From contig CALVOG010000003.1 of NCBI GenBank assembly GCA_944350265.1, forward strand, positions 25,341 through 89,340: a DNA stretch of 64,000 nt, read 5' to 3'. The stretch is from an uncultured Clostridia bacterium (GTDB lineage Bacteria > Bacillota > Clostridia > Christensenellales > UBA1242). The notes beneath the pieces are model-generated. The model was not told the DNA's origin. It did not search any database and worked only from the letters and a program-made list of their open reading frames with translations. A program made the translations under genes and the position numbers. Each line of letters begins with the position of its first letter. Positions within the stretch are counted from its first letter, which is position 1. Below are positions 1-64,000 of this stretch, piece by piece.

Positions 1-51
1 CGGACCGACCGGTTATGAGCCGGTTGCTCTAACCAACTGAGCTAAAGGCCC
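1..51 (-). tRNA. tRNA with CAT anticodon, probably Ile2 (lysidine type); 3' part runs off the window
   Basis: Reverse complement GGGCCTTTAGCTCAGTTGGTTAGAGCAACCGGCTCATAACCGGTCGGTCCG. Anticodon loop CTCATAA; the GGGCC 5' end is Ile-like rather than Met-like. Confidence 0.85.
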
Positions 52-76
52 TAAGGGATAACCTTTTCAAGTGTTG

Positions 77-152
77 TGGTCGGGGTGGAGGGTCTCGAAC
101 CCCCGACCTCACGGTCCCAAACCGCGCGCTCTACCAACTGAGCCACACCCCG
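77..152 (-). tRNA. tRNA-Pro(TGG)
   Basis: CGGGGTGTGGCTCAGTTGGTAGAGCGCGCGGTTTGGGACCGTGAGGTCGGGGGTTCGAGACCCTCCACCCCGACCA: complete cloverleaf with encoded CCA. Confidence 0.97.
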
Positions 153-174
153 TTTAAACAACACTTGCTTTGTT

Positions 175-203
175 ATTTTATGATAATTTAACAAATTTGT
201 CAA
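175..203 (-). promoter_or_regulatory. SigA-type promoter of the tRNA cluster
   Basis: TTGACA (203-198), 17 bp spacer, TAAAAT (180-175). Confidence 0.8.
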
Positions 204-277
204 GGAAAAATGCAAAAAAAATTGATTTTTCGATAAAAAAAGGAAAAATTTAGCCCGTTGCCGACTAAATCTTCCCC

Positions 278-1006
278 TTAACCGTCCATAAGTTTCTTGC
301 GCAAGGTTTCCAAAATTTTATTTTCAAGGCGAGACACTTGCACCTGCGACACGCCAAGTTCCTTGGCAATTTCGCTTTGAGTTTTGTCGTTAAAATAGCG
401 CATAAGGATGATTTTTTTATCTCTGTCGTCAAGTTTTTCAATCACCTCTTTGAGGGCGATATTTTCGATAAAACTCACCCCACCCGTTTCGCCGTCATAG
501 CGGTCAACCATCGTCAGTCCTTCCTCTTCTCCGTCGTCGAACGGCGCGAAAAGCGACACCGGCATCTTGCCAGAATCCATCACCATCACAACCTCTTGCT
601 CGGTCAGCGAAAACGCCTTTGCAATCTCTAAAATCGTGGGCGTTCGATTATTTATCACAAAAAAATCGTCTAAAAATTTGTTGATTTTTAAATTTAAAGT
701 TTTAATGGCGCGCGAAACCTTCACCGCTCCGTCATCACGCATAAAGCGCTTAATCTCTCCCACCACCATCGGCACAGCATAGGTGGAAAATTTGACGTTA
801 TATGAAAGGTCGAAGTGGTTTATCGCCTTCAAAAAGCCCATACAACCGAGTTGATAGAGGTCGTCATTCTCAACACCCTTCCCTCTAAACCACTTAATCA
901 CACTTTTAATAAGCGGTGAATTTTCCTTAACGAGGCGCTCTTTGGCGTCCAAATTTCCGCTTTGCGCCTCTTTGATAAGCGCCAACGTTTCCTCTTGGCT
1001 TAACAT
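278..1006 (-). CDS. sigF: Forespore sigma factor F
   Basis: DDLYQLGCMGFLKAI, KFSTYAVPMVVGEIKRFMRDDG and TQSEIAKELGVSQVQVSRLE motifs; third gene of the spoIIA operon. Confidence 0.95.
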   Translation of the reverse strand: MLSQEETLALIKEAQSGNLDAKERLVKENSPLIKSVIKWFRGKGVENDDLYQLGCMGFLKAINHFDLSYNVKFSTYAVPMVVGEIKRFMRDDGAVKVSRAIKTLNLKINKFLDDFFVINNRTPTILEIAKAFSLTEQEVVMVMDSGKMPVSLFAPFDDGEEEGLTMVDRYDGETGGVSFIENIALKEVIEKLDDRDKKIILMRYFNDKTQSEIAKELGVSQVQVSRLENKILETLRKKLMDG

Positions 1007-1446
1007 CCAACCTCGCTCATTGCGTTCACAATTTTTTTCGTCATTTTGACGGTTGTGCCGAAGGAGTTTGAGGTGACCTCAACGTCGTCCATAAAACTTT
1101 CCATCACGGTGAAGCCCATACCAGAGCGCTCCTCGCTTGGCTTTGAGGTGTAAAAAGGTTCGCGCGCCTTTTCAACGTCCTTTATTCCCACGCCTTTATC
1201 TCTAATAGTAATGGAAATTAAATCATTTTCAAGTTCGCATCGAAGGGTGATATCGCCCTTCACTTGCCCGGGATATGCGTGCACCACACAGTTTGTCACT
1301 GCCTCACTCACCGCAGTTTTAATGTCGGTTATCTCGTCCACAGACGGATTGAGTTGCACACAAAACGACGCCACGCAAACTCTGGCAAAGCCCTCATTCA
1401 CCGAAAGCGCCTTAAATGTGACTTCCATAAAATTTGAATATTTCAT
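1000..1446 (-). CDS. spoIIAB: Anti-sigma F factor / kinase SpoIIAB
   Basis: NEGFARV, IKTAVSEAVTNCVVHAY and ERSGMGFTVMESFMD motifs (HATPase fold). Confidence 0.97.
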   Translation of the reverse strand: MKYSNFMEVTFKALSVNEGFARVCVASFCVQLNPSVDEITDIKTAVSEAVTNCVVHAYPGQVKGDITLRCELENDLISITIRDKGVGIKDVEKAREPFYTSKPSEERSGMGFTVMESFMDDVEVTSNSFGTTVKMTKKIVNAMSEVGC

Positions 1447-1455
1447 AACCTCTCC

Positions 1456-1764
1456 TTACACAATTTTGGGCATAATTTCATATAGCCCTGTCATTTTGAA
1501 AATCTTTTCCGCGTGCGTTGACGGGTTGCAAATGTAAATTGGAACATTCCTATCTTTCATCTTCTTATAGCGCCCGATAAGCACCCCTATGCCCGTGGAA
1601 TCCATAAACGCCAACTCGCTTAAATCAATCACTATCTTTTGGAAGTTGGGTTTTAGGAAAAGTTCGTCTAGGCGACATTTGGTGTAGGACGCCGTATGCT
1701 CGTCGAGTTCGCCACACAAAAGAACATATAGAGTGTCGTTCGCAATGCGACTTTTTATCTGCAT
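1456..1764 (-). CDS. spoIIAA: Anti-anti-sigma factor SpoIIAA (STAS domain)
   Basis: GELDEH and FMDSTGIGVLIGRYK motifs; AAAGGAGG RBS before ATG 1764. Confidence 0.95.
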   Translation of the reverse strand: MQIKSRIANDTLYVLLCGELDEHTASYTKCRLDELFLKPNFQKIVIDLSELAFMDSTGIGVLIGRYKKMKDRNVPIYICNPSTHAEKIFKMTGLYEIMPKIV

Positions 1765-1823
1765 AGTCACCTCCTTTCAAGTGGTATGTTAGCATACGAA
1801 AATGAAAAAAATTTGGCATCCTT

Positions 1824-1830
1824 TGCCGAA
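1824..1830 (+). promoter_or_regulatory. Possible Spo0A box upstream of spoIIA
   Basis: TGCCGAA matches TGNCGAA, about 60 bp upstream of the spoIIAA start; spoIIA is a known Spo0A target. A short motif that could occur by chance. Confidence 0.4.
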
Positions 1831-2003
1831 AAAACGCCGATTTTGTTGCCTACCCTCTGCACGCCTCATCGCCACATAAAGTGTGCAAATTTGTTTGCTA
1901 AATAGAGAAAAATTTGCTATAATAAAACATAAATTGCTAAAAGTTATTAAAAAACACTCAAAAGGCAAACTTTAAAATATCTTATAGATTAAAAGGGAAA
2001 AAT

Positions 2004-2939
2004 ATGGATAAAAAAACCGACATAATCTTAGTGACCGACCCTGGCGTTGACGATGCAACCTCGCTTCTTTACGCCGTTTTTTCAAACCAAATTAACATAA
2101 AACTTGTTTGCGTTGCTGGTGGAAATTCGCCGATTGAAATAACCACGCGAAACGCATTGTATCTCACCGAACTATTCAAACTCAATGCGCCTGTTGCGGT
2201 CGGCCATTCTCTACGTGGAGAAAAAGAGGTATATGCTCGCGCTGTTCACGGCAAAGGCGGGCTTGGCGGAGTGAAAGTGAATCCAAAAAAACTTAAAACT
2301 AAGCCAATTGAAGCCCCTGCGTGCGAAGCGATGTATGAAACTCTTAAAGCAAATAAAGGCAAGATGACGATTGTGATAATCGGTCCTATGACGTCGGTTG
2401 CCGAAATGATTGAAAACCACAAAGATTGCAAAAAATACATCAAAGAAATCGTCTTTATGGGCGGAAGCAAGGAGAAAATTTACGGCGCGCCATACCGCGA
2501 ATTCAACATAAGTTTTGACCCTGACGCCGTTGATATCGTCTTAAAAAGTGGAATTCCTCTTGTTATGGTGCCGATGGAACTTGGGCATTTTGCCTATCTT
2601 GGCAAGGATGACATAAAAAAAATCAAAAAAATTGGCAAAGTGGGCAAAATTTTTGCGAAAATGTATAAAAAATATAAAGATTTTCACGTAGGGAACTACG
2701 GCGTTGCAGTGCACGACGTGTGCGCAATTTACTACCTCACCCACAAGGAAAATATGAAAACGGAAAATGGCTTTGTGGAACTTAAACGCTACACCGAAAA
2801 CGGCTTCGACTATGGCTATATTGAAACCACTTACGGCGAGAAACAAAACGTGACTGTTTGCGTGGATATGGATATACTTAAATTCAAATACGACCTTTTC
2901 GACGCCTTTGAAGAAGCAAAAAGAGTGCTTGAAAAATAA
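2004..2939 (+). CDS. Inosine/uridine-preferring nucleoside hydrolase
   Basis: N-terminal TDPGVDDA, VHGKGGLG, IVFMGG, EFN and VHDVCA motifs of the IU-NH family. Confidence 0.9.
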   Translation: MDKKTDIILVTDPGVDDATSLLYAVFSNQINIKLVCVAGGNSPIEITTRNALYLTELFKLNAPVAVGHSLRGEKEVYARAVHGKGGLGGVKVNPKKLKTKPIEAPACEAMYETLKANKGKMTIVIIGPMTSVAEMIENHKDCKKYIKEIVFMGGSKEKIYGAPYREFNISFDPDAVDIVLKSGIPLVMVPMELGHFAYLGKDDIKKIKKIGKVGKIFAKMYKKYKDFHVGNYGVAVHDVCAIYYLTHKENMKTENGFVELKRYTENGFDYGYIETTYGEKQNVTVCVDMDILKFKYDLFDAFEEAKRVLEK

Positions 2940-3022
2940 TTAAAAAATACTTAATAAAATAGGAGAGTTTTTATTGTATTGCGTGCTATGCTGTGTCGTA
3001 TTGCATGCTATGCTATGTCGTT

Positions 3023-3345
3023 TATACCGTTAGGACTGTTGGTTAGTTTGTCATTCTGAGCGAAGCGAAGAATCTCGTCGTAGGTGACACTGTCACATTT
3101 TAAGGTGTAGCGGGTTAAATTTTATCATCTATTCTCAATAACAATGTATAATTTATACCGCTAGGACTGTCAGCATATTTGTCATTCTAAGCGTAGCGAA
3201 GAATGACATTTAATGGTATCGACTTACGGTAATTGCAACCACGTGTTATTTTGCCAAACACGCGACACATAACCATTCAAGCGCGTTTATTGAATATCTA
3301 ATCTATCCACTAAAAAATGCTTAACAGCAATGTTAGGCATTTTTA
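3023..3345 (+). repeat. Modular REP-like repeat cluster 1
   Basis: GTCATTCTGAGCGAAGCGAAGAATCTCGTCGTAG (3050-3083) and GTCATTCTAAGCGTAGCGAAGAATGAC (3181-3207), each preceded by TACCGYTAGGACTGT. Flanking modules are shared with the 26.7-27.0 kb cluster. Confidence 0.85.
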
Positions 3346-3509
3346 TTGCAAATAATTTTTTTTCATCTAAAATCTTATCCTCTCATCTCTCATTTCAAGC
3401 CAATCGCTTACGCTGTCAATTTTTTCTTCTAAAATCTTGCATCTATCTTAATTTCCCTTCAATTTTTTGTTGGGCCCCGCTCTAAATTACACCCGCCCTA
3501 AATTGCATA

Positions 3510-3538
3510 TTGACAAGTCAGCTGAGACGTGGTATAAT
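3510..3538 (+). promoter_or_regulatory. Consensus SigA promoter with extended -10
   Basis: TTGACA (3510-3515), 17 bp spacer, TGg-TATAAT (3533-3538); AGGAG RBS follows. Confidence 0.85.
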
Positions 3539-3556
3539 TTCGGCGTAGGAGAAAAG

Positions 3557-4183
3557 ATGGAAATAACATTTTTAAGCAGTAAAATCAGCGAACTTAAAAG
3601 GCTTTCGGGCTGGATATACCATCACGACGGAATCATTTTAAAACAAGACAGGGAAAAACTTGAGCATATCATCGGCATAAACAAGGCACTTTCTAATCAA
3701 TTTAGGCGCGCAACCGGCAACCATACAACTAGCGCCGTGAGCGATTTTGACATTTTCAGCCACTGCACTTCGAATAATTTTTTCTTTAAAAAGCAACTTA
3801 TGCCACACATTTCCATCATTTTTGACGATTTTTCGGTGTTCTACGCAAGCGAACATTCAACGGAATTTTTGCCAAAAGAAACATATGAATATCGCAAGGA
3901 ATTTGTGAAATTTTTGGAAAAAGAGGATAAAGACCTCGCTTATGACTACCTCAACAAACTAAAATCTCACGTGAAGCAAAGTAGAGATGAAAATGAGGTT
4001 TTAAAATATTGTGAAAGCCTCACTAAAAAAAATCTTCGTCAACTCGACAACTGCCAAAAAATTTACATACCAACAAAAGTCGGTAATTTTGCTGAAAGAA
4101 TGGAAAAAGCAAAAGAAGATGAAAGTTGGCTGTGGTTTTACGAGAGAATCTTAGGCAAATCTAGCGAAAATAACTTGGAGTAG
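3557..4183 (+). CDS. Orphan protein with one copy of the 'DFS...PxET' domain
   Basis: ATG 3557 after AGGAG; clear similarity to both halves of the downstream ORF. Confidence 0.8.
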   Translation: MEITFLSSKISELKRLSGWIYHHDGIILKQDREKLEHIIGINKALSNQFRRATGNHTTSAVSDFDIFSHCTSNNFFFKKQLMPHISIIFDDFSVFYASEHSTEFLPKETYEYRKEFVKFLEKEDKDLAYDYLNKLKSHVKQSRDENEVLKYCESLTKKNLRQLDNCQKIYIPTKVGNFAERMEKAKEDESWLWFYERILGKSSENNLE

Positions 4184-4242
4184 ACCTTAAAAACAATTAA
4201 ACATATAAAAAATTATAAGAAGTAAAAAACATCAAAAACCTC

Positions 4243-4360
4243 ATAAAAAACGCAAAAAAATGTGAAAAATCATAAAAAAATCACGAAAAATTTATAAAAA
4301 AAGCAAAAAAATATGAAAAATCATAAAAACTTGCAGAAAATTTATAAAAAACGCAAAAAT
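4243..4360. repeat. Degenerate ~51-bp A-tract tandem repeat
   Basis: ATAAAAAACGCAAAAAAATGTGAAAAATCATAAAAA... repeated about 2.3 times. Confidence 0.6.
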
Positions 4361-4414
4361 TTCAGCACATTAAAAAATGTGAAACATATTAAAAAAATTA
4401 AAGGGGAACAAAAA

Positions 4415-5608
4415 ATGAAAACAACAACTTTTATGGAGAAAAATTTAAAGGCTTTGGCGAACCTATTTACTAACCGCGAAGGCAACTTTGAAAGAACGGA
4501 CGAAAATCTTAAAAAAGTCGATAAGTTTTGCCACTCGACATATAACATTTTAAATGGGCATGTTTTTAGCACGAGCAAGAATAAGCCGATTGATTATAAC
4601 CCATTCAACGCCAAAAAAATCGGCAAGTATTTTGCTCGACCAATAGGTAATAATTGCAATATCTTCTTTAACGACTTTTCCGTTTTCCTAAACATTCCAA
4701 GCGATGATATGATTATGCCGAAGGAAACTTTAGGGTTGAGAAAAACTTTACTATTATATTTTGATTTGGTGGATAAAAGTCAAAAGGAGGAGTATCTTTC
4801 CGCACTCAAAAACTACACCATCGAGAATCCAAACGATTGGAAGGAAATTGAAAACTACTTAAATGATAGAATTGATTTTTATAAGTCATATCTCAATTAC
4901 CACACCCAAGAATCACTTTACCTTGAAGGGCACGAGAGCAAGCGTCACAAAAACTATGCAAAGGCATATCAAAATCTTCTCGACGAAGCAGAATGGCTTT
5001 TAAATCTTCACACCACCCTACTTAACTCGCAAACCGAGTTTTTGGAGAGGAATTTGCCGGAAATGCAAAGTGTTTTGAATGAAAACACTTTAAATGACGA
5101 CCTTCGCTTTAAAGCACTCCCTTCAATACTTTTCATCCTTCAAGGCACTGTTGATGAAAAGAACGGCACCTCGGGCTATGTGGGCAGAAATGTGTTGTTA
5201 AATTTACATCATAACGCTGGTTATTTTGAATATGATATATCAAATTCCACCTCCCTACTTATCAACGATTTTTCGATTTACTATTTCGACAAACACACTG
5301 AGCCTGAATTCTTGCCTAGCGACACGCTGGCTTACCGCACTCAAATGCACGAATACCTCAAAATGCAAGGTGAGGATGCAGAATATCTCAAAAAACTGAG
5401 CGAATATGTGAAAAGCCATCCTAGTGAAGAGAAAAAGGTGCTAAGAGAGTCCAACAAGCAAACAAAAGGTGCAAAGAGAATGCTGGAACTTGCTCGCAAA
5501 AACAAAGCGACTGAGGAACAAATCGGCTTTTTCAATGAGAACTTAATCTCTGCAACCGATTGGAATGATTTTTATAAAGCGAATGTGTCAACAAGCGAAA
5601 AATTATAA
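4415..5608 (+). CDS. Orphan protein with two copies of the 'DFS...PxET' domain
   Basis: ATG 4415 after AAGGGGA; internal repeats FNDFSVF..MPKETLGLR and INDFSIY..LPSDTLAYR. Confidence 0.8.
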   Translation: MKTTTFMEKNLKALANLFTNREGNFERTDENLKKVDKFCHSTYNILNGHVFSTSKNKPIDYNPFNAKKIGKYFARPIGNNCNIFFNDFSVFLNIPSDDMIMPKETLGLRKTLLLYFDLVDKSQKEEYLSALKNYTIENPNDWKEIENYLNDRIDFYKSYLNYHTQESLYLEGHESKRHKNYAKAYQNLLDEAEWLLNLHTTLLNSQTEFLERNLPEMQSVLNENTLNDDLRFKALPSILFILQGTVDEKNGTSGYVGRNVLLNLHHNAGYFEYDISNSTSLLINDFSIYYFDKHTEPEFLPSDTLAYRTQMHEYLKMQGEDAEYLKKLSEYVKSHPSEEKKVLRESNKQTKGAKRMLELARKNKATEEQIGFFNENLISATDWNDFYKANVSTSEKL

Positions 5609-5862
5609 TAACAAATTTTAAAATTACAAACGCCCTAACTCCTAAGATATCAAAAGGTATCTATAATAAATTTCAAAAGCAATCTTTTTCAAAGATTAAA
5701 ATATTATGAAACGGACATTAACGCCATAATCACAAGGTTAAAGGCGCAACTTAAAAGGCATAATTATAAAGGTTTTAAAATTTAAACCTTAATTAAAATT
5801 TAAACCTTAATAAGAAAAAATAATAGAATAAAATAAAAATTACGCAAAAAATACGAAAAAAT

Positions 5863-5889
5863 AAAACGCCTTATTAAAAGGCGTTTTTT
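5863..5889. terminator. Bidirectional intrinsic terminator
   Basis: AAAACGCCTT-loop-AAGGCGTTTT between convergent genes. Confidence 0.7.
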
Positions 5890-6081
5890 TTAGTTTTTCT
5901 TTTTCTTATCTTCAACAACAGTTTCGTTCTTATAAGTTCCACAATTTTTGCAAACCTTGTGTGGTGCTTTAAGTTCGTGGCACTTTGGGCATTCAACAAG
6001 TGTCACCCCTTCTGCTTTAAAATTTGCAGAATTTCTTGTGCGCTTTCTCTGTTTTGAAACCTTACCCTTTGGAACAGCCAT
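5890..6081 (-). CDS. rpmF: 50S ribosomal protein L32
   Basis: MAVPKGKVSKQRKRTR N-terminus; CPKC...CKNC zinc ribbon. Confidence 0.97.
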   Translation of the reverse strand: MAVPKGKVSKQRKRTRNSANFKAEGVTLVECPKCHELKAPHKVCKNCGTYKNETVVEDKKKKN

Positions 6082-6155
6082 TTTTCTTCTCCTTTTAGTT
6101 AAACTTTAAGTTTTGCTTTAATATTTTACAATATTTCATCACCGTTTGTCAAGTT

Positions 6156-7367
6156 TTATTTTGATTTTTTTAAATTTTTTACTATTTCTTTGGTATCACG
6201 CGCCATCATAAGTTCCTCATCGGTTGGGATAACGTAAACCTTAACCTTGGAATTTTCGGCGGAGATAAGTTCGATTTGTCCGCGCTTAAAGTTTTTGTTC
6301 TTATCCTTATCAATCACAATTCCAAGCGCTTCCATATCCTCCAAAATCTGCTCGCGCGCCTCAAAACTATTCTCGCCAATTCCGCCCGTGAACACAATCG
6401 CCTCAGCGCCGTTAAGAACAGCCATATATGCGCCGATATATTTCTTCACTGAATACGCAAGTAAGTCCAGCGCCAACTTTGCGCGTTTGTTCCCGTTTTC
6501 GGCTTCCTTGCTGGTTTCGCGGTGGTCGCTTGAAACGCCTGAAACGCCTAGAAGTCCGCACTCCTTGTTGAGATATGTGAGAACCTCGTCCACAGTTTTG
6601 TTTTTATGCGAACACAAGAATTGCACAACGGTTGGGTCAATATCCCCCGAGCGCGTGCCCATAACCACGCCTTGAAGCGGAGTGAGCCCCATTGATGTGT
6701 CCACACTCTGCCCATTCTTAATTGCTGTGATTGACGAGCCGTTGCCGATGTGGCAAGTTATGGCATTGACCTTATTAACATCCTTTCCTAGCACCTTTGC
6801 AAGCGTTTGCACAACATACCTATGGCTTGTGCCGTGCGCGCCGTAACGCCTTATGTGGTATTTTTCATAGTCCTCATACTTAATTGCATACATAAACGCC
6901 TTCTCCGGCATCGTGGTGTGGAAAGCGGTGTCAAAGATTGCCACTTGCGGGATTTTTGGCATAACCTTTTTGCAAGCACGCATACAAAGCACGTGCGCCG
7001 GGTTATGCAGAGGTGCCATTTCGGAAAGTCGGTCGATTTCGTCGATGACCTTATCGTCAATAAGAGTGCTTTCTTTAAATATCCAGCCACCCATCACCAC
7101 GCGATGACCAATGGCGTCAATCTCGTCGAAATTTTTAAGCATGCCACCCTTTTTATCCACCAAAATATCAAGCACTTTTTTGATGGCTTCTTCGTGGTTT
7201 TTCGCGCCCGCAAAAACTTCCTCTTTCCCGTCGTGTTTATAGGAAATGAACGGGTCACTAAGCCCAATTTTTTCGCAATTTCCCTTTGCAATAAGTTTTT
7301 CGTTATCCATATCTAAGAGTTGATATTTAAGCGACGAACTTCCAGCGTTGATAATTAAGATTTTCAT
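6156..7367 (-). CDS. ackA: Acetate kinase
   Basis: INAGSSSLKYQL, APLHNP, FDTAFH, HGTSH and TGGIGEN motifs; AGGAG RBS before ATG 7367. Confidence 0.97.
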   Translation of the reverse strand: MKILIINAGSSSLKYQLLDMDNEKLIAKGNCEKIGLSDPFISYKHDGKEEVFAGAKNHEEAIKKVLDILVDKKGGMLKNFDEIDAIGHRVVMGGWIFKESTLIDDKVIDEIDRLSEMAPLHNPAHVLCMRACKKVMPKIPQVAIFDTAFHTTMPEKAFMYAIKYEDYEKYHIRRYGAHGTSHRYVVQTLAKVLGKDVNKVNAITCHIGNGSSITAIKNGQSVDTSMGLTPLQGVVMGTRSGDIDPTVVQFLCSHKNKTVDEVLTYLNKECGLLGVSGVSSDHRETSKEAENGNKRAKLALDLLAYSVKKYIGAYMAVLNGAEAIVFTGGIGENSFEAREQILEDMEALGIVIDKDKNKNFKRGQIELISAENSKVKVYVIPTDEELMMARDTKEIVKNLKKSK

Positions 7368-7443
7368 TTTTCTCTCCTTTTTAACATAAAAATTCATTTT
7401 TTTAACATTTTTTTCGCGTTTTAAGCAAATTTTTCGCTATTTT

Positions 7444-8436
7444 TTAAGATTTTTGTTCTTCTTCACATTGAAGTGCGGTAACCACGCTGAGCATCACAAT
7501 GTCGCTGACACTGCAACCGCGTGAAAGGTCGTTAACTGGTTTTTTGAGGTTTTGAAGAATAGGTCCAATGGCGTTAATCCCGCCGAGGTATTGCGCCGTT
7601 TTATAGCAAATATTTCCAGCGTTTATGTCTGGGAAAATAAGCACATTCGCGTCGCCTTTAAGTGGACTTTTTGGCGCCTTTTGCTCAGCAACTCCCTTCA
7701 CCATTGAAGCGTCGAATTGAAGTTCGCCGTCGCTAATGACATCCTTATTCTTCTTTGCGAAAAGTTCGAATGCCTCTTGCACCTTTGAAACGTCCTCGCT
7801 TTTTGCGCTCCCCTTTGTGGAATATGATAAGAAAGCAACTTTCGGCTCGCCAATCCTAAACTCTTTGGCGCTTCTAACGCTTGCCTCAGCAATCGCAGAA
7901 AGTTCCTCCGCCGTCGGCTTTTCCATAACGCCACAATCGGCAAAAATAAGCGCCTTGCCTTTCAAAAATTTGTTCTTGCCATAGAGAAGAAAACAGGAGG
8001 AAACTGGATTCTTATCCTTCGCTTTGATGATTTGAAGAGCAGGCCTCACGGTGTTTGCGGTTGGAGCCTCCGCCCCCGCCACCATACCATCAGCATAGCC
8101 ACATTCCACCAAAAGTGTGGCAAAGTAGTAAGGGTCTTTTTCAAGTTCATCCGCTTCTTCTCTTGTCATTCCCTTCTTTTTGCGCTTTTCGTAGAGAGTG
8201 CTGACAAGTTTATCTCTATCGCTAAAAGTGACAGGGTTCACAATGTCGAACTTTTCCAAACTTTTATCTCTTAAAATAAGCGCGCTGGCATCACCCACCA
8301 AAAGCACCTTGCAAATCTTCTTTTTTTGCAAAATTTTAACCGCTTCAAGCGTTCTATCGGAAAAACTCACCTCGGGGAAAACGATGGTTTTTTGTTTACG
8401 CTTTGCTTCCTTAACCAAATCCTCAATTTTAAACAT
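7444..8436 (-). CDS. pta: Phosphate acetyltransferase
   Basis: KVAFLSYSTKGSA, DGELQFDA and PVNDLSRGCS motifs; adjacent to ackA. Confidence 0.95.
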   Translation of the reverse strand: MFKIEDLVKEAKRKQKTIVFPEVSFSDRTLEAVKILQKKKICKVLLVGDASALILRDKSLEKFDIVNPVTFSDRDKLVSTLYEKRKKKGMTREEADELEKDPYYFATLLVECGYADGMVAGAEAPTANTVRPALQIIKAKDKNPVSSCFLLYGKNKFLKGKALIFADCGVMEKPTAEELSAIAEASVRSAKEFRIGEPKVAFLSYSTKGSAKSEDVSKVQEAFELFAKKNKDVISDGELQFDASMVKGVAEQKAPKSPLKGDANVLIFPDINAGNICYKTAQYLGGINAIGPILQNLKKPVNDLSRGCSVSDIVMLSVVTALQCEEEQKS

Positions 8437-8533
8437 ATCCACTCCAAATTAACTAATAAAATAATATACAAAAAGTATATACATTAGTATTATAAATGCC
8501 ACCCAAAAATTTGTCAAACAAAAAGGAGGAAAT

Positions 8534-9739
8534 TTGAAAAATATTATAGGTAAAATTCAAAAAGATGTTTTTTTAAAGGCGCTTTTTTCCATTTTAATCC
8601 TCTTTTTTATCTTCAACATCGTGCTTAATCCTTCTAAATATATCACTGAGGGACTCAACGGTTTAAGCGCGTGGACATTTAGCGTTTTGCCAAGCGTTCT
8701 TCCATTCATCTTTTTCACAAAAGCACTTTCGGCACTAGGACAAGTTGAGAAGGTGGTGCGTCCGTTCGCGCCCTTTTCAAAAAAATTGTTCGGCACGCCT
8801 CCCATTTCCTTCTGCACTTTTTTAATGGCGATACTCTCTGGCTATCCCGTCGGTTCAAAGATGATTAGCGACCTCTATGCAAGCGGAAAAATCACCAAAG
8901 TGGAAGCAACAAGAATGTCCGCCTTCTGTTCAACCTCAGGTCCAATGTTCATCATCGGCGCGGTTGGCGTCAATATGTTCAAAAGCGCACAAATCGGCTA
9001 TATACTTTTTCTTTCGCACGTTTTTTCAGCATTTTTAAATGGAATAATCTTTCGAAAATATGGTGAAAAAAAGAAAGCAAAAAATAGAATTTTAAAACAA
9101 AAATCTATGAGTTTAACAAATAATGAAAAATTAGAAAAAAATATATCAATAAAACACTCCAAAATTCCATATAAAAATGTTAAAAAAATGGCAAAAATTG
9201 TGGATAAAAAATATGAAAAATGTGCTAATAATTTTGAAATAAAAAGTCATTATTTTATTATTAAAAATTTTAGTTTTAATAAAAAACACGAAAAAATAGG
9301 TGAAAAAAGTGAAAAAAATGTAAATTTTTCGCAAAAAAGTGGCTTTTTTAAAGAAAATTCTTCTTTTGATATTGGAAGCATCGTTCTTTCCTCAACAACT
9401 GCAATACTCTCAGTCGGCACAATTATCACAATTTTCTTTATAATAATAGAATGTTTTTCTCCCATTTTTTCACTGCTTCCCACCTCTCTCTCCGCCTTTT
9501 TGAAAGGTGTTATTGAGATAACAAATGGTTGCCTTAGTTTAAGCAACCTAAAGAATCTAAAACTTGCCACTTGCCTTGCAAGTTTTGTGATAAGTTTCGG
9601 CGGAATTTCCACCATCCTGCAATCGCTGACTATGCTTCAAAGCGCAAAGATAGATGTTAAAATCTTCATTATCCAAAAACTTATGCACGCCACCCTTTCC
9701 GCGCTTATCACCATACTAATTTTGTTAATTTTCTTTTAA
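8534..9739 (+). CDS. ylbJ: Sporulation integral membrane protein, YlbJ-like
   Basis: VLPSVLPF, SGYPVGSK, SGPMFIIGAVG, GVIEITNG and SFGGIS motifs; TTG start after AGGAGG; divergent from pta. Confidence 0.8.
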   Translation: MKNIIGKIQKDVFLKALFSILILFFIFNIVLNPSKYITEGLNGLSAWTFSVLPSVLPFIFFTKALSALGQVEKVVRPFAPFSKKLFGTPPISFCTFLMAILSGYPVGSKMISDLYASGKITKVEATRMSAFCSTSGPMFIIGAVGVNMFKSAQIGYILFLSHVFSAFLNGIIFRKYGEKKKAKNRILKQKSMSLTNNEKLEKNISIKHSKIPYKNVKKMAKIVDKKYEKCANNFEIKSHYFIIKNFSFNKKHEKIGEKSEKNVNFSQKSGFFKENSSFDIGSIVLSSTTAILSVGTIITIFFIIIECFSPIFSLLPTSLSAFLKGVIEITNGCLSLSNLKNLKLATCLASFVISFGGISTILQSLTMLQSAKIDVKIFIIQKLMHATLSALITILILLIFF

Positions 9740-9850
9740 ATGCTGAAAGTTAACCGCAAACTTTGAATTTAACTCACGCACACTCTTTCCGCTTAGTTTT
9801 TGCGTTTTTTCAAAAAAACTGACTGAAATTTAATAGGTTTTTAAAAAATT

Positions 9851-9910
9851 TTTAAACAATATTTTTGACTTTTTAACAATATTTTTGACTTTTTAACAAT
9901 ATTTTCAACC
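9851..9910. repeat. 20-bp tandem repeat, three copies
   Basis: TTTTAACAATATTTTTGACT units. Confidence 0.8.
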
Positions 9911-9966
9911 TTTTAAATAAAAAAATGTGAAATTAAAATGTTATTTTCACATTTTAAAATCACATC

Positions 9967-10887
9967 TTAGCCGAGCAAAAAGCCTTTTATTATAACATCC
10001 TCCGCCTCTTTTTCGTTTAGTCCGAGCGTCATAAGTTTAACAAGTTCGTCGCCAGCAATTTTTCCAATCGACGCCTCGTGAGTGAGAGAAGCGTCTTTTG
10101 AAACCGCGTCAATCATCGGCACAGACACAATTCGCGCTTCGTCTAAAAGTATGCCGTCGCATTCAACTCGTCCAAAACAACTTGCCTTACCCACCAAATT
10201 TGACTGGAACTTCTGCACGCTTTTTCCCTTTGCCACACTTCTCGACACAACCTCGACCTTGGAATTTTCTCCATTAAGAGTCACCTTAAAATCGGTGGTT
10301 GCGGTGTTATCGTTTTCGGTTAAAATATTTTCTTGTATACGCAAAAACGCCCCCTTGCCAAGCGTTGCAACGGTTTTACGCGCCGAACTTGTGACGCCTC
10401 CTAACTGCAACGTTTCAATTTCCAAGGTGGAATTTTCTTTTTGAAAAATTTTTGTGGTTGGATTTAAAATCTTTCCACCCTTTCCATTGCCTTCGCCGAT
10501 GTGACGCTCAATATACCTAACGTGCGCCCCTTTCTCGAGATGAAAAGAGTGGATGCCGTTATGGCGCGAAGTGTCACTTGAAGTGTTGTGGATTCCGCAT
10601 CCCGCAACAATGGTGACAAAAGCGTTTTCGCCAACAAAAAAGTCGTTAAACACCAAATCGTCAATCCCGCCCTCGGTGATAATGACCGGAATATGCACCG
10701 CCTTGTTCTTAAGATTCGGTTTAATAAAAACATCAATGCCAGACTTATTTTTCTTCGGCACAATTTCAATTTCAGCGCTATTTTCCCGCTTAACAACCTC
10801 GCCGTTTTTGCGAATGTTCACCGCGCCAAGCGATATGTTGTGAAGCGCCGAGATTTTTTCCAAAAGTGATTTGTCAATTCTATTCAT
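9967..10887 (-). CDS. SufB/SufD-family Fe-S assembly protein
   Basis: IVAGCGIHN, VECDGIL and LTHEASIGKIAGDELVKLMTLGL motifs; overlaps the end of the SufC-like ATPase gene. Confidence 0.9.
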   Translation of the reverse strand: MNRIDKSLLEKISALHNISLGAVNIRKNGEVVKRENSAEIEIVPKKNKSGIDVFIKPNLKNKAVHIPVIITEGGIDDLVFNDFFVGENAFVTIVAGCGIHNTSSDTSRHNGIHSFHLEKGAHVRYIERHIGEGNGKGGKILNPTTKIFQKENSTLEIETLQLGGVTSSARKTVATLGKGAFLRIQENILTENDNTATTDFKVTLNGENSKVEVVSRSVAKGKSVQKFQSNLVGKASCFGRVECDGILLDEARIVSVPMIDAVSKDASLTHEASIGKIAGDELVKLMTLGLNEKEAEDVIIKGFLLG

Positions 10888-11581
10888 TTCCGCCTCTCAA
10901 TTTCCCGCAAGTGGTGGATAAAAACGGTTTAATTTCGTCATATCTTCCAATTTTTTCCACCTTCCCGTTTTTTAGGAGGATGCAACTGTCGGCAATTTCC
11001 AAAATTTTGGTTTGGTGGCTGACAATGATTGTGGTGGAGTTCAGGTTTTTAAAAATATTTGTTAAACTCTCAAAACTCCAAAGGTCTATCCCCGCCTCTG
11101 GCTCGTCAAAAATGTTGAGTTTGGATTCGCGCGCAAGCACCATAGCAAGTTCAATCCGCTTTAATTCTCCGCCCGAAAGTTTGCCGTCGAGTGGTCTTTG
11201 AAGATAGTCTTTGGCGCAAAGCCCCACTTTTGAAAGTAGGTCACAAAGCGCGTTAAAATCGTTTTCCTTATGAGAGGCGATATTGAGAATATCCTTCACT
11301 TTCAAGCCCTTAAATGTCACAGGTTGTTGGAAGGCATAACTCATCCCCAAATTCGCCCGCTCGTCAATGGAAAGGTCTGTGATATCCTTGCCGTCAAAAA
11401 TAATCTTGCCCGCCGTTGGAGGAATAATGCCCATAATAAGTTTAACGAGCGTGGACTTGCCACTGCCGTTTGGCCCCGTTATCACATAAATTTTTCCATC
11501 CAAAAAATGGAGATTGACATTTTTAACAATCTCCTTATCGCCGTCGCTCACCAAATAACTCAAATCTTCAATTTTAAGCAT
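10880..11581 (-). CDS. sufC: SufC-like ABC ATPase
   Basis: GPNGSGKST, LSGGELKR and FDEPEAGIDLWS motifs. Confidence 0.85.
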   Translation of the reverse strand: MLKIEDLSYLVSDGDKEIVKNVNLHFLDGKIYVITGPNGSGKSTLVKLIMGIIPPTAGKIIFDGKDITDLSIDERANLGMSYAFQQPVTFKGLKVKDILNIASHKENDFNALCDLLSKVGLCAKDYLQRPLDGKLSGGELKRIELAMVLARESKLNIFDEPEAGIDLWSFESLTNIFKNLNSTTIIVSHQTKILEIADSCILLKNGKVEKIGRYDEIKPFLSTTCGKLRGGNE

Positions 11582-11587
11582 AAAAAA

Positions 11588-11616
11588 ATTATAAAATATT
11601 TCCTCATATCTGTCAA
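11588..11616 (-). promoter_or_regulatory. SigA promoter giving a probable leaderless sufC transcript
   Basis: TTGACA-17-TATAAT, then 6 nt to the ATG; no SD sequence. Confidence 0.8.
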
Positions 11617-11676
11617 GGAATTTTTCTTAAAATGTGTTGCAAGTTTAGGCACATTATTAAACATTCGCTAGCAACA

Positions 11677-11820
11677 AGAGGACGATTTAGACATTCGCGA
11701 GCGTGCGCTACGACCATTCTTCGCTCCGCTCAGAATGACCAAGCACGCTTGGATGTGTGAGGTGTCTTAGATTTAGCCGTGTTTTGCTGGCATAAAAGAG
11801 GATAATTTCGACATTCGCCA
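11677..11820 (-). repeat. Modular REP-like repeat cluster 2
   Basis: Core at 11708-11739 (-). About 120 bp is collinear with 48560-48680. Confidence 0.85.
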
Positions 11821-11832
11821 ATTCACGCAAAT

Positions 11833-13059
11833 CTAATTTCTTTTAAAGTCTAAAAGGTTATACGCCACAAGTTTGAGATGCTCATAGGTAAGCCCGCCTT
11901 GGAAATATGCGATATATGGTTTTTTGATTGGGCTATCGCACGAAAGTTCAATCGAGGCGCCCTCAACAAAGGTGCCAGCCGCCATTATGACATTTGTGGT
12001 GTAGCCCGCCATAGGATACGGAATTGGCGTGGCGTTGCTGTCAACGGGCGAAAGTTTTTGAATGAGTTGCACGAAGCGAACGAGTTCCTCATCGCTATCG
12101 AACACGATTGATTTTATTATGTCAAACGAGTCCTCAGTGGTGTCGGGGATGATTTTATAGCCCTGCTTTTTCATCACCTCACCGATAAGATACGCCCCCT
12201 TAACCGCTTCCTTCACAACGTGTGGAGCGATGAAAAGCCCTTGATAGAAGAGGCGATAACCGCTTTCATAGGAGCCTGTTTCCCTTCCAAGCGACGGGCA
12301 AGTTAAGCGGTTTTCAATTAATGCAAGCGCCCTTTTGGTGCCAGCGATATAACCGCCCGTTGGCGCAAGCCCTCCGCCAATATTTTTAATTAAACTCCCC
12401 ACAGCAACATCGGCACCGACGGCGGTTGGTTCCTTTGTTTCCATAAATTCGCCATAGCAGTTGTCAACCACAATAAAAGACTTTGGCGAAATTTCCTTGA
12501 TTTTTTGAAAGATTTTTTCCATTGCAAAAACCGAAAGCGCTTTTCTTGCCGAATATCCGCGTGAGCGTTGTACAAACACCACTTTTGGCTTTAATTTTTT
12601 CACCAATTTTAAGATTTTTTCTTCGTCAAACTTGCCGTCTTTTAACTCAACAAACTTTGCGGTTATGCCGTAATTTTCCAAACTGCCATTATCCTTGCCA
12701 AAGAGAGTGTCGCTGAGGGTGTCATATAGGTCGCCACTGATTGAAAGAAGGGTGTCCTTTGGGCGCAAAAGTCCGTATAAGCAAGTGGCAATCGCGTGGG
12801 TTCCGCTTGTTAAATGCGAAGTGACCACGGCGTCCTCCGTTTCGAAAATGTCGGCGTATACCTTTGAAAGCCCCTCCTTGCCCTTGTCGGTGTAGCCATA
12901 GCCCGTGGTGCCAGCAAAATGTTGATTTGTTATCTCTTCTTTTTGAAAAGCCGACAGCACTTTCAAGGTGTTATTAAGCGCAATTTCGTCAATTTTTTGA
13001 AAGCGCGAAGAAAGTTCCGCCTCAATATCATTTAAGATTTTCAGTTTTTCTCTATCCAT
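11833..13059 (-). CDS. ynbB: PLP-dependent YnbB / aluminium-resistance (methionine gamma-lyase-like) family protein
   Basis: GTTGYGY, SGTHAI, QRSRGY, DNCYGEF, GSLIKN and AAGTFVEGASIELS motifs. Confidence 0.9.
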   Translation of the reverse strand: MDREKLKILNDIEAELSSRFQKIDEIALNNTLKVLSAFQKEEITNQHFAGTTGYGYTDKGKEGLSKVYADIFETEDAVVTSHLTSGTHAIATCLYGLLRPKDTLLSISGDLYDTLSDTLFGKDNGSLENYGITAKFVELKDGKFDEEKILKLVKKLKPKVVFVQRSRGYSARKALSVFAMEKIFQKIKEISPKSFIVVDNCYGEFMETKEPTAVGADVAVGSLIKNIGGGLAPTGGYIAGTKRALALIENRLTCPSLGRETGSYESGYRLFYQGLFIAPHVVKEAVKGAYLIGEVMKKQGYKIIPDTTEDSFDIIKSIVFDSDEELVRFVQLIQKLSPVDSNATPIPYPMAGYTTNVIMAAGTFVEGASIELSCDSPIKKPYIAYFQGGLTYEHLKLVAYNLLDFKRN

Positions 13060-13951
13060 TTTTCCACCTCTCAATCATATTTTCCATCTTTTTTTGATAG
13101 TCTTTTTCTTCAATATCCACAAAATTAACGTTCTCCATTCCTCGAAGAAAGGTGAGTTGGCGCTTCGCGTAGTTGCGCGAGTGTTGCTTTATGAGTTCTT
13201 TCATACGCTCAAAACTTATCTCGCCTTTCAAATATTGCACCACTTCCTTGTAACCGATGGCGTGCATAGCCTGCGCATTTTCACTGACGCCCGCTTTAAG
13301 GAGCGCCCTAGCCTCCTCAACAAGTCCATTTTCAAGCATAATATCCACACGGCGGTTTATTCTCTCGTAAAGTTTTTGTCTCTCTAAATTTAACGCGAAA
13401 ATAAGAGCATCATATTCGCATTTTCCTTCCTTTTTTTCGCCCGAAAAGCGAGCAATTTCCAGCGCGCGAATAAGGCGATGAGGATTTTTTTTGTCGATTT
13501 TTTCATACGCACTTGGGCTTACATCTTTAAGCATTTCGGCGAGTTTCTCTATGCCGTCCACCTTTAAAATTTCTTCTAACTTTTTTCGGTAGTCCTCATC
13601 AACACCCACTCCGCCGAAGTTGTAACCTAAAAGAAGTGACTTCACATAAAGCGCCGTTCCGCCCACAACAATAGGGAGCGCATAGGGGGAAATTTCGTCG
13701 ATTTTTTTTCTTATCGCTTCCGTCATTTCATAGGCTGTAAAGTTTTCGTTCGGCTCGCAAATATCGATAAGGTGATGTTTTACCTCGCACATTTCCTCTT
13801 TCGTCACCTTCGCCGAGCCAATATTAAATCCCTTAAAAATCTGCACAGAGTCCGCCGAAATAACCTCGCCACCAAACTTTCTTGCCAAACTTACGGAGGT
13901 TTTAGTTTTTCCAACAGCGGTTGGACCTAAAATAAACAAAACCTTTTTCAT
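13052..13951 (-). CDS. miaA: tRNA dimethylallyltransferase
   Basis: GPTAVGKT, SADSVQ, IGYKE and RNYAKRQLT motifs. Confidence 0.97.
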   Translation of the reverse strand: MKKVLFILGPTAVGKTKTSVSLARKFGGEVISADSVQIFKGFNIGSAKVTKEEMCEVKHHLIDICEPNENFTAYEMTEAIRKKIDEISPYALPIVVGGTALYVKSLLLGYNFGGVGVDEDYRKKLEEILKVDGIEKLAEMLKDVSPSAYEKIDKKNPHRLIRALEIARFSGEKKEGKCEYDALIFALNLERQKLYERINRRVDIMLENGLVEEARALLKAGVSENAQAMHAIGYKEVVQYLKGEISFERMKELIKQHSRNYAKRQLTFLRGMENVNFVDIEEKDYQKKMENMIERWKNG

Positions 13952-15879
13952 TAAAGCACCCTTTTGAACATTTTTTCAAGTTCCTTACGCGTTATTTTCA
14001 CAACGATAGGTCTGCCGTGCGGACATAATAAAACGCTTTTTTTCATCTCCTCAATGAGGTAAACGATTTCGTCTTTTGTGACATCGTCGCCCGCGCGGAT
14101 GGCGTGCTTACAAGCGTGCTGACAAAGTTTCTCATTGATGAAAGCGCTCGCCTTTTTATCGCCAATCGTTTCGTCCGCCAAAATTTCATCCACGAAATCT
14201 TTAAGTTTTATGCTGGACAAAAGATATGGCACGCTTTTAATAACAAAACTTCCATCATAGGTGATTGTGAAGCCAATGGCGGTCAAATTATCCAATTTTT
14301 GTGCGAATTTTTCGCTGTCAAGTGGTGAAAGCACAAATTCATATGGCACAAGTAAATCTTGTTTTATCACGCTCTTTTCGTCCACCTCGCGCTTGAGTTT
14401 TTCATATAGTTGCCTTTCGTGCATCGCGTGCTGGTCGATAAGATAAATGCTGTCGTCATACTCAGTTATGATGTAAGTTTTAAACACCACGCCAACAATT
14501 TTCACCTCTGCTTTAACATCCGCCTCCAAAAATTTTTCTTCTTTCGGCAGGTCCACCTTATAATGCTCGCTCAAAAGCCTTTCTTCGGTTTGGTCGAAAT
14601 AGATGTAACCGCCCGGCTTATTATTCTTCCTCTCGTCGCTTTTAATATTTGAAAATTGTGGCATATTGATTATCTCAATGTCCTTTTTTTGAAGCGCGCG
14701 ATAGTCAACAAGTTCGTTGTCGTCGATGTCGTCCACCTTAATCATATAACTTGCGCCCTCGTTGCGTGAAAGTGGTTCAATCTTCGAAAGAGTTTGCGCG
14801 CTGAAAGAGGTGCGCGCTGGTTCTTCGTCATTTTCAATCGAAAATTTCATATAATCTTTTTCTTCTCGGCTTGAAAATTCGTAATCGGCAATTAAGTTCG
14901 TGCCAACAAGCGCACTTTCAACGGCGCGACGAATTGCCATAAACACCTTGGAATTTTCCTCGAATTTCACCTCTTTCTTGTTTGGATGAACATTGACGTC
15001 CACCTTTTCAAACGGAATTTTGAGGTTGATAACATAGATAGGGAAGCGCCCTTTCATAAGGAAGGAAGAATACGCCCCTTGTATGCACGCCGAAACTTGG
15101 TAATTTTCCACATAACGCCCGTTGACAAAAAGTGTTTGCGCGGTGCGGTTCGGTTTTGAAAGTTTTGGCGCGGAAATATAGCCCGACACTTCCACGTCGT
15201 CCATTTTTAAGTTCAGCGTGAGAAGATTATCATAAACCTCCCTGCCGTAGATGAGATAGATGACGTCTTTAAGTGACGAGGAAGTGGTTTTATAAATTTG
15301 CTTGTCGTCAACGATATATTCAAACGAAACATCCGGGCGCGCAAGCATAAACTTTTCAATAAGGTGCGTGATTTCGCCCTCCTCCGTCTTTGGTTTTCGA
15401 AGGAATTTGGCGCGCACTGGCGTGTTATAGAAAAGATTACGAACGGAGATTGTGGTGCCAGCAACTCGCGCGACCTCGCTTATCTTCCCAATATCTCCGC
15501 CGTTCGCCTCGATAAGATATCCCGTTTCCGCGCCCTTAGAAAGTGTGGAAAGTTTCACCATTGACACGGCGCAAATGCTGGCAAGCGCTTCGCCACGAAA
15601 GCCCAAGGTCATAATGCCGTCCAAATCGTCAACATCACTAATCTTACTTGTGGCGTGCGGTAAAAAAGCAAGTGGCAAATCCTCTTTTTCAATACCACAG
15701 CCGTCATCCGTGACAGTGATTTCTCTTATTCCGCCGTCATAGATTTCCACCTTTATTTTTGTGGCGCCCGCGTCCAAACTGTTTTCCACAAGTTCTTTCA
15801 CAATGCTTGCTGGTTTTTCCACCACCTCACCAGCGGAAATTCGATTATAAATTTTTGGTGAAAGTAAATTTATTTTCAT
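13951..15879 (-). CDS. mutL: DNA mismatch repair endonuclease MutL
   Basis: AGEVVEKPAS, GFRGEALAS, DQHAMHERQLYE and CPHGRP motifs. Confidence 0.98.
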   Translation of the reverse strand: MKINLLSPKIYNRISAGEVVEKPASIVKELVENSLDAGATKIKVEIYDGGIREITVTDDGCGIEKEDLPLAFLPHATSKISDVDDLDGIMTLGFRGEALASICAVSMVKLSTLSKGAETGYLIEANGGDIGKISEVARVAGTTISVRNLFYNTPVRAKFLRKPKTEEGEITHLIEKFMLARPDVSFEYIVDDKQIYKTTSSSLKDVIYLIYGREVYDNLLTLNLKMDDVEVSGYISAPKLSKPNRTAQTLFVNGRYVENYQVSACIQGAYSSFLMKGRFPIYVINLKIPFEKVDVNVHPNKKEVKFEENSKVFMAIRRAVESALVGTNLIADYEFSSREEKDYMKFSIENDEEPARTSFSAQTLSKIEPLSRNEGASYMIKVDDIDDNELVDYRALQKKDIEIINMPQFSNIKSDERKNNKPGGYIYFDQTEERLLSEHYKVDLPKEEKFLEADVKAEVKIVGVVFKTYIITEYDDSIYLIDQHAMHERQLYEKLKREVDEKSVIKQDLLVPYEFVLSPLDSEKFAQKLDNLTAIGFTITYDGSFVIKSVPYLLSSIKLKDFVDEILADETIGDKKASAFINEKLCQHACKHAIRAGDDVTKDEIVYLIEEMKKSVLLCPHGRPIVVKITRKELEKMFKRVL

Positions 15880-15880
15880 A

Positions 15881-18490
15881 TCATTCTCCTTTTGCGGTGC
15901 AAACTAAATCATTTAAAACCTCAAAACTCTCCATCGGCGTCATTCGATTCATATCAACGTCCTTAAGAATCGACAAAATTTTCTGTCCGAGTTTGTTGTT
16001 TTTCTCGGCGCGCTGACGCTCTTCGTCCTCACTGAAAATGTCTAAGTCTAGGCGCTTGTTCACCCTTTCAAGGTTCTCGCTTATCTCTTTTGCACGGTCG
16101 ATGACACGCTCTGGAACGCCAGCAATTTTTGCCACCTCAACACCAAAACTCTTGTTGGCGTGTCCGCGGACAATCTTTCTTAAAAACACCACACTGTCGC
16201 CAATCTCTTTGACGGTTATCTTATAGTTTTTCACGCCTTCAATCACGCCCTCAAGTTCGCTTAACTCGTGGTAGTGCGTGGCGAAAAGCGTTTTACATTT
16301 AACATTCTTTGCAATGTATTCCACCACCGCCCACGCAATCGAAAGCCCGTCGAAAGTGGAAGTGCCTCTGCCGATTTCGTCCAAAACCACCAAACTTTTT
16401 TCGGTGGCATTTGAAAGGATGAGAGCAACCTCGCTCATTTCCACCATAAATGTGGACTGCCCAAAAGCAAGGTCATCGCTGGCGCCAACGCGGGTGAAAA
16501 TTCGGTCGGTTATTGTGATTTCGGCGCTCTCAGCTGGCACGAAACTGCCGATGTGCGCCATAAAGGTTATCAGCGCAACCTGGCGCATATATGTGCTTTT
16601 GCCCGCCATATTTGGACCCGTTATTATGCTCATCAAGTTCTCGTCGTTATCTAAGAGCGCGTCGTTAGCAATGAAGTTGCCGTTTTTCACAAACTGCTCA
16701 ACAACGGGGTGCCTGCCACCAACAATCTTAATCGCCTTCACATTTTTGTTGATTGTTGGGCGAACATAGTTATATTTCACCGCGCACTCGGCAAGCGACA
16801 AGAGGCAATCAATCTCCGCCACCACCTTTGAAACTGTCTGAAAATGCGAGATATAGTTTGCGAGGTAATCAATGAGCGCCTTATATATTTTTTCTTCAAG
16901 TTTAATCGAATTTTCGTCGGCAGAAAGCACTTTTTCTTCCAATTCTTTAAGTTCGTTTGTGGTGTAACGCTCGGCATTCGTTAAGGTTTGCGTGCGCTGA
17001 TAGCGAAGAGGCACAAGTTCGGCTTGCGATTTCAAAACTTCGATATAATAACCAAAAACATTGTTGAATCTTATTTTTAAATTTTTAAGCCCCGTTTTTT
17101 CTCGCTCTCTTCTTTCAAGTTCCAAAACGGCGTCGGTGGAATTTTTTTTGAAGTTCCTAAGTTCGTCAAGTTCATCGTTAAAGCCCGCTTTAATGTAGCC
17201 TCCATCTCGTAAAACGGCTGGCGGAGTGTCGCTTATCGCGTTAGAAAGAAGGGTGTGAATCTTTGAAAAATCCACAATTTCTTCACTTAAATTAAGTAAA
17301 CTTTTCTCTTTTGCCGATGAAAGCGCCTCTTTTAATTTTGGAAGTTCACTGAGCGAATCTTTAAGCGCCAAGAGGTCCTTAGGCATAACGTTGCCATAAC
17401 CAATCTTGCCCGAAATTCGCTCGATATCGCGGATATTTTTAAGCGCATCCTTCACTTTGTCGCGCATTATGAGGTTCTTAGAAAATTCTTCCACGCCGTC
17501 AAGCCTTGCGTTAATTTTGGCGCTGTCTTTAAGAGGCTCGTCTAAATATGTTCGAAAGAGCCTTGCGCCCATCGGCGTTTTGGTCTTATCTAAAAGCCAA
17601 AGCAAACTGCCATAGCGCCTTTTGTCTCTAATCGCCTCCACAATTTCCAAATTTCGCCTTGTGTTGATGTCGATATTCAAAAAGTTGTCTTTCTTATGCG
17701 ATATAATCTTGTTGATGTTTCTTATCGAACGTTTTTGCGTTTCAAAAAGATATTCTAAAAGCGCGCCGATGGAGATAATGTCATTTTCTTTCCTTAACTC
17801 AAACACACTTAGCGCATTTTCGCCAAACTGCTTCAAAATATTCTCTTTACACTTAGGAAAATTAAATGCAAATTCGTAATATTCCTCAAACTTTGGCATT
17901 GTGCCGAGCGTTTGCAAGGCAAGGTTATTATAAAAAATCTTGCCCGCTTTGTTGCCAATCACCTGCGACGGACTTAGGCGCGTGAAAAGGTTAGAAAAGT
18001 TGGTTTCAATTTCTTTGTCGAAAGAGTAAAGATGAAATTCACCCGTTAAAATGTCTGAGTAGGTCACCGAAAGTTTATCGTTAGCATAATAGAGGCAGAG
18101 GATGTAGTTGTTTCGGTCTTTATCCAGCATACTCTCCTCCGTCAGCGTGCCAGCAGTGACCACCTTCACAACATCTCGCTCAACAATTTGCCCTTTTTTC
18201 GGCTCGGTTAATTGCTCGCATATCGCCACCTTATAGCCCTTTGCAACAAGTTTTGCAATGTATGCGTCAGCCGAATGATAGGGCACCCCACACATAGGCG
18301 CACGCTCGTCAAGCCCGCAGTTTTTGCCTGTTAAGGTGAGGTCCAAAACCTTGCTTATCTCCTCCGCGTCCTCAAAGAAAAGTTCATAAAAATCGCCGAG
18401 ACGATAGAAGATAACGCAGTCGTTATATTTCTCTTTAAGTTCCAAATAATGCACCATCGTAGGCGACAATTTTTTTCTGTCAATTTCCAT
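15881..18490 (-). CDS. mutS: DNA mismatch repair protein MutS
   Basis: GDFYELFFEDA, TGPNMAGKSTYMRQ, STFMVEM and DEIGRGTST motifs. Confidence 0.98.
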   Translation of the reverse strand: MEIDRKKLSPTMVHYLELKEKYNDCVIFYRLGDFYELFFEDAEEISKVLDLTLTGKNCGLDERAPMCGVPYHSADAYIAKLVAKGYKVAICEQLTEPKKGQIVERDVVKVVTAGTLTEESMLDKDRNNYILCLYYANDKLSVTYSDILTGEFHLYSFDKEIETNFSNLFTRLSPSQVIGNKAGKIFYNNLALQTLGTMPKFEEYYEFAFNFPKCKENILKQFGENALSVFELRKENDIISIGALLEYLFETQKRSIRNINKIISHKKDNFLNIDINTRRNLEIVEAIRDKRRYGSLLWLLDKTKTPMGARLFRTYLDEPLKDSAKINARLDGVEEFSKNLIMRDKVKDALKNIRDIERISGKIGYGNVMPKDLLALKDSLSELPKLKEALSSAKEKSLLNLSEEIVDFSKIHTLLSNAISDTPPAVLRDGGYIKAGFNDELDELRNFKKNSTDAVLELERREREKTGLKNLKIRFNNVFGYYIEVLKSQAELVPLRYQRTQTLTNAERYTTNELKELEEKVLSADENSIKLEEKIYKALIDYLANYISHFQTVSKVVAEIDCLLSLAECAVKYNYVRPTINKNVKAIKIVGGRHPVVEQFVKNGNFIANDALLDNDENLMSIITGPNMAGKSTYMRQVALITFMAHIGSFVPAESAEITITDRIFTRVGASDDLAFGQSTFMVEMSEVALILSNATEKSLVVLDEIGRGTSTFDGLSIAWAVVEYIAKNVKCKTLFATHYHELSELEGVIEGVKNYKITVKEIGDSVVFLRKIVRGHANKSFGVEVAKIAGVPERVIDRAKEISENLERVNKRLDLDIFSEDEERQRAEKNNKLGQKILSILKDVDMNRMTPMESFEVLNDLVCTAKGE

Positions 18491-19607
18491 TTTGTTTTTC
18501 CTTTTGAATTTCTTTTTCGCACTCTAAAAGCGCATTCACCCGTCTTTTCTTTGTTTCGGCATCAACTTGCCCCTCCATTTTGCTTGCCACCGTTCCTTCG
18601 CGCGGAGAATACATAAACGCAAATATGCCGTCAAACCTTACCTCTTTCACCAAACTTAAAGTGTCATTAAACTCCTCTTCAGTTTCGGTCGGGAAGCCCA
18701 CGATAAAGTCACTGGTTATCTTGCAATTTGGGATTTTTTCGCGGATTTCGTTTATGATTGAAAGGTATTTTTCACGGGTGTAGCGCCTGTTCATAAGATG
18801 CAAAATTCTGTTGTTTCCACTTTGCGCTGGAAGGTGAATTTCCTTTAAAATTTTCTCTTCATCTCTCACCACATCAATAACATCGCTTGTTAAGTCCTTT
18901 GGATGCGAGGTCATAAATGTGAGTTTAAAATCGCCCTCAATCTTGCAGATATCCTTCAAAAGTTTAGAGAAACACTCTCCATTTTTAAGGTCAGCGCCAT
19001 AGGAGTTGACATTCTGCCCAAGGAGGGTGATTTTTTTATATTTCCCCTCCTTAACAATCGCGCGGATTTCGTTTAATATCTTCTCTTCACTTCGGCTTTT
19101 TTCACGCCCACGAACATATGGCACAATGCAGTAGGTGCAAAAATTATTGCATCCTTGCATAATATTCACCCAAGCGTTATCGGCACTTGTGCGCTTATAT
19201 GGCACTTTTTCGTCGATTTCGCCTTCACTTAAAAGTTCCAACTGCCTGCCCGTTCGAACAGCCTCCAAATAATGCGCAAAATTCGGCAAATTAAATGTGC
19301 CGATAACAATATCCACAAACGGAAAGGTGTTTAAAATATACTTCGCCGTCGTCTCTTTTTGAGTTGCACACCCACAGACGGCGATGATAATGTCAGGGCG
19401 CCTCTTCTTCAACTTTTTAAGCGCGCCAACATTGCCAAAGACCCTGTCCTCCGCGCCCTCTCTTATTGCGCAGGTGTTGAAAATAATAAGGTCCGCCTCC
19501 TCTCTGTTTTCGGTTGGAAGATAGCCTAACTCTTCACAAATATATGCGAGTTTCTCGCTTTCGTGCACATTCATTTGGCACCCGTAAGTGATTATAATAT
19601 ATTTCAT
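18480..19607 (-). CDS. miaB: tRNA-2-methylthio-i6A synthase MiaB, lacking the TRAM domain
   Basis: TYGCQMN, NTCAIRE and GCNNFCTYC motifs; miaB-mutS synteny. Likely start 19607. Confidence 0.9.
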   Translation of the reverse strand: MKYIIITYGCQMNVHESEKLAYICEELGYLPTENREEADLIIFNTCAIREGAEDRVFGNVGALKKLKKRRPDIIIAVCGCATQKETTAKYILNTFPFVDIVIGTFNLPNFAHYLEAVRTGRQLELLSEGEIDEKVPYKRTSADNAWVNIMQGCNNFCTYCIVPYVRGREKSRSEEKILNEIRAIVKEGKYKKITLLGQNVNSYGADLKNGECFSKLLKDICKIEGDFKLTFMTSHPKDLTSDVIDVVRDEEKILKEIHLPAQSGNNRILHLMNRRYTREKYLSIINEIREKIPNCKITSDFIVGFPTETEEEFNDTLSLVKEVRFDGIFAFMYSPREGTVASKMEGQVDAETKKRRVNALLECEKEIQKEKQNGN

Positions 19608-19689
19608 AACAGTTATATTATACAAACTTCTCGCAACTTTTGCAAGGGCTATGATGTATTTTTGACAAAATTCGAAACATAATAAAAAA

Positions 19690-21918
19690 ATGAAGAAAAC
19701 GCTCAAAATTTGTCTTATTTCGGTGGTTTTTGTAATACTAACGCTCATAATCGGCGCCTTCCTATATTTTTTTGTGAATTATGTCAAATTTTCAAAGATA
19801 CCGCTTGACACTATGGCGCTTTCTTCGCCAAGTTTGTCGATTGAGGTCTATGACAGCGAAAATCACCTCCTTAGCGAGCAGAACACTTTTAACGGCGAAT
19901 ATATTTCACTCGAAAAAATTCCCACCCACACAAAAGAGGCATTCTTGTCGATTGAGGACAAGGATTTCTATCGCCACAACGGACTAAACAAAAAGCGGAT
20001 ACTGAAAGCGATGTATAATAACCTTAAATCGTTTTCGCTGAAAGAGGGCGCCTCCACAATAAGCCAGCAACTCATTAAAAACACCCACCTAAGCGGAGAA
20101 AAGACCTTCGAGCGCAAAATAAAAGAAATGGCGCTCACAAAAAAGTTAGAGAAAAACTTTTCAAAGGACGAGATTTTGGAGTGCTATCTCAACGTCATAT
20201 ATTTTGGCAATAACTGCTATGGCATTGAGCGCGCCTCCAACTTTTATTTCAACAAAAGCGCAGAAAATTTGAATTTGAATGAAAGTTGTTTGCTTGCGGG
20301 AATGATAAAATCGCCGAACAAATATTCGCCCATTCTTCACGCCGACAGCGCGCTAAAAAGGCGGAATTTGGTTTTGAAAGAGATGGAAAAAGACGGCAAA
20401 ATCGGCACCGATACCCGCATAAATGCCGAAAAAGAGGAGATAAAACTCAGCATCAACCAAACGGCGGAAAATAAACTCAATTCCTATTCCCAAGCCTCGA
20501 TTGACGAGGCAATGAAAATCTTAAATCTGCCCGCAAAAAGTTTGGCTATCGGTGGCTATAAAATTCACACCTATCAAAATAAGGAAGAACAGTCCGCCCT
20601 CGAAAGCGCCCTCTCTTCCACCGATTTTGGCGAAAATGACCACGCGGGAATTGTTATTGATAACGCTTCGCACGGTGTTGTTGCGTATGTTGGCAAAAGC
20701 GCCTATAAAATTTTGGACGCAAAAAGGCAGGTCGGCTCTTGCATTAAACCAATTCTCGTATACGCGCCCGCGCTCAATGAAAACGTCATCACCCCGGAAA
20801 CGGAAATTAACGACGAAAAACTTTCAATAAACTCCTATTCCCCGCAAAATGTGGGCGGAAAATACGCGGGCTACGTCACGGTGACCGACGCCGTCAAAAA
20901 TTCGATAAACACCGTTGCGGTGAAGGTTTTAAGTTACATTGGAATTGACACAGGAAAGATGTATGCCGAGCGTATGGGCTTCACCTTCGACGAAAAAGAT
21001 TCAAGTTATGCCCTTGCGCTTGGCGGAATGACCTACGGCGAAAATTTGAAAACTTTGACCAACGCTTACACCACTTTTGCAAACAGCGGAAAGTATGCAA
21101 CGGCAAAATTTGTGGAATACATTTTGGATAAGGACGGACGCCTTGTCTATCGCCACACGCCAAAAGAAAAAGAGGTGCTAAGAAGTGACAGCGCCTTCCT
21201 TATGACCGATATGTTAAGAAAAACCGCCGAAAGTGGAACGGCAAAAAAATTAAGTGGAATAAAAAACACCGAGATTGCGTCAAAAACAGGCACGGTTGGC
21301 AATAAAAACGGCAACTTAGACGCCTACAACATTTCATACACGCCATCTTACACCATCGGCGTTTGGTGCGGGAATCTTAACAATAAACTTATGAAGATAA
21401 ACGGCGGAAATGAACCAACAAGCGCTGTTAAAAAGTTCGTGGAAAAAATTACGCCAAAAGTCACAAAATTCACAGTGCCGTCAGTCGTTAGAGAAGCGAA
21501 AATCGACCTCATCGAAAAGGAAGAAAACCACCGCGTTCTGCTTGCAAGCCCAGATGCGCCAGAGCGATACACCAAAACTGCCCTCTTCTCCGCTTTCAAC
21601 CTTCCAAAAGAGGTGTCGAGTAATTTTGTGAAAATAGGCGAAATTGACGCCACTTGCAAAAGAGAGAAGGACAACTGCGCGCTGTCACTTTCGGCAAAAA
21701 GACACATAATTTATGACATCTTCCTTAACGGCGAATACTATCGAACAGTTAAAGATAAAAACGAAAAAATTTTAATCACTCTTCCACTTAAAAAAGAAGA
21801 AAATGAAATTCTCATTAAAGCCCACTTCCAAATGGAAAACTCGCCTATAAAAGAAAAACAATTTGTGGTTGCCAGCAGTAACACCTGGCATAAAGAAAAA
21901 GATTGGTGGGAAATTTAG
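19690..21918 (+). CDS. Class A penicillin-binding protein (transglycosylase/transpeptidase)
   Basis: N-terminal TM helix; EDKDFYRH, GASTISQQLIKN, RKIKE, SCIK, SIN and KTGT motifs. Confidence 0.92.
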   Translation: MKKTLKICLISVVFVILTLIIGAFLYFFVNYVKFSKIPLDTMALSSPSLSIEVYDSENHLLSEQNTFNGEYISLEKIPTHTKEAFLSIEDKDFYRHNGLNKKRILKAMYNNLKSFSLKEGASTISQQLIKNTHLSGEKTFERKIKEMALTKKLEKNFSKDEILECYLNVIYFGNNCYGIERASNFYFNKSAENLNLNESCLLAGMIKSPNKYSPILHADSALKRRNLVLKEMEKDGKIGTDTRINAEKEEIKLSINQTAENKLNSYSQASIDEAMKILNLPAKSLAIGGYKIHTYQNKEEQSALESALSSTDFGENDHAGIVIDNASHGVVAYVGKSAYKILDAKRQVGSCIKPILVYAPALNENVITPETEINDEKLSINSYSPQNVGGKYAGYVTVTDAVKNSINTVAVKVLSYIGIDTGKMYAERMGFTFDEKDSSYALALGGMTYGENLKTLTNAYTTFANSGKYATAKFVEYILDKDGRLVYRHTPKEKEVLRSDSAFLMTDMLRKTAESGTAKKLSGIKNTEIASKTGTVGNKNGNLDAYNISYTPSYTIGVWCGNLNNKLMKINGGNEPTSAVKKFVEKITPKVTKFTVPSVVREAKIDLIEKEENHRVLLASPDAPERYTKTALFSAFNLPKEVSSNFVKIGEIDATCKREKDNCALSLSAKRHIIYDIFLNGEYYRTVKDKNEKILITLPLKKEENEILIKAHFQMENSPIKEKQFVVASSNTWHKEKDWWEI

Positions 21919-21969
21919 CACCATATTTGGTGTAGTATGTTGCATAATACACCAAATATGGTATATTTT

Positions 21970-22100
21970 TTAAGAGGAATTATTAGACATACGCGGGCAG
22001 TGATATGGTGTGGTGCGTGGGCAATAATGCTTAACATATGACACATAAAAAAGTGGCTTTGCCACCGACCATTCTTCGCTTCGCTCAGAATGACAAATAA
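21970..22100 (-). repeat. Modular REP-like repeat cluster 3
   Basis: Core at 22066-22094 (-), then GGTGGCAAAGCCACTTTTT and CACTGCCCGCGTATGTCTAA, matching 48680-48780. Confidence 0.85.
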
Positions 22101-22153
22101 CTTCCCCATATTACGGTAGCGCTATTATGACACAAGATTGTCACCTCGTAATT

Positions 22154-22915
22154 TCACCCGATTAATTCGTTGAATACGTCTGCCACAAGCGTCGACAAAA
22201 AGTCCACCTTTTCGCCAACATCCTTTTCAGTGAGAATGAGGTCCTTCGACTCCTTCTTGGATAGGTCGCCCGCCGAAATCAAAAACGGCACGCCCACCGA
22301 CAAGCACGGCACGCCAAGCGCCTCGGCGTTAATTGGCATACCAAACTTGTTGAGGGCGCTTCCAGGTGTCAGCCCCGCATCATTTATTTGAATGGATGTG
22401 CCAAGGCGAACGGTGCTGGTTGTTAAAAGCGCGTCAAAAAGCACAACGGCTGAAATGTCGAAGCCCTCCACCAAAAGGCGGATAAGTTCATAGGCGTTTA
22501 TCCCTGTGTTTGAAAAGGTGTTAGGTGAAATTTTATAGATGTTATTACTTCTTTGAAAGGGCGAGATGTTCAACTTTTTAATCACCTCGTCACCAAAACT
22601 ATCCGCCGTTATCTCTCTGTTGCCGATGCCAACAAAGAGGATTTTTTCTTTAAGTTTCACCCTATTTTCTTTCAATAAAAACTTAATTCGCGTTTTAATT
22701 TCCGCTTTCAAAAAGGAAGAGTGTTCTTCCTTTAAGCTGAGTAGTAGTGGCGCATTGATGATGAAATAATGCCCCTTTTCAAAATTTAACCGCTTTGCCT
22801 TTTCAGCGGAATCAACGAAAAGTTTGCTTGTGGTCGCCTTAAATTTCCCCAAACTTTCCGTTATATAGCCACAATTCTTCAAATCTTTGCCACATTCATC
22901 CAACAAATCCAACAT
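22154..22915 (-). CDS. gpr: Spore germination protease GPR (divergent)
   Basis: GIGNREITADSFG, VLFDAL, IQINDAGLTPGS and LGVPCLSVGVP motifs; divergent from rpsT as in other Firmicutes. Confidence 0.85.
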   Translation of the reverse strand: MLDLLDECGKDLKNCGYITESLGKFKATTSKLFVDSAEKAKRLNFEKGHYFIINAPLLLSLKEEHSSFLKAEIKTRIKFLLKENRVKLKEKILFVGIGNREITADSFGDEVIKKLNISPFQRSNNIYKISPNTFSNTGINAYELIRLLVEGFDISAVVLFDALLTTSTVRLGTSIQINDAGLTPGSALNKFGMPINAEALGVPCLSVGVPFLISAGDLSKKESKDLILTEKDVGEKVDFLSTLVADVFNELIG

Positions 22916-23008
22916 ATTTTTAATATTGCCAAAAAAATTTTAAAAAATAAGTTGATTTTTGTAAATTTATATGCTATAATCATTGTGTTAATTTTTAAGG
23001 AGATAGTT

Positions 23009-23275
23009 ATGGCAAACATTAAATCTGCGAAAAAAAGAGTGGAATTGGAAAGAAAAAGAAGAGTTGTGAATAACTCTGTTAAGTCCGAAATCAAAACATA
23101 TATCAAAAAATTCAAGGAAGCGCTTGCAACTAACGTTGACGAGGCCTCCAAGATTTATTCCGTTTTGGTTTCTAAACTCGACAGCGCCGCACGTGATAAC
23201 ACCATTCACAAGAATTCGGCTGACCGTAAAAAAGCCCACTTCGCAAAACTTTTAGATAACGCAAAGAATAAGTAA
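23009..23275 (+). CDS. rpsT: 30S ribosomal protein S20
   Basis: MANIKSAKKR...IHKNSADRKK; AAGGAG RBS. Confidence 0.97.
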   Translation: MANIKSAKKRVELERKRRVVNNSVKSEIKTYIKKFKEALATNVDEASKIYSVLVSKLDSAARDNTIHKNSADRKKAHFAKLLDNAKNK

Positions 23276-23283
23276 CTTAAATT

Positions 23284-23308
23284 GCACGCCGTTAAGCGTG
23301 CTTTTTTT
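23284..23308 (+). terminator. rpsT intrinsic terminator
   Basis: GCACGC-loop-GCGTGC followed by T7. Confidence 0.8.
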
Positions 23309-23544
23309 ATGTGGCACGCATTGAAAACCCGCGAATTTTTATGAAGTGTAAAAGATACTGACACGCAAGTGGCGTGCCTATCCCGCCTTTGGTGTAGAGT
23401 CTCGCCTAAATGCAACTAAAGTTATGCTTGCTGGGTTTCTAAATAGTATTAAAAAATTTTAACATAAAGCGCTTTCATTTAAGAAAAATTTTTTTAACAA
23501 CTTAATAATTTGCCTAATATAAATGTTTGTGATAAAATTTACTT

Positions 23545-24264
23545 ATGAAAAGATTGGACACTTTTTTATTCGAAAATAACTTCTATGCCTCCCGCGAAAA
23601 GGCGAAGGAGGCTATCATTTCCGCTCGCGTCAAAGTGGATGGCAAGGTGATAACCAAGCCCGCGTTCTCGGTGGGCAAAAATGCGCAAATTGAGGCACTG
23701 CCCTTTAAATTTGTGTCACGCGGAGGGTTCAAACTGCAAAAAGCGCTTGAGGAATTTAAGGTTGACCTAAAAGGGAAAGTGGTTGTCGATATTGGTGCGT
23801 CCACGGGCGGATTTACCGATGTTTGCCTAAAAAATGGTGCGAAAAAGGTGTATGCGATTGACACTGGCACTAACCAACTTGCCGAAAGTTTAAGAAAGGA
23901 CGAAAGGGTGAAGAGCCTTGAAAGCACAAATTATCTAACTTTCGATAAATCCCACTTCCCTGATGCCGACATTGCCGTTATTGATGTTTCTTTTGTCAGC
24001 CTAACCAAATTTGCCGAAAAACTTGCCAACGATTTTGACGAGTTCATCGCCCTCATCAAACCTCAATTTGAGTGCGGGAAGGACTACGCCAAAAAGCACA
24101 AAGGCGTTGTAAAAGAGGAAAAAATGCACGAAAAAATCTTAAAAGATGTCACCTTCGCTTTTACCGCTGTTGGATTTAGCCTTTCGCCAATCATACCCTC
24201 GCCCATACTTGGTGGCGACGGCAACAAAGAATTTCTCTTGCACGGCAAAAAAAGTAAAAAATAG
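23545..24264 (+). CDS. tlyA: TlyA-family rRNA methyltransferase
   Basis: S4 domain; FVSRGGFKL, DIGASTGGFTD, DVSFVSL, LIKPQFE and GNKEFL motifs. Confidence 0.95.
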   Translation: MKRLDTFLFENNFYASREKAKEAIISARVKVDGKVITKPAFSVGKNAQIEALPFKFVSRGGFKLQKALEEFKVDLKGKVVVDIGASTGGFTDVCLKNGAKKVYAIDTGTNQLAESLRKDERVKSLESTNYLTFDKSHFPDADIAVIDVSFVSLTKFAEKLANDFDEFIALIKPQFECGKDYAKKHKGVVKEEKMHEKILKDVTFAFTAVGFSLSPIIPSPILGGDGNKEFLLHGKKSKK

Positions 24265-24574
24265 GAAAATTCCTATTTTTACTTCGAAAAATTCACGCTT
24301 TTACTTTATAATTTTATGGTTAATAATTTTTTGCTTTGCAATTTTATGATTAGCAATTTTTTGTTTTGCAATATAACTTTGTAAAATTTCCTGCATTCGC
24401 ATTAAGCAACACATCAAACTCTCGTTATGCGCAACAAATTACGTTTTAATTCTAGCGCTTAATTTTGCACAATTTATTAGCACGGATTTAATTTTTTCAA
24501 TTTTGCCATTTAGTTATTAGCCCACGCAACGGTTCAATTTTAGCGCATTATCGAATATTTGCGCTAAATTTTTC

Positions 24575-26478
<1,904 letters not shown>

Positions 26479-26525
26479 AAAATTATATTAAAAAGAAGAA
26501 TTATATGTGCAAGATAAACGCCCCA

Positions 26526-26615
26526 CTTTTCACCGTGCAAACATCGAATCCATCCTCTTTTCACCGTGTAAACATCGAATCCATCCTCTTTTCACCGCGC
26601 GAATACATCCTCTTT
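26526..26615. repeat. 31-bp tandem repeat, about 2.5 copies
   Basis: CTTTTCACCGTGYAAACATCGAATCCATCCT. Confidence 0.8.
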
Positions 26616-26635
26616 TTCTCATTATTTCAAATCAT

Positions 26636-27200
26636 ACCACATAAAAAACGCTTGCCACTCCACTACGCCCATACCGCAAGGCGATACCATTAAATGTCAT
26701 TCTGAGCGAAGCGAAGAATCTCGTCGTAGCACCCGCGGATGTCTAATCTATCCTCATTTCACTACACGAATGTCAAACGCTCCCACTTCAAAAAATGCTT
26801 GCTGTTTATGCCGGATGGACTGTCGGCTTGCTTGTCATTCTGATGTGGCAGTGCCACGTATTATATTACGTCTAACGCGCAGTATCGCCTCTACCGCCAG
26901 GACTACCACCCCATTGTCCGTTAGGACTGTTGGCTTGCTTGTCATTCTGAGCGTCAGCGAAGAATCTCGTCGTAGCACCCGCCCGCGGATGTCTAATCTA
27001 TCCACATAAAAAACGCTTAGCGCAAAGTAAACGCTAAGCATTTTATACGTTGAGCCCTTAATCTTATATATGTCTTCCATTTAAATCATACCAATCCATT
27101 CAGTCTATTCAAAGTGGTAGTTTTAGAGTTTGTGAAAGCTGTTCTACGACGAGATTCTTCGCTGGCGTCGCCTTGCTCCTTGCTCAGAATGACAAATAAT
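26636..27200. repeat. Modular REP-like repeat cluster 4
   Basis: Cores at 26696-26729 (+), 26834 (partial), 26941-26975 (+) and 27144-27193 (-, expanded loop). Confidence 0.88.
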
Positions 27201-27294
27201 TGCCCTGCCTTAAACAGCCCCGTAGCCCTTGCTTTCACACTCTAAATCAATTTTCGATTTTGCGAGGCTTTGCCCAGTGCGCACAAATCGAAAA

Positions 27295-27564
27295 TCACCT
27301 ACAGGGAAGAGGATTGGGATGGGAATTCCTCGCCTCCCAAACAGCATACCACGTCCGCGTGCCGTCCGTTGAGTAGTAAGTGTCGCTCAAATTGATAGAG
27401 CCTGTCGCGCTCACTGCCGTCGCACCGCTTCCATTGGATTCCGTGTTGTATCCCAAAAATTCGTAACCCGTCCGTGTTGGCGTAGACGGCAGTGCGGTTA
27501 TCTTACTCGAACTCGTGCAGGAGCTACTCGAATACCACCCGCTGTCATACTTTAGCCAATACAT
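27295..27564 (-). pseudogene. Isolated Listeria-Bacteroides (InlB B-repeat) domain fragment
   Basis: PTRTGYEFLGYNTESNGSG...TWYAVWE; single repeat with no signal peptide, anchor or SD sequence. Confidence 0.6.
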
Positions 27565-27636
27565 TTTGTTAAAATGTACTTATAGCGCTTTTTGCAATAT
27601 GTAGGGTGGTTTCTTTCCAAAAACAATGACAACTGC

Positions 27637-28542
27637 TTAGCCCATTTTTCTTAATTTTTCTAAATATTTTTCAAAATAATCTGGCAATGGCGCCTCGAAA
27701 GTTACCTCTTTTAAAGTGGTTGGATGAATGAAAGAAAGGCGAACGGCGTGCAAAAGTTGTCCGTCCAACCCCTTAACTTCCTTGCCATACACCTTATCGC
27801 CGACCACAGGATGCCCCAAAAATTTTGAGTGGACGCGGATTTGATGCGTGCGCCCCGTTTTGAGCGAAAACTCCACAAGGCAGGCGTTTTTAAAGCGCTC
27901 CAGCACGCGGTAGTCAGTCACTGCCTCTCTGCCCACATCAGCCACCGCCATTTTCTTTCTATCCTTCTTATCACGCGCAATTTTGGTGATAATTTCGCCC
28001 GAATCGTCCTTCAAATTCCCTTCCAAAATTGCCAAATACACCCGCTTTGCCGTCTTATTTTTAATCTGTTGTTGAAGAGAAACGTGCGCCTTGTCATTTT
28101 TTGCAACCACCAAAAGCCCGCTTGTGTCTTTATCCAGCCTATGCACAATGCCAGGGCGCAAAACCCCGTTAATTCCGCTCAAATTTTTCACCCTGTGAAG
28201 AAGTCCGTTGACAAGAGTTCCGCTTTTTGTGGACGCGCACGGATGCACCACCAGCCCTTGCGGTTTATTGACAACAACAACGTCGTCGTCCTCAAACACT
28301 ATATCAAACGGCACATCCTCCTCGGCGGTGGAAATTTTTTGAGGCTCCTTGATGATAACTTTCACAACATCATTTTCGCGGAGTTTATAGCCACTTTTCA
28401 CCGATTTTTCATTGACGAAAACACAATTTTTTTCGATTAGATTTTTGATGTGAGAGCGCGAAAAATGAGGAAGTTCGCTTTGCAAAAAAACATCCAGTCG
28501 ACCGCCCGCCTTTTCAATTTTAAACGTTTTTTCTTCACTCAT
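27637..28542 (-). CDS. rluD: RluA/RluD-family pseudouridine synthase
   Basis: S4 domain; NKPQGLVVHP, VHRLDKDTSG and TGRTHQIRVH motifs; follows lspA. Confidence 0.93.
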   Translation of the reverse strand: MSEEKTFKIEKAGGRLDVFLQSELPHFSRSHIKNLIEKNCVFVNEKSVKSGYKLRENDVVKVIIKEPQKISTAEEDVPFDIVFEDDDVVVVNKPQGLVVHPCASTKSGTLVNGLLHRVKNLSGINGVLRPGIVHRLDKDTSGLLVVAKNDKAHVSLQQQIKNKTAKRVYLAILEGNLKDDSGEIITKIARDKKDRKKMAVADVGREAVTDYRVLERFKNACLVEFSLKTGRTHQIRVHSKFLGHPVVGDKVYGKEVKGLDGQLLHAVRLSFIHPTTLKEVTFEAPLPDYFEKYLEKLRKMG

Positions 28543-29227
28543 TTTTATCTTCCGTTTTGACATTATTGTTATCTTCGAAAGTCTCACCTTGCGAATTTTT
28601 ACCACTTCGCGCTTTAAATTCGTTCTTTTTTGACGAATTTTTCGCCTTATTTTTCATATTTTTGCCGTTTTCTAGGTTATCTTTTTCTGCCTCGCTCTCA
28701 TTTTCCGCCTCTTCAATCATAATTTTCCCAACAGCGTCCACAACCTCCGCTTTTTTCTCTTTTTTACAAGCATAGATGATGAGGTAAACGGCAAAAAGCA
28801 CCACGCCAAAAGTGAGAAAAACATCGGCAAAATTGAACACAGGAAAACTTTGCCAAAAGGCGAATTGAATGAAATCGCGCACATAGCCGAAAACCAGCCT
28901 ATCGAAAAGATTGCCAATGCATCCCGCGCACAAAAAGGCGAAGGTGATGGTAAGAAGCCAACTCTTCTTTTTGTCAACAACATAAAACCAAATGAAAACG
29001 CCGAGAAAAACCAAACTTAAAATCACAAGCCCAACCTGATTGCCAGAAAAAATACCCCACGCCGCGCCGTGATTGTGAACGATGATGAGGTTAAAAATCC
29101 CCAAACTCTTGCCTGTGCCTTCCTCGAACATAGCGTCAAAGACGTATTTTGTCGTTAAATCCAGTGCCAAAATTGCAACAATTATGACCGAAAGAACGAT
29201 AATTTTGTTAATTAAACTTTTTTTCAT
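28535..29227 (-). CDS. lspA: Lipoprotein signal peptidase II with a charged C-terminal tail
   Basis: NHGAAWG, GNLFDR, VRDFI and PVFNFAD motifs. Confidence 0.95.
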   Translation of the reverse strand: MKKSLINKIIVLSVIIVAILALDLTTKYVFDAMFEEGTGKSLGIFNLIIVHNHGAAWGIFSGNQVGLVILSLVFLGVFIWFYVVDKKKSWLLTITFAFLCAGCIGNLFDRLVFGYVRDFIQFAFWQSFPVFNFADVFLTFGVVLFAVYLIIYACKKEKKAEVVDAVGKIMIEEAENESEAEKDNLENGKNMKNKAKNSSKKNEFKARSGKNSQGETFEDNNNVKTEDKNE

Positions 29228-29436
29228 AAAACCTCTTTATAAATTTCAAAATGGACTTTTTAATAAAACAAACTTAAAATTAAAATTTTACATAACAAAC
29301 TCTTTATTAATGTCTATTTTATTTCTAATTGATACTATCAATTAGAAGCAAACCGCAATTTTATTGTCTTATTTCTATATTTTTATAACCCAAAAATATG
29401 ACAACAAAAGAATATTACAATTTCTTATTATCAATC

Positions 29437-29802
29437 TTAATCAATTTCAATTTCGAAATTTTTAGGAAGGAAAATGTATAGATTTTTATCAATCGGCTCA
29501 CTTTTCGCGCCGAGCATATCCAAAACGCCGTTAAAATAATCTAAAATTTTCCGCTTTTCGTTCGCCCCGCAATGGCGCAAATCGAGGATGAAAGGAGTGT
29601 CTTTTTTCAAATAATCCGCCTTATCCTTGCAATCTTCCAGCGCCTCTGGGTAAAAAACCTTAACGCCGTCAATTTCATCAGGCAATTTCTCGGTCACCTT
29701 CAAGTTATAGGTGGCGCTGTTTTTGACAACCTTTTTTTTAGTCACCCTAACATCGTCCGTTTCAAAGCCGAGCGCCTTATAAAAAATATCCATAAATTTC
29801 AT
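29437..29802 (-). CDS. sepF: SepF-like cell division protein (divergent)
   Basis: Pattern VFYP..ED....ADYLK....ILDL...RKILDY..G....L.......YIFLP; lies upstream of lspA. Confidence 0.6.
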   Translation of the reverse strand: MKFMDIFYKALGFETDDVRVTKKKVVKNSATYNLKVTEKLPDEIDGVKVFYPEALEDCKDKADYLKKDTPFILDLRHCGANEKRKILDYFNGVLDMLGAKSEPIDKNLYIFLPKNFEIEID

Positions 29803-29967
29803 AATTCCCTCTTTTCGTTAAAATTATATCATAAATAGAAGGCAAATAACAAATAAATTACCGCTTTTAGCGCAAACAAAAATGAAAAATTTGTCAAACC
29901 ACTAGGCAACGACAAAAATTGACTTTTTTATCATACTATGCTATAATAACTCACAAAAGGAGGCTTT

Positions 29968-30189
29968 ATGTTTCACACAAAAACACCTAAAAGCACTTAT
30001 AGCCCTTATAGCAAAGATAAACTGATTGAAGAGATAGTGAACACAATGGCAGAAATAGAAAATCTTAAGACGCCAAAAGATGCTCAAAAACAACTAAAAC
30101 AAAGATTGAAAGAATTACAAAAACAACTTAAAGAAATCGAAAAAGAGGAAAAAAGAGAGGAGCGCTTTGAAAGAAGTATTTTAAGATAA
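29968..30189 (+). CDS. Small coiled-coil hypothetical protein
   Basis: TTGACT...TGCTATAAT promoter, AAGGAGG RBS and a downstream terminator. Confidence 0.75.
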   Translation: MFHTKTPKSTYSPYSKDKLIEEIVNTMAEIENLKTPKDAQKQLKQRLKELQKQLKEIEKEEKREERFERSILR

Positions 30190-30199
30190 TAAATATGAC

Positions 30200-30232
30200 A
30201 AAAAAAGACTTTCGATTGAAAGCCTTTTTTTT
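30200..30232. terminator. Bidirectional intrinsic terminator
   Basis: A7-GACTTTC-gatt-GAAAGCC-T8. Confidence 0.7.
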
Positions 30233-30318
30233 ATAGGAATTTTTATGAATGAAGCAATGTGATATCGGCGAAACGAAGGAGTTGCACTTTGTGCAACAAT
30301 TTCGTTTATTATTTTCAA

Positions 30319-31521
30319 TTACTCGATAATTGAAGAAACAACGCCAGAACCAACCGTTCTTCCGCCTTCACGGATAGCGAAACGGAGACCTTGCTCGATT
30401 GCGATTGGGGTGATAAGAGTGATTGTCATACGAACATTGTCGCCTGGCATAACCATCTCAACGCCCTTTTCAAGGTCGATTGTTCCGGTAACGTCGGTTG
30501 TTCTAAAGTAGAATTGAGGTCTGTAACCATTGAAGAATGGTGTGTGACGACCGCCTTCCTCTTTCTTCAACACGTAAACTTCAGCGGTGAACTTTGTGTG
30601 TGGGTGAATTGAACCTGGTTTGCAGATAACTTGTCCTCTTTCGATTTCGTTTCTTTGAATACCACGAAGAAGAAGACCAACATTATCGCCTGCACGACCC
30701 TCATCCAAAAGTTTTCTAAACATTTCAACGCCAGTGATAACGGTTTGTTTCTTTTGTCCAAGACCAACGATTTCAACAGTGTCATTGATGTGAACAACGC
30801 CTCTTTCAACTCTACCAGTTGCAACGGTTCCACGACCAGTGATTGTGAAAACGTCCTCAACAGGCATAAGGAAAGGCTTGTCGGTGTCACGAGTAGGTTC
30901 TGGGATATAAGAATCCAAAGCGTCCAAAAGTTCTTGGATGCAAGCGCACGCTGGGTCATCAACCTTGCCAGCCTGAGCAGCCTCCAAAGCCTTAAGAGCG
31001 GAGCCCTTGATGATTGGAGTTTTGTCTCCTGGGAAACCATATTCAGTAAGAAGGTCTCTAATTTCCATTTCAACGAGTTCCAAAAGTTCTGGGTCGTCAA
31101 CTTGGTCAGTTTTGTTCATAAACACAACGATGTAAGGAACGCCAACCTGACGAGCGAGAAGGATGTGTTCTCTTGTCTGTGGCATTGGACCATCAGTTGC
31201 AGCAACAACGAGGATAGCACCGTCCATTTGAGCAGCACCGGTAATCATATTTTTAACGTAGTCAGCGTGTCCCGGGCAGTCAACGTGAGCGTAGTGACGC
31301 TTGTCAGTTTGATACTCAACGTGAGCGGTGTTAATTGTGATTCCTCTTGCTTTTTCTTCTGGGGCCTTATCGATTTGGTCGTATCTTTGAGCCTCTGCAA
31401 AACCTTTAAGAGCGGAATAGGTTGTGATTGCCGCTGTTAAGGTTGTTTTACCGTGGTCAACGTGGCCGATGGTTCCAACGTTAACGTGTGGTTTACTTCT
31501 ATCAAATTTTTCTGTAGCCAT
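30319..31521 (-). CDS. tuf: Elongation factor Tu
   Basis: [17 protein letters not shown] and NKTD motifs; near-canonical sequence. Confidence 0.99.
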
Positions 31522-31612
31522 TTTTAAAATCTCCTTTTTTATTTTCTACTATGATATCATAGCACATTTTTTTAAAAAATCAAAACGTTTTTCGCAACTT
31601 TTTTAAAAAATT

Positions 31613-33703
31613 TTAATTTTCAGCCTTTTTTCTTTGTCCAATAATACCTTCAGCGATATTTCTTGGCACTTCGGCATACTTTAAGAACTCCATTGTGAAG
31701 TTTCCGCGCCCTTGCGATTGCGAACGAAGGTCAGTTGCATAACCAAACATTTCGCCAAGTGGCACTTCGGCGTTGACAACTTGCACGCCTGGACGGGTTT
31801 CGTTACCAGTGAGAAGTCCTCGGCGTGAAGTGATGTTACCCATAACAGTGCCGAGGTATTCATCTGGCACTTCCACTTGCACTTTCATAATAGGTTCAAG
31901 AAGCACAGGGTCAGCCTTTGCGCACGCTTCCTTAAACGCCATAGAACCAGCAATCTTAAATGCCATTTCGGAGGAGTCGACTTCGTGGTAAGAACCGTCG
32001 AGAAGGGTTATCTTGTAGTCAACAACTTCGTAACCAGCGAGAATGCCATTTTTTGCCGCCTCTTTGATTCCGTTGAAAACTGGTTGGATATATTCTTTTG
32101 GAATGGAACCGCCCACCGTCTTATCAACAAATCTTTCAGCGTCCTCAAGGTGTGTTCCTGCTGGCACTGGCTCGATGTCGATAACGCAGTGACCGTATTG
32201 ACCTTTACCACCGCTTTGACGAACGAATTTGCCCTCAGCATGAGCAGGTTTTTTGATGGTTTCTTTATATGCAACCTGTGGCGCGCCAACGTTTGCCTCC
32301 ACCTTAAACTCTCTAAGAAGTCTGTCAACGATGATTTCAAGGTGAAGTTCGCCCATACCAGCGATGATGGTTTGACCCGTTTCTTGGTCGGTGTAGGTTT
32401 TGAAAGTTGGGTCCTCTTCGGCAAGTTTCACAAGTGCAAGCACCATTTTTTCTTGCATAAGTTTGGTTTTAGGCTCGATTGCAACGCGAATAACTGGGTC
32501 TGGGAAGTCCATACTCTCTAGAACGATTGGATGTTTTTCGTCGCAAAGAGTTTCACCGGTTATTGTGTCTTTAAGCCCCACAATCGCTGCGATATCGCCC
32601 GCGCCAACCTCTTTGATTTCCTCTCTTTGGTTAGCGTGCATACGAATAAGTCGCCCAACTCTCTCCTTCTCGCCCTTATTTGAGTTATAAACGTAACTTC
32701 CAGCGGTGAGTTTGCCAGAATATACGCGGAAGAAGGCAAGTCTGCCCACGAATGGGTCGGTCATAATCTTAAACGCAAGCCCTGCAAACGGAGCATCCTC
32801 ACTTGGCGCTCTTGTTTCAGTTTCGCCTGTATCTGGGTTCACACCCTCGATATGCTCGATGTCAAGTGGAGATGGAAGATATTCAACCATAGCATCCAAA
32901 AGCATCTGCACGCCCTTATTCTTATAGGAAGAACCGCAAAGAACAGGGGTTAATTTTCTTGAAATTGTGGCGTTACGAATCGCCTTTTTAAGTTCGTCAA
33001 GCGAAATTTCTTCGCCTTCAAAATACTTGGCAAGAAGGTCGTCGTCGGTTTCCACAATCTTTTCAATGATTTCGTCGTGGAGTTGTTGCGCTCTATCCTT
33101 ATAATCGGCTGGGATGTCAGTTACGTCGAACACCTTTCCAAGGTCATCCTCATAGATTTCCGCCTTCATTGTGAGAAGGTCGATAATTCCACTGAAATCA
33201 TCCGCTGAGCCAATTGGCATTTGGATTGGAAGCGGATTGGTTTTAAGTCTTTCTCTTATCGACTCAACACAACCAAAAAAGTCAGCCGCATCTCTATCCA
33301 TTTTGTTCACGTAGATGATTGTTGGCACTTTATATTTTGAAGATTGACGCCAAACAGTTTCGGTTTGTGGTTGAACCTTATCACGCGCGCTTAGAACAAG
33401 CACAGCGCCGTCCAAAACCTTCAAAGAACGCTCAACTTCCACGGTGAAGTCAACGTGTCCTGGGGTGTCGATGATGTTAATCTTGTGGTCTTTCCACCAG
33501 CAAGTTGTGCAGGCAGAGGTGATGGTGATACCACGTTCTTGCTCTTGTGCCATCCAGTCCATTGTTGCTTCGCCGTCGTGCACTTCGCCGATTTTGTGAC
33601 TTTTACCTGTATAGAACAAAATTCTTTCGGTGGTGGTGGTCTTACCAGCGTCGATATGCGCCATAATTCCAACATTGCGCACCATTGTTAAATCGGTAGC
33701 CAT
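31613..33703 (-). CDS. fusA: Elongation factor G
   Basis: [14 protein letters not shown] and GMGELHL motifs; AAGGAG RBS before ATG 33703. Confidence 0.99.
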
Positions 33704-33716
33704 ATTTTTCTCCTTT

Positions 33717-34019
33717 TCAAATTTGTTTTTCTTTCCTTTGGGCAATGAAGTTATGATACTGAGATTTATACTCCTCGCCAAATCTCGCCGTCATAAACCT
33801 CACCCAAAGAATACTGATTCCGTTTTCGTTGTTGTGCCCATCCACATTATTTCCCTTAACCTCGAAGTCCATAAGTGTGTAGGAAAATATTATTCCGCAC
33901 GCCTCTTCGTCGATATAGATTCTGTCACCTATCGCTTCGTATTTTGGGAAATTTTTAACGCCATAGGTTTTTGTGAAGAAGTTTTTAACCTCCTCTTCTT
34001 TTAAGGACTCAACAAACAT
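33717..34019 (-). CDS. Orphan protein inserted in the str operon (DF...FMxxxFGxxY type)
   Basis: 100-aa ORF whose stop codon abuts the fusA RBS; similar to the upstream orphan. Confidence 0.7.
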
Positions 34020-34066
34020 AAACTCTCTTTTTTGACCTATTTTTAAGTATAGGTTTTCTTTTTTAA

Positions 34067-34660
34067 TTATTTGGTTTTGATGCCGTTATTTTCCATAAGG
34101 GCTTTAAACTTTATCGAAAACTTTTCGTATTCGTCGCAATAAGTCTTCCCAAATTTTTTTGACATTTCATTGATGTAAGCATTTTGCGAAGCCTCTTGTT
34201 GTTTCCATTCCTCTTTGCTTATATCAAATCGTATGTTTTTGTTTGAATCAAAACTTATCACTGGAAAATCTTTGGCAATTAGACCTCTATTCATTTTGAA
34301 CGGACGACTTAATAAAAGATTGGTAAAATTTAAATCAAAATCACTTATTGTTATATAGCCTATTTTTCGTGGCTCGGAAGCCTCTTCGCCTATTTTGACA
34401 ATTTTTAAGTGTATAAAATTTCCATTTTTGTAATCTACTTTTTTTATACTGCCATCAACCTTTTTATATTCATAGTCCAAAATTTCATAAAACATACTAT
34501 TTTGCCAATCGCTTGGATAATTCATAATTGTCGATTGTCTTGCAATACTAACAATTTCTTCGTCATCCAAGAGAGACAAATAACGACTATTATTCAGCGG
34601 ATTTTTCAAGCATTCTCTCTTCACATTTTCAGTGTAGCCCTTCATCAATTTACTGCGCAT
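34067..34660 (-). CDS. Orphan protein inserted in the str operon (DF...MxxxFGxxY type)
   Basis: 197-aa AT-rich ORF starting 6 nt after the rpsG stop. Confidence 0.7.
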   Translation of the reverse strand: MRSKLMKGYTENVKRECLKNPLNNSRYLSLLDDEEIVSIARQSTIMNYPSDWQNSMFYEILDYEYKKVDGSIKKVDYKNGNFIHLKIVKIGEEASEPRKIGYITISDFDLNFTNLLLSRPFKMNRGLIAKDFPVISFDSNKNIRFDISKEEWKQQEASQNAYINEMSKKFGKTYCDEYEKFSIKFKALMENNGIKTK

Positions 34661-34666
34661 AATAAA

Positions 34667-35140
34667 TTACCACTTGTAGTGAGCAAAAGCCTTGTTTGCT
34701 TCTGCCATTCTGTGCATTTCATCTCTCTTCTTAATGGAAGCGCCTGTGTTATTGTATGCATCCATAAGTTCGCCAGCAAGTTTTGCATCCATATTTCTTT
34801 CGCCTGTTCTTTTTCTTGCGTTATTCACAATCCAGCGGATGGCAAGAGTTTGACGACGTTCTGGTCTTATCTCCATAGGAACTTGGTAAGTTGCACCGCC
34901 AACGCGACGACCTTTTGTTTCAAGCATAGGCTTCACATTTTCAATCGCTGTGAGGCAAACGTCAAGGCTGTCTAAACTTGTCTTTTCCTTAATAATGTCA
35001 AATGCACCATAAACTATTCTTTGCGCTAAGCCTTTTTTTCCATCAAGCATAACTTGGTTAACAAGTTTTGTGACAACTTTGTTGTTGTAGATTGGGTCTG
35101 GCAAAACGTCTTTCTTAACCGCACATTTTCTTCTTGGCAT
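34667..35140 (-). CDS. rpsG: 30S ribosomal protein S7
   Basis: MPRR...[11 protein letters not shown]...[11 protein letters not shown]. Confidence 0.99.
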
Positions 35141-35234
35141 TTTTCTTTCTCCTTTTAACTAAATTTTCTAAAAACAAAATCATTTCGGCTCAAAAAGCCC
35201 TAACCCTAAAAATGACTTCGCCCGCCCAAAAAGA

Positions 35235-35609
35235 TTACTTCTTAGGTCTTTTTGCGCCATATTTTGAACGGCCTTGTTTTCTGTTTGCAACGCCTGCTGT
35301 GTCAAGCGTTCCGCGAATGATGTGGTATCTCACACCTGGCAGGTCCTTAACACGTCCGCCACGAACAAGCACAACGCTGTGCTCTTGGAGGTTGTGACCG
35401 ATTCCTGGGATATAGCAAGTTCCCTCTTGTCCATTAGAAAGTTTAACTCTCGCAATCTTACGAAGAGCAGAGTTAGGCTTTTTTGGTGTTGCGGTTCTCA
35501 CCGACAAGCAAACACCACGCTTTTGAGGGCATTCCTCTAAGAGCGGAGCCTTCTTCTTTTTCTCAAAAGTTTTGCGACCTTTTCTAACTAACTGGTTAAA
35601 TGTAGGCAT
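35235..35609 (-). CDS. rpsL: 30S ribosomal protein S12
   Basis: [18 protein letters not shown] and [10 protein letters not shown] motifs. Confidence 0.99.
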
Positions 35610-35887
35610 CATCTTTCTCCTTTTAAAAAATTTCAGTTTTAAATCATAATGGATTTGTCAAACGCAAATTCGGCTTTCTTTATGGTTATGCGCTAAAACA
35701 ACAAACGCACATCCATAAAAAAAGACGCGAATTTCGCGCCAAAAAATATGCTAATATGGGCAAACACGAACAGCACAATCGAAAATTCGACTTCAAAACC
35801 AAAGAGGTTTCAAATCGGTGAGCAAAAAGCCACCTGCCGTTTGTTTATGCGATTAAGCATATGTCTCCGACAACGAAACACGCTTTT

Positions 35888-35916
35888 ATTATACACATAC
35901 GCCTTGCCATTGTCAA
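35888..35916 (-). promoter_or_regulatory. SigA promoter of the str operon
   Basis: TTGACA-17-TATAAT about 270 nt upstream of rpsL. Confidence 0.8.
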
Positions 35917-36159
35917 GCATTTTTCAAAATTATAATAAACTTTTTCTCCAAATTGATAGAATGAGATGTGTGCCTTTTTAAGAAAAAATGGCGGAGAAAC
36001 AGCACGCCACTCCCTATGGCTCGCTTATCGACCCGTCTGTGTCGCTTTTTCTGGAATGTGTTAGACGAATATATCAAGTGTTATCTTTACTAGAGTTGCA
36101 CTTTAAAGAAAATTCAACTCAAAAATGACAAACTGGATGTAAAAAATGTAATTATTTTT

Positions 36160-37158
36160 TTAAACCTTTTCTAGTCGGGCTTGTTCCAGTCTCTTTCTAT
36201 ACTTTTCCTTCTTCTTTAAATATTTTGCATACAAATCATTGACGTTTTCGAGGTTGCCTTTAAGTTCTGCAAGCGCTTCCCACACAGCGGTTTCGCTATG
36301 CCCTAGCCTTGTTGCGATTTCCCGCCCTCTAAGAGTTGGATTCTCAAATGAACACGTTGCAATCTCGCGCTTAACCAATGACATATCGCGCGTGAGGTAG
36401 TCAAACAGAAATTCCCGCCCGCAATGTTTTTCCACTAAGCCGTAAAGCCTCTCTCTTTTCTCGCTTCGACTCACCGTCAGCAGGTTAAAATTCGCCATTT
36501 CAAGTAAACTTTCTGGCGAGGTGCCATTTTCAAACAAAAACTGCACACAACGCGTTGCATCTTTAAGCATCAGCCTTGCATACTCTTTCGTGCATCCAAA
36601 GCTCTGTGCGATTTGCGAGAGTGGCTTGTCCAAATAATAATGTTCAGCAAACACCCTCGCCTGCTTTTTTGGAAGATGTGGCAAGATTTTTTCCTTGATA
36701 AACCTTAACTCCAAATTCGCATCGGCTTGCTCGTTATCAATTTTAAGTATCTCACCAAATTCCTTCGAATTTTCGTCTAAATCGCCCAAACTTTCCACCT
36801 TGTATGGGCAAACATCCTTCATAAAGTGGGTGCTTTTTCTAAAAATGGCAATGCCAAGATAGGTGGAAAAAGAGGTGGACATATTCAAATCGAAGCCCTC
36901 AATCGCTTTCATAACCGTTTCGTAATAACTCTCAAGTAAATCCTCTTTCGACGGAAAATAAACGCCGTTATCTCTTAAATTACCCTCGCAAACGCCAAGC
37001 ACAAGTTTTTTAACAAGCCTAAGATTGCCCGCAAAAATTTTATCCCTAATCTTTTTGTCTTTCGTTTCCTTATAGAGTTTCAACAGCCTCAAATTTTCTT
37101 CTTTTGAGAGTGCTGGTGGCAACTTTCTCCAAAGGTTATATCTATGTAATATTTCCAT
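36160..37158 (-). CDS. Sigma-70-family (SigE/SigK-like) protein with one extra C-terminal HTH
   Basis: LPPALSKEEN..GNLRLV..EDLLE..AIEGFD..SFSTY; region 4 LSQIAQSFGCTKEYAR; second HTH RGREIATRLGHSETAV. Confidence 0.8.
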   Translation of the reverse strand: MEILHRYNLWRKLPPALSKEENLRLLKLYKETKDKKIRDKIFAGNLRLVKKLVLGVCEGNLRDNGVYFPSKEDLLESYYETVMKAIEGFDLNMSTSFSTYLGIAIFRKSTHFMKDVCPYKVESLGDLDENSKEFGEILKIDNEQADANLELRFIKEKILPHLPKKQARVFAEHYYLDKPLSQIAQSFGCTKEYARLMLKDATRCVQFLFENGTSPESLLEMANFNLLTVSRSEKRERLYGLVEKHCGREFLFDYLTRDMSLVKREIATCSFENPTLRGREIATRLGHSETAVWEALAELKGNLENVNDLYAKYLKKKEKYRKRLEQARLEKV

Positions 37159-37161
37159 CTT

Positions 37162-38433
37162 TCACCCCTCTTCTTTCTCGCGTTCACCTAAAATTTTTGA
37201 ATGGATGGTGTTTTCACGTTCTTTTTCCAAATATTTTTTAAGACGCGCAATTCGGTGAGAATACTCAGTTTCGCATAACCCGCACTTTTTGGCAAGTTCT
37301 CTTTGCGTTTCGCCGTTATAGCCCAAAATTCCATATTCTAGCACCAAAGCGTTTCGCTTATCCTTCAAGTTTGGCAAGAAGTAGTGTCTTAGAGCCTCCT
37401 CACCACCCACGCTCGCCACAAATTTTTTCATCTTTTCCACCTTCCCCAAACTCTTTTTCTTCTTTTCAACCACAATTTTCTCTTTGGAAGGTTCTTCACC
37501 ACGAAGATATTTTTCATAATATATATCGCCATACTTTTCAAGTTTAAAATAGACATCTCTTAAACTCGACGTGGTGTTGTTGTTCTTTTCGTTAAGTTCG
37601 CGCGCTATATCAACAAGTTTTCCTCTTTCTTCGGCGAGAATTGCGCGTTCAAAGATAAATCTTTGCCTGTCGGTCAAGGTGTGAACAAAATACTTTTCAA
37701 AAAAATCTCTGCCATATTTTTCAATATCGAATTTCTCACGCCAATGGATGCTATATTTGGGAGTTTCAGTCGCAACATCATTAAGTTCGCCCGTTTCAAA
37801 GAGGTTTTTGGTGTGGAATTTTGCCATTTTCAGTCTCTTTCGAACGGCCTCGCGCGAACAGTTTTTCTCATTAGCGATTTTTTGCAAGGTCTTATTCTTA
37901 AAAAAGTAGTCAACAAAAACTTGCCTTTCCGCCTCTGGCAACTTTGGCAAAATTTCCTTCTTAATAATCTCCACCGCCACCTTATCTTCATAGTTAAGAT
38001 AGTCAAAGTCGAAAAGCATAGCTAAAAATGTGCTTCTTTCGTCCTCGTCCATAGGCGCATCCAAACTTTGCGTCACGTGAACAGAAGAGTCTTCGCCCAC
38101 AACAAATCGGCTTATTGAGTTTTTCACTGCTGTGCTTAAATAGGAAGAAAAGGAGGTGCCTAGTTCTGCGTTAAAAAGGTCGATTGCGCGAAGAAGCGCC
38201 CACGCGCCCTCTTCAAGTAGGTCCTCATTTTCTGGGTAAATTGGGCTTTGATAGTGAAGAAATTTTTTGCAGTAACGCGTCACGCACATACAAACAAAAC
38301 GGAGATTGCCATCAAAAATCCTTTCGCGCAAATTTTCATCGCGCGATTTTGAATATTCACGTAATAACCTTAAATTTTCCTCTTTTGAGAGCGCTGGTGG
38401 CAAAGACTCCCAAAAGTCCAATCTATTTTTCAT
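37162..38433 (-). CDS. Sigma-70-family (SigE/SigK-like) protein with two extra C-terminal HTHs
   Basis: LPPALSKEEN..GNLRFV..EDLLEEG..AIDLFN..SFSSY..SLDAPM; HTHs TLQKIANEKNCSREAVR, LVDIARELN and TQRELAKKCG. Confidence 0.8.
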   Translation of the reverse strand: MKNRLDFWESLPPALSKEENLRLLREYSKSRDENLRERIFDGNLRFVCMCVTRYCKKFLHYQSPIYPENEDLLEEGAWALLRAIDLFNAELGTSFSSYLSTAVKNSISRFVVGEDSSVHVTQSLDAPMDEDERSTFLAMLFDFDYLNYEDKVAVEIIKKEILPKLPEAERQVFVDYFFKNKTLQKIANEKNCSREAVRKRLKMAKFHTKNLFETGELNDVATETPKYSIHWREKFDIEKYGRDFFEKYFVHTLTDRQRFIFERAILAEERGKLVDIARELNEKNNNTTSSLRDVYFKLEKYGDIYYEKYLRGEEPSKEKIVVEKKKKSLGKVEKMKKFVASVGGEEALRHYFLPNLKDKRNALVLEYGILGYNGETQRELAKKCGLCETEYSHRIARLKKYLEKERENTIHSKILGEREKEEG

Positions 38434-38451
38434 ATTTCCTCTTCAAGAAGG

Positions 38452-38480
38452 ATTTTAGCACACCCTCCTCGCTTTGTCAA
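38452..38480 (-). promoter_or_regulatory. SigA promoter (extended -10) of the sigma-like pair
   Basis: TTGACA-17-TGc TAAAAT; GAGGA RBS follows. Confidence 0.8.
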
Positions 38481-38539
38481 TATGCCATTTCAGTTTTCTT
38501 GCCGAAACTAAGTGACGCTGTCACATTTTAAGGTCCACC

Positions 38540-39778
38540 TCACACCCTCTCGCAGATGGAGGCGGAAAGTGATGGTTTTATAACACGCGCCTTCACAATT
38601 TCGCCAACGTGACAACCGCCGACGAATGCGCACTTAATGTAGTTTTTGCTATACCCAAAAAACACGCCGTTCTTTTCCTCTTCAATCAAAACTTCCAAAA
38701 TGTCGTTTTGGGCGATAAAGTCAATTTTATCTTTCTTCCTTATCTCAGCAAGCACTTTTGCGCGCTCTTCTTTAACGCTTTTTGGCAAATCTTTAAACAT
38801 TTTCGACGCCACAGTACCTTTTCGGTTGGAGTATGGGAAAATATGTAAGTCTGAAAAGCCGATTTTTTTAATAAAGTTGACGGTTTCAGTGAAATTTTCC
38901 TCTGTTTCGGTTGGGAAACCCACGATGACGTCGGTGGTTATGCCCGCAAGCGGAAAGTATTTTCGAATCAAATTCACCGTGCGCTCAAAGTCTGCGGTTC
39001 GATACTTTCTGTTCATTTTCTTTAAAACTTCGTCACACCCGCTTTGCAAAGAAAGGTGGAAATGTGGACAAAAATTTTTGAGTTTTTTTAGGCGCCTAAC
39101 AAAATCTTCGCTTATCAAATTGTCCTCCATCGACGAAAGCCTGAGGCGAAATCCAAACCTGTCAAGCGCTTCCAAAAGGTCAATAAGTTTGGTGCCGTTT
39201 TTGTCGCAATACGAGGAAACATCAATCCCAACAAGCACCACTTCTTTAACGCTTTTTGGCAGTTTTTCAATCTCAACAATAACGCTCCTTGCCTCACGCG
39301 AACGGCTTCGCCCACGAAGGTATGGAATTATGCAATACGTGCAAAAATTGTTGCAACCATCTTGGATTTTGATAAACGCGCGCTCTTTGGTTTGGGCGCT
39401 AAAAAAGTCGTCCTCATATTCAAGCGGAAGGTCGTAAACTTTCTCGCCCTCGCTTAAAAGGTGGTCGATTATTTTCAGTTTTTCCGCCACGCCCTGCACG
39501 AACACCACTCCTTTTTTCTCAAATTGCGACGGACGATTTTGGCTTGCACAGCCCACAACATATATCTTTGCGCTCGGGTTAAATTTACGGCAACGTTCAA
39601 TCATTTGGCGTGATTTTCGCTCTGCTTCGTTCGTCACCGCGCAGGTGTTGATGATGTATGCGTCCGCCCATTCCAGCGCGTCAGTTGCCTCAAAGCCCTT
39701 TTTTTGCAAAGTAAAAATGAGAGCATCGCTCTCATACTTATTCACTTTGCAACCTAACGTTAAAACAGCTATTTTCAT
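38540..39778 (-). CDS. mtaB: tRNA ms2t6A methylthiotransferase MtaB
   Basis: TLGCKVNKYES, RAFIKIQDGCNNFCTYC and HFHLSLQSG motifs; follows rsmE. Confidence 0.95.
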   Translation of the reverse strand: MKIAVLTLGCKVNKYESDALIFTLQKKGFEATDALEWADAYIINTCAVTNEAERKSRQMIERCRKFNPSAKIYVVGCASQNRPSQFEKKGVVFVQGVAEKLKIIDHLLSEGEKVYDLPLEYEDDFFSAQTKERAFIKIQDGCNNFCTYCIIPYLRGRSRSREARSVIVEIEKLPKSVKEVVLVGIDVSSYCDKNGTKLIDLLEALDRFGFRLRLSSMEDNLISEDFVRRLKKLKNFCPHFHLSLQSGCDEVLKKMNRKYRTADFERTVNLIRKYFPLAGITTDVIVGFPTETEENFTETVNFIKKIGFSDLHIFPYSNRKGTVASKMFKDLPKSVKEERAKVLAEIRKKDKIDFIAQNDILEVLIEEEKNGVFFGYSKNYIKCAFVGGCHVGEIVKARVIKPSLSASICERV

Positions 39779-39805
39779 ATCACACCCAATAGTAGTTCAT
39801 TAAAA

Positions 39806-40510
39806 TTAGTTATCGCTTAAAATGGAAACCAAACTCATCATTGCAACCGATGCAGTTTCGCATCTTAAAATGCGTTTACCAAGCGACACCGAAACCGCGC
39901 CCGCTTCCACAAACTTTTCCTTTTCCTTTTGAGAGAACCCGCCCTCTGAGCCAACGATTATGGCGATGTTTTTTTGCTTTGAAAGACTTTTTAATTTTTC
40001 GCCGACGTCGGTTCGCTCGTTTGCGAAAAGCACGATATCAAACTCCTTAAATCTTTCGATAACGCCAACAACATCGGTGGCAGGAGATATTTTTGGAATA
40101 ATCGTCCTCTCGCACTGCTTGCACGCGTTAAGTGCAATTTCGTAAAGCCTTTCCGCCTTGTTTTCAGTGACCTTGGCGATGCAATATTCACTCATAAACG
40201 GCACAATCTCGCTTATGCCAATTTCGGTTGCCTTCTGCACAATGAACTCAAACTTCGGCTTTTTTGCCACCGCCTGAAAAAGGACGATATTTTTAAGCGG
40301 ATTTCTTAGGCATTTGTTTTCGCCGTTAATCTTGCAAATGGCGCTAGTTTTAGTCACCTTTTCAATTTCGCAAACATATTCAATGTCGGTGTTAAGGCTG
40401 ACAATAACCTCGTCGCCAACGCCAAGGCGCAAAACATTTTTAAGGTGGATAAATTCACCATCTTTCACCACAATTTTATCGCCGTCTTTTTCTCCAAAAA
40501 ATCTTCTCAT
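39806..40510 (-). CDS. rsmE: 16S rRNA m3U1498 methyltransferase
   Basis: HLKNVLR, QKATEIG, IVGSEGGFS and SLGKRILRCETA motifs. Confidence 0.96.
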   Translation of the reverse strand: MRRFFGEKDGDKIVVKDGEFIHLKNVLRLGVGDEVIVSLNTDIEYVCEIEKVTKTSAICKINGENKCLRNPLKNIVLFQAVAKKPKFEFIVQKATEIGISEIVPFMSEYCIAKVTENKAERLYEIALNACKQCERTIIPKISPATDVVGVIERFKEFDIVLFANERTDVGEKLKSLSKQKNIAIIVGSEGGFSQKEKEKFVEAGAVSVSLGKRILRCETASVAMMSLVSILSDN

Positions 40511-40616
40511 ATTACCCTCTCTTATCTATTTTACAACAAAAACACAAATTATCAAAACGATTTTAATGAAAATTTTTATTTATGAAAAATTTTTGCTCAC
40601 TTTTACCTTTTCACAA

Positions 40617-41069
40617 TCAATATCTTTTATTATTTGGCAAATTTTCATAGTCATTAAAAAGTTTTTGGCATTCACTTTCGTCAATTTGAGTTAAAAACTT
40701 TTTCCTATCCCTTAAAAGGTGATAAATTTTTTCATCTCTAAATCCAATTTCCTCGGTTTCCTTTGTGTGGCAACCATAGTAAACTTTTTCAATGTTCGCC
40801 CACGCGCACGCCGATAGGCACATCGAGCAAGGCTCCGCGGTGGTGTAAAGTTCACAGCCTGTCAGGTCAAAGGTTTTAAGGCTCTTACTGGCCTTTCTTA
40901 TCGCCTCTATTTCGCCGTGGCAGGTGGCATCGTTTTTCTTTAAAACGCAGTTGTGCGCCTTTGCAACCACCTTGCCGTTTTTAACTAAAACTGCGCCGAA
41001 AGGTCCGCCGTCGCCACTTTTTATTCCCCTTTCCGCCTCCAAGATTGCCATTTTCATAAACTTATTCAT
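40617..41069 (-). CDS. guaD: Nucleoside/guanine deaminase (CDA fold, GuaD-like)
   Basis: GGPFGAV, HGEIEAIR, EPCSMC and GFRD motifs. Confidence 0.85.
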   Translation of the reverse strand: MNKFMKMAILEAERGIKSGDGGPFGAVLVKNGKVVAKAHNCVLKKNDATCHGEIEAIRKASKSLKTFDLTGCELYTTAEPCSMCLSACAWANIEKVYYGCHTKETEEIGFRDEKIYHLLRDRKKFLTQIDESECQKLFNDYENLPNNKRY

Positions 41070-41107
41070 AATTTCCTCAACTTCTCATCAGCATTATGGA
41101 TAGAAGG

Positions 41108-41776
41108 CTATTCAAGTCCCTTCAAAAATTTAACCGCTTCCTTTCGATTTTTGCTGTTATAAACAAACGAGCCAGAAACCAAAATATCCACCCCTAAATC
41201 GCGAAGTTTTTGCGCATTTTTTTCATTCACTCCGCCGTCGAATTCGATTTTGAAATTGAGGTTATTATCCATCTTAAAGCGGTGAATTTCCTCCACCTTT
41301 TTATATGTTTCCTCGTCAGTTTCCTGCCCCGACGCGCCTGGCTCAACGCCCATAACAAGCACCACATCGGCGCTGTAACTAAACGCACGAATTTCCTTAA
41401 ATGGCGTTGCTGGCTTTAAACTTATTCCCGCAAGCACATTGCACTTTTTGATGTAACTTATGACCTCTGCAAGTTGATTTTTGTCCTTAAACGCCTCATA
41501 GTGGAGGGTGATGATGTTGGCGCCCGCCGAGATATATTTCTCAACGTCGTTTGCTGGCTCATTGACCATCAGGTGGCAGTCAAGCATTATGGCACTACTA
41601 CTATTTATCGACTTAACAACGTTATAGTCAAAGGTGTTTTTCTGCACGAAGTTGTCGTTCATAATATCGCAGTGCAGAAACTCCGCAACGCCTTGCATTT
41701 CCTTTGCATAGTCCACAATATTTTGAAAGTTGTCAATAGGGTCGGTGGAAACCGCCACATCCACGATTTTTTTCAT
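41108..41776 (-). CDS. rpe: Ribulose-phosphate 3-epimerase
   Basis: HCDIM..FV, DCHLMV, LVMGVEPG, FDGGVN and VSGS motifs. Confidence 0.93.
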   Translation of the reverse strand: MKKIVDVAVSTDPIDNFQNIVDYAKEMQGVAEFLHCDIMNDNFVQKNTFDYNVVKSINSSSAIMLDCHLMVNEPANDVEKYISAGANIITLHYEAFKDKNQLAEVISYIKKCNVLAGISLKPATPFKEIRAFSYSADVVLVMGVEPGASGQETDEETYKKVEEIHRFKMDNNLNFKIEFDGGVNEKNAQKLRDLGVDILVSGSFVYNSKNRKEAVKFLKGLE

Positions 41777-41861
41777 AAAAACTCCAAATATTCAATTTAA
41801 TTTCTTAACTAAAAAAGAAATTTTGTTTCATTTAATTATTTTAACACATTTAACAAAAAAA

Positions 41862-42695
41862 TCAAAATTTTTTCGCATTTTTTAGGTTAGCAAGAATGAT
41901 TTTATAGTTTTCATAGCGCATTATGTTTATTTTGCCTTCCTCCACCGCCCTTAAAACTCCGCAATCGCCACCCGTGTGCCGACAACTCTTATATCGGCAC
42001 TTTTCAGCGTATTTCAAAAAGTCGGGGTAGTAACTTTTAAGTTCGCCTTCGTCAATCTCTAAATACTCCTCGCTTAATTTTGAAAAGCCCGCAGTGTCAG
42101 CAAGAAATCTCCCCTTTTCAATCTCATATAGTTCCACAATTCGAGTGGTTTGTTTGCCTCGCTCCACCTTCTTACTGAACTCGCCAACAACGGCAACATT
42201 TTTCTTTAAAAGCGCGTTTATGATTGAAGATTTGCCCACCGCACTTTGCCCAGCAAGCGCTGTTATGCCTTTTATGTGTTTTTTGATTTTCATAACGCTT
42301 TCATCTAAACTCGACACGCCTTCAACCTGCACAACGCCCTTATAAATTCTTTTAACCTCTTTTAAAAACATACCGTCAAGGTCGGTTTTGTTGACGCAAA
42401 GCACTGGTTTTATCCCCTTCACCACCGAAAAGATGATGAGTTTGTCAACGAGCAGAAAATCAGGTTTTGGCACGGGCGCAACCACAATAATAAGCGTGTC
42501 AACATTCGCAAGTGGTGGACGAATGAGAAGGTTTTTACGCTCTAAGACCTTTGAGATGACCTCATTTTCAACTTCCACCTTATCGCCAACAAAAATTCCT
42601 TCTTTTTTGAGGTTTCTTGCGCCGATAAAGCGGATGTCGCCGTTCACACCCACCTTGAACTTATCCGCGTTTTTTTGAAGCACAACACCCTTCAT
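41862..42695 (-). CDS. rsgA: Ribosome small subunit-dependent GTPase A
   Basis: RPPLANVD, NKTD, GQSAVGKSS, DTAGF and C..Y..C.H...C motifs; ATGA overlap with rlmN. Confidence 0.95.
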   Translation of the reverse strand: MKGVVLQKNADKFKVGVNGDIRFIGARNLKKEGIFVGDKVEVENEVISKVLERKNLLIRPPLANVDTLIIVVAPVPKPDFLLVDKLIIFSVVKGIKPVLCVNKTDLDGMFLKEVKRIYKGVVQVEGVSSLDESVMKIKKHIKGITALAGQSAVGKSSIINALLKKNVAVVGEFSKKVERGKQTTRIVELYEIEKGRFLADTAGFSKLSEEYLEIDEGELKSYYPDFLKYAEKCRYKSCRHTGGDCGVLRAVEEGKINIMRYENYKIILANLKNAKKF

Positions 42696-43717
42696 TTTCC
42701 GCCTCCAAGTTTGTTTCGAAGTTGCCCGCAAGCCCCCTCAATATCCTCGCCCATCGTTCGGCGCACGGTGGCACTTATCCCCTTCTCGTTTAAATACGTC
42801 ATAAGCCTATACGCCTCTTTACGCGTCACCCCAACAAGCGCCTGTTCTTTCACAGAATTAAGTGGAATCAAATTGACGTGGCAACTTCTTCCGCGCAAAA
42901 TATGCGAAAGTTCCTCCATATTTTCCAGCGACGAATTGACGTTTTTAATGAGCGCATACTCAAAAACCACACGCCTGCCCGTTTTTTCGAAATAGTAGTC
43001 GCACGCCGAAAGAATTTCGCTTATCTTATACGCATTTGCAATCGGCATAATCTTCTTTCGAATTTCATCATTTGGCGCGTGAAGAGAGATTGTGAGTGTC
43101 ACCGAAAAGTGGTCGTCTGCAAGTTTCTTAATCTTGTCCACAAGCCCGCAAGTGGAAAGCGAAATGTTGCGCTGGCTGATGTTTATTCCCTCGTTTGCCG
43201 AAATTAGGCGCAAAAATTTTGCCACATTTTCATAGTTATCAAGCGGTTCTCCACATCCCATTAAAACCACATTTGTAACGGCGCGTTTTTTCAGCGTTCC
43301 GCCCAGCATTTTGTTAAATAAAAGCACTTGTAAAAGAATTTCGCCCGCGCTTAAATTGCGCTTTAACCCGCCCAAAGTTGAGGCGCAAAACTTACATCCC
43401 ATTCGGCACCCAACTTGCGTTGAAACGCACACGGTGTGCCCGTATTTATACTTCAAAAGCACGCTCTCAACAATGCTTCCGTCGCTAAGGGCAAGCGCCA
43501 TTTTCTTTGTGCCGTCAGCGCTTTCTAAAAGTTTAACAATTTCAAATTTTGGATAATCTTTTTCAATTTTTGCCTTAATTTCTTTTGATAGGTTGGTGAT
43601 TTCGTCAATGCTTTTTCCACCGTAAAGCGCGTCAAAAATCTGCTCGGCGCGAAAACTCGGCAAGTTTAGACTTTTAACATATTCTTTAATCTCATTAAGT
43701 GAATAATCTAATAACAC
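42692..43717 (-). CDS. rlmN: 23S rRNA/tRNA m2A methyltransferase RlmN
   Basis: CVSTQVGCRMGCKFCAS, MGCGEP, SLHAP and ACGQL motifs. Confidence 0.97.
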   Translation of the reverse strand: MLLDYSLNEIKEYVKSLNLPSFRAEQIFDALYGGKSIDEITNLSKEIKAKIEKDYPKFEIVKLLESADGTKKMALALSDGSIVESVLLKYKYGHTVCVSTQVGCRMGCKFCASTLGGLKRNLSAGEILLQVLLFNKMLGGTLKKRAVTNVVLMGCGEPLDNYENVAKFLRLISANEGINISQRNISLSTCGLVDKIKKLADDHFSVTLTISLHAPNDEIRKKIMPIANAYKISEILSACDYYFEKTGRRVVFEYALIKNVNSSLENMEELSHILRGRSCHVNLIPLNSVKEQALVGVTRKEAYRLMTYLNEKGISATVRRTMGEDIEGACGQLRNKLGGGK

Positions 43718-43725
43718 ACTCTCTC

Positions 43726-44622
43726 CTAAAACCTATATCCATTCAAAAAATCAGTAACATCCAAAACCTTTCCACCTGGCGCTTGGCATCTTAAAATAGA
43801 AAAGGTATCTTTCCCCGTTTTTATCAAAAACATCCTCTTGTTCACGGTCACAACATCGCCAATATTCACATTTGGAATATCTTCTTTCTCTACCTTAGCC
43901 TTATACACCTTAATTCTATCTTCGCCAAGGAAAAAATAGGCGGTTGGGTTTTCCACATACGCCCTCACTTTGTTGACAAGCACATCCGCGCTCTCGTTGA
44001 AATCTAAAAGCGCGTCCTCTTTTTTAATGAGTTTTGTGAAGGTCGCCTCATCGTCATTTTGCTTAATAAATTTTGCCGTTTTATTCTCAATTTTTGAAAG
44101 CGCTTCTAAAAGTAAATCACCGCCAATTTCGGCAAGTTTTGGCATAAGAGAGAGGTAGTCGTCCTCCTTTGAAATCTCCACTTCTCGTTGCTCAATTATG
44201 TCGCCGTCATCCATTCCAACATCGGTTTTCATAATGGTGACGCCAGTTAAACTGTCGCCATTAAGTAGCGCCGTTTGAATCGGCGTTGCGCCTCGATATT
44301 TTGGAAGCATTGACGGATGCACATTTATGCACATTTTTAAGTCCAAAACCTCTTTTGGCAGAATTTTTCCATAGGACGCGGTGACGAAAATGTCACAATC
44401 AACGCTTTTTATTTCCTGCAAATTGTCTAAAAGCCTTTCAAACTGAAAAACCTTAATACCCAAACTTTCCGCAAGCGTTTTAATGTTTGGCGAAACCATT
44501 TTTTTTCCGCGGTTTGCCGGCTTATCGTTTTGACAAACAACTCCAACCACCGTGTGCTTTTTTATAAGTTTTTTAAGCACAACTTCGGCGAAATATGGCG
44601 TGCCAAAGAACAAAATTCTCAT
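43726..44622 (-). CDS. fmt: Methionyl-tRNA formyltransferase
   Basis: FFGTPYFA, NVHPSMLPKYRGATPI and GMDDGD motifs. Confidence 0.97.
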   Translation of the reverse strand: MRILFFGTPYFAEVVLKKLIKKHTVVGVVCQNDKPANRGKKMVSPNIKTLAESLGIKVFQFERLLDNLQEIKSVDCDIFVTASYGKILPKEVLDLKMCINVHPSMLPKYRGATPIQTALLNGDSLTGVTIMKTDVGMDDGDIIEQREVEISKEDDYLSLMPKLAEIGGDLLLEALSKIENKTAKFIKQNDDEATFTKLIKKEDALLDFNESADVLVNKVRAYVENPTAYFFLGEDRIKVYKAKVEKEDIPNVNIGDVVTVNKRMFLIKTGKDTFSILRCQAPGGKVLDVTDFLNGYRF

Positions 44623-45098
44623 ACGTCCACCTCGAACTTACTTCGATATTTTTTCCCCTCGTCGGTGTAGTCCACAAACAGCACGCCGTTAAGATGGTCA
44701 ATCTCGTGGCACACACAGCGCGCAAGGTAATCTTTTGCCTCAAAGGTGAACGCGTTGCCTTTTCGGTCGAACGCTTTAACGGAAACATATTTTGGTCTTT
44801 TCACGTCGCAGTAAAAATCTGGGACGGACAAACATCCCTCCGTATCCTTCACCACGCCTTTGGTTTTAATAATTTCTGGGTTGACAAGTTCAAGGTATTC
44901 TCCCTCCTCCACTTCCACCACAATAACCCGCCTTAAAACGCCCACCTGCACGCCCGCAATGCCAACGCCTCCTTTTTCGACCATAGTTTTTCTCATATCG
45001 TCAAGTAGCGCGCCCAAATCTTCGTCAAAATTAACAACTGGCTTTGACTTTTTTCGTAGTGTTGCATTTCCAATTTGAATAATATTTCTAACTGACAT
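44619..45098 (-). CDS. def: Peptide deformylase
   Basis: GVGIAG.QVG, EGCLS and HEIDHLNG motifs. Confidence 0.97.
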   Translation of the reverse strand: MSVRNIIQIGNATLRKKSKPVVNFDEDLGALLDDMRKTMVEKGGVGIAGVQVGVLRRVIVVEVEEGEYLELVNPEIIKTKGVVKDTEGCLSVPDFYCDVKRPKYVSVKAFDRKGNAFTFEAKDYLARCVCHEIDHLNGVLFVDYTDEGKKYRSKFEVDV

Positions 45099-45242
45099 AT
45101 TTTTCTCCTTAATCTATCGTAAATCTTCTTATCTCCGCGTTACCGTATTTGCCTTCATGAATTTCATAATAATTTAAAACATCTTTTTCGTCTTTTAATA
45201 AAACTTTCTCTGTCGCATGATGTAAATAATCACTTTTCCTCT

Positions 45243-45551
45243 TTAAATTGTGCTATCTTTTATCCACCTAAAAAACTCTTTCGCCCCGTTTTTTATCGGT
45301 AAGGAAATAATTTCTGCCACTTCATAGGAATGATTTTCTTTTATCACTTTCTCCACCATTTTAAACAACTTTCGTTTAGTTTTCATCGTGACCATATATT
45401 CGTCTGTTTTACACCTTTCATTATTCCACACGTAATGACTTTCGATAGCAAAAATTTGAGCGCACGCCACAAGTTTTTTGTCCAAAAGAATATTACCTAT
45501 CTTTCTTGCTTCTTCAAGGCTGTCAGTAGCAAACTTAATTTCAACAAACAT
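45243..45551 (-). CDS. cutA: Divalent-cation tolerance protein CutA
   Basis: LVACAQI, SHYVW and HSYEVAEII motifs. Confidence 0.92.
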   Translation of the reverse strand: MFVEIKFATDSLEEARKIGNILLDKKLVACAQIFAIESHYVWNNERCKTDEYMVTMKTKRKLFKMVEKVIKENHSYEVAEIISLPIKNGAKEFFRWIKDSTI

Positions 45552-45560
45552 ACTTCCTCC

Positions 45561-47735
45561 CTAACTTAAATTATTTGGATTAACTTCAAAGAAAACCGAG
45601 GATTTCGCCTTTTCGTCGACGCACTTAAATATCTCATTTTCAATCTCTTTCGCCTTATTAAGCTTAAAGCGCATAAGAATTTGGTAGCGATATTTGGTTT
45701 TTATGCGGTTGAGTGGCGATTTCATAACATCCAAATAGACAAATTCATCCTTAAACCGTTCTTTGACCTCTTGCACCTTATTATAGCACACTTTAATCTC
45801 TTTTGCCACAATATTTTCGTCCTCGTGCGAAAATAAAATTCTAAGCACCTTGGTATACGGCGGAAAATTGGTGACTTTTCTTAAGTTTGCCTCCTTTTTG
45901 AAGAAACCTTTGAAGTCGTAGTTTTGCGCGTAGCGATAAACATAGTGGCGCGGAGAATAGGTTTGAAGAATCACCTTGCCTTGTTGTTTGCTTCGCCCCG
46001 CACGCCCAGAAACTTGCGTGATTAATTGAAAGGTCTTTTCAATGGAACGATAGTCGGCTTGATATAAACTTTGGTCGGCGTCGACAATTCCAACTAAAAT
46101 AACATCCTCAAAATCGTGTCCCTTTGCAATCATTTGCGTGCCAACAAGAATGCCCGGCTTTGCCTCGCGAAATTGGTTCAAAATGCTTCTATGCGCGCCT
46201 TTTTGCGAAGTTGTGTCGTTATCCATACGAAAAATTGGAACGTTAGGGAAGTATTTTTTAAGTTCTTCCACCACCCTCTCCGTGCCGATTGCACCCTGCT
46301 TTATGTTGTGACTTCCGCAACTTGGGCAAATATCCAGCGCGCGATAACGCTTCCCGCAGTAGTGACATTTCAGTTTGTTTTCGTAGTGGTGATAAACAAG
46401 CGAAACGTCGCAGTCCTTGCACTTTGCCACATATCCACATTCACGGCACCGCTGAAAGGAAGAAAATCCGCGTCTATTTATGAAAATCATCGCCTGCTTC
46501 TTCTCTTCCACCACATTTGATAGTTCGGCGATGAGCGGTATGGAGAAAATCTCGCTGTTGCCGTGGCGGAGTTCGTCAAGCATATCAACAATAAGAATTT
46601 TCGGCATCTCCATACCATTCACGCGCACGGGCATCTCCACAAGTTCGTATTCGCCGTCAAGCGCCTTCGAATAACTTTCAATGCTCGGCGTTGCCGAACC
46701 TAAAACCAAAATTGAGTCGTTGTATTTCCGCCTAAATTCGGCTATCTCGTGCGTGTCATAACGCGGGTTGCTTTCGGAGATGTAACTTTGTTCGTGCTCT
46801 TCGTCAATTATGATTATCCCAAGGTTTTCAATCGGTGAAAATATAGCCGAGCGCGCGCCAACCACCACTTTCGCCTCGCCAAAGAAGATTCTTCGCCACT
46901 CGTCAAAGCGCTCGCCTGCTGAAAGACCACTGTGAATAAGCGCCACATTCTCGCCAAAACGGGCTTTGAAATTCGCCAAAACTTGCGGAGTTAGCGAAAT
47001 CTCTGGCACAAGCATAAGGGCGGTTTTCCCCTTTTCAAGCACCCGCTCAATGAGGTTCATATAAACCTCCGTTTTCCCGCTTCCCGTCACGCCGTGAAGA
47101 AGATAGGTTTTGTTTTGCCTGATGGTGCCAAGAGCGCGCTGTTGTAAGGGCGTTAACGGGCGTTTTTGAAGGGAGATTTTGTCGTAGGCAACCGCCCGCT
47201 TTTGCTCCTCGAAAAACACCTCAACTTCGCCTTTTTTCACAAGTGCAGAAAGTGGAGCATAGCCAAATTCGGCTGAAATATCGCTAAATTTTGCCACCTT
47301 TTTCTCTTTTAAGAACTCTAAAATTATCGCCTGCTTTTTGGCGTTTTTGGGCAAAATAACATCCTCATTTCTAAGTCGCACATAGCGCACCAAAAGTTCT
47401 TTAACCTTGCCCGTTCGCATCTCGCTTGGAAGAAAAAGACGGAGAATGCTGGCAAGTTTGAGGTGGAGATTTTCCTTCATATAGTGCATAAGCGCCAGCA
47501 TTTCGCTTTTTATAACAGGAAAGCCGTCAACTGGGCGAATCACCTCTTTGATTTTTGTTTCGTCAAAGGTGGTTTCGTTCAAAATTTCCACCACAAATCC
47601 CTCTAAAACACGCGCGCCAAAAGGCACCAAAACCCTTTCCCCAAGCTTCACCGAGAGGTGGTCAGGGATGGCATAAACAAACTCTCTGTCAAGCGCCTTT
47701 GCGTCTTGGTCGATAATCACATTTGCAAACTTCAT
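45561..47735 (-). CDS. priA: Primosomal protein N' (PriA helicase)
   Basis: GVTGSGKTEVY, DEEHE, SATPS, a Cys-rich region and QVSGRAGR. Confidence 0.98.
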   Translation of the reverse strand: MKFANVIIDQDAKALDREFVYAIPDHLSVKLGERVLVPFGARVLEGFVVEILNETTFDETKIKEVIRPVDGFPVIKSEMLALMHYMKENLHLKLASILRLFLPSEMRTGKVKELLVRYVRLRNEDVILPKNAKKQAIILEFLKEKKVAKFSDISAEFGYAPLSALVKKGEVEVFFEEQKRAVAYDKISLQKRPLTPLQQRALGTIRQNKTYLLHGVTGSGKTEVYMNLIERVLEKGKTALMLVPEISLTPQVLANFKARFGENVALIHSGLSAGERFDEWRRIFFGEAKVVVGARSAIFSPIENLGIIIIDEEHEQSYISESNPRYDTHEIAEFRRKYNDSILVLGSATPSIESYSKALDGEYELVEMPVRVNGMEMPKILIVDMLDELRHGNSEIFSIPLIAELSNVVEEKKQAMIFINRRGFSSFQRCRECGYVAKCKDCDVSLVYHHYENKLKCHYCGKRYRALDICPSCGSHNIKQGAIGTERVVEELKKYFPNVPIFRMDNDTTSQKGAHRSILNQFREAKPGILVGTQMIAKGHDFEDVILVGIVDADQSLYQADYRSIEKTFQLITQVSGRAGRSKQQGKVILQTYSPRHYVYRYAQNYDFKGFFKKEANLRKVTNFPPYTKVLRILFSHEDENIVAKEIKVCYNKVQEVKERFKDEFVYLDVMKSPLNRIKTKYRYQILMRFKLNKAKEIENEIFKCVDEKAKSSVFFEVNPNNLS

Positions 47736-48125
47736 TCTCCGCCCTTTTAAAATTCAACTAAAAACAATTTGAATACCGCATATTTTTTTCTTCATTTTTC
47801 CACATTATACTTTATTTTTCTTCATTTTCCACTTCATTTTTCTTTACTTTCTTCATTTTATAGTTTATTTTTCAATTTCCTTTTCAACTTTGTTTCCTAA
47901 ATTTTTTGCTTACCTATGTCACATTAAAATTGAAGAAAAAAGCGTTTCTACGATTAAAAAATCACCTTCGTTTTTTTATTTTACCTTTAAACTTTACTTT
48001 TCCCCATATTTTCGCTTAACCATAAACACCTCAAAATTAAAGAAAAAACAAGCGTTCTTATGATTAAAAAATCACCATCCCAAATAGGATAGTGAAATTA
48101 TAGCACAAAACCGAAAAATTACCAA

Positions 48126-48326
48126 CTATTCTGCCGTTCCTTTGAAAGAAATTTCGCCGTTATAAATTTCATCAAGCGCAATGGAAATTGCCTTTCTGTC
48201 AGCGCTTGCAAGTTCTTCGCGCCTTGTTGCTTCAATCTCTTTTGCGCGCTTTGCGGCGAGAATGGAAAGCACGTATTTATTCCCCGTTTTTTTCACAAGT
48301 TCGTCGATTGGTGGTTTGTTCATCAT
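48126..48326 (-). CDS. rpoZ: RNA polymerase omega subunit
   Basis: PPIDELV...NKYVL...AAKRA...KAISIALDEI. Confidence 0.95.
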   Translation of the reverse strand: MMNKPPIDELVKKTGNKYVLSILAAKRAKEIEATRREELASADRKAISIALDEIYNGEISFKGTAE

Positions 48327-48439
48327 AATCTTCTTCTCCTATTTCACGCCCATTATACCACACCAAAAGGAATTTGTAAAGAAAAATTTTAAAAATTCCT
48401 CTTTCTTACTTAAAAATTCCACATATTAATCACCCGTTA

Positions 48440-48782
48440 CTGCCCGCGAACGTCTAATCTTTCCTATTAAAAAACGCTTGACACGCTGTCTCTCCTCTAC
48501 CGCCAGGACTGTCACCCTATTTGTCATTCTGAGGCAACGCCGAAGAATCTCGTCGTAGCGCCCGCCCGCGAACGTCAAACCTTTCCTCTTTTTGCCAGAA
48601 AAACACGGCTAAACTCAAAACACCTCAACAATTCAAGCGCGCTTGGTCATTCTGAGCGGAGCGAAGAACCTCGTCGTAGGTGGCAATGCCACTTTTTGAT
48701 GTGGCGCTTGTTGAACTGTATTATTTACAAAAAAGATTAGTCACACACCACTGCCCGCGTATGTCTAAAATACCTCTTAAAA
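48440..48782 (+). repeat. Modular REP-like repeat cluster 5
   Basis: Cores at 48523-48558 and 48646-48679, plus three CCCGCG(A/T)AYGTC(T/A)AA modules and TACCGCCAGGACTGT. Confidence 0.88.
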
Positions 48783-48789
48783 GGGCGCT

Positions 48790-49143
48790 TTAATTCACAA
48801 AGCCAAGCGAGATAAGTATTGCGCGGTCAACCTCTTTCATCTTATAACCATCAATGTTAGCGATTTTCTCTTTAAGTCGTCGCTTATCAAGCGTTCGAAT
48901 TTGCTCCAAAAGCACCACGCTATCCTTTGGAAGATGATATTTTTGCGAAGAAAGTTCGATATGCGTTGGCAATTTCGCCTTGGAAAGTTTGCTTGTTATC
49001 GCGGAAACGATGACGGTTGGCGAATACTTGTTCCCAACATCGTTTTGTATGATAAGAACAGGGCGAACGCCACCTTGCTCGCTCCCAACAACGGGACTGA
49101 GGTCAGCAAAGTATATCTCTCCTCGCTTATAATTTTCCATCAT
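48790..49143 (-). CDS. mazF: MazF/PemK-family endoribonuclease (EndoA)
   Basis: [32 protein letters not shown]...[13 protein letters not shown]. Confidence 0.97.
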
Positions 49144-49366
49144 ACCTACCCATTAAATTTTGATAATCGTAGAGGTCGGCAACTTCAAGCGGTCGCACAT
49201 CCTCATAAACATCACGCATATCCTGCGCGAGATAGTCCTGTTCATTATTCATCTTATGCTTCACATCACCACAAGTTGACTTAACAACAAAATCTTTAAG
49301 ACTTTGTCCGTTTTTTTCGATATTTTTAATCTTTTTAAGCATTTGTTTGTATGGATTCGTTGCCAT
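49127..49366 (-). CDS. Small protein overlapping the mazF start; putative antitoxin
   Basis: AGGAG RBS and antitoxin position; acidic C-terminal helix, but no recognisable RHH or AbrB N-terminus. Confidence 0.6.
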
Positions 49367-49425
49367 AATTCTCTCCTGTTTAGCAAAATTTAATACTTTT
49401 AGTGTGGAAAAATATTAAACTTTTA

Positions 49426-49625
49426 TTCTTTAATGCAAATCAAAATTTCCATTCTAATGTAGACTAAACCCCTCCGCTCTAATGTAAATCAAGATTTCTG
49501 CTCTAATGTAAAATAAACTTTTCTGCTCTTATGCAAACTAAACTCACTGCGCTATTGAAAACAAAATCTTCATCTTAATGTAAACTAAACCTTTCACGCT
49601 TTTGTAAACCAATCTTTTTGCAATT
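49426..49625. repeat. Degenerate 24-25-bp tandem array, about 8 copies
   Basis: Consensus approximately CTCTAATGTAAACTAAACYTTTCTG. Confidence 0.8.
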
Positions 49626-49707
49626 TAAGCCAATTTCCCCGCTCTTTTATAAGTTAGGGCGTAAAAAAAATTAATGATTCCATCATTTTCTTTAATAGGA
49701 TAGAGGA

Positions 49708-50046
49708 CTATCTTAAAATAGCCACCGCCCCCACGATATCTTTTGTGTGCGAAAGTGAAATTTCCACCTTTCTTCCGTTTGCAAGCGCCAGCGCGTTGCC
49801 GTGAAGAACAACATATGGCTTGCCGTTCTCTTCGTGCATAAGTTCAATGTCTTTAAACGCCACTTTTTCGCTTTTCACATTAAGGCACTTAAAAACCGCT
49901 TCTTTCACCACCCAAAGTGACGCCACTTTTTCCTTTTTGTTTTTAAAGCGCAAAACATACTCTTTTTCTCTTTCAGTTGCGATTTTTTCAAGCAAGCGAA
50001 CATCGTCTTTTACCTTTGAGATATGTTCAATATCAAAGCCAATCAT
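49708..50046 (-). CDS. acpS: Holo-ACP synthase
   Basis: IGFDIE, W..KEAVFK, GKP and ISLSH motifs. Confidence 0.92.
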   Translation of the reverse strand: MIGFDIEHISKVKDDVRLLEKIATEREKEYVLRFKNKKEKVASLWVVKEAVFKCLNVKSEKVAFKDIELMHEENGKPYVVLHGNALALANGRKVEISLSHTKDIVGAVAILR

Positions 50047-50657
50047 TCGTCGCCTCCGTTGTAAATTTTGCCTGCTATCCTTTGTGCCACATCATAACTA
50101 TAACCTTTATAAATTAAATGCGCAAGGCATTTTTGCTTGTTTTTTAAAGTTTTTTCGCGATTTTTGGCGAATTTAAGAGCAATTTCCGTCGCACGCGCTT
50201 CTTCGTCCTCGTCGTCGACGCTTGCTAGAAGCTCATCAATAATCTCCCTATTTATCCCTTTTTCTTTAAGTTTTTGGGCGATAACTCGCTTGCCCTTTGA
50301 CAAGGAGAGCGTCTCAAAATAATTTCTTGCAAAACGCTCGTCGTTTAAATACCCATATTCCTTCAATTTCAAAACCGCGCTTTCGACGCTATCTTTTTTA
50401 AAATTTTTGCGAAAAAGATAGTCTTTCAGCCCTTTTGTGGAAACGTTGTATTTTTCTAGGTATGTAACGGCGGTGAGAAAGCAAAGTTTTTCATCATTCT
50501 CTTTCTTCACCGCGTAAAAATTTTCGTCGACCTCGTCGCCCGTTTTGATGTTGTATTTTGCCAAAATCTCATCTAAAAAAACGCCAAAAAATTCACCGTC
50601 AACATAGAGGTGATATTTTAAACCTTGCTTAGATTTTTTGATTTCGGTTATACGCAC
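50043..50657 (-). CDS. recX: RecX regulatory protein
   Basis: LYVDGEF, GYLNDERFA, KLKEKGI and LIYKGY motifs. Confidence 0.9.
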   Translation of the reverse strand: MRITEIKKSKQGLKYHLYVDGEFFGVFLDEILAKYNIKTGDEVDENFYAVKKENDEKLCFLTAVTYLEKYNVSTKGLKDYLFRKNFKKDSVESAVLKLKEYGYLNDERFARNYFETLSLSKGKRVIAQKLKEKGINREIIDELLASVDDEDEEARATEIALKFAKNREKTLKNKQKCLAHLIYKGYSYDVAQRIAGKIYNGGDE

Positions 50658-50963
50658 TTAGTTATCCTCTCTATCCTCGTGGTAGTAAACTTCCTTTCCT
50701 TTTTTTATGGCGTAGTCGATTTCCTTCTGCGTGCTTTCGCTGATAAAGCCGTCAATGTTGACAACATAGATAAAGTCACATAGGTCAATCTTCTTATAGT
50801 GCGCGCGAATTATTTTATCCCTCTCCTTTTGCGTGTCATTTTTCCCAGCAAAATCATAAACGCATTGAAGAACGCAGTAACCAAACGTCACTTCCAAATT
50901 CCTCGCAATCTTAATCATCTCGTTTTGATAGCGCATACTTCCGCATAATGTAACAACAACCAT
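50658..50963 (-). CDS. Conserved hypothetical protein (nucleoside deoxyribosyltransferase-like fold)
   Basis: TLCGSMR...HYKKIDLCDFIYVVN.DG.I.EST..EI.YA pattern. Confidence 0.65.
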   Translation of the reverse strand: MVVVTLCGSMRYQNEMIKIARNLEVTFGYCVLQCVYDFAGKNDTQKERDKIIRAHYKKIDLCDFIYVVNIDGFISESTQKEIDYAIKKGKEVYYHEDREDN

Positions 50964-50971
50964 TTTTCACC

Positions 50972-51331
50972 TCACTTTAAAACTTCGCTTGCCACTTTTG
51001 TGTAAGCGCGAACAAGCCCGCCAGCGCCAAGTTTTATCCCGCCAAAATAGCGAACAACAAACACACAAACATTTGAAAGTTTTTTCTTTTGAATAACAGA
51101 AAGAATTGGTTTCCCAGCGGTCGAGGAAGGCTCGCCATCATCCACCGCCTTTTCTAAAAAAGGATTTTTTAAAGAATAGGCATAACAAATATGAGTGGCT
51201 TTCTTATGTTCTTGTTTAAGAAAATTTAATGCGCCATTAACCTCTTCCACACTTTGGCAAAAAAGTTTATAACCAATGAATCTTGACTTTTTCTCCAACA
51301 TTTCCACGCTGTTATCGAAAGAAATTTTCAT
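50972..51331 (-). CDS. YigZ/IMPACT family protein (N-terminal domain only)
   Basis: KKSRFIG, ATHICYAY, DDGEPS.TAG and VVRYFGGIKLGAGGLVRAY motifs. Confidence 0.92.
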   Translation of the reverse strand: MKISFDNSVEMLEKKSRFIGYKLFCQSVEEVNGALNFLKQEHKKATHICYAYSLKNPFLEKAVDDGEPSSTAGKPILSVIQKKKLSNVCVFVVRYFGGIKLGAGGLVRAYTKVASEVLK

Positions 51332-51516
51332 ATTTATATTCTAACAAAAATGAAAGCATAAATCAATTATTTTTATAAAAATTGCGAAAAATTGCTCTTT
51401 TTTAAGATTTTTTCGCAAAATTTATGCATTTATTTACATTTTTCATTACCTTTTTAGTTTTAGTATTCAAAATAAGAAAATAAAAAAGTGGCTAGATTGC
51501 CACCTCTTTATAGGAC

Positions 51517-51672
51517 TTAGTCCTCTTTTACATAATAACTTCCCTCGTGTTGTGTTGGAGGAAAAGATTCACCTTTTTCAAGGTATGTTTTTCCACCATT
51601 TTGACCGTCCCTGCTGTAAGCGGTATATTCGCCAGATTCAGGAACACTTTCACCAGGTCTATACTTTTCCAT
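51517..51672 (-). CDS. YjzC-like small protein (not in the ORF track)
   Basis: MEKYRPGESVPESGEYTAYSRDGQNGGKTYLEKGESFPPTQHEGSYYVKED; GGAGG RBS; PG..P.SG.Y...GE.FPPT pattern. Confidence 0.85.
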   Translation of the reverse strand: MEKYRPGESVPESGEYTAYSRDGQNGGKTYLEKGESFPPTQHEGSYYVKED

Positions 51673-51688
51673 ATTTACCTCCCACACA

Positions 51689-51717
51689 TAGAATGTGCAA
51701 AAGGTAGTGATTTATTC
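51689..51717 (-). promoter_or_regulatory. SigG-type promoter of the yjzC-like gene
   Basis: GAATA-17-CATTCTA matches the sigma-G consensus GHATR...CATNHTA. Confidence 0.65.
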
Positions 51718-51764
51718 AAAAAGTTTTGCTATTTTGTTTGTTAATTTAATTATTCTTTACAATA

Positions 51765-52874
51765 CTATCTTACGCGTTCTTCTTGTGGAAAATCTTTGTG
51801 ATGAGAACGAGCATCATCACCCGAATGTTTACGCTTAAATATTGAAGATGACGCACCTTTGACAGACTCAATTTCTTTGCTTGCTGAAGTTAAAAACTTA
51901 TCAACAAAATCATTGATCATCTCTATATTTCTACGATATTCCTCTGATTTTGGATTCAAATGAGCCTTTACTTTTCTTAATTCTTTAATACAAACCTTTT
52001 CATGTTCTTTAATTAAATCAGTTCGTCCATCATTTTCAACATCCCAACCATTCTTTTCAAAATCATATTTAAATTCGCTAAAATATGTATTATCGCTAAG
52101 CCAAATTAGCTCATTAAAAGGATATTTATAATCAGTTTGTTTTAAATTTCTTAAAACAGCATAACAATTTGCTAATACTGCAATTCTCATATATTCGGGA
52201 GTAAGTTTTCCATAACAATCTTTTATTGACTGCGGATTAACATGTGGCGAGAAACCCAGCTGATTATAATAATATACAAAACAATTTTTCGGATTCTCAT
52301 AACCATAACCAAGCTCAATCCCTCTTCTCATCATTTCAAGCATAACATCTAGAATCTCTGGCGAAGTAGAAAATTCCCAAAATAATGAATAAGATGCTAT
52401 TGTTTGAGATATGTTCGCACCTTTGTCGAGTAAATCCTTTATTTCTCCAAACTTCGCTTCATTTTTGTTCTCTTTATACTCCACAATTGCTTTATAAAGC
52501 GCAACATCTAAAGATAATCGCTCATCACCCAATTCATTAAGCATTTCTTCAGCTTTTGAGAAATCATGGGCCTTAACCGCATCTTCGGTTTCTCTTATAA
52601 ACATCCAAACCCTTTTTTTACATAATTCCTTATAGTCTACAAGAACTCTTTCAAATGACGCTCCTTTGTCGAACAAATCCTTTATTTCCTCAAACTTCGC
52701 TTCGCTTTTATTCTCTTTATACTCCACAAGCGCTTTATAAAGTGCAACATCTAAAGAGAATTGCTCATCACCTAATTCATTAAGCATTTCTTCAACTTTT
52801 GAGAAATCATGAGCCATAACCGCTTTTCTTATTCTATTTCCTAACGCCAACTCTTTTTCATTTAATTTTCTCAT
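51765..52874 (-). CDS. Orphan protein with an internal duplication
   Basis: 369-aa ORF with GGAGG RBS and TTGACA-17-TATACT promoter; a ~56-aa segment is repeated at an 81-aa offset. Confidence 0.8.
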   Translation of the reverse strand: MRKLNEKELALGNRIRKAVMAHDFSKVEEMLNELGDEQFSLDVALYKALVEYKENKSEAKFEEIKDLFDKGASFERVLVDYKELCKKRVWMFIRETEDAVKAHDFSKAEEMLNELGDERLSLDVALYKAIVEYKENKNEAKFGEIKDLLDKGANISQTIASYSLFWEFSTSPEILDVMLEMMRRGIELGYGYENPKNCFVYYYNQLGFSPHVNPQSIKDCYGKLTPEYMRIAVLANCYAVLRNLKQTDYKYPFNELIWLSDNTYFSEFKYDFEKNGWDVENDGRTDLIKEHEKVCIKELRKVKAHLNPKSEEYRRNIEMINDFVDKFLTSASKEIESVKGASSSIFKRKHSGDDARSHHKDFPQEERVR

Positions 52875-53070
52875 AAACTTTACCCCTCCCCCACATTGTT
52901 GTCAAAAGTATAACACAAAAATCAACTGTTGTCAATATCCAATTTTAAAGGGTGCAAAGAAAAATTAATTGCAACAAATTTGCTTAAGAAAATAATCAAG
53001 TTTAATAATGTATTGTTTTGTAAAATGCAAAAAAAACACAAATAATATAGTTTAAATTTAAAACAATATA

Positions 53071-53934
53071 TCAATCTTCCTTATTCTCGCTATCATAGAA
53101 CTCGTTGAAGTCGATATACTTTTCGTGGTGCTTCCAGCCGACCATGGTGTCAACATTGCAGTTGTGAATGCTTTTGAAGATATGGTTTTCGATATCTGGA
53201 ATTTTTTCGCGCAATTCTTTGATTAAATTTTTGATATTTAGCCTTGCACTAGGCGAAATCTCATCTTCGTTTTGCGACATCTCGGTGAACCTACACGCAC
53301 ACTGTAAAAATTTTAGTTCGTTATAGTCCTTCCATGCTAAAATATCTTTTTCTTCAACATAATATAGAGGTCTAATAAGTTCTATTCCGTCAAAATTTTT
53401 TGAGCGAAGCTTTGGTGGCATAGCTTGAAGTTGCGCCCCATAAAACATTCCCACAAGCGTAGTTTCAATAACATCATTAAAGTGATGCGCTAAGGCTATC
53501 TTATTGCATCCTAGCTTCTGCGCCTCGCTGTAAAGGTAACCCCTCCTCATTCTAGCGCAAAGATAGCATGGAGATTTTTCCACATTCACAACACTATCAA
53601 AAATATCACTCTCAAAAATATGGAGAGGAATTTCAAGTTTTTTTGCATTTTCTTCTATTTGCTTTAAATTTTTTTCGTTATACCCGGGGTTCATACAAAT
53701 ATATAAAACTTCAAAATTTACATCGCTAATCTTTTTTAACTGTTGCATAAGTTTAGCAAGGAGCATACTGTCTTTTCCACCCGAAACACAAACTGCTATT
53801 TTATCACCTTCATTTACAAGTTTATATCGTTTTAGCGCAAGAATAAACTTAGTCCATATCGACTTTCGAAACTTTTTCATCAAACTTCTTTCTACTAATT
53901 GAGCATAACTCAGCTTAGTTAAATCTTTACTCAT
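53071..53934 (-). CDS. ttcA: TtcA-family tRNA 2-thiocytidine biosynthesis protein
   Basis: PP-loop SGGKDS, SPCYLCARMRRG, IALAHH and LIRPL motifs. Confidence 0.88.
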   Translation of the reverse strand: MSKDLTKLSYAQLVERSLMKKFRKSIWTKFILALKRYKLVNEGDKIAVCVSGGKDSMLLAKLMQQLKKISDVNFEVLYICMNPGYNEKNLKQIEENAKKLEIPLHIFESDIFDSVVNVEKSPCYLCARMRRGYLYSEAQKLGCNKIALAHHFNDVIETTLVGMFYGAQLQAMPPKLRSKNFDGIELIRPLYYVEEKDILAWKDYNELKFLQCACRFTEMSQNEDEISPSARLNIKNLIKELREKIPDIENHIFKSIHNCNVDTMVGWKHHEKYIDFNEFYDSENKED

Positions 53935-54148
53935 TACACATATAATACACTTTTTTATGTTAATTTTCAAGAAAAATCTAAAAAATACAGCATTTTTTAT
54001 GATTTTTTCGTGTTTTTATGTGATTTTTATTAGTTTAAAAAATATTTATAATAAACAACCTTTATTTTGTGATATATAAAAATTTCCTTGCTAAGTCCAT
54101 TTTGTTTAATCAAGTTTAAGATAAACCAACCCTTCTAGTTTATTTTCG

Positions 54149-54268
54149 CTATAAATCATCAGCGTCCTGAACAGGTTGTTCATACGGATTTTCAGGCACG
54201 CCCGTATAAGAACCCAGCGGGTCGGCTTTACTTTGAAACTTCTTCTTTTTCTTCTTAAATATGCTCAT
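54149..54268 (-). CDS. Small hypothetical protein (39 aa)
   Basis: MSIFKKKKKKFQSKADPLGSYTGVPENPYEQPVQDADDL; the DPLGSYTG...P.QDADDL pattern is one I recall from small clostridial proteins. Confidence 0.7.
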   Translation of the reverse strand: MSIFKKKKKKFQSKADPLGSYTGVPENPYEQPVQDADDL

Positions 54269-54541
54269 ATGTTTAATATGTGCAAATATAAAATATTTAA
54301 CCGCATTTTTTACAACACTGTTATTTTCAACAAAAACGCAACAAAAATTAATCAATAGCAAAGATATAATAGATTAAACATCAATTTTATTAAATAAACA
54401 CAAAATTTTAGATTTTTAATTGGATATAAAGAGTTTTAGTCTATAAATTTTCAAACTAATTAAAAAAGAGTTTTACCGATAAAAGTAGAACTCCTTTTCT
54501 TATTTTTTTGCTAGCTTTAAAATGATTTAACCTTGTCTCCT

Positions 54542-55393
54542 TTATTTACTTTCTCCGCCGTCATTTATATACAAAATGCCCAATGTGTTTTCTCCGCAAT
54601 GGCTGGAAATGGTCGCACCCGCCTTGGTTTCGTATATGGTTTTAAAACCGCGCTCGCGCAGAGCAGTTTTAGCCTCCTCAACCATTTTTTCGGTTGCCGT
54701 TGTGTAAGTGACAAAGCCCACCTCTAGGTCTGGGTTATTAAACTCGTCAAGGGTGTCGGCGCAATAATTTTTCACAACCTTATCCATATTTCCGCGATAT
54801 TTTTTATAAGGACCCATTTTGCCGTCTTTCAAAATAATCTGCGGACGTATCTGCAACAAATTTGCGCCAAAATAAGAGAGCGCCGAGCATCGCCCACCCT
54901 TATACAAAAATTCCAATTTTTTCAAAACGAAACTTGCTTGAACAAAAGGCACTCTTCTTAAGCATTTCTCGTAAACCTCTTCCGCGCTCGCCCCACCGCT
55001 CACAAGTTTTGAAGCATAGATTGCTTGAAGCGCAATGCCAGTTGAAAGCGACTTTGAATCCACAACAAAAACGTTCTTAAGTTTTTGCGACGCCTCCATC
55101 GCGTTTTTGCACGAACTTGATATTTCGCTCGACAAACAAAAATGAACAACAGCATCATATTCCTTTAAAAGATTTTTGAAATACTCCTCATACTGCACCG
55201 CGTTGATTGCCGAGGTCTTTGGCAAAGTTTTGGTTTCCTCATAAAACTTGAAAATTTCCTCGGGCAAAATTTCGCCGTCCAGAAATTCCTTGTCGCCCAA
55301 AATAATGGTATATGGCAAAGTGTGAATGTCAAACTCATTAAGCATCTCTTTTGGCAAGTCGATTGTGCTTTCGGCGGAAATTGCAATTTTCAT
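54542..55393 (-). CDS. DegV/FakB fatty-acid-binding protein
   Basis: ESTIDLP, PKTSA, LSSEISSS, VDSKSLSTG, LYKGGR and SHCG motifs. Confidence 0.93.
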   Translation of the reverse strand: MKIAISAESTIDLPKEMLNEFDIHTLPYTIILGDKEFLDGEILPEEIFKFYEETKTLPKTSAINAVQYEEYFKNLLKEYDAVVHFCLSSEISSSCKNAMEASQKLKNVFVVDSKSLSTGIALQAIYASKLVSGGASAEEVYEKCLRRVPFVQASFVLKKLEFLYKGGRCSALSYFGANLLQIRPQIILKDGKMGPYKKYRGNMDKVVKNYCADTLDEFNNPDLEVGFVTYTTATEKMVEEAKTALRERGFKTIYETKAGATISSHCGENTLGILYINDGGESK

Positions 55394-55958
55394 AAATTCT
55401 CCTTTTCGCTATCATAATGATAGTTTTCTATCACAACAACAACCGCGGTGTCATAATGATAGAACCCTCACAGTTATATTATAATAAAAATACTTAAAAA
55501 ATCAAAACAATTTTTAAAACTTTTTTCAGTTACTTAATTATTTTCTCAATATTTGCGTTTTGATACAAAATTTTATTTTACCCAAACATTTCTTTTAGGG
55601 CCAACAAATGAACGCGCATATTTATACACAAATAGATGCACATATGTTGAAATGAAAATTATAGGAAACCAAATGACGGACATTAAAAGTGAAATGAAGT
55701 GAAAAATATTAAAAATACAAAATAATTATAAAACGTAAAAATCGCAAAAAATTAATAAAATTTAATAAAATTTAATAAAAAAACATTAAAAAAATGAAAA
55801 AATTTAATAAAAATTAATAAAAGAGCGATAAAAATAAAAAAAGCGTAGATAATAGCAAACTTTAAAAATTAAAACTCTGCATTCCACCAAAAAGAAAAAT
55901 TGGTTATTTGTTTGCATTAACATTAAGCGCTATGCTAAAATTAAGATAGGAGGATAAT

Positions 55959-56954
55959 ATGAAAATTTCAAAAGGTAAATTCGTGCTTTTTTTGATTATG
56001 ACCATACTCTTCACCGCCTTTTCTATCTTCGCACTTGTCTACTACTTCGGCGAAATCTACCGGCCTTTTTTCTCAAAAGCAACCGCCGAATTTGAAGTGC
56101 CAGGGCTTAGTGAGGGCTTTGTGCCACAAGGGCTGGCATACGAGCAAAACTCAAACTCCTTTTTGGTTAGTGGGTATATGGCAAACGGTTCCCCATCGAG
56201 GGTCTATACGATTTCCGACGACAGCGTTAAATACATCACCCTATTAGACGGCGAAACACCTTACTTAGAACACGCGGGCGGAGTGGCGAGCGACGGCGAA
56301 GGCGTGTGGATTGTCGGCGACGGCAAGGTGAATTACATAAAACTGCAAACACTTTTAAACGCTGAAAACGGCGCCGAGATTGAGATTGATTCCACTTTTT
56401 CCGCACCAAACGGAGCCGATTTTGTAACAATTTATAATAACAAACTGCTTGTTGGCGAATTTTATAGAAGCGGAAATTATGAGAGAGATGATTCGCACAA
56501 AATTGAAACCGCTAACGGGCTTAACACAGCAGTGACCTTTGCATACACAATCAACAACAGCGCCGAATGTGGAATTGACGCCACGCCTGATTACGCAATT
56601 TCCACCACATCTCTCGTGCAGGGTATGGTGGTGACAAGCGACAAAATCATTCTTTCCACTTCTTACAGCCTTCCAAGTTCAGCCCTTTTAGCATATGACA
56701 ATATAATAGATAGCGAAAATTACATCACTCACACCTTTGGTGGATTTGGCGCAAATAAAGACGAGGAAATGGAACTGAAAACCTATATCCTAGACCAGCC
56801 AACCTCCGAGAAAACTCTCCCACCAATGAGCGAAGAGATAACAATTAAAGACGATAAATTATACATCCTGTTTGAAAACGCGTGCAGTAAATATAAGATG
56901 TTCACAAGACTAAATTTGACAAATGTTTATAGTTACGGCTTAGAAAATTTATAG
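55959..56954 (+). CDS. Membrane-anchored or secreted beta-propeller-like hypothetical protein
   Basis: N-terminal TM helix; FVPQGL, HAGGVA, VQGM, LSTSY and PPMSEEI motifs; AGGAGG RBS. Confidence 0.75.
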   Translation: MKISKGKFVLFLIMTILFTAFSIFALVYYFGEIYRPFFSKATAEFEVPGLSEGFVPQGLAYEQNSNSFLVSGYMANGSPSRVYTISDDSVKYITLLDGETPYLEHAGGVASDGEGVWIVGDGKVNYIKLQTLLNAENGAEIEIDSTFSAPNGADFVTIYNNKLLVGEFYRSGNYERDDSHKIETANGLNTAVTFAYTINNSAECGIDATPDYAISTTSLVQGMVVTSDKIILSTSYSLPSSALLAYDNIIDSENYITHTFGGFGANKDEEMELKTYILDQPTSEKTLPPMSEEITIKDDKLYILFENACSKYKMFTRLNLTNVYSYGLENL

Positions 56955-57284
56955 TTCAATTAAATGTAAACTGCTTAAAATCGCAAAAAAAATTCAAAAA
57001 AACCACTCCAAATTTGTAAAAGCATTAAAATTAGCATGAAATTGAAAAATTACTTTAACCAAAAAGTTAAAAATAATAAAACCACTCCAAATCTATAAAA
57101 AATTTTAAATAATAAAATCACGCCAAATTAGTAAAAGCATTATAGATAGCAAAAAATAAAAATTTACTTAGCATCCAAGTGAAACATTAAAATTTGCTCA
57201 AAAGAATCATCAAAAATAAATAAATTCAAAAAAATATTAAAAACAAATAAAAAAATAAATAAAAAACGCATTTTTTTGCGTTTT

Positions 57285-57797
57285 TTATTTATCTATACCA
57301 AAAAAAATTTCGAGCGCAACTCCCACCATAACACTAAACAAGCAAATGATGACTATAATTTTAGGGATTATAAATTTTGCCCGATTCGTTTTGATTGCCT
57401 CATCTCGCTTATACCTTGGAGTTGAAAAAAATGCTAAAACGGCGTAAACGATAACGCCAACGAAACTCCCAAGCATAAAGTATGGAATCTTGGTTGTCGC
57501 GCTGACAATCGTAAACGCCACACACAGCAAAAAACCTGCCATTGCACCCCAAAAACAAGATTTTGCCTTTTTGTCATCTAAAATTTTTCTATTCTCTAAA
57601 TCTTCATCACTAATTAGCGCATCAATTGAAACATCAAAAACTTTGCAAAGCATTTTAAGACTTTCCATATTTGGAAAACCTCTATCCGTCTCCCATTTTG
57701 AAATGGCTGTGCGCGTCACAAAAATTTTATCTGCAAGTTCGTCTTGCGTCAACTTGTTGCCTATTCTTAGTTTTTTAAGTTTTTCACCAAAAGTCAT
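57285..57797 (-). CDS. XRE-family HTH regulator with C-terminal transmembrane helices
   Basis: LTQDELADKIFVTRTAISKWETDRGFP followed by three hydrophobic segments. Confidence 0.9.
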   Translation of the reverse strand: MTFGEKLKKLRIGNKLTQDELADKIFVTRTAISKWETDRGFPNMESLKMLCKVFDVSIDALISDEDLENRKILDDKKAKSCFWGAMAGFLLCVAFTIVSATTKIPYFMLGSFVGVIVYAVLAFFSTPRYKRDEAIKTNRAKFIIPKIIVIICLFSVMVGVALEIFFGIDK

Positions 57798-58072
57798 ACT
57801 CTCTCTCCTTTTTCAAAAGCATTATATCACATTTTCAAGTGAACTTTGCGACACTTTCCGTCACATTTAACTTTTTAGATAAATTTTTTTCACAATTTTT
57901 ATAACTATTTCACCAAAATTAACTCAACTATGCCCACCTTAACTCCACTGCCCGTAGTGTTATTCCTGCTTGTTGTGAGGTTCGCTAGTTCCTCAATGCA
58001 AGCGAATTTTTAATAATCAATGGCGCTATCCACAGCCGCTATCCACAAAACAGCCCGCTTATTTTTACTAAT

Positions 58073-58318
58073 AAAAAAGGAACTTGGTTTTTTAATTTCC
58101 TTTGCTTTTTCTCACTAATATCAAATTAACTTTTTTTACACGATTATAATATTTTTATCTTAATTTTAATATTTTTTAACCTTTTTTAATATTTTTGACT
58201 TAATTTTAATATTTTTTAACCTTTTTTAATATTTTCGACTTAATTTTTATATTTTTTTTACCTAATTTTAATGTTTTCAACTTGGTTTTATTATTTTAAA
58301 AAAAGGAACTTGGTTTTT
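58073..58318. repeat. AT-rich 40-bp (2 x 20) tandem repeat bracketed by 20-bp direct repeats
   Basis: 58161-58200 and 58201-58240 are near-identical; AAAAAAGGAACTTGGTTTTT at 58073 and 58299. Confidence 0.75.
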
Positions 58319-58415
58319 AAGTTCATTCTTCTTATTTTAAACGTTTAAAGCCTAAAACATAGGCGTGGCACTTAATTATAAATTTAACCAATTTTAAAAC
58401 TTCAAGGTTTCTATG

Positions 58416-59738
58416 TTATTCCACTGTCACGCGGTAACAAGTTGGCACATCCTCCACCTTAACTTTTTCGCTTATCGCCACGCCTGCGATGACATAGACC
58501 TCATTTCCGCTTGCTAGCACTGGAATATAGTCGCGCTTCCTAAGCGGAATTTTTTTATCTATAAAAATGGATTTCAGTTTTTTCGTGCCTCCACCGAATT
58601 TTTCGAACACATCGCCGTCCTCTCTAAATCGCCAGTAGGCATCCTTCGGCACCTTTCGATAGTCAAAATACAACCCATTAGAGAGGTCATCGGTTTTCAC
58701 GCGCTTAATGGTTACAGTCCCAAAGTTTTCAACATCAAACGAAAAGCACTTGTTAGGCTTTCGAAGCACCGGTTTTTCCACAAAAACATTCTCAAAAGTG
58801 AGAAAACCATATTCTTTTCGCACAGAAACGTCGAGCGGAAGTTTAACCTTTTTGCCGTTATCTAAATTAAGCGCCAAATCTTTGATGATTTCGATATGCT
58901 TCCTCTCAATATCCTTTTTCACGCCGATTATCGAAAGCGCTTTGAATACCAGCCTTGAGTATACCGCGCTATGAAGCCTAAAAACACTGCACGGCAGTTG
59001 CACAACCTTATCGTCAACAACCAGTGAATTAAGGTCGATGTTGGCGTCGATATAGTCGTCATCCTCACAAACAGTGCGCGAAAAATTGTTAATCGCCTCA
59101 ATGGCGTTTGGCCAACGCGCCAAAATATCCTTCATCACAACATTGCGCATATAGTTTCGGCTGTAAGAGTTGTCATTATTGCTGGCATCCTCCACATATT
59201 CGATGTTGTTGAGCGACGCATACTCTAAAATTTCTTCCTTAGAAATGTTGAGCATTGGGCGGATATAAATTCCGTCCCTAATCGGCTCCATACCCTTCGC
59301 GCCTTTGATTCCTGCCCCGCGAAAAAGGTGCATCAAAATGGTTTCCGCCTGGTCGCTCATATGATGAGCGAGCGCAATCTTATCAACAATATCCTTCTTA
59401 ACAAGCGCCTCAAAAACTCCATACCGCCCTTCGCGCGCGCCCGTTTCCAAACTCACTTTTTTCTCTTTGGCAATCTTGTTGGAGTCGATGGTGAATTTAT
59501 ATACCCTAACTCCCATTTCCTTGCACTTGTCAAGCACAAACTTTGCCTCGTCGTAACTTTCTTCGCGGATGCCGTGATTGATGTGAATGCCGACGACGTC
59601 AATATCCAAAATATCTTTCACGCTGTTGAGGTAGTGAAGAAGGCACATTGAATCAACGCCACCACTGACGCCAACGCCAACCACATCACCTTTTTTCACA
59701 AGTTTGTTAGCCTTAATAAAATCTAAAATTCCGTCCAT
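58416..59738 (-). CDS. tilS: tRNA(Ile)-lysidine synthetase
   Basis: SGGVDSM, HINHG, LAHHMSDQAET, IRPML and KKLK motifs; follows spoIIE. Confidence 0.96.
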   Translation of the reverse strand: MDGILDFIKANKLVKKGDVVGVGVSGGVDSMCLLHYLNSVKDILDIDVVGIHINHGIREESYDEAKFVLDKCKEMGVRVYKFTIDSNKIAKEKKVSLETGAREGRYGVFEALVKKDIVDKIALAHHMSDQAETILMHLFRGAGIKGAKGMEPIRDGIYIRPMLNISKEEILEYASLNNIEYVEDASNNDNSYSRNYMRNVVMKDILARWPNAIEAINNFSRTVCEDDDYIDANIDLNSLVVDDKVVQLPCSVFRLHSAVYSRLVFKALSIIGVKKDIERKHIEIIKDLALNLDNGKKVKLPLDVSVRKEYGFLTFENVFVEKPVLRKPNKCFSFDVENFGTVTIKRVKTDDLSNGLYFDYRKVPKDAYWRFREDGDVFEKFGGGTKKLKSIFIDKKIPLRKRDYIPVLASGNEVYVIAGVAISEKVKVEDVPTCYRVTVE

Positions 59739-59915
59739 AGTTCCCAACCTTTTCTAATTGTATTATACAATAAAAAAGCATAAAATACAATATCTTTGTT
59801 GAAAATTTAGTAAAAAATGCAGAAAAACGCACTTTTTTGCGATTTTTTATTAAAATTCGCGCTATTTTTTTTGTGATTTTTCTATTGGCTTGTTTTTATG
59901 CAAAAATAGCGCCAC

Positions 59916-62204
59916 CTAATTTTCAAAGATTTTCAGCACCAAAACTGTCATATCATCAATGGCGTAACCTTTATTCTTCGCAAGTGCGGTTTCCAAAATT
60001 TGGTCGGCTAACTCTTGCGGATTTTTCGTCTTTATCTTTAAAACTTCCTCTTTGAAAAGTTCGTCGTCCTTAAAACTATCAAAAACGCCGTCGGAGCAAA
60101 GCACAATCACATCCTCGTTGGAAATCACCTCCTTCTGCACAGCGCCCTTCGCGTCATCAACGGCGCCTAGCGGTAGCGACGAGGAGTTCAGCGTTTTTAC
60201 ATTCTCAGCGCTTATTATATATGTTGGCGGACTTGCCATTTTGATAATGTCGCAAATTCCACTTTTTAAGTCCAGCACGCCCACATCAATCGCCGAAAAA
60301 ATATCGTCCTTGTGAAGTGTGAGAAGTTTGTTCACCGACGAGATGATAATTTCATTATCAAACCCCGCTCGGTAAAAATCTTCCACAAGCGCAAGCGAGA
60401 GGTCGCTGAAATTTTCTGCCTTTTCGCCACTTCCCATACCGTCGCTTATTGCAAACAGCACGCGGTCGCCGTCGATTTTTAAAATGGAGTAATTGTCGCC
60501 ACTTGCCGTGGAGCCTCCCTTGGTCTTTTGACTAACACCAAACATCGCCCCATAGCGCGGTGCCGTTTTCAGGTTGACCACCGTGTAATTTGGTCTTGCG
60601 CTCGAAAAAATCTCAAACACCGCCATCTTTTGCCCGCATACGCGACTGACGCAATCGGCAATTCGTAACTTTTCGGCATCCTCGTTTCGCACAACAAGCG
60701 AAACAATCATTGTGTGGATATCTTTTTCGAACACCACCGCATCAATGCATATGATGTTGTGATAGGTCAACTCGTCCAAAATTTTGTTTTCGCGCACAGA
60801 ATCAAACGACACACTTGCATCCACATCCTTCGAAAGCGTTTCCACAACCTTGCTGATTCCAAGAAGTTGGTCGGCGATAATGAGTTTGCTGGAATCCACC
60901 TCCCGCATCATCGACATATATTTCTTATACTGCGCAGTGAGCGCGTTGACGGAGCCGAGTATCGCCGTGGTCTGTTTGCATCGCGAAGTGAGGTAGGACG
61001 GAATATCTAAAAGCGTTGCCTTACGCTCAAAAGCCACCAAAGTCAACTCTTCGAAAACTTTTTTTGTGCTGTCAGCAAACGTGCGATGGCAATGGTTGCG
61101 CTCACTGCAATATGCACAAATCTTTTCGCATATTTCCTTGTATAGAATGCTTTTCACCTCCTCCTTCGACATCCCCTTTTTCACCATATTTCGATAAATC
61201 TCATTCATTTCCTTAAAAACTTCTGCGAGATTTTTTAGACGCTTGCCGAGAATTTCCCTGTTGCGATTAACCACATTTTTCATTGCCAGCCTATCCTTTG
61301 AAAGGTTGAAAATTGCCGAAAATTCACCGAGAAGTTTGTTGGGTAAAAGTAGAAACACTGCCGAGGAGATAACAAGTGGTAAAACCTCCACAATGCCGAA
61401 TGATGGATAGAGTTGAAAATATAACCCCGCCACCGATTCACCCAAAAGCATTCCCACCACCATAAAGATTTTGTGATAGTTTTTGAAAACCAGCGCGCAT
61501 AACGCCCAAATGGCAAACGGCGTGACAAAAATTGGATTATTTGTTGCAAAAAGCGCCCCTAAGCCCGCCGTGATTGCGCATAAAAGTGTTAAAATAGAGG
61601 TTGAAGTGTAGGCGAAAATCAAAATTATCAGCGAAACAAAAAGTTTTAATAAAGAAAACTCTCCAATTTTTACCCCAACCAGCCCCGAACATAAACTTAA
61701 AACAAGCACAAAAAGCGCAACGAATTCGAGCGTTGTCAATTTTCCTGTGAAGCCTCGCACCACCAGCGCCTCAAAGATGACAATCGCCAAGAACATATAT
61801 AAAACGCCAAGAATGATGTTGACGGCGGAAAGCAAAATCGAGTTATTTTCGAGTATGCTAAAAACCAAAAATGCCGTCTGTGATAGAAGCGCAAAAAGCC
61901 CAAACTCCCACTTTTTCATAACTTTTTTGCAAAGTACGTGAATGTAATACGGCACGATTAGAAAAAACGAGGTTGTGAGGAGCGAAATGGCGTTTTCAAA
62001 TGAGAAATTAATCGCAAGCCCTGAAATCAAATATGCGGGAATTAAAAGATAGACCTTTTGGTTAGCCCACGCAAGCGCAAAAAGCATACCAAACGCGAAT
62101 GGATAGAGAAGATTGTTTATGCTGGCGTTTTGCAGGACGAAAAATAAAAGTGTGTATGCGCAAAACGACAGCGCGCCTTTCAAAAACTTATCAAACTTTT
62201 TCAT
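59916..62204 (-). CDS. spoIIE: Stage II sporulation protein E (PP2C phosphatase)
   Basis: Multi-TM N-terminus; C..C...C region; SGDNY, ISDGMGSG, SDGV and DDMTV motifs; spoIIE-tilS synteny. Confidence 0.92.
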   Translation of the reverse strand: MKKFDKFLKGALSFCAYTLLFFVLQNASINNLLYPFAFGMLFALAWANQKVYLLIPAYLISGLAINFSFENAISLLTTSFFLIVPYYIHVLCKKVMKKWEFGLFALLSQTAFLVFSILENNSILLSAVNIILGVLYMFLAIVIFEALVVRGFTGKLTTLEFVALFVLVLSLCSGLVGVKIGEFSLLKLFVSLIILIFAYTSTSILTLLCAITAGLGALFATNNPIFVTPFAIWALCALVFKNYHKIFMVVGMLLGESVAGLYFQLYPSFGIVEVLPLVISSAVFLLLPNKLLGEFSAIFNLSKDRLAMKNVVNRNREILGKRLKNLAEVFKEMNEIYRNMVKKGMSKEEVKSILYKEICEKICAYCSERNHCHRTFADSTKKVFEELTLVAFERKATLLDIPSYLTSRCKQTTAILGSVNALTAQYKKYMSMMREVDSSKLIIADQLLGISKVVETLSKDVDASVSFDSVRENKILDELTYHNIICIDAVVFEKDIHTMIVSLVVRNEDAEKLRIADCVSRVCGQKMAVFEIFSSARPNYTVVNLKTAPRYGAMFGVSQKTKGGSTASGDNYSILKIDGDRVLFAISDGMGSGEKAENFSDLSLALVEDFYRAGFDNEIIISSVNKLLTLHKDDIFSAIDVGVLDLKSGICDIIKMASPPTYIISAENVKTLNSSSLPLGAVDDAKGAVQKEVISNEDVIVLCSDGVFDSFKDDELFKEEVLKIKTKNPQELADQILETALAKNKGYAIDDMTVLVLKIFEN

Positions 62205-62282
62205 AACTTAATTTTAAAATAAAAAAGAAGATGCGCAAACGCTTTTCTTGTCGCATTTGCACACCTTTTAACTTAATTTGAC

Positions 62283-62906
62283 TTATTTGTTGAAATATTT
62301 GCTGAAGCAATCGGCGCGGAGACGTTCATATTCCTCCTCCGACAAGAGGTTTTGGTCTTTAAGTGCCTTAATCTTATTGAGTTTCGCCTCCAAATCCTCG
62401 TAGCCCGAACTTTTGCTCTCAGTGTTGACATATTGCTCAGCGCCCTGCGGTTTTTGAGTGTCGTTATTTTGGGAGTTTTTATCGCTATCAGCCACTGACG
62501 CACTCGCCTTCTCTTTTTCGCGCGCAAGGTCAACAATCATAAGAATGCCACCCACGATGGAGATCATCGTCAAACTTATAAAGTTGAAAACAATCGCAGT
62601 TATAACGGTTCCTTGACGAGATGTGAACTGGTCGTGTGGTAATTTTGAGATGGAAATTGACTTCGCGTTGAACACAATTCCAATTATCCCAATAACTACA
62701 AATATAGCGCAAATAATTAATAGCACCACACAAGTTGTGTAAAGTGCGGTGAGGTCAGCCTCGCTCAATTCGCCAGTAAGAGTTGGGTCCTGCAATGTTG
62801 CAAACATACCCATTGCCACGAAAAAGTAAATGAAGCAAAAAAATACTGTCAGCGAAGAGCAAACAACTCCAATAATTGCACCTGAAAATAGCAAATTTCT
62901 TTTCAT
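62283..62906 (-). CDS. Membrane protein with a C-terminal SHOCT domain
   Basis: 3-4 TM helices; KLNKIKALKDQNLLSEEEYERLR. Confidence 0.85.
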   Translation of the reverse strand: MKRNLLFSGAIIGVVCSSLTVFFCFIYFFVAMGMFATLQDPTLTGELSEADLTALYTTCVVLLIICAIFVVIGIIGIVFNAKSISISKLPHDQFTSRQGTVITAIVFNFISLTMISIVGGILMIVDLAREKEKASASVADSDKNSQNNDTQKPQGAEQYVNTESKSSGYEDLEAKLNKIKALKDQNLLSEEEYERLRADCFSKYFNK

Positions 62907-63032
62907 ATTATCTCCTTTCAATCTACTATATAATTTAACATTTTTTGCGAAAAATTGCAACATATTTACGGAAATTTACACTGTTACACGTGACAAATTA
63001 AAATATGAATGAATTTTCTTAGTTACCCTCAA

Positions 63033-63108
63033 CAACTTCACATAGGTCTATAAATTTTTTAAATATCCACAACTTCACAGAGGTCTATTAATTTCTTAAA
63101 ATATCCAC
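63033..63108. repeat. ~38-bp tandem duplication
   Basis: AACTTCACA(T/G)AGGTCTAT..ATTT.TT.AAATATCCAC, two copies. Confidence 0.7.
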
Positions 63109-63335
63109 CTATTTGATAAGCTCATTTATTTTCAATATTCTTAATTTTTATATTTATTCTTAACTTGATGATGTGACATTTTCTTAGTTTTTAAAGATGC
63201 AATTTTTGTTAAAAATCTTGTTTTTATAAAAAATCTAATTGATTTTAATAAAAATTTTATTTTTCTTCAAAAAAATTGCTATTTTATCGAAAAATTGCTA
63301 CTTTTTATTAAAAAAATTACTATTTATTATCAAAT

Positions 63336-63779
63336 CTATTTTTCTTTTTTCTCTAAAATTATTGTCACAGGGCCGTAGTTTTCTTGCAAGATTTGCATAT
63401 CCGCACCAAAGACACCTGTTTTTGTCGGTGCGGTTTTATTCAATTCGCTCGCAAGAAGCAAATAAATTTTGTTTGCCCGCTCTGGCGTTTCCGCGGTTGT
63501 AAATGAAGGACGAAATCCGTGGCTTGCATCGCCCGCTAGGGTAAATTGCGAAATCAGCAAAATCTCCCCGCCAACATCTTTAACCGACAAATTCATTTTT
63601 CCAAATGCATCACTAAAAATTCGAAGATTAGCAATTTTGTTAGAAAAATACAAAATTAAGCCCTCGGCATCATCTTTTTCAACGCAAAAATAGACAACTA
63701 AGCCTCGCCCAATTTTTGAAATTAACTTTTCATCCACTTTAAGTTCCGCACTTTTCACGCGCTGAATAACCGCTTTCAC
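63336..63779 (-). CDS. dtd: D-aminoacyl-tRNA deacylase
   Basis: KAVIQRV, SQFTL, FGADM and N.GPVT motifs; GTG start after AGGAGG. Confidence 0.95.
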   Translation of the reverse strand: MKAVIQRVKSAELKVDEKLISKIGRGLVVYFCVEKDDAEGLILYFSNKIANLRIFSDAFGKMNLSVKDVGGEILLISQFTLAGDASHGFRPSFTTAETPERANKIYLLLASELNKTAPTKTGVFGADMQILQENYGPVTIILEKKEK

Positions 63780-64000
63780 AATTTCCTCCTTTTTTATTTT
63801 ATCATAAGAATTAATAAAAAATAATTTTTCATTAAAACATACAATTTTTTGTAACAACAAATTAAGTTAGTGTTTTTTAACAAAAATTTGAGAGTTTCTA
63901 TGTTTTTCAAAGCAAATTAAATTTCACATAACTAGAAAATACTCTTGTAGAAATGTTAAACCTCGCATTAATAGTAACAAATCAAGGCTTACAGACAACC

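Follow-up and report, generated by a model that had tools for sequence, protein, structure and literature searches.

Organization of the rpsG-fusA junction

The window (the whole stretch of DNA analysed, 64,000 nucleotides) comes from a genome of 1.116 Mb in 18 contigs (GC 0.406), labelled G000 below. On its minus strand, two genes encoding 197 and 100 amino acids, ORF197 and ORF100, occupy the slot between rpsG and fusA in the str operon. We refer to these genes and their relatives as long and short forms, respectively. The features of the locus are as follows:

35235-35612, minus strand: rpsL (ORF call)
34667-35140, minus strand: rpsG, ribosomal protein S7, the upstream flank of the slot (ORF call)
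34067-34660, minus strand: ORF197, the long form, 197 aa (ORF call)
34610-34660, minus strand: first ~17 codons of ORF197 (DNA and protein alignment to genome G084, locus L016)
34020-34066, minus strand: inter-ORF spacer, 47 nt (sequence read directly)
33717-34019, minus strand: ORF100, the short form, 100 aa (ORF call)
33704-33716, minus strand: Shine-Dalgarno AAGGAG and ATG of fusA, directly behind the ORF100 stop
31613-33706, minus strand: fusA, EF-G, with ATG at 33706 and end at 31613, the downstream flank of the slot (ORF call)
30319-31521, minus strand: tuf (ORF call)

The order rpsL-rpsG-ORF197-ORF100-fusA-tuf on a single strand, together with the spacings described in an earlier reading of the DNA (hereafter the sequence-only reading), is borne out by ORF coordinates and sequence alike. 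The ATG of ORF197 lies 6 nt after the rpsG stop and that of fusA 10 nt after the ORF100 stop, the fusA Shine-Dalgarno AAGGAG following this stop immediately. Between the ORFs, 47 nt of spacer contain a short inverted repeat together with GAGAG, a weak ribosome-binding site. A consensus scan of the minus strand (33700-34700) found no terminator-like site between rpsG and fusA, in line with the absence of a clear terminator claimed previously, and promoter-like matches within the slot reached 9 of the 12 consensus positions at best. Rfam gave no match in positions 30000-36500 of the window or in the loci of five relatives. GC content is 0.29-0.33 over ORF197 compared to 0.43-0.49 in the flanks; ORF197 as a whole (0.316) stands at the 2.3rd percentile of the genome's ORFs, and ORF100 (0.383) at the 13.7th. 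Set beside the genome value of 0.406, the composition of ORF197 looks foreign.

The junction is not a product of misassembly, since independent contigs carry it. A 1200-nt DNA contig from another study covers positions 33519-34718 with 21 differences and no gaps. The metagenome contig L062 has the order rpsL-rpsG-ORF197-ORF100-fusA, with protein identities of 92% for ORF197 and 97% for ORF100. A 126-kb contig, L063, has the same gene order with a 374-nt frameshifting deletion within ORF197, which reduces this gene to a 20-codon stub; its ORF100 protein does not differ from that of the window. ORF197 is thus dispensable, as this natural strain carries a frameshifting deletion. Small indels in strain variants are confined to the inter-ORF spacer. 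Chicken-gut metagenomes represent 20 of the 24 listed runs holding the stretch (10 studies).

Co-transcription of the two genes with the str operon had also been proposed. They lie where read-through is expected, and a 1144-nt contig from a metatranscriptome run covers positions 33692-34833, taking in the fusA start, both ORFs and part of rpsG. The four indels it contains either fall in the inter-ORF spacer or compensate one another. Co-transcription of rpsG-ORF197-ORF100-fusA fits this RNA-library contig, which is an assembled sequence carrying no transcript ends and possibly containing DNA carried over into the library. A joint in an RNA run that skips 33722-34664 was considered as an empty-site allele and rejected: its shorter side is only 30 letters long and may come from another species.

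Variability of the slot among relatives

The str operon is commonly regarded as a block of fixed make-up. In the genus of G000, rpsG was found in 59 of 61 genomes (48/48 of those of good quality), and fusA lies downstream in 27 of the 30 loci fetched with rpsG, the other three ending at a contig edge. Comparison of these junctions showed that the spacer differs from species to species in length and in content. It measures 67-1013 nt in the 27 loci, being under 140 nt in 8 and over 300 nt in 13. The classes of content are mutually unrelated, some slots being empty and some carrying a long form. A Lys/Glu-rich micro-ORF of 47-59 aa, with mutually similar copies and a start mostly within ~6 nt of the rpsG stop, is present in 7/27 spacers and in G116. 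A repeat element is common to five spacers, and locus L032 has two 271-nt copies with 97.8% identity. Other contents are a SnoaL-like 122-aa ORF (E=2.3e-4, below the Pfam cut-off) and a 92-aa ORF. The junction of the closest species (G070, rpsG 99% identical) is uninformative, because its contig breaks off 5 nt past rpsG and the start of fusA was not located; many contigs of the bacterial family break at this junction. We detected neither direct nor inverted repeats flanking the insert and no mobile-element signature. No such slot is described in the titles and opening lines of abstracts of the papers returned by a literature search on rpsG-fusA intergenic insertions.

The 198-nt spacer of G084 carries a micro-ORF only and no insert. 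Its homology with G000 extends from rpsG through approximately codon 15 of ORF197 and resumes at the fusA ribosome-binding site, the same fusA Shine-Dalgarno string preceding fusA in both. Other long forms start at their own Met within an M-[FY]-[IL]-x-x-L motif, whereas G000 has the motif without the Met. ORF197 is thus a fusion in which the resident micro-ORF gave the start codon and ~17 residues, since homology to the G084 micro-ORF covers its first ~15 codons and then stops. Integration is also tight in G282, a genome of another genus, where fusA has its ribosome-binding site within the final codons of the long form and its ATG 1 nt beyond the stop of that gene.

The distribution of the two forms was examined partly with two profiles, A1 (nine long-form proteins) and A2 (mixed long and short forms). 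Of the 154 genus genomes, 6 have a long form (G000, G075, G175, G116, G081 and G156), and so does G282, detected with A1 over 401 genomes of the bacterial family (E=5e-60). All seven genomic long forms are located between rpsG and fusA. ORF100 itself was found in 1 of the 154 genus genomes, its own. In G282, rpsG is followed in order by a 104-aa gene, a 188-aa long form and fusA; the 104-aa gene is a full-length ORF100 homolog (BLASTP E=2e-11, 29% identity). In G191, a second species of the same genus as G282, the interval from rpsG to fusA holds a short form alone. The ORF100-type short forms, three in number (G000, G282, G191), therefore all lie within the slot, and five arrangements occur: long alone, micro-ORF followed by long, long followed by short (G000), short followed by long (G282) and short alone (G191). 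Long forms occur without a short form in G075, G175, G116, G081 and G156. The two genes had been called orphans; this no longer applies, the long form having relatives in the genomes of six other species and the short form in two.

Beyond these genomes, the family is narrow. A HMMER search with ORF197 in 1.84 billion representatives returned 7 relatives at E<=0.001, and the A2 profile found 8 proteins at E<=0.001 in a 5.8-billion collection. In the 401 family genomes, A1 also matched other genera weakly, at the C-terminus, in five cases. Of 380 genomes belonging to 41 further families of the order, none was hit by A2 (0/380), and a related-locus search of the genome-contig collection with ORF197 gave no match. 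In the searches made, the family thus appears confined to one family of ~1-Mb gut Clostridia. The family as a whole is not bound to the slot, because more distant relatives with the same C-terminal motif sit at other loci; one of them adjoins rplK-rplA on the opposite strand.

The fidelity of the ORF197- and ORF100-type forms to the slot, which extends over two genera with rpsG 76% identical, strains flank recombination alone and speaks against reading the genes as accessory. It would also fit a function tied to the str operon.

The cargo evolves faster than its flanks. Relatives' long forms are 36-54% identical to ORF197, the frame being kept in six other species, while the rpsG of these genomes are 76-97% identical and the N-terminal 300 aa of EF-G 77-95%; over all relatives compared, the ranges are 76-99% for rpsG and 76-95% for EF-G. 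Similarities of cargo and of flanks are incongruent. G000 and G116 are nearest by their flanks; their flank proteins are 95-97% identical and their long forms 52%. In the pair G116/G075, the long forms are 80% identical and fusA 87%. The genomes G075 and G175 have identical rpsG genes (474/474 nucleotides) but differ at the 5' end of fusA (90.3% over the first 900 nt), a probable sign of recombination, with the breakpoint in the slot or close by. Sliding-window identities revealed no donor-like mosaic beside the junction in G116.

Coding status and relationship of the two proteins

Compared with L062, ORF197 differs at 26 nucleotides and 15 amino acids (dN/dS 0.31), and ORF100 at 10 nucleotides and 3 amino acids (dN/dS 0.21). 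Compared with L063, all five differences in ORF100 are synonymous (dN/dS 0). In the same strain comparison, rpsG (0.023) and rpsL are at 0.023-0.026. In a collection of 5.8 billion clusters, ORF197 is represented by 15 protein clusters at 92-95% identity, 13 of them full length, and ORF100 by its own cluster only. ORF197 and ORF100 are real protein-coding genes under purifying selection, since their frames stay open in DNA of 32-38% GC, dN/dS is low, ORF197 forms clusters and the homologs keep the frame.

The members of the family share a common plan. An N-terminal [FY]-[ILV]-x-x-L-x-x-x-[DE] helix is followed by a variable middle, in which the long form has ~90 extra residues with HYPxxW and GYxxxSDxxxxFxN motifs, then by a hydrophobic-D-F strand and a C-terminal [FY]xxxMxxxFGxxYxxxY helix. 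In the long form, the columns P, G, D, F, N and F are invariant, and there is no pattern of Cys or His; cysteines number 0-5 per member, and none is conserved. All are hydrophilic and lack a transmembrane segment, with pI from 4.9 to 9.5, and the ORFs are K/E/N-rich and AT-rich. ORF197 is soluble, without a transmembrane segment (pI 8.97), and ORF100 is acidic (pI 5.39). The G282 pair likewise joins a basic long form to an acidic short form, with a pI of 5.46 for the short form and 9.52 for P0021, a near-full-length counterpart of its long form. We infer that these are binding proteins rather than enzymes, because they have no conserved catalytic-type residues and their pI is variable.

The claim that the family is uncharacterised held. 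Pfam, NCBIfam, PADLOC and PHROGs gave chance-level matches only, among them a PADLOC match of ORF100 to PD-Lambda-2_A (E=0.007, 40 residues), and Pfam toxin or antitoxin domains gave nothing beyond single chance-level matches. Phage records contained no match to either ORF and viral contigs no relative of P0019. A PDB sequence search with A1 returned nothing relevant. Single-sequence AlphaFold models of the two ORFs have pLDDT of 43.1 and 46.9, too low for use, and Foldseek on these poor models found nothing at E<=0.001 (TM <0.3). ESM Atlas had no usable match for ORF197 or P0024, and language-model recognition scores were low. A complex prediction of the long form (residues 26-197, A1) with the short form (A6, described below) scored 0.20 against a mark of 0.32 and is uninformative on binding.

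The two ORFs had further been described as paralogs that share three motifs in the same order. Pairwise comparison is not significant: BLASTP of ORF197 against ORF100 gives E=0.072, with an alignment that differs from the one proposed, and the G282 long/short pair gives E=5.7. Profile comparison does detect mutual similarity. The A1 HMM scores ORF100 at 15.9 bits, rank 1 of 5001 (ORF100 and 5000 shuffles), with colinear N-terminal and C-terminal matches, and hhalign of A1 with ORF100 gives E=1.6e-4 (probability 50%) over 24 C-terminal columns. With an independent alignment of short forms, made up of ORF100, its variant in L062 and the one from G282, the same 24 columns are aligned at E=5.5e-4 (probability 30%). 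The broader short-form alignment A6 gives a probability of 95.8% and E=7.2e-9 over 132 columns, a figure inflated for the C-terminal part because 5 of the 9 rows of A6 were recruited through long-form-containing profiles (three by A1, two by A2).

The N-terminal motif, which sits in the expected position, played no part in the recruitment of short-form rows. Its score was reached by 20/1000 shuffles for ORF100, 0/1000 for L056 and 8/1000 for L055; it was not better than shuffles in the other five distinct sequences. The long and short genes of G282 both open with MFIE.L, and 16 of their first 18 nucleotides agree. Thus the first and third of the proposed motifs are recovered by HMM and hhalign. 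The second pairing (ITISDFDL with YTLMDFEV) is not: the alignments match MDFEV of ORF100 with the later LIAKDFP of ORF197. From the profile similarity, ORF197 and ORF100 are quite probably paralogs, although the independent profile covers only the 24 columns. Their paralogy would be old and distant rather than a recent duplication, because GC (0.316 for ORF197 versus 0.383 for ORF100) and GC3 (0.325 versus 0.480) differ.

Proposed role and comparison with known systems

We give an even chance to the reading in which ORF197 and ORF100 are accessory cargo: members of a small new family, carried in a variable slot inside the operon and expressed by read-through. The lean towards it comes from the hypervariable spacer, the absence of the long form from 148/154 genomes and its breakage in L063. 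The genes would lack a promoter and terminator of their own and be transcribed by read-through from the str promoter. ORF197 would be translated by re-initiation 6 nt past the rpsG stop and ORF100 from its own weak site. Cargo would be gained, lost and swapped via recombination in the conserved flanks, no mobile element being involved. The proteins themselves may be non-enzymatic binders, in which a variable, beta-rich middle is flanked by a helix at the N-terminus and a conserved one at the C-terminus, and would serve a niche or conflict-type function rather than core translation. The sequence-only reading had left two options, a link to translation or exploitation of the strong promoter; the data lean to the latter, and slot fidelity keeps the former alive.

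A link to translation would mean an accessory factor that binds the ribosome, S7 or EF-G and must be made together with them. The occurrence of 7 long and 3 short forms in one slot, over two genera and in several arrangements, is consistent with such a factor, as are the tight integration in G282 with the fusA ribosome-binding site within the long form, the purifying selection on both genes and the distant relative beside rplK-rplA, though the latter is on the opposite strand. The long form is, however, not found in 148 of the 154 genus genomes, and it is broken in L063 in an operon otherwise near-identical. At 36-54% identity, compared to 76-97% for S7 and EF-G, the proteins evolve too fast for a partner of conserved machinery, and their net charge is not conserved (pI 4.9-9.5). 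They match neither FusB/FBP nor any ribosome-associated family, and other species carry unrelated contents in the slot. We consider a translation-linked factor possible but rather unlikely.

The pairing of a basic long form with an acidic short form in both pair-holding genomes suggests another role, that of a conflict module (toxin-immunity, toxin-antitoxin or anti-phage), in which a basic long effector and its acidic short neutraliser would be expressed constantly from the str promoter. L063, which lost the long form only and kept the short form unchanged, is compatible with it, and so are the fast evolution, patchy distribution and atypical GC of the genes and the weak match of ORF100 to PD-Lambda-2_A (E=0.007). 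The charge pairing is only a hint, since it is seen in two genomes and each form also occurs alone: long without short in five genomes, short alone in G191, so that pairing is not obligatory. Moreover, the partners would be paralogous, which is unusual for such pairs, they carry no known toxin, antitoxin or defence domain and no promoter of their own beyond the 9-of-12 consensus matches, and the PADLOC match spans 40 residues at chance level. A conflict module is unlikely on this balance.

We hold at a similarly low probability a bolder proposal, in which the family would be a lineage-specific, exchangeable component of translation, its paralogs docking on S7, EF-G or the ribosome and evolving fast under pressure from agents that target translocation. 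It would explain why all close members of known context (7 long and 3 short, in two genera and five arrangements) are located precisely between rpsG and fusA. If this were true, the source of the pressure could be for example a phage factor or a gut antibiotic, and the rpsG-fusA slot would serve reduced genomes generally as a docking site for modulators of this kind.

Least probable, and very unlikely in our view, are functionless passengers, young or decaying ORFs possibly born in AT-rich spacer and tolerated in a permissive slot: the very narrow distribution (7 relatives at E<=0.001 in 1.84 billion representatives), the single-sequence models with pLDDT of 43 and 47, the low language-model recognition scores, the ORF197 deletion in one strain and the AT-rich, K/E/N-rich composition would fit them, but dN/dS is well below 1 for both genes (5/5 differences between ORF100 and L063 synonymous), open frames persist between species and between genera at identities of 29-54%, and motifs are conserved at both ends.

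The rpsG-fusA junction behaves as a variable slot throughout a genus of reduced gut Clostridia. One unnamed family returns to it in several forms, fitted so closely that ribosome-binding sites are shared and a start codon is borrowed. If merely accessory, ORF197 and ORF100 would show promoter-poor streamlined genomes trying new genes inside essential operons; if tied to translation, they would give S7 or EF-G a partner that is new and not universal. In either case the family offers a small, concrete and testable target: there are two proteins, strains in nature that have or lack the long form, and a metatranscriptome in which the locus occurs.

Compared with type II toxin-antitoxin and known anti-phage modules, the locus shows no known domain of theirs beyond chance-level matches and no obligatory pairing of ORF197 and ORF100. 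A weak likeness to Pcc1, of the archaeal KEOPS complex, appeared in A2 matches over the region HYPxxW...YEIL...beta-hairpin (PDB 8up5, 7a67, 3enc, 8unk, 5jmv). Five of the seven PDB matches of A2 at E<=10 are Pcc1 (E=9.7e-4 to 0.93), the best score adding up two repeats of a fused dimer that have an i-E of ~5 each. The likeness is absent with the long-form-only profile A1, and no Pcc1 family is found among the Pfam matches of 15 members (E<=0.5). It is probably due to chance or to a shared simple alpha/beta motif.

FusB, FusC and FBP are small (~200 aa) cytoplasmic EF-G-binding proteins, and the FusB/FBP family has a conserved four-cysteine zinc site. The products of ORF197 and ORF100 resemble them as small proteins plausibly acting on EF-G, here encoded beside fusA. 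Membership in the FusB/FBP family was rejected: there is no FBP Pfam match (searched to E<=1 with the two ORFs and to E<=0.5 with 15 members), and no cysteines are conserved.

Phage morons are extra genes between genes of a co-oriented cluster, usually with their own promoter and terminator. Like them, ORF197 and ORF100 are additional genes, of unusual composition, that separate two neighbours in a dense co-oriented cluster; unlike morons, they show neither a promoter nor a terminator of their own, and phages yielded no relatives.

The accessory-gene hotspots, or 'islets', between core genes, a concept from comparative genomics of E. coli and Listeria (PMC2617782, PMC3556495), offer a further comparison. 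Islets have, like the present slot, conserved core flanks, content that varies among close relatives and cargo of atypical composition, and they undergo gain, loss and replacement without a visible mobile element. Unlike islets, the rpsG-fusA slot lies inside an essential, highly expressed operon, and its cargo is co-oriented with the operon, without its own promoter or terminator, and spliced to ribosome-binding sites, in one case with a start borrowed from a micro-ORF.

A small ORF behind rpsG and strain variation of the cargo genes

Many of the genus's species have a conserved Lys/Glu-rich micro-ORF of 47-59 aa located 3′ of rpsG; it was found in the spacers after rpsG at loci L016, L017, L018, L020, L026, L030, L033 and L046. 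In most species carrying it, its start lies about 6 nt or less from the rpsG stop. The copies resemble one another by BLASTP, and no Pfam match was obtained for the four of the eight copies scanned. The micro-ORF may be a real small protein co-produced with S7 and EF-G. What is left of it in the window, and the variant of the cargo genes found in a natural strain (metagenome contig L063), are as follows:

34610-34660: micro-ORF remnant
L063:3001-3220: deleted long form, variant of window 34067-34660

In this strain the long form (the ORF197 type) has lost 374 nt in a frameshifting deletion, which begins directly after its approximately 17 micro-ORF-derived codons; the short form (the ORF100 type) is intact. 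Synonymous divergence between strains was compared along the operon for two regions:

33717-34660: both cargo genes
34667-35612: rpsL-rpsG

On small counts, dS was about 0.10 in both cargo genes, versus 0.22-0.24 in rpsG and 0.14-0.15 in rpsL. The lower value could mean that the cargo spread among strains later than the strains themselves diverged.

Possible recombination, repeats and assembly at the rpsG-fusA spacer

Nucleotide identity changes abruptly across the slot (the rpsG-fusA spacer) between genomes G075 and G175. Their loci, L044 and L045, are identical over 474/474 nt of rpsG and only 90.3% identical over the first 900 nt of fusA; the long form lying between shows 91% protein identity. 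From the sequences compared, this pattern resembles what a breakpoint of recombination within the slot would leave.

Five rpsG-fusA spacers of other species (L032, L019, L025, L037 and L041) have in common a repeat that is GC-richer, measures about 120-270 nt and gave no Rfam match. The L032 spacer carries two copies of 271 nt, 97.8% identical.

Several of the genus's MAGs have a contig end close to rpsG, at a distance of a few to a few hundred bases (G070:C26, G017:C39, G019:C29, G021:C29, G062:C41 and G067:C27, among others); in G070, the closest species by rpsG, it ends 5 nt past the rpsG stop. The slot seems hard to assemble, perhaps because of strain differences there. One contig of the metatranscriptome run X16 joins window position 33721 to 34665, omitting exactly both ORFs (943 nt). 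Since the shorter side of this joint is only 30 letters, its origin may be a related species that lacks the insert.

Relatives at other loci, a neighbouring ORF pair and the str leader

More distant relatives, 84-177 aa long, share the C-terminal FGxxY helix motif and lie at loci other than the slot (L054, L055, L056, L057 and L058); the genomes that carry them represent other genera within this bacterial family. One of them is convergent to rplK-rplA.

Two further regions of the window, both on the minus strand, carry the following features:

36160-37158, minus strand: ORF of 332 aa
37162-38433, minus strand: adjacent ORF of 423 aa
35916-35888, minus strand: promoter match, perfect TTGACA-17-TATAAT
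35740-35724, minus strand: terminator-like hairpin with a T run

The two ORFs have the N-terminal stretch LPPALSKEENLRLL in common and, judged by sequence, look like tandem paralogs. The promoter match and the hairpin were located in the region 35708-35916; the hairpin lies within the leader of about 275 nt 5′ of rpsL, a region without an Rfam match, and could be an attenuator of the str operon.

What the first reader, a model, noticed from the sequence alone, without database searches (positions are those of the whole stretch)
36160..38480. Tandem SigE/SigK-like sigma factors with extra sigma-4-like HTH modules
Seen: two adjacent paralogs, 3 nt apart, both starting W..LPPALSKEENLRLL..Y...D...R.(R/K)IF.GNLR.V. 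Each has a region 2 and a region 4. After region 4 the 423-aa protein carries two more modules and the 332-aa protein one. The modules share a leader (IEKYGRDFFEKYF / VASVGGEEALRHYF / VEKHCGREFLFDYL) followed by an HTH (LVDIARELN / QRELAKKCG / GREIATRLG). Known: the LPPPLS..EE start and short spacer to SLDxP are typical of sporulation SigE/SigK, which are about 240 aa and end after one region 4. The -10 recognition segments here (SSYLSTAVKNSI; STYLGIAIFRKS) differ from SigE/SigK and from each other. The pair has a near-consensus vegetative SigA promoter and no pro-peptide or adjacent anti-sigma gene. Inference: a lineage-specific class of multi-HTH sigma factors, reading extended upstream sites or sequestering RNA polymerase.
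Basis: partly seen in the sequence, partly recalled or inferred. Interest (0 to 1): 0.85.

Follow-up and report, generated by a model that had tools for sequence, protein, structure and literature searches.

The report
Sigma factors with repeated region-4 domains
Two neighbouring genes of an uncultured gut Clostridia bacterium encode RNA-polymerase sigma factors whose last, promoter-binding domain has been copied one or two extra times (up to seven times in relatives), an unstudied architecture that may let them read unusually long promoters.

Summary
Two ORFs on the minus strand (37162-38433, 423 aa; 36160-37158, 332 aa) lie 3 nt apart and are paralogs (32% identity, E 9e-43). Both have sigma-70 region 2 and region 4, followed by two and one extra ~80-aa modules.

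The modules are diverged copies of the proteins' own sigma domain 4 (profile-profile probability 96.7%). They fold confidently as separate helical domains joined by flexible linkers, and they are under purifying selection (dN/dS 0.09-0.17).

The pair belongs to a small monophyletic family of sigma2-sigma4-(sigma4-like)n proteins with n = 1-7. I found it in 22 of 154 species genomes of one uncultured Clostridia genus, and in no other genus among the 401 genomes sampled from its order. It usually sits just upstream of rpsL, behind a conserved strong SigA-type promoter.

They resemble SigE/SigK only in N-terminal motif and layout. The genome has its own SigE, SigK, SigF and SigG.

Function is inferred, not shown. 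The most likely reading is a real alternative sigma factor whose extra domains contact DNA upstream of -35. A regulatory or protein-docking role for the modules is a serious rival. I found no paper on this architecture. I rate it a new variant of a known kind, of moderately high interest.

The parts
38452..38480 (-). SigA-type promoter-like site of the two-gene unit: TTGACA, 17-nt spacer with TG, TAAAAT. The -10 ends 18 nt before the ATG.
   Evidence: 11 of 12 matches, against 5.5 +/- 2.3 sites of >=9/12 expected per 4 kb; a like site at the same distance in 13 of 20 family genes examined.
37162..38433 (-). Gene 1, 423 aa: sigma2 - linker - sigma4 - module M1 - module M2.
   Evidence: AlphaFold2 with a 35-row alignment, mean pLDDT 78.6.
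38098..38406 (-). Gene 1, regions 1.2-2 (sigma domain 2), residues ~10-112.
   Evidence: Pfam Sigma70_r2 29.8 bits. pLDDT >90. VIA-align Z 13.8, rmsd 2.3 A over 106 residues to sigma-70 domain 2 in 7xya_F. dN/dS 0.04.
37789..37986 (-). Gene 1, genuine region 4 (sigma domain 4), residues ~150-215.
   Evidence: Pfam Sigma70_r4 46.5 bits at residues 162-203. pLDDT ~87.
37510..37749 (-). Gene 1, module M1 (residues 229-308): sigma4-like domain with the leader IEKYGRDFFEKYF.
   Evidence: pLDDT 80-90. Aligns with M1 of all family members. dN/dS 0.12. Net charge -2.
37204..37443 (-). Gene 1, module M2 (residues 331-410): sigma4-like domain with the leader VASVGGEEALRHYF.
   Evidence: pLDDT 81-89. Aligns with M2 of family members. 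dN/dS 0.17. Net charge +5.
36160..37158 (-). Gene 2, 332 aa: sigma2 - linker - sigma4 - one module. It starts 3 nt after the stop of gene 1.
36823..37125 (-). Gene 2, regions 1.2-2, residues ~12-112.
   Evidence: Aligned to gene 1. Pfam r2 is only 15.2 bits, below cut-off, but TIGR02937 spans residues 38-201 at 49.9 bits. dN/dS 0.06.
36544..36705 (-). Gene 2, genuine region 4, residues ~152-205.
   Evidence: Pfam Sigma70_r4_2 29.9 bits and Sigma70_r4 24.6 bits.
36220..36459 (-). Gene 2, single sigma4-like module (residues 234-313), leader VEKHCGREFLFDYL.
   Evidence: Aligned with M1. dN/dS 0.09.

Best explanation
The two genes encode real alternative sigma factors of the sigma-70 family, with a SigE/SigK-like layout: region 1.2-2, a short linker without a folded domain 3, then region 4. 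Their last domain, sigma4, has been duplicated C-terminally into an ordered string of sigma4-derived helix-turn-helix domains. The window has two extra copies in one gene and one in the other; relatives have up to seven.

Shown here: the domain make-up, the origin of the modules from sigma4, their independent folding, the purifying selection on them, the family and its distribution, and the conserved SigA-type promoter.

Inferred: the sigma2-linker-sigma4 part binds RNA polymerase core as ordinary sigma factors do. Because the extra domains leave sigma4 at its C-terminal, upstream-facing end on flexible and partly basic linkers, they would lie along the DNA upstream of -35 and add contacts there. 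This would work like a built-in activator or UP-element reader, so promoters of these sigmas would extend far upstream.

My odds: about 0.9 that these are functional sigma2-sigma4-(sigma4-like)n proteins, about 0.65 that they still work with RNA polymerase core, and about 0.45 for the whole statement including upstream DNA reading by the modules.
For: Domain make-up:
- Pfam and NCBIfam sigma regions.
- Confident sigma2 fold: Z 13.8, rmsd 2.3 A.
- Family-wide conservation of the region 2.1-2.3 pattern GNLRLV / EDL.Q.G...L..AI..F / F.FSTYL, with D71 and F95 invariant in 35 of 35 rows. From established knowledge of sigma-70, recalled here, this is the core-binding and melting segment.
- The S of 'SLD' is conserved in the linker in >=90% of rows.

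Modules derive from sigma4:
- hhalign 96.7%, E 4.1e-10, in register with LPxLxxxxRxxF.
- The best genuine PDB sequence matches of the 64-module profile are sigma4 of a sigma factor (8x6g_H, E 5.6e-6), FliA and GerE.
- In other genomes of the genus, the module profile weakly picks up region 4 of ordinary 240-254-aa sigma factors.

Modules are separate folded domains:
- pLDDT is 80-90 in each block and <50 in the linkers; pTM is 0.32.

Modules are functional:
- dN/dS is 0.12, 0.17 and 0.09.
- The modules are positionally orthologous (M1..M5) across 35 proteins.

Compatible with DNA binding:
- Median net charge is +1 to +4 and pI 8.1-9.4 per module type.
- A conserved basic arm (NR..R) precedes the M2 leader.

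Expression:
- A conserved strong SigA-type promoter lies 17-30 nt before the start in 13 of 20 family genes.
- Contigs of one metatranscriptome library (X20) lie on 36175-36905 with 2-7 differences each. This shows presence in an RNA library, not proof of transcription.
Against: - No experiment or computation here shows binding to core or to DNA.
- Within each module type the presumed recognition helix (profile positions 56-68) is the least conserved part, with column frequencies mostly 0.1-0.3. The leader and first helix (KYGG..FL..YFLP.L) are the most conserved part. That pattern fits a conserved protein contact or fold core at least as well as sequence-specific DNA reading.
- M1 of the 423-aa protein is acidic: net -2, pI 5.5.
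- No single module passes any Pfam HTH cut-off. HTH_24 matches 3 of 11 modules and Sigma70_r4_2 matches 2 of 11, all sub-threshold.
- I identified no candidate target promoter with arrayed upstream sites.
- The structural match of the modules to sigma4 was not tested on a module-only model (warns of this).
Confidence: 0.45

Rival explanations
1. The extra sigma4-like domains are not DNA readers. They are regulatory or docking domains: sigma4 mimics that bind a protein partner (the beta-flap tip, an anti-sigma-like factor, an activator, or the protein's own sigma2/sigma4) and so gate or target an otherwise constitutively expressed sigma factor. This would be comparable in logic to the C-terminal extensions of some ECF sigma factors.
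For: - The best conserved part of every module type is the leader plus first helix, not the recognition helix. In sigma4, the equivalent helices form the flap-tip and anti-sigma binding groove (recalled structural knowledge).
- The genes sit behind a strong SigA-type promoter in 13 of 20 cases, and there is no anti-sigma gene next to them. Control would therefore have to be post-transcriptional.
- Each module position has its own conserved signature, for example TDFE..V..DN after M2 and LYL.P.F in M3. This suggests distinct partners.
Against: - AlphaFold2 gives no docking of the modules on sigma2 or sigma4: pTM 0.32 and linkers with pLDDT <50.
- Most module types are basic.
- No partner gene is conserved next to the family genes.
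Confidence: 0.25
2. The proteins no longer act as sigma factors. They are multi-HTH DNA-binding, architectural or repressor-type proteins in which the sigma2 part is a relic or has a new role.
For: Arrays of the same kind of module occur without this sigma N-terminus in other metagenomic proteins. 42 of the 150 listed representatives have >=2 full modules and no such N-terminus, for example ~340-aa proteins made of four modules, though some of the 42 are fragments. Array function therefore need not depend on sigma2.
Against: - Sigma2 is the most constrained part: dN/dS 0.04-0.06, pLDDT >90, and invariant region 2.2/2.3 residues.
- The sigma2-less ~340-aa type was not found in the 154 genomes of this genus with the query used.
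- All 37 family representatives keep sigma2, the linker and sigma4.
Confidence: 0.1
3. They are the organism's SigE/SigK sporulation sigma factors, or recent copies of them, carrying a tail.
For: - The N-terminal LPPALSKEE motif and the SLD linker resemble SigE/SigK. The match to the SigK model is colinear.
- In genomes of the genus that lack the family, the best matches to the 423-aa protein include pro-sigma E/K-type genes.
Against: - Scores are 39-49 bits against cut-offs of 252-349.
- The genome has separate genes scoring 316 bits (SigE model) and 261 bits (SigK model), each with a pro-sequence.
- The family is a separate clade, SH-aLRT 99.
- There is no pro-sequence.
Confidence: 0.03
4. 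Assembly or gene-calling artefact, or decaying pseudogenes of no function.
For: The source is a metagenome-assembled genome. The proteins are rare in databases: 4 hits.
Against: - The same pair occurs at 95% and 93% identity in another species genome.
- The stretch is held in chicken-gut metagenome runs of several studies.
- Intact ORFs of the family occur in 22 genomes of the genus.
- dN/dS is 0.10-0.12.
Confidence: 0.02

Closest known systems
Sporulation sigma factors SigE / SigK (group 3 sigma-70 family, Firmicutes)
   Same: The N-terminal motif is of the type (L/F)P.(P/A)LS.EE. The region 1.2-2 is shared, as is the short region 2 to region 4 spacer containing SL(D/x)xP with no clear domain 3. 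The alignment to the SigK model is colinear.
   Different: - No pro-sequence.
- Far below the family cut-offs.
- A separate clade.
- SigA-type promoter.
- 1-7 extra sigma4-like domains after region 4. SigE/SigK end after one region 4.
ECF sigma factors with C-terminal extensions (such as groups ECF41/ECF42; recalled. The reclassification paper PMC7826278 was seen only as a search listing)
   Same: A sigma2-sigma4 core with an appended C-terminal part and no adjacent anti-sigma gene. The extension is thought to modulate the sigma's own activity.
   Different: As far as I recall, those extensions are non-HTH folds (SnoaL-like, TPR, Cys-rich). Here the extension is iterated copies of sigma4 itself. 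The N-terminus here has a region 1.2 and a SigE/K-like motif, which is not ECF-like.
Stand-alone sigma4-type HTH proteins (GerE/LuxR C-terminal domain, YlxM/UPF0122)
   Same: The module profile matches GerE (1fse, E 0.0015) and a UPF0122 protein (1s7o, E 0.0026) in the PDB. The fold class is the same: a four-helix sigma4/LuxR-type HTH.
   Different: Those are single domains that act as dimers or with receiver domains. Here up to eight such domains stand in one chain, fused to sigma2.
Other multi-region-4 proteins in metagenomes (uncharacterised: P0141 with r2 plus three r4; P0069 with six r4 stretches; P0101)
   Same: Sigma-70 region 4 is repeated within one chain, sometimes behind a region 2.
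   Different: Those repeats still pass the Pfam Sigma70_r4 cut-off and lack the KYGG..FL..YF leader. They are not in the clade defined by the N-terminal profile at high score. Their origin is unknown and none is characterised. A survey of cyanobacterial sigma factors mentions 'non-canonical' core patterns with duplicated essential domains, without functional study (PMC11119718, passages read).
TFIIB/TFB cyclin-like repeats and the proposal that sigma itself arose by iteration of HTH units (PMC4581349 and PMC4802759; only listing and start of abstract seen)
   Same: An initiation factor built by repeating an HTH-bearing unit.
   Different: That is an ancient, hypothetical event. Here a recent, lineage-specific re-iteration of the last unit is directly visible.

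Membership tests
sigma-70 family (Pfam Sigma70_r2 + Sigma70_r4; NCBIfam TIGR02937) | Region 2 detectable above the curated cut-off | tested here: met
   423-aa protein: r2 29.8 bits against 24. 332-aa protein: Pfam r2 is only 15.2 bits, below cut-off, but TIGR02937 spanning regions 2-4 scores 49.9 against 42.9, and the protein aligns to gene 1 over region 2.
sigma-70 family (Pfam Sigma70_r2 + Sigma70_r4; NCBIfam TIGR02937) | Region 4 (HTH) detectable above the curated cut-off | tested here: met
   r4 46.5 bits (423 aa). r4_2 29.9 and r4 24.6 bits (332 aa). Cut-offs are 24.1 and 25.7.
sigma-70 family (Pfam Sigma70_r2 + Sigma70_r4; NCBIfam TIGR02937) | Binds RNA polymerase core and directs promoter-specific initiation | not testable with these tools
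   Supported only indirectly, by conservation of the region 2.1-2.3 pattern and the sigma2 fold.
SigK (TIGR02846 / NF004471) | Score at or above the curated cut-off | tested here: not met
   48.3 bits against 298.65 and 48.6 against 252 (423 aa). 17.2 and 23.8 bits (332 aa). The genome's own SigK-type ORF scores 260.8 against 252.
SigE (TIGR02835 / NF006158) | Score at or above the curated cut-off | tested here: not met
   38.8 bits against 348.6 and 41.8 against 339. The genome's own SigE-type ORF scores 316 and 297 bits.
SigE / SigK | N-terminal pro-sequence removed by a sporulation protease | tested here: not met
   The start is 10-12 residues before LPPALS, and there is no earlier start in the open frame. 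The own SigE/K-type ORFs carry 40-60 extra N-terminal residues.
SigE / SigK | Groups with SigE or SigK in a tree | tested here: not met
   35 family rows form their own clade, SH-aLRT 99. SigE-type, SigK-type and SigF/G-type rows are separate, and the sister group is unresolved (50 rows, 225 columns, quick search, no bootstrap).
Group 3 sigma factors with domain 3 | Region 3 (Pfam Sigma70_r3), a folded three-helix domain between regions 2 and 4 | tested here: inconclusive
   No Sigma70_r3 hit at E <= 1. Residues 113-150 have pLDDT 43-56 and only a 4-residue helix. A low-confidence stretch does not prove that a domain is absent.
Multi-sigma4 sigma family defined here (sigma2 - sigma4 - (sigma4-like)n) | N-terminal W..LP.AL..EE / GNLR region 2 profile plus at least one full module (leader KYGG..FL..YF plus HTH) after region 4 | tested here: met
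   Both window proteins meet it. So do 37 of the 150 best representatives of the 1.84-billion-protein search.
Multi-sigma4 sigma family defined here (sigma2 - sigma4 - (sigma4-like)n) | Position just upstream of rpsL | tested here: met
   Met in the window and in 14 of the 18 other genomes whose loci were fetched. Not met in 4 genomes (G063, G087, G079, G111).
MzaA (sigma-like protein of the MZA anti-phage system) | Match to the PADLOC / NCBIfam model | tested here: not met
   PADLOC MzaA scores 17.5 bits, E 2.3e-4, over region 2 only. There is no hit for the 332-aa protein or the 792-aa relative.

The most novel reading that the evidence does not exclude
A class of sigma factors in which sigma4 has been iterated up to eight times, so that one polypeptide is both sigma and its own array of upstream activators. 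Each extra domain would dock on a successive site upstream of -35, roughly one site per one to two helical turns. That would give promoters of 60-150 bp that are read by a single RNA polymerase subunit, with promoter length set by the number of modules.
Probability: 0.3. Interest if true: 0.8.

Novelty: new variant of a known kind. Interest (0 to 1): 0.62.

Why it matters
Sigma factors are taken to end with one domain 4 that reads the -35 element. Anything further upstream is read by the alpha subunits or by separate activators.

A naturally occurring family in which domain 4 is repeated 2-8 times, kept under selection and expressed from a strong housekeeping promoter, would give three things:
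- a visible case of how initiation factors grow by repeating an HTH unit;
- possibly a new way of building long, highly specific promoters with a single protein, which would be useful for orthogonal expression systems;
- a handle on gene regulation in a very small-genome (~1 Mb), uncultured gut Clostridia genus.

If instead the modules are regulatory sigma4 mimics, they would be a new type of built-in sigma control.

Tried and rejected
Structure prediction and fold search
- Single-sequence AlphaFold2 of the 423-aa protein failed (mean pLDDT 38.8). Only the alignment-based model was used.
- Foldseek and VIA-align on the whole model return sigma factors. They test residues 1-312 almost exclusively, so they say little about the fold of M2.

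Searches for relatives
- The search for homologous proteins with the 423-aa protein gave only its own species cluster, a fragment and two ordinary 257-aa sigma factors.
- The 'shorter' search gave only an 89-aa fragment. No close sigma-only form was found with these word-based searches, which is not proof of absence.

Phage or defence origin
- PHROG 351 (sigma factor) matches residues 10-225 at E 9e-32.
- tblastn against 50,697 phage records gives only 22-34% identity to ordinary phage sigma genes over <=47% of the query, and nothing on the modules.
- PADLOC gives nothing meaningful.
- Flanks are housekeeping genes.
- Rejected.

The sigma2-less four-module proteins (P0046 type) were not found in the 154 genomes of the genus with that query.

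Target sites
- A permissive TRF run shows several intergenic direct-repeat arrays in the window and many short ones in related loci. I could not link any of them to these genes, and they are listed only as things noticed.
- No motif discovery across genomes was done.

RNA evidence
- The metatranscriptome run X20 has no contig on 35644-36165 (intergenic) or on 36906-38912, which includes the whole 423-aa gene.
- With contigs, a part without cover shows nothing.
- X18 and X19 are labelled RNA-Seq but are probably DNA.

Rfam at gathering threshold finds only tRNA in the window.

Not done
- I did not use complex prediction, because I do not claim a specific protein-protein contact.
- Supplementary files of papers were not consulted (closed). 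They could hold domain-architecture tables that list multi-region-4 sigma factors, for example those of PMC11119718 or PMC7826278.


Full report
WHAT IS THERE

Two open reading frames lie head to tail on the minus strand: 37162..38433 (423 aa) and 36160..37158 (332 aa). Three bases separate the stop of the first from the ATG of the second. The ribosome-binding site of the second lies inside the end of the first, so they look like one transcription unit.

The unit is preceded by TTGACA-17-(TG)TAAAAT at 38480..38452, whose -10 ends 18 nt before the first ATG. Upstream lies a MiaB-like radical-SAM gene (38540..39778). Downstream lie a consensus promoter (35916..35888), rpsL, rpsG and fusA.

The two proteins are paralogs: 32% identity over 331 residues, E 9e-43.

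SIGMA PART

Both proteins carry sigma-70 region 2 and region 4 in their first ~215 residues.
- The 423-aa protein passes the Pfam cut-offs for both regions.
- The 332-aa protein passes for region 4 only (r2 15.2 bits against 24).
- Both pass the NCBIfam superfamily model TIGR02937.

An AlphaFold2 model made with a 35-row family alignment gives pLDDT >90 for residues 10-110 and about 87 for residues 150-215. Residues 1-115 superpose on sigma domain 2 of solved holoenzymes with Z 13.8 and rmsd 2.3 A over 106 residues.

No region 3 is detected. Residues 113-150 are of low confidence.

It is not right for membership:
- Scores are 39-49 bits against cut-offs of 252-349.
- There is no pro-sequence.
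- The same genome has separate ORFs that score 316 bits on the SigE model, 261 on SigK, 370 on SigG and 290 on SigF/G, plus a SigA.
- In a tree of 50 sigma2-sigma4 regions, the 35 family members form their own clade (SH-aLRT 99). The rows were those 35, plus 5 ORFs of the own genome, plus 10 ORFs picked from relatives' best hits. No SigH or ECF references were included. The search was quick, without bootstrap. The sister group is unresolved.

THE EXTRA MODULES

After region 4, the 423-aa protein has two further ~80-residue units (229-308 and 331-410) and the 332-aa protein has one (234-313).

A profile of 11 such units, from the window and two relatives, aligns to a profile of the proteins' own region 4 with hhalign probability 96.7%, E 4.1e-10. 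The alignment is in register with the LPxLxxxxRxxF helix and the helix-turn-helix.

A 64-unit profile searched against all PDB sequences finds, as its best genuine matches:
- region 4 of a sigma factor in a holoenzyme structure (8x6g_H, E 5.6e-6);
- FliA;
- GerE;
- a YlxM-type protein.
The formally best hit is a designed repeat protein matched only over 21 residues.

Taken one at a time, no module passes a Pfam cut-off, which is why annotation sees nothing there.

In the model each module is a confident helical block (pLDDT 80-90). The helix pattern mirrors that of region 4. The blocks are separated by linkers with pLDDT <50, and overall pTM is 0.32, like beads on a string.

So the modules are whole, diverged copies of sigma domain 4, each with an added, strongly conserved N-terminal 'KYGG..FL..YF' leader.

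THE FAMILY

Two genomes of the same genus first showed longer versions: 792 aa with five modules and 556 aa with three.

Within the genus, I scanned all 154 species genomes with the module profile.
- 137 genomes give some match at E <= 1e-3. Most of those are region 4 of ordinary 240-254-aa sigma factors.
- 21 genomes have matches at E <= 1e-10, and one more at 1.2e-8. These lie in intact ORFs of 333-901 codons carrying 1-6 modules after a genuine region 4.

Across the order, I sampled 401 genomes from 173 genera. Only the window's genus gave true hits. Two hits in another genus are 86-95-codon ORFs matched over the HTH only.

An exhaustive HMMER search of 1.84 billion cluster representatives gave 587 proteins at E <= 1e-3, 94 at <= 1e-10 and 34 at <= 1e-30. 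Of the 150 listed:
- 37 have this N-terminal sigma profile (E <= 1e-10) plus at least one full module. The module counts are 1 (5 proteins), 2 (5), 3 (3), 4 (9), 5 (13), 6 (1) and 7 (1).
- 5 have the sigma profile with region-4-like repeats that lack the leader.
- 42 have two or more full modules but no such N-terminus. Some of these are fragments, and some are other architectures, such as ~340-aa proteins made of four modules.

Pfam on ten diverse hits shows that repetition of region 4 also occurs elsewhere. One protein has region 2 plus three region-4 stretches, and another has six region-4 stretches.

In a full-length alignment of 35 members, the modules are positionally orthologous (M1 to M5, each with its own signature). 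The window's modules align with M1 and M2, and the 332-aa protein's module aligns with M1. The array is therefore old and ordered, not a recent slippage product.

The nearest relative of the window pair is in a record titled 'MAG: uncultured Clostridia bacterium', at 95% and 93% identity. The stretch is held by chicken-gut metagenome runs of several studies.

Source names for the proteins could not be obtained.

CONSTRAINT AND EXPRESSION

Against the 95%-identical relative, dN/dS is:

| Part | dN/dS |
|---|---|
| 423-aa gene, overall | 0.12 |
| sigma2 | 0.04 |
| sigma4 | 0.24 |
| M1 | 0.12 |
| M2 | 0.17 |
| 332-aa gene, overall | 0.10 |
| its module | 0.09 |

The counts behind these are small: 2-22 substitutions per class and region.

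A SigA-type promoter-like site (>=9 of 12 matches, 11 of the 13 with an upstream TG) ends 17-30 nt before the predicted start in 13 of the 20 first or single family genes examined. Several of those loci are close relatives of one another, and no shuffle control was run for this count.

Contigs of one metatranscriptome library lie on 36175-36905. That shows presence in an RNA library, not proof of transcription.

GENOMIC SETTING

In 14 of the 18 other genomes whose loci I fetched, the family gene lies directly upstream of rpsL, as in the window. Three genomes, counting the window's, have a tandem pair there: 423+332, 757+286 and 771+684 codons.

In five genomes of the genus without the family, the backbone is MiaB-like ... 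PcrA - LigA - [slot] - rpsL. The slot is:
- empty in two genomes;
- occupied by an unrelated 881-894-aa membrane-anchored protein without Pfam domains in two genomes;
- occupied by a 1599-aa GLUG-motif protein in one genome.

So the family occupies a variable slot beside the str operon. Four genomes carry members elsewhere. One of these is flanked by BspA-type leucine-rich-repeat proteins, and others are flanked by recF- or mnmE-type genes. No integrase or phage genes were seen.

HOW IT MAY WORK

The domain facts above are shown. The rest is inference.

The conserved region 2.1-2.3 pattern (D71 and F95 invariant in 35 of 35 rows), the conserved linker serine and an intact region 4 argue that these proteins still bind core RNA polymerase.

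In holoenzymes, region 4 sits on the beta flap at -35, with its C-terminus facing upstream (recalled structural knowledge). Domains appended there on flexible linkers would therefore lie along upstream DNA.

Evidence that fits extra DNA contacts:
- Module types are mostly basic, with median net charge +1 to +4.
- A basic NR..R arm precedes M2.

Evidence against it:
- The presumed recognition helices are the least conserved part of each module type, and the leader plus first helix are the most conserved.
- M1 of the 423-aa protein is acidic.
- No arrayed target sites were found.

The main rival is that the modules are sigma4 mimics used for protein docking or self-control of a constitutively expressed sigma factor.

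COMPARISON AND NOVELTY

Nearest known things:
- SigE/SigK, for the sigma part.
- ECF sigma factors with C-terminal extensions, for the logic of an appended regulatory tail (recalled).
- Single-domain sigma4/LuxR-type HTH proteins, for the module fold.

Four full-text searches found no paper on sigma factors with repeated region 4. One survey of cyanobacterial sigma factors mentions 'non-canonical' patterns with duplicated essential domains, without study (PMC11119718, passages read).

I file the pair as sigma-70 family members, not as SigE/SigK. I treat them as members of a new, narrowly distributed sub-architecture: a new variant of a known kind.

LIMITS

- No module-only structure was made.
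- There is no taxon name for the genus beyond 'uncultured Clostridia'.
- The search of earlier findings, the listing of cluster members and the protein atlas were unavailable.
- Supplements were not consulted.
- All functional statements are inference.

Noticed in passing
window 58143-58297; 49416-49595; also 9850-9916, 63245-63334, 26254-26597: Intergenic arrays of direct repeats: 20 bp x 7.7 copies (AT-rich, TTAATTTTAATATTTTT-like) and 24 bp x 7.4 copies (..GCTCTAATGTAAA..), plus shorter ones. The first lies upstream of an XRE-type HTH gene (57285-57797, -). The second lies upstream of a MazF/PemK-type gene (48790-49143, -). Their function is unknown and no link to the sigma genes was shown.
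   Followed up: partly
window 34067-34660 (-) and 33717-34019 (-): Two ORFs (197 and 100 aa) with no Pfam match sit between rpsG and fusA, inside what is normally a contiguous str operon. The 197-aa one has a 51%-identical counterpart at the same place in one relative, L072.
   Followed up: partly
window about 25000-26100: A GC-rich stretch (0.536 in 24001-26000, against ~0.40 elsewhere) made of 9/18/27/81-bp tandem repeats (GGACCAGTT-like). This is what a collagen-like Gly-X-Y repeat gene on the minus strand would give.
   Followed up: no
L088-L092 (five genomes of the genus), between ligA and rpsL: The slot that holds the sigma genes in the window is variable in the genus. It is empty in two genomes, holds an 881-894-aa membrane-anchored protein without Pfam domains in two, and a 1599-aa GLUG-motif protein in one.
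   Followed up: partly
proteins P0046-P0052, P0056, P0064 (about 340 aa); P0069; P0141; P0101: Metagenomic proteins of unknown origin made of four sigma4-like modules without any sigma2, or with six Pfam region-4 stretches, or with region 2 plus three region-4 stretches. The ~340-aa type was not found in this genus with that query.
   Followed up: partly
L012:745-1479 (+) and L012:1483-2193 (+), a genome of the same genus: A tandem pair of plain 245- and 237-aa sigma genes with an LP.(A/R)LS.EEE start, no pro-sequence and no modules. They score 93-99 bits on the SigK models, below cut-off, and sit on long branches outside the family clade.
   Followed up: partly
L069:11930-14596 (-) and L069:5962-8163 (-): In one genome where the family gene is not next to rpsL, it is flanked by two large BspA-type leucine-rich-repeat proteins, whose genes contain 69-bp tandem repeats.
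   Followed up: no
window 77-152 (-) and about 281-1078 (-): tRNA-Pro (TGG), and next to it the genome's SigF-type sigma gene, scoring 290 bits on the SigF/G subfamily model.
   Followed up: partly
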